Of a DNA stretch of 6,945 bases, positions 1-6,945 are shown piece after piece. Position 1 is the stretch's first letter. Every line of letters begins with the position of its first letter. The notes under the pieces were generated by a model. The model was given only the letters and a program-made list of their open reading frames with translations, was not told where the DNA came from and did no database searches. Source of the DNA: a virus; the IMG/VR virus record IMGVR_UViG_3300030361_000047, positions 1 through 6,945 of that record, one strand, 5' to 3'. The position numbers and the translations under genes are program-made.

Positions 1-127
1 TGTTCCCGTTTTAGTAGACGCATATAAATCGAAAACTTTTTTCGGTACATAATTAAAATATTTGACTGTACCTTGACTTGATTGGCTTGTTCCTCTGCTA
101 TCTGCACCATGTTCCACCGTTTTATAG
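1..127. repeat. Terminal redundancy copy A (identical to 6819-6945); circular-assembly overlap or junction of tandem copies
   Basis: Base-by-base comparison shows 1-127 equals 6819-6945 with no mismatch. The repeat is bounded only by the window ends. Confidence 0.95.
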
Positions 128-639
128 AATCGCCATAAATTTAGGTTGTAATGTCGTATGGCTACTTTTGCCATATCACGCATTTCAGACCTGACTTTTG
201 TTATTGACGTAGTTGTAAAAACAAAATCCCATGAATAATGTCGCTGCATATCCCAAGCAACATGTATATCATCAGGGATTTCACCTTGCCTTTTATCACT
301 ACCTGAATAATTAGAAAGTTCCTGTAAATCTTTTTCTCGCCAAGCTGGCTTAAAAATTCTTTGAACTTCGTCTATTACAAAAAACGCACCATCTGGTGCC
401 CAATGAAAAAAGCGAGCTAACTTATCTCTGCCTTGCTGAATTTCGGTATCAACAAAAATAACTTTAAAATCTTTATGTACATGTTTCTTGCCTAATACCT
501 TAATAGCATTATCACGAGAGAAACCACGCACATTTGTAACTAGCGTTCTGCCGGTTTTAATCAGCGGTATAATATCGTCCTTGATTGCGCCAGATGTTTT
601 ATATGTTCCGTCTGGACCATGATGTATCTTAATTCCCAT
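1..639 (-). CDS. zot: Zot / pI-family phage assembly NTPase, N-terminal 213 codons (cytoplasmic P-loop domain); continues at 6818 on the closed circle
   Basis: ATG at 639-637 lies 4 nt after the pVI-like stop. Hand translation gives MGIKIHHGPDGTYKTSGAIKDDIIPLIKTGRTLVTNVRGF...FFVIDEVQRIF... The N-terminus closely resembles CTXphi Zot as remembered (MSIFIHHGAPGSYKTSGAL...), including the deviant Walker A GxxGxYKT and the Walker B hhhhDE (FFVIDE). The frame is open to base 1, and 639 nt is exactly 213 codons. Confidence 0.9.
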   Translation of the reverse strand, partial: MGIKIHHGPDGTYKTSGAIKDDIIPLIKTGRTLVTNVRGFSRDNAIKVLGKKHVHKDFKVIFVDTEIQQGRDKLARFFHWAPDGAFFVIDEVQRIFKPAWREKDLQELSNYSGSDKRQGEIPDDIHVAWDMQRHYSWDFVFTTTSITKVRSEMRDMAKVAIRHYNLNLWRFYKTVEHGADSRGTSQSSQGTVKYFNYVPKKVFDLYASTKTGT

Positions 640-643
640 ATGA

Positions 644-961
644 TCACATTCCTAACATTCGCATAACAAAGCGAGTCGCTGCCGCATTCAATATTAAGTT
701 GATACCCTCAACGACATTAAAAAAATAAAGATTTTGCTGAACTTGTGCAGGAAGAATCGAAAGCGCTGATTGAATCTCAGCTGTTATGTCTAACTGTTGA
801 ATAATAGAGCTGGCTATATCCCAAGCAAAAACAAGTGATGAAAGTTCAAGCTGTAGCTTAAAGACTGTTAGCTTAATTAAAACCCAAGCGACTAAATCAA
901 CAAAAAACTGATATATACCTGAGTCTAAAAAAGCGAGTACGTCATTAAAAAATTCAATCAT
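644..961 (-). CDS. Minor coat / assembly membrane protein, pVI / Ace-like (105 aa)
   Basis: The ORF sits between the pIII-like and zot genes, which is the canonical pVI slot. It is hydrophobic. Its C-terminal ILPAQ...LYFF...LNAAATRFVMRMLGM resembles the end of CTXphi Ace as remembered (...MLPPQ...LFFL...LQALMTRFALRAL..). An AGAGGG Shine-Dalgarno lies 7 nt upstream, and the start overlaps the pIII stop (ATGATTGA). Confidence 0.75.
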   Translation of the reverse strand: MIEFFNDVLAFLDSGIYQFFVDLVAWVLIKLTVFKLQLELSSLVFAWDIASSIIQQLDITAEIQSALSILPAQVQQNLYFFNVVEGINLILNAAATRFVMRMLGM

Positions 962-2321
962 TAGTACGCCCTCTTAACACTATAAAACCAGCTAAAACGG
1001 TAAAGATAAAAAGAACAGCATTAGCTAGAATTTTCATTTCGTCCTCAAATTCTGTTGTACAAGCTTGTTTCTTACTTCCATTGATTGTTGCTATGTCATA
1101 ACAAGCTGAAAAACTACCAGCGCTATTCGAAAGATTACCAATCAAAGTTTTAGCATCGGTCTTAATTTCTTCGTACTTTTGTTGTAATTGCTGTTCTGCA
1201 TCTTCGACTTCTGCATTGGCGGAATCCATATCGAATGAACCCTTATCGACTCGCGTTAACGGTTTAGTCATTTCATCTTTGATTTGGTCGAGTCGCTGCT
1301 CAACACCAGACAAATCAATTTCAACAGTTACATCACCAGAAGAACCTGAGCCAGTAGAGGTATCATTGTCATATACAGGGTCATCCTGTCCATCACCATC
1401 TGAATCAAGATCATCTTCGTTTTTAATGCCATCACCATCAATATCAGGGTCGTTGTAATCTGGTAATCCATCAGAATCAGTGTCGGTGTCGTAACATAGA
1501 AATTGGTCATTAACATAACCACATTGGGCATTAGATGGATTACATGTAGATATTGAACCACCGTCTAATGTTGAATTAGTTGAATTACATAATTGTTGTG
1601 GGTCTGCTGTGCATATAAGTAGCCCGCCATTATCAACACAGCCTTGTTGTGGCGTAGAACCTAAAGGTGAATTATTAGTTACATCGGGCTTGGGTTCTGA
1701 ATAACAATCACCCTCTAAATCCATTTCGTAGACTTGAGTACCATTTATATCAACTGCATTGTATTCACAAATAGAACCATCTGATTGAGTTGAGCAAACA
1801 TTAGATTCTGTTACTTGAACATTAAGTAAGGTATTACCTGATGATACGTTACAAGAATCTACAAGTTGTATCTGCGATGAATCTGCGCACTTCTCTATTT
1901 CGCCAGTGTAACTATCAAATACGGAATAATCATATTGGGGTGTATTATCAGGGGGGCATTTTTTGTATTGTTGAGGTGCATAGGTCAATGAAGCACCGCG
2001 GGTATAATGATTTTGATTGTTATCACCCCACCATGCCTCACATGTCCAGCTATAACCACCACCACCGGTGACCAAATCCTCTGTATGGACAACGTCTGTT
2101 GCTGTTCGATTTGAGCCGTCATATGTTTTACATATTGAATCAAAATCAGTATTCAAAACCTGACCAATCATTTCTGGAAAGGTTGAAGAAGTGACGTAAT
2201 TTGTTGTCGCGATATCAGGCGGCACAGTCTCAACTGTTCCATCCTGAAAGATATTCGCTTTAGTATTCAGTGATAAAAAAGGCGCTGAAATTAGCGCCAT
2301 TATTATAATTAATCTAGTCAT
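954..2321 (-). CDS. pIII-like adsorption / minor coat protein (455 aa from ATG 2321)
   Basis: It is the largest structural ORF and lies in the pIII slot. From ATG 2321 the N-terminus is a classic signal peptide, MTRLIIIMALISAPFLSLNTKA|NIF. The mature part has 16 Cys, three DxDxDGxxDxxD repeats, a Ser/Gly linker, a coiled-coil-like segment and a C-terminal TM anchor plus basic tail (ILANAVLFIFTVLAGFIVLRGR). The ORF-track extension to 2375 uses TTG and adds a non-signal-like leader. Confidence 0.8.
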   Translation of the reverse strand: MTRLIIIMALISAPFLSLNTKANIFQDGTVETVPPDIATTNYVTSSTFPEMIGQVLNTDFDSICKTYDGSNRTATDVVHTEDLVTGGGGYSWTCEAWWGDNNQNHYTRGASLTYAPQQYKKCPPDNTPQYDYSVFDSYTGEIEKCADSSQIQLVDSCNVSSGNTLLNVQVTESNVCSTQSDGSICEYNAVDINGTQVYEMDLEGDCYSEPKPDVTNNSPLGSTPQQGCVDNGGLLICTADPQQLCNSTNSTLDGGSISTCNPSNAQCGYVNDQFLCYDTDTDSDGLPDYNDPDIDGDGIKNEDDLDSDGDGQDDPVYDNDTSTGSGSSGDVTVEIDLSGVEQRLDQIKDEMTKPLTRVDKGSFDMDSANAEVEDAEQQLQQKYEEIKTDAKTLIGNLSNSAGSFSACYDIATINGSKKQACTTEFEDEMKILANAVLFIFTVLAGFIVLRGRTND

Positions 2322-2401
2322 TATCGAACCGTATAGAAACCAGTAACAATACCGATAATGAACGACACGCCACAAGCAGTGCCGTACATTAACGACAGCA
2401 T
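2321..2401 (-). CDS. 26-codon hydrophobic micro-ORF (MLSLMYGTACGVSFIIGIVTGFYTVR), candidate pVII/pIX-type minor virion protein
   Basis: Hand translation of the gap between pVIII and pIII. ATG at 2401 is 2 nt after the pVIII stop. Its stop overlaps the pIII start in a TAATG coupling motif (2323-2319). The product is a single TM-length hydrophobic segment. It falls below the ORF-track size cutoff. Confidence 0.5.
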   Translation of the reverse strand: MLSLMYGTACGVSFIIGIVTGFYTVR

Positions 2402-2403
2402 AA

Positions 2404-2616
2404 TTAAATCTTTTTAACGATGCCGATGATTAAACCAATAACAACAAGTGATGCCACTGTGCCAATAACATATTGACCAGTAGTTAACGCGTCAGACTCT
2501 GCTGCGGTAATTGCAGTTTGAACTGCTGTTGTATCTACAGCGTAAGCTACTGAACCAGCAACTGAAGCGCCAACTGTTGCAGCTGCTGCTGCTAATTTCT
2601 TTTTAAGTTTTAACAT
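2404..2616 (-). CDS. Major coat protein pVIII (70-aa precursor, about 44-aa mature)
   Basis: The signal peptide is MLKLKKKLAAAAATVGASVAGSVAYA|VD. The mature peptide has an acidic N-terminus (D, E, D), a hydrophobic core (YVIGTVASLVVIGLIIGIV) and a basic C-terminus (KKI). A strong AGGAAA Shine-Dalgarno lies 8 nt upstream. Confidence 0.9.
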   Translation of the reverse strand: MLKLKKKLAAAAATVGASVAGSVAYAVDTTAVQTAITAAESDALTTGQYVIGTVASLVVIGLIIGIVKKI

Positions 2617-2632
2617 TTTGCTATTTTCCTTT

Positions 2633-3055
2633 TTAACGGCGAATTTTATTTAACATTGCTAGAATCGCGCCGATTCCGAGCCCAGCAACAAACAACTTAA
2701 TTACACCCTCGATTCCTAAATCGTACATTTCAGAATCAAAGGAATTAGACTCCAAAGCAAATTCAGACTCAGCTTTTAACTTTGCGTACTCCTGAGCAGT
2801 CATAAGAATAACGCCAGTGCAACTATCTACTGTGCCAGCATCATCAGTTAAGCCTTGAAAGTTTGCTTGGTATGTTGTGTGGTAGTAAGAACCTCTATCT
2901 TGCCAACAGCTTGCTGCATCAGAGGTACTAGGGAATAACAAGTATAAAATAGCGAAAACAAGTACAATAGAAAGACGCTTGTATACGGTATTAAGTCGCT
3001 TATAGCGATTTAAGCGAGAGTAATCGTCTAACGTCATTAAATACCTGTTAGCCAT
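2633..3055 (-). CDS. Membrane protein with coat-protein topology (140 aa from ATG 3055; function unknown, possibly a minor virion or assembly protein)
   Basis: N-terminal basic region, then a hydrophobic segment ending in an SDA|AS-like cleavage site. This is followed by a ~70-aa region with 2 Cys, a C-terminal TM (VIKLFVAGLGIGAILAML) and a basic tail NKIRR. It lies between the ssb-sized ORF and pVIII. The start is uncertain: GTG 3061, ATG 3055 or ATG 3037. Confidence 0.6.
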   Translation of the reverse strand: MANRYLMTLDDYSRLNRYKRLNTVYKRLSIVLVFAILYLLFPSTSDAASCWQDRGSYYHTTYQANFQGLTDDAGTVDSCTGVILMTAQEYAKLKAESEFALESNSFDSEMYDLGIEGVIKLFVAGLGIGAILAMLNKIRR

Positions 3056-3060
3056 AATCA

Positions 3061-3351
3061 CTACTTACTAAAACCATTAATAGTCATGGTCAAAACGTTC
3101 TTTTTAACCGACGTATTAACATCGCACAAAACCACACCCGGAACTTTGCCAGAGGATGCAATTTCGCGTGCTAATTGATTGTTGTTTTCAGTATTAATCT
3201 GAACTTTAGCGACCTGTTGACCGCAGTCTATACGGTCATTCTCAATATGATTAGCAATGTTTTCATCAAGAACCAAAGCACTTGCGTATAACATGCCACC
3301 ATCATCGAGCTTACCAGCGCTTATGCGAGTAATGTTCAAAGGTGTTTTCAT
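3061..3351 (-). CDS. 96-aa soluble protein, putative ssDNA-binding protein (pV analogue) by size and position only
   Basis: It is the first ORF after the strong promoter. An AGGA Shine-Dalgarno lies 7 nt upstream of ATG 3351. It has no TM segment, and its stop overlaps the next ORF. I recognise no sequence motif, so the functional call is positional. Confidence 0.45.
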   Translation of the reverse strand: MKTPLNITRISAGKLDDGGMLYASALVLDENIANHIENDRIDCGQQVAKVQINTENNNQLAREIASSGKVPGVVLCDVNTSVKKNVLTMTINGFSK

Positions 3352-3370
3352 TTTGTTTTTCCTGTGTCAG

Positions 3371-3460
3371 TGTTTCAATGTTTCGTTTGAAGTATACGTT
3401 TCATTGTTTCAAAATGTCAATGTTTGAAATTTTAATAAGGGTTTATAATTGACTGAAACA
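3371..3460. promoter_or_regulatory. Operator-like array of (T/C)GTTT(C/G)A repeats in the divergent control region; includes a plus-strand TATAAT at 3444-3449
   Basis: Copies are TGTTTCAA 3371-3378 and 3405-3412 (exact), TGTTTCGT 3379-3386, GTTTGAA 3385-3391, CGTTTCAT 3397-3404, TGTTTGAA 3421-3428, and an inverted TGAAACA at 3454-3460. CAATGTTT recurs at 3376 and 3418, 42 bp apart. The repeats overlap the -35 and -10 of the minus-strand promoter. The plus-strand -10 is perfect but I see no good -35 at 16-18 bp. Confidence 0.55.
3391..3420 (-). promoter_or_regulatory. Sigma70-type promoter for the structural operon
   Basis: On the minus strand, -35 is TTGACA (3420-3415, perfect), followed by an 18-nt spacer and -10 TATACT (3396-3391). 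It sits about 40 nt upstream of the ATG at 3351. Confidence 0.65.
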
Positions 3461-3487
3461 CAAAATGACGATGTACAGCAGGACATT

Positions 3488-3676
3488 ATGAGTAAAACTA
3501 AAACTGTCAGAATGGCGCACGATGATGCATTTATTGTTGAACAAGCAGTAAGAGAACTGGCAGCTGAACTGCAAATGGAAATTAAAGTAAGTGAGTTATT
3601 AAAGGAGTTGACACACTATGTGCCAGAGGCAAAGGAAAAACTTAAAGCTAAAATTGAATCAACTAGCAGCAAGTAA
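3488..3676 (+). CDS. Small plus-strand regulator (62 aa from ATG 3488), putative ribbon-helix-helix-type repressor
   Basis: This is the only plus-strand gene and it is divergent from the structural operon. AGGA lies 4 nt upstream of ATG 3488. The pattern KTVRMA (strand), DDAFIVEQAVRELAAEL (helix), SELLKELTHYV (helix) and a Lys-rich tail fits an RHH. The TTG start at 3449 would lie inside the TATAAT -10, so it is unlikely. A hairpin terminator follows. Confidence 0.55.
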   Translation: MSKTKTVRMAHDDAFIVEQAVRELAAELQMEIKVSELLKELTHYVPEAKEKLKAKIESTSSK

Positions 3677-3724
3677 GAACATAAGTTACAGACGGTTAAA
3701 AAAACGTCTACAACAATAATTTAA

Positions 3725-3749
3725 GGGGCTAAGTAGCCCCTATTTTTTT
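3725..3749 (+). terminator. Rho-independent terminator for the plus-strand regulator, overlapping the rep stop codon (possibly bidirectional)
   Basis: GGGGCT (3725-3730), loop AAGT, AGCCCC (3735-3740), then TA and T7 (3743-3749). On the minus strand the same stem is preceded by A7 and followed by a weaker T-rich tract. Confidence 0.7.
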
Positions 3750-5291
3750 ATTAAGATCACATGCAAATTCAACCAATTCAGAATTGTTAAATTCAAATTC
3801 TTTTAAATATTTTTGTCTTTCGTAATTGGCAAGTGCTCTATCAAAAGGATTTAAAGAATTAACTTTCATCAAATCAATATCTGATTTTATAGGTTCATGA
3901 TATTTAACTGTACTAACGCTAGATACCAATGAACCGTCTTGGTCTGCTCCAGTTCTTGAGGTCATTACTTCTAAATATTCCTCTTTTGTTAAAATTGAAT
4001 CAGAAGAGAAATAATTAGCTAACGCTTCAAGTCCACCTCTGGAGACTAAATCAAGAACTAAAGCACGTGCATTTCTTTTTAGAATAATATCCCATTCTTC
4101 AATGGATAAATGACAAAGCAAGTCAGCAGTTGCAACTTCTTCATTGACAATTTCTTCATCGGTTTTTTGATGCCCGAGACCAAATAAATCACGTAAACCG
4201 CGAGACCATTTAAGCAAGGTTTTACCTTTCAGCGCCCTAGCGTATTCTAAAAATAATGCTTTGTATTTCTTATCACCAGTAGCGCTATATTGTTCTAGTA
4301 TTTGCCAAGGTGTTAAACTGCCGCCCTGAGTTTTCAAGTGTCCTTTTGTCATTTCATCAGCCATATCCCAAGTAATCTTATCCCCAGAAATTGTGGATAA
4401 AATTTCTTCATCAGAGCCATATTTTGTAATGTACTCTCCTGCTTTTTCACCGTTACGAATATCTAGCCCGTAATGATTAGGACGGCTTAAACCTGACTTT
4501 GTTGAGCAAGACAACCAACGGTTAAAAATCCATTGGTAATCATCACTATCTTTTTCAGTAGGTAGTGGTGTTTTAGAAAAAACTAAAATGTGAAAATGTG
4601 GATGCCAACCGTTCTTACCATGCTTGATTTCAAAAGAACGAATATTGCCAGCAATACCATATTTCTCCTTAAAACGCTTTGCAGGTGAACCACGCCAAAA
4701 GCGTTGAAGTGCATCAGACTGTTTAGGCACTAAATCATAAATAGAATCGCTCGCTTGATGCGAACTGGTGAAAGTAACTAAGTTGACATAATAGCCTTTA
4801 GCTAACCACTGATTGAAAGCAACACGCATTTCATTAGCTTTACGCTCTGAAATTTTAGCCGCACAAATTGGACATGTTTTAGCATCGGCGCACTGGGCCA
4901 AACCGCGATAAAAGAATTTATTATTATCTGATTTAACAATTTCAGGCGTATTAGCAATACGAAAGCGATTACAAGTACAGGTTCTATGATGGACTTCATA
5001 ACCTTTTACGTTAATACGTGGCGTATCATCGAAGTTATAAAGAATATTTCTTGATATATCTTGAAGCTTAAAGCGTTGAGCTCTCGCTTGAGAAATAGCA
5101 TCTTGCTCTGAGACCTTACCAAGACTGACAAATTCACCAGTTTCATAGTCGATGAATTGAAAGGGGGTTCGTAACTCCGTAGCATTACCAAGAGCGCTTA
5201 CGCGCTTGTCGCTGCGCGCACGTTTGTGCTCGCTTCGCGCTTTCGTAGCGCCTTCACCTTGATTTAGTTGCTGAGTATTATTATTATTCAT
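3729..5291 (-). CDS. Rolling-circle replication initiator (HUH endonuclease, pC194/phiX-like motif set), 520 aa
   Basis: Motif 1-like is YVNLVTFTSSH (res 168-178). The HUH motif is GWHPHFHILVF (HFH at nt 4590-4598). The active-site Tyr motif is GEYITKYGSDEE (res 285-296), which resembles the ExxKY of pC194-family Reps. A CxC...C..CxxC putative zinc ribbon lies at res 105-143. It sits immediately downstream of the large intergenic region, as gII does in Ff. Confidence 0.85.
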   Translation of the reverse strand: MNNNNTQQLNQGEGATKARSEHKRARSDKRVSALGNATELRTPFQFIDYETGEFVSLGKVSEQDAISQARAQRFKLQDISRNILYNFDDTPRINVKGYEVHHRTCTCNRFRIANTPEIVKSDNNKFFYRGLAQCADAKTCPICAAKISERKANEMRVAFNQWLAKGYYVNLVTFTSSHQASDSIYDLVPKQSDALQRFWRGSPAKRFKEKYGIAGNIRSFEIKHGKNGWHPHFHILVFSKTPLPTEKDSDDYQWIFNRWLSCSTKSGLSRPNHYGLDIRNGEKAGEYITKYGSDEEILSTISGDKITWDMADEMTKGHLKTQGGSLTPWQILEQYSATGDKKYKALFLEYARALKGKTLLKWSRGLRDLFGLGHQKTDEEIVNEEVATADLLCHLSIEEWDIILKRNARALVLDLVSRGGLEALANYFSSDSILTKEEYLEVMTSRTGADQDGSLVSSVSTVKYHEPIKSDIDLMKVNSLNPFDRALANYERQKYLKEFEFNNSELVEFACDLNKKIGAT

Positions 5292-5321
5292 CTTGTCTGC
5301 TATTTTGGTCTTGGTCGATTA

Positions 5322-5382
5322 ACTTAGAAAGACTTAGAAAAAGCTCATTACTTGGCGGTGATGAGCTTTTTTGCTTTCTAAG
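5322..5382. other. Perfect 11-bp-stem hairpin (5338-5348 / 5361-5371, 12-nt loop) flanked by ACTTAGAAA x2 (5322-5330, 5332-5340) and an inverted TTTCTAAG (5375-5382); candidate terminator and/or replication-origin core
   Basis: AAAAAGCTCAT / ATGAGCTTTTT are exact reverse complements. A-run and T-run flanks give terminator geometry on both strands. The direct repeats have 10-bp phasing. It lies 30-90 nt upstream of the rep ATG. Confidence 0.6.
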
Positions 5383-5423
5383 CTTTTTACTTTATTTCAT
5401 TTACTAAACTTTTGCTACCGTGT

Positions 5424-5457
5424 GGAATCTCTTCGTTGATGGTCACGAACAAATTCC
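5424..5457. other. Imperfect hairpin in the intergenic region (GGAAT-ctc-TTCGT loop8 ACGAA-caa-ATTCC)
   Basis: Two 5-bp stems are separated by a symmetric 3-nt internal loop. It may belong to the ori or packaging-signal structures typical of inovirus intergenic regions. Confidence 0.35.
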
Positions 5458-5507
5458 GATAAAAAGTTTTCAACTCTAACGAGTCTGCAACTTTTCTATC
5501 GGGTTTA

Positions 5508-5678
5508 CTAATTAATTAAACTCATTTCTTTCATAATGAAAACAGTTAAAAAAACCCAACAAGTAAAAACTAAAGTTACGTGTAATGCTTTTGTATAAAA
5601 ATATTTATCTGTTAGTTTTGGTTTAGGTAGGAAACCTAGATAAACAGATAAAAAAAAGTAAGCAAAAATCAAGAGCAT
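5508..5678 (-). CDS. Possible 56-aa two-TM membrane protein (MLLIFAYFFLSVYLGFLPKPKLTDKYFYTKALHVTLVFTCWVFLTVFIMKEMSLIN)
   Basis: Hand translation gives an ATG at 5678, 10 nt after the upstream stop, on the same strand as the operon, with two hydrophobic helices. The frame is open for 57 codons despite AT-rich DNA. Against it, there is no clear Shine-Dalgarno, and it overlaps an imperfect long hairpin (5604-5652) that could instead be structural DNA. Confidence 0.35.
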   Translation of the reverse strand: MLLIFAYFFLSVYLGFLPKPKLTDKYFYTKALHVTLVFTCWVFLTVFIMKEMSLIN

Positions 5679-5688
5679 ATTGTAACCA

Positions 5689-6195
5689 TTAGGAATCTAA
5701 AAAAAGATTTCTACAAACTAGACAGGCTTTTATTTCTTCAATTGATTTTTTGCCAATCAAACGAGTTTTCAATAAATCTAATTCGGAATAATTTAGTAAC
5801 TCAGATAGCTTTGTTATGCCTATATCGTGTAAACAGTTAACAGTTTTAACACTCAATTCTAAGTTATGTAAATCAATATCATCTTGTTGATAGTGAGATG
5901 GTAAGTCATTCTCAGATATCGAATATGGAGACTCTTCACTCTCTAGGTATTCATCGACAAAATAAGATATTTGGTCTTTTATGATCTTGTCTTGTTTAAG
6001 CAAAGAAAGAAGAAGTTTTAAATTAACCTCAAGTTCAGTAACTTTTTGTTCAGCGTTTTCTAGCTGAGAACAAACGTGGGGATAATGCATTATTATGTTT
6101 CGGACTGTCTTAGCAGAAGTACCTATGCCATGAACCCGCTTAACTGAATCTATTATCGAATCTAATTGACCGTTGGTTTCAAATTTAATTAACAT
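5689..6195 (-). CDS. 168-aa cargo protein: N-terminal small DNA-binding-like module + coiled coil + acidic linker + C-terminal RNA polymerase alpha-subunit CTD-like (helix-hairpin-helix) domain
   Basis: Residues 110-159 (HNLELSVKTVNCLHDIGITKLSELLNYSELDLLKTRLIGKKSIEEIKACL) align without gaps to E. coli RpoA 258-307 ([50 protein letters not shown], from memory). The N-terminus LIKFET...VKRVHGIGTSAKTVRNIIMHY is RHH- or HTH-like. Residues 44-80 look heptad-like. AAGGT lies 7 nt upstream of the ATG. Confidence 0.75.
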   Translation of the reverse strand: MLIKFETNGQLDSIIDSVKRVHGIGTSAKTVRNIIMHYPHVCSQLENAEQKVTELEVNLKLLLSLLKQDKIIKDQISYFVDEYLESEESPYSISENDLPSHYQQDDIDLHNLELSVKTVNCLHDIGITKLSELLNYSELDLLKTRLIGKKSIEEIKACLVCRNLFLDS

Positions 6196-6200
6196 AATTA

Positions 6201-6300
6201 GTACCTTTTTAGTTGTGCCTGGTTAAATATAAGATAAGTTAATGGTACCTTTTTATGATGCCTGGCACAAGTATTTTTTGTATTTTCGGTACCTTTTTTT
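6201..6300. repeat. Three direct repeats of GTACCTTTTT at exactly 44-bp spacing (6201, 6245, 6289); the first two extend to GTACCTTTTTA-N3/4-TGCCTGG
   Basis: Read directly: 6201-6222 gtacctttttagttgtgcctgg, 6245-6265 gtacctttttatgatgcctgg, 6289-6300 gtaccttttttt. They fill the zot-to-ORF168 intergenic spacer. Confidence 0.85.
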
Positions 6301-6302
6301 GA

Positions 6303-6945
6303 TTATGTTGATTTGTCCTGGTATTCATTTTGGTACTGTTCACGTTTAAAAGAACAAAATGCATATTGCTGATATTCTTTATATTGTATTAACGCCTTGC
6401 AGCTGGTGATCCATTTAACAGAATAGCCTAAGTCCTTTAAATCATAACTAGCAATCTGAAACTGACCAGCGTCAAAAATATAGGTTTTTTCCTTTTGTGA
6501 CCAAAGGGAGCCAACAATTTGAAGCTTAGGAAAAGACGGAATATCTAAAGCACTGCTTTGATAAGCGTTGATGTTAACAACATCATTGCTAACAGCATTA
6601 TTAACCTGAGTATTACTAGTTTCATTAATAGTTTCACTAGGCTGATTAGCTTTTTCATCGGTTTTTTGCATAGCTTTAAGACTCGAAGAACTAGAGCCCC
6701 CGATTGCACTAGGAGCTGGTTTACTAAGAACATAAGACCAGATAAGCACAAGTAAAGATAAAAGACCGACAACTTTTGGATCTTTGTAAAAAGCTGTTCG
6801 TGGGTTAGTATTTTGGAATGTTCCCGTTTTAGTAGACGCATATAAATCGAAAACTTTTTTCGGTACATAATTAAAATATTTGACTGTACCTTGACTTGAT
6901 TGGCTTGTTCCTCTGCTATCTGCACCATGTTCCACCGTTTTATAG
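6303..6945 (-). CDS. zot: Zot / pI-family assembly protein, C-terminal part (TM segment + periplasmic domain); 6819-6945 duplicates 1-127
   Basis: The frame is continuous with 1-639 across the circle junction: 639 + 516 nt = 1155 nt = 384 aa + stop. The sequence VEHGADSRGTSQSSQGTVKYFNYVPKK is present in both copies. There is a single TM (VVGLLSLLVLIWSYVLS) followed by a ~135-aa Ser/Asn/Gln-rich C-terminal domain, which is the topology of pI/Zot. Confidence 0.9.
   Translation of the reverse strand, partial: YKTVEHGADSRGTSQSSQGTVKYFNYVPKKVFDLYASTKTGTFQNTNPRTAFYKDPKVVGLLSLLVLIWSYVLSKPAPSAIGGSSSSSLKAMQKTDEKANQPSETINETSNTQVNNAVSNDVVNINAYQSSALDIPSFPKLQIVGSLWSQKEKTYIFDAGQFQIASYDLKDLGYSVKWITSCKALIQYKEYQQYAFCSFKREQYQNEYQDKST
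6819..6945. repeat. Terminal redundancy copy B (identical to 1-127)
   Basis: Same comparison as copy A. Confidence 0.95.

Follow-up and report, generated by a model that had tools for sequence, protein, structure and literature searches.

ORF168, an open reading frame in the slot between zot and rep of an inovirus genome, is by homology a chimeric gene in which the phage's own putative DNA-binding regulator is joined to the tail end of an RNA polymerase alpha subunit. Bacterial RNA polymerase is recruited by UP elements and by most class I activators through one hub, the C-terminal domain of its alpha subunit (alpha-CTD), which phages are known to modify or bind. A phage carrying its own alpha-CTD on an operator-binding module would be following a different strategy, and the fusion suggests a new route for phage manipulation of transcription. 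We could not find a description of a regulator fused to an alpha-CTD for any filamentous phage; a literature search for phage or inovirus alpha-CTD proteins returned nothing, in keeping with an earlier note on this sequence whose author knew of no such inovirus function. All coordinates refer to the window, the whole stretch of 6,945 nucleotides that was analysed (IMG/VR record IMGVR_UViG_3300030361_000047).

Gene organization and genomic setting

The source genome is a circle of 6.8 kb. ORF168 begins 107 nt beyond the zot stop codon (6303-6305), and the following features are associated with it.

5689-6195, minus strand: ORF168, an intact open reading frame of 168 aa, a predicted chimera of an S1-family N-terminal module with an RpoA-derived helix, linker and alpha-CTD
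5689-5691, minus strand: TAA stop codon of ORF168
6001-6195, minus strand: S1-homologous module, residues 1-65 (S1 HMM, hhalign)
5938-5994, minus strand: residues 68-86, collinear with the helix that ends the RpoA N-terminal domain (rpoA profile alignments, shuffle test)
5887-5937, minus strand: acidic disordered linker, residues 87-103 (AF2 pLDDT, RpoA HMM alignment)
5692-5886, minus strand: alpha-CTD with a helix-hairpin-helix fold, residues 104-168 (Pfam, phmmer, AF2, alignment)
5508-5678, minus strand: ORF56, a small hydrophobic open reading frame 10 nt downstream of ORF168

The ORF168 protein is identical and intact across four independently assembled contigs, and the gene in L003 differs from that in the window by one nucleotide. 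ORF56 is possibly co-transcribed with ORF168; its membership of the ORF168 system is uncertain, and homologue searches including Pfam found none for it. The nearest cultured relatives are merely 29-37% identical (Rep of Pseudomonas phage PMBT54; Zot of Pf and CTXphi), and a Rep profile search of genome contigs for the host gave no match. An Rfam scan of the whole window detected zero RNA families. The sole match in a PADLOC scan was to the alpha-CTD-like segment of PglW (E=0.003).

The location behind zot had led to the proposal that the gene is accessory cargo comparable to ctxAB of CTXphi. The location itself stands, as ORF168 shares with ctxAB and other post-zot inovirus genes the place at the end of the morphogenesis block, before the intergenic region and rep. 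The comparison with cargo holds only in part, because the first ~65 residues belong to a family that is resident in this slot in related inoviruses. Thus, unlike ctxAB, ORF168 has in its 5' half a conserved phage gene that resides in the slot, not a foreign cassette, and its product is of a nucleic-acid/transcription type rather than a secreted toxin. Since the alpha-derived 3' part is missing in six relatives picked by Rep, and the 5' part is the slot's resident gene, ORF168 would be half resident and half acquired, the acquired portion being, as judged from these comparisons, only the alpha-derived 3' part.

The C-terminal domain is an RNA polymerase alpha-CTD

A Pfam search matched residues 103-159 of ORF168 to RNA_pol_A_CTD (PF03118) with 59.3 bits (E=3.1e-16; gathering cut-off 23.8 bits), in agreement with the alpha-CTD segment that the earlier note had placed at residues 105-164 (nt 5704-5883). 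RNA polymerase alpha subunits account for 52 of the 56 rows of a phmmer search against PDB sequences, with the B. subtilis subunit as the top match (2.2e-10) and the E. coli subunit at 9.4e-7, and the four non-alpha rows all have E >= 0.1. The E. coli RpoA sequence used in the note is correct, residues 220-329 being identical to PDB chain 10ma_G. The ungapped alignment of RpoA 260-307 with ORF168 112-159 reproduces exactly the claimed 22 identities in 48 positions, as well as the spacing of 27 residues from Cys to Gly in both proteins. E261 is retained, and the TEVELLKT segment of RpoA reads SELDLLKT.

The residues listed for the UP-element determinant, L262, R265, N268, C269, G296, K298 and S299, read L, K, N, C, G, K and S in ORF168. 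The claim that this determinant is present therefore stood only in part: six of the seven residues are identical, R265 is replaced by lysine and, additionally, N294 by leucine. Position 265 is arginine in 46 of 48 phage alpha-CTDs and lysine only in two inovirus proteins. Because of the R265→K and N294→L substitutions, and a K298→I substitution in the sister protein described below, classical UP-type DNA binding may be weakened. D258/D259 are replaced by H/N, and the domain stops at the position corresponding to E. coli residue 316, so that R317 and L318 of the 287 determinant are missing. The V287 position varies among phage alpha-CTDs. The structural core residues of the domain are all intact.

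An AF2 model calculated from a 10-sequence alignment of alpha-CTD homologues has pLDDT values of 88-91 across residues 110-168; the single-sequence AF2 prediction of ORF168 has a pLDDT of 37. The model superposes on the alpha-CTD chains 1z3e_B, 3n97_B, 1lb2_B and 4mex_B with RMSD values of 0.8-1.2 Å over 59-66 residues, and Foldseek target TM-scores of this alignment-based model are 0.76-0.88 to the first three. Thus, the predicted structure has the alpha-CTD fold and lies about 1 Å from solved alpha-CTDs.

The description of the protein as an alpha-CTD without the alpha N-terminal domain (alpha-NTD) was also borne out, as the Pfam search of ORF168 returned neither of the alpha-NTD families PF01193 and PF01000. 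TIGR02027 scored 57.7 bits against a cut-off of 227.8, the aligned part comprising residues 67-166 only. By these profiles ORF168 is not a true alpha subunit (RpoA) of RNA polymerase, and because the alpha-NTD is absent the protein should be unable to assemble into RNA polymerase. Compared with the alpha-CTD of RpoA (~250-329), ORF168 has the same fold and family, a flexible linker and the last alpha-NTD helix ahead of the domain, and the residues N268, C269, G296, K298, S299 and E261 together with the LLKT segment. Besides the missing alpha-NTD, the R265→K, N294→L and D258/D259 changes and the early end, it differs from RpoA in being phage-encoded and joined to a phage regulator module.

The homology to RpoA extends beyond the alpha-CTD

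Residues 68-168 are collinear with RpoA and comprise its last alpha-NTD helix, flexible linker and CTD. Alignments with the NCBIfam rpoA models and with a purpose-built RpoA HMM begin at residues 67-70, and residues 68-103 raise the score of the latter by 6.7 bits, a gain equalled in 1-2 of 2000 shuffles. The linker residues 87-103 have AF2 pLDDT values below 50 throughout and occupy the place of the alpha interdomain linker, and the RpoA HMM alignment continues through them. A disordered tether to a helical N-terminal part, as proposed earlier, is supported by these data, but a coiled coil and linker invented wholly separately are not, since residues 68-103 follow RpoA.

On residues 1-66 the purpose-built HMM yielded about 3 bits in inconsistent registers. 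An interpretation of this region as an alpha-NTD remnant was rejected because the three different weak registers (phmmer, residues 7-58 to B. subtilis 54-102; the purpose-built HMM, residues 39-62 to 62-85; and MAFFT) all score about 3 bits or less.

The N-terminal module belongs to a family of resident inovirus proteins

The family designated here S1 is defined in the present analysis as the ~90-aa proteins encoded directly upstream of rep in related inoviruses. Their genes occupy the identical pre-rep slot in the following genomes.

L005, 316-585: S1 gene
L006, 4082-4363: S1 gene
L007, 5355-5618: S1 gene
L008, 1099-1368: S1 gene
L131, 6358-6639: S1 gene
L132, 598-858: S1 gene

The S1 proteins are 86-93 aa long and end in a coiled coil of their own, with no alpha-derived part. 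The S1 HMM scores 18.4 bits on ORF168, a value reached by 0 of 3000 shuffles, and ORF168 is the best non-member among 4597 ORFs (E=0.0018, the runner-up being at 0.85). The comparison of S1 with ORF168 by hhalign gave P=9.3e-5, collinear from Met1 over columns 1-61.

The earlier proposal of a separate, RHH/HTH-like DNA-binding module was thus upheld as to the separate module, for which DNA binding has comparative support; the RHH/HTH assignment has no profile match and holds at the level of pattern only. Inspection by eye reveals a beta-alpha-alpha, RHH-like pattern with a G-T-S turn in residues 1-38, and heptad repeats are present at residues 45-66. Pfam searches at E<=10 with residues 1-44 and 1-85 gave no match, RHH proteins were not among the PDB matches of either the single sequence or the S1 profile, and no profile assigns a DNA-binding fold to the module. 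The sole PDB matches of the S1 profile are coiled coils, at columns 38-82, and the AF2 monomer model has low confidence for residues 1-27.

Ribbon-helix-helix repressors such as Arc, CopG and omega form dimers of dimers on repeats that are tandem or palindromic. ORF168 resembles them in its small size, in the beta-strand/helix/G-x-S/T turn/helix pattern of residues 2-38, which is seen by inspection only, and in having short palindromic GGTACC and CCWGG cores arranged in phased arrays; in contrast to these repressors, it matches no RHH profile or solved structure. It is the co-occurrence of the gene with these repeats that suggests DNA binding by the N-terminal module. ORF168 may also dimerise.

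Phased repeats adjoin the gene

The spacer between zot and ORF168 and the adjoining 3' end of zot contain an array of short cores.

6196-6302, minus strand: zot-ORF168 spacer, containing cores 1-3, two of the three CCAGG motifs and A-tracts
6200-6205, no strand assigned: operator-like core 1, with coding-strand sequence GGTACT
6244-6249, no strand assigned: operator-like core 2, reading GGTACC after TAAAAA on the coding strand
6288-6293, no strand assigned: operator-like core 3, reading GGTACC after A7 on the coding strand
6332-6337, no strand assigned: operator-like core 4, with coding-strand sequence AGTACC, within the 3' end of zot

Core 4 holds the exact 44-nt register of the others, with starts at 6200, 6244, 6288 and 6332, and a chain of at least three cores arose in 0 of 5000 shuffles of the window, against the four-core chain observed. 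Three exact copies of GTACCTTTTT, at 6201, 6245 and 6289, are absent elsewhere in the genome. The CCAGG motifs alternate with the cores, the third being located within the 3' end of zot (6317-6321). The sequence ahead of core 1 is A5; the core itself overlaps the Shine-Dalgarno sequence, and its end lies 4 nt before the ATG. In the 140 nt upstream of ORF168, A makes up 48% and T 22% of the coding strand, and both inoviral alpha-CTD genes follow spacers that are unusually rich in A and contain A5-A7 tracts.

The 6196-6302 repeats to which the earlier note pointed are thus real, and arrays in the genomes with S1 genes support their relevance. Each of the seven S1-encoding genomes, the present one included, has 3-5 GGTAC(C/T) cores spaced 41-44 nt apart beside the S1 gene or operon, and GGTACY arrays are absent from the three relatives without S1 (L009, L010 and L021). 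The repeats at 6196-6302 are therefore most likely the operators of the S1 module. ORF168 and the S1 proteins have in common the homology over residues 1-~65, the pre-rep slot and the GGTACY/CCWGG phased arrays. The arrays of the relatives straddle a strong, recognisable sigma70-like promoter, in which the -10 hexamer ends 1 nt ahead of the final core, with the penultimate core centred near -45, whereas that of ORF168 does not; no sigma70-type promoter was detected in the window's own spacer, and the hexamers adjoining its cores read TAAAAA.

Two other candidate elements in this region were rejected. A dif/XerCD attP site formed by inverted TTATGTTAATT-like arms (6187-6197 and 6303-6313) is at chance level, with 10 arm matches observed and 8.9 expected, and the XerC arm is absent. 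A pC194-type nick site, CTTATCTTATAT at 6227-6238, likewise corresponds to chance expectation and is not conserved among relatives.

Related proteins in a second inovirus and in other viruses

The alpha-CTD closest to that of ORF168 occurs in P0050, a protein of the inovirus L021. The two domains are 55-58% identical and have the R265→K substitution in common. P0050 lies in the same zot-rep slot, where its CTD is joined to a different resident protein, S2. K298 is isoleucine in P0050, DLLKT is retained, and homology to the last alpha-NTD helix is absent. The dN/dS ratio between the two CTDs is about 0.27, with synonymous sites near saturation, and purifying selection acts on the alpha-CTD. A single CTD lineage is thus found in two phages with different replication modules, the only two among the inoviruses surveyed that carry the fusion.

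At least 63 IMG/VR viral contigs code for non-RpoA alpha-CTD proteins. Sigma70_r4 is present in 19 of the 48 proteins scanned, and several of the 48 contain Cro/CI-type (HTH_3) or other HTH domains. In the 46 other phage alpha-CTD proteins the recognisable partner, where there is any, is a DNA-binding domain; as judged from domain content, a DNA-binding domain plus an alpha-CTD is a phage architecture found repeatedly. None of the 63 contigs encodes a Zot related to the seeds, and a close-relative scan of IMG/VR found no further inoviral alpha-CTD genes. A metagenome scan for such genes yielded just ~90-aa alpha-CTD-only ORFs and one multi-repeat protein.

Annotated examples from tailed phages are A0A2P1JY10 of Rhodococcus phage Finch and A0A5Q2WLP1 of Mycobacterium phage Mithril, and others are from uncultured Caudovirales. 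Like ORF168, these non-RpoA proteins have a variable, often DNA-binding, N-terminal part followed by an alpha-CTD at the C-terminus. In contrast to ORF168, the tailed-phage-like proteins keep R265 (46/46), and their N-terminal domains are unlike that of ORF168. The searchable literature describes no function for the tailed-phage proteins.

Proposed mechanism and alternative explanations

On balance, and by a little, we think it probable that ORF168 is an operator-bound chimeric phage transcription regulator with tethered alpha-CTDs that acts as follows. Residues 1-~65 would be the DNA-binding and dimerising part of the small S1 regulator family and would read phased GGTAC(C/T) (+CCWGG) arrays, here the four cores at 44-nt spacing (6200-6337) directly upstream of the gene. 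A 3' fragment of rpoA, encoding the last alpha-NTD helix, the flexible linker and the alpha-CTD, would have taken the place of the regulator's C-terminal coil, and this replacement would therefore produce an operator-anchored dimer from which two alpha-CTDs extend on tethers of ~17 residues, with the topology of the alpha2 dimer in RNA polymerase. Presumably, the anchored domains either bind the A-tracts abutting each core in the minor groove, in the fashion of UP subsites, or take the position and contacts (sigma region 4, activators) of the polymerase's own alpha-CTD. Either alternative would alter the transcription of ORF168, ORF56 and rep.

A broader reading, more tentative than this and in our estimation rather doubtful, is that phage alpha-CTDs joined to sequence-specific DNA-binding modules constitute widespread, unrecognised 'pseudo-alpha' factors that place an alpha-CTD at a chosen DNA site. 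Inoviruses would use S1 or S2 as the partner module and tailed phages would use sigma region 4 or Cro/CI-type HTH domains, and the inovirus protein would be the minimal example, for which the operators are already identified. Such factors might supply alpha-CTD/sigma4/UP contacts that recruit RNA polymerase without a host activator, or might instead block the alpha-CTDs of the polymerase. Non-RpoA alpha-CTD proteins are common in viral contigs, with frequent fusions to sigma region 4, and therefore the mechanism, once solved here, could explain a whole class of uncharacterised phage regulators. The present system is tractable, as the circle is small, four phased candidate operators lie beside the gene, natural S1 versions without the CTD exist in relatives, and the second phage offers the same CTD on another partner.

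Alternatively, in line with the main idea of the earlier note, the dimer could reside mostly off the phage DNA and serve as a global decoy that titrates class I activators or sigma region 4, or occupies host UP elements such as those of rRNA promoters, and thereby reprograms host transcription in chronic infection. The imitation of alpha2 (a dimer with flexible linkers and two CTDs), the retention of E261 and most residues of the 265 and 287 determinants, the purifying selection on the CTD and the many phages encoding non-RpoA alpha-CTD proteins all agree with this. It is nonetheless unlikely, as a presumably site-specific N-terminal half with its own predicted operator arrays beside the gene argues for local action. 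The other phage proteins also have DNA-binding partners where a partner can be recognised. Moreover, UP binding depends most on the residues that R265→K and N294→L have altered, D258/D259 are H/N, R317 and L318 are absent, and the literature search gave no support.

The operator-anchored alpha-CTD might also dock host factors, drawing them to or from the phage genome; activators, Spx-like proteins or the late activators of other phages could be the targets, and competing alpha-CTD-dependent phages might be excluded in this way. The conservation of the 285-292 segment, extending to DLLKT in the sister protein, fits such a role, and relaxed DNA-contact residues combined with overall purifying selection suggest that a protein-contact function has been preserved. 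We regard this purely inferential proposal as distinctly improbable, given the variable V287 position in phage alpha-CTDs and the missing C-terminal part of the 287 determinant.

The last alpha-NTD helix belongs to the alpha dimerisation domain, and the collinear helix of residues 68-86 (alpha H3-like) could conceivably pair with host alpha monomers and disturb the assembly of alpha2 or RNA polymerase. This is very unlikely, since a single short helix is present and the remaining alpha-NTD is absent; it also cannot be the conserved function, because P0050 has no homology to the helix. Equally remote is an accidental fusion with a functionless, neutral or decaying alpha-CTD, for which the rarity of the fusion and the substitution of R265 and N294 could be cited, as the core residues are intact, the domain scores 59 bits, the fold is predicted confidently, dN/dS is about 0.27, and the same CTD lineage persists alongside different replication modules in two phages.

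A conserved non-coding element

The two inovirus genomes share one further feature in addition to the alpha-CTD.

5404-5502, minus strand: conserved non-coding element, accompanying the alpha-CTD gene in each of the two inoviruses that carry such a gene (DNA alignment with L021)

A small ORF inside this 99-nt element was dismissed, as a start codon is absent and the frame is broken in L021. The element was also considered as an attP core common to host chromosomes, an idea that was abandoned because matches to a 16-mer from it are mostly of chance length: the 30 IMG/VR matches are mostly 16-19 nt long, and only L108 and L113 share 22 nt. A search of 185,579 genomes with a 24-base pattern found nothing. 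The element is 83% identical to positions 1294-1391 of L021, which makes it the best-conserved DNA of the phage pair, and as single-stranded DNA it forms a predicted hairpin.

Genome organization

The window covers the whole circular genome of a filamentous phage (36.5% GC). Nucleotides 1-127 recur as a direct repeat at 6819-6945. The repeat is an assembly overlap, the true circle measuring 6,818 nt, so that any feature in 1-127 is a duplicate. Several datasets (ERZ27296239, ERZ27296234, ERZ27296235 and SRR5439181) yielded this circle in independent assemblies. The core genes all lie on the minus strand, with one small conserved ORF opposite, in the following order:

3729-5291, minus strand: Rep_1-type replication protein (rep)
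3449-3676, plus strand: ORF75, small conserved ORF between rep and the ssDNA-binding gene
after ORF75, minus strand: putative ssDNA-binding protein
after the ssDNA-binding protein, minus strand: coat protein
after the coat protein, minus strand: pIII-like protein
after the pIII-like protein, minus strand: Ace-like DUF2523 protein
across the window ends (circle junction), minus strand: Zot, 384 aa

Even the closest cultured relatives are remote: identity is 30-37% between Zot and its counterparts in Pseudomonas Pf and Vibrio CTXphi, and 29-35% between Rep and that of Pseudomonas phage PMBT54. ORF75, conserved at 45-69% identity in all the related inoviruses, L021 among them, with a strand-helix-helix pattern discernible by eye and no Pfam match, is probably the core regulator of the phage. 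A 14-bp inverted repeat at 5338-5371 (93% complementary, AAAAAGCTCATTAC / GTGATGAGCTTTTT), with A/T runs on its flanks, resembles a bidirectional terminator that would end the long structural operon before rep; a consensus terminator scanner made no call there.

The C-terminal part of ORF168 and rpoA

The earlier note described ORF168 (5689-6195, minus strand, 168 aa) as an RNA polymerase alpha-CTD homologue lacking the alpha-NTD, and this observation holds throughout. Pfam assigns residues 103-159 to RNA_pol_A_CTD at 59.3 bits (cut-off 23.8, E=3.1e-16), and a phmmer search of PDB sequences returned almost exclusively RNAP alpha subunits, the four other rows having E >= 0.1. The E. coli reference of the earlier note is right: residues 220-329, as used here, are identical to PDB chain 10ma_G. 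Against E. coli 260-307 the ungapped alignment gives 22 of 48 identities, a Cys-Gly spacing of 27 residues and all the residues reported at the 265 (DNA-contact) and 287 (activator-contact) determinant positions. An AF2 model built from a 10-sequence alignment (pLDDT 88-91 over residues 110-168) superposes on solved alpha-CTDs at 0.8-1.2 Å. No alpha-NTD was detected by Pfam, the NCBIfam rpoA models or our own RpoA HMM, which was built from ten alpha subunits.

With the NCBIfam models and our own HMM, the alignment to ORF168 begins not at the CTD but at residues 67-70, so that it takes in the final helix of the alpha-NTD along with the interdomain linker and the CTD. Including residues 60-103 raises the RpoA score by 6.7 bits, a gain equalled by only 1 of 2000 segment shuffles, and residues 87-103 are predicted by AF2 to be disordered. 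On these grounds, residues 68-168 resemble the product of the 3' third of rpoA. The coiled coil and acidic linker described in the earlier note are thus in part alpha's own helix and linker; residues 45-66 show a clean heptad pattern.

The N-terminal part of ORF168 and the S1 family

Residues 1-66 have no credible similarity to the alpha-NTD in our RpoA HMM, nor to any Pfam family or PDB sequence. The N-terminal part is homologous to S1, a family of small proteins (86-93 aa) whose genes lie just before rep in the related inoviruses L005-L008, L131 and L132, which were found through Rep and protein searches. ORF168 receives 18.4 bits from an HMM of four S1 proteins, a score that none of 3000 shuffles reached (maximum 10.8), and is the HMM's top non-member match among 4597 ORFs (E=0.0018; next, 0.85). 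In hhalign both sequences align from Met1 to column 61 (P=9.3e-5). The C-terminal halves of S1 proteins match solely coiled-coil proteins in the PDB. The RHH/HTH-like module of the earlier note survives as a pattern of strand, helix, G-T-S turn and helix over residues 1 to ~38, which resembles a ribbon-helix-helix protein; no profile confirmed it. The gene is a chimera. The finding stands, and it has more structure than the initial reading of the sequence could reveal.

GGTACY arrays beside S1 genes

GGTAC(C/T) cores occur in the window at 6200, 6244, 6288 and 6332, spaced exactly 44 nt apart and alternating with CCAGG motifs; A5-A7 tracts adjoin three of them. None of 5000 window shuffles contained a chain of at least three cores. 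All seven S1-encoding genomes carry an array of 3-5 cores, 41-44 nt apart, beside the S1 gene or operon, and none of three relatives without S1 (L009, L010 and L021) does. The arrays track S1 and not ORF75, since ORF75 occurs in all relatives. Judged from this co-occurrence, the repeats are likely operators of the S1 module.

Strong near-consensus sigma70-like promoters, matching 10-11 of 12 consensus positions, lie between the last two cores in the S1-only relatives L006 (3690-3717), L007 (5297-5325) and L008 (1038-1065). The -10 hexamer stops 1 nt short of the last core, and the penultimate core has its centre near -45. Autoregulated promoters typically show this arrangement, which suggests that S1 makes contact with RNAP and also represses its own promoter. 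In L008 an additional array, of three cores at 4202-4290, directly follows rep. In the window's own zot-ORF168 spacer no sigma70-type promoter was detected; TAAAAA stands beside the cores, and the last core overlaps the Shine-Dalgarno sequence, ending 4 nt before the ORF168 ATG.

A sister protein and a shared non-coding element

When 1.84 billion cluster representatives were searched exhaustively with HMMER, a single clearly closest CTD emerged, that of P0050, 58% identical over the domain. Its gene occupies the equivalent zot-to-rep position on L021, an inovirus contig of 6 kb whose Rep (Phage_CRI) and ssDNA-binding protein differ from those of the window. P0050 has an N-terminal part with no relation to S1; it is homologous to S2, another family of this slot, found in L009 and L010 (14.2 bits, reached by none of 3000 shuffles). 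Among 48 phage alpha-CTD proteins, only ORF168 and P0050 have Lys at the R265 position. The two CTDs give a dN/dS of ~0.27, with synonymous sites near saturation. Thus, selection has maintained a single alpha-CTD lineage, which is attached to a different resident protein in each of the two phages.

Of all the DNA that the two phages share, coding DNA included, the best conserved is a non-coding stretch of 83% identity:

5404-5502, minus strand (L021 1294-1391): conserved 99-nt element, just 3' of the alpha-CTD gene

L005-L010 lack it. An imperfect hairpin of ~16 bp forms in its 5' part, within the structured intergenic region before rep, which as a whole shows strong ssDNA folding (z = -6.0 and -5.6). 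The element may be a packaging signal or minus-strand origin. Two small IMG/VR contigs without inovirus genes, L108 (968-989) and L113 (935-956), have 22 exact bases (TTTTATCGGAATTTGTTCGTGA) in common with it and further similarity to the L021 version; this could be coincidental or mark a shared site. ORF56 (5508-5678, minus strand) lies in the interval from the alpha-CTD gene to the element. It starts 10 nt past the ORF168 stop codon and encodes 56 aa with two hydrophobic segments; no homologue was found in any relative or library.

Possible mode of action

The best-supported reading, held with moderate confidence, is that ORF168 is an operator-anchored regulator. Through its S1 module and coiled coil it would bind the phased GGTACY/CCWGG array that lies upstream of the gene, and it would present two alpha-CTDs on flexible tethers, in imitation of the alpha dimer's topology. 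These CTDs may bind the adjoining A-tracts; alternatively, at a nearby promoter, they may stand in for the alpha-CTD of RNAP itself, in position or in contacts. In both cases the expression of ORF168, ORF56 and possibly rep would change, in a direction not readable from sequence. R265K and N294L in ORF168, and K298I in P0050, argue against a classical UP-reading role.

The global decoy proposed in the earlier note is unlikely, being less economical because the N-terminal module is probably site-specific and determinant residues are altered or missing (D258H, D259N, no R317 or L318). A role in activator docking is more doubtful still. Interference with alpha assembly through an H3-like helix, which P0050 lacks, and a neutral chimera, which purifying selection contradicts, are both very improbable.

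Phage alpha-CTD proteins at large

An alpha-CTD alignment scan of IMG/VR yielded at least 63 viral contigs with alpha-CTD proteins (for example L023:5395-6192 and L033:5317-6210), none of which is a true RpoA. Pfam was run on 48 proteins: 43 from these contigs, ORF168 and four from protein searches. Sigma-70 region 4 precedes a C-terminal alpha-CTD in 19 of the 48, Sigma70_r4_2 matches 9, and Cro/CI-type or other HTH domains occur in several; a DNA-binding module joined to an alpha-CTD is thus a recurrent phage design. Tailed-phage proteins with similar annotation are present in BFVD. DNA-contact residues are near-invariant (R265 46/48, N268 and C269 48/48, G296 43/48, K/R298 46/48, S299 41/48), and V287 is variable.

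Literature searches found no paper describing such proteins, nor a description of the sigma-70 region 4 and alpha-CTD fusion. ORF168 is built from known kinds of parts, the alpha-CTD domain and small phage repressor-like regulators, and is not a categorically new system; the domain combination, with its candidate operators and its recurrence across phages, for which no description was found, is directly testable.

Some metagenomic proteins (P0002, 1031 aa; P0003, P0006 and others; L125:2703-5660), in which as many as 11 alpha-CTD repeats follow one another in tandem, outrank true RpoAs as matches to ORF168. Metagenome contigs L116-L126, without inovirus markers, encode alpha-CTD-only ORFs of ~90-100 aa, 46-52% identical to the inovirus CTDs. 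On a 26-kb contig (JGI 3300075153), the 166-aa P0101 combines an unassigned N-terminus with an alpha-CTD; its neighbours, a run of small phage-like genes including HNH, ParB_N and an Acb2/Tad1-type anti-defence hairpin protein, make the region look like a tailed-phage early region.
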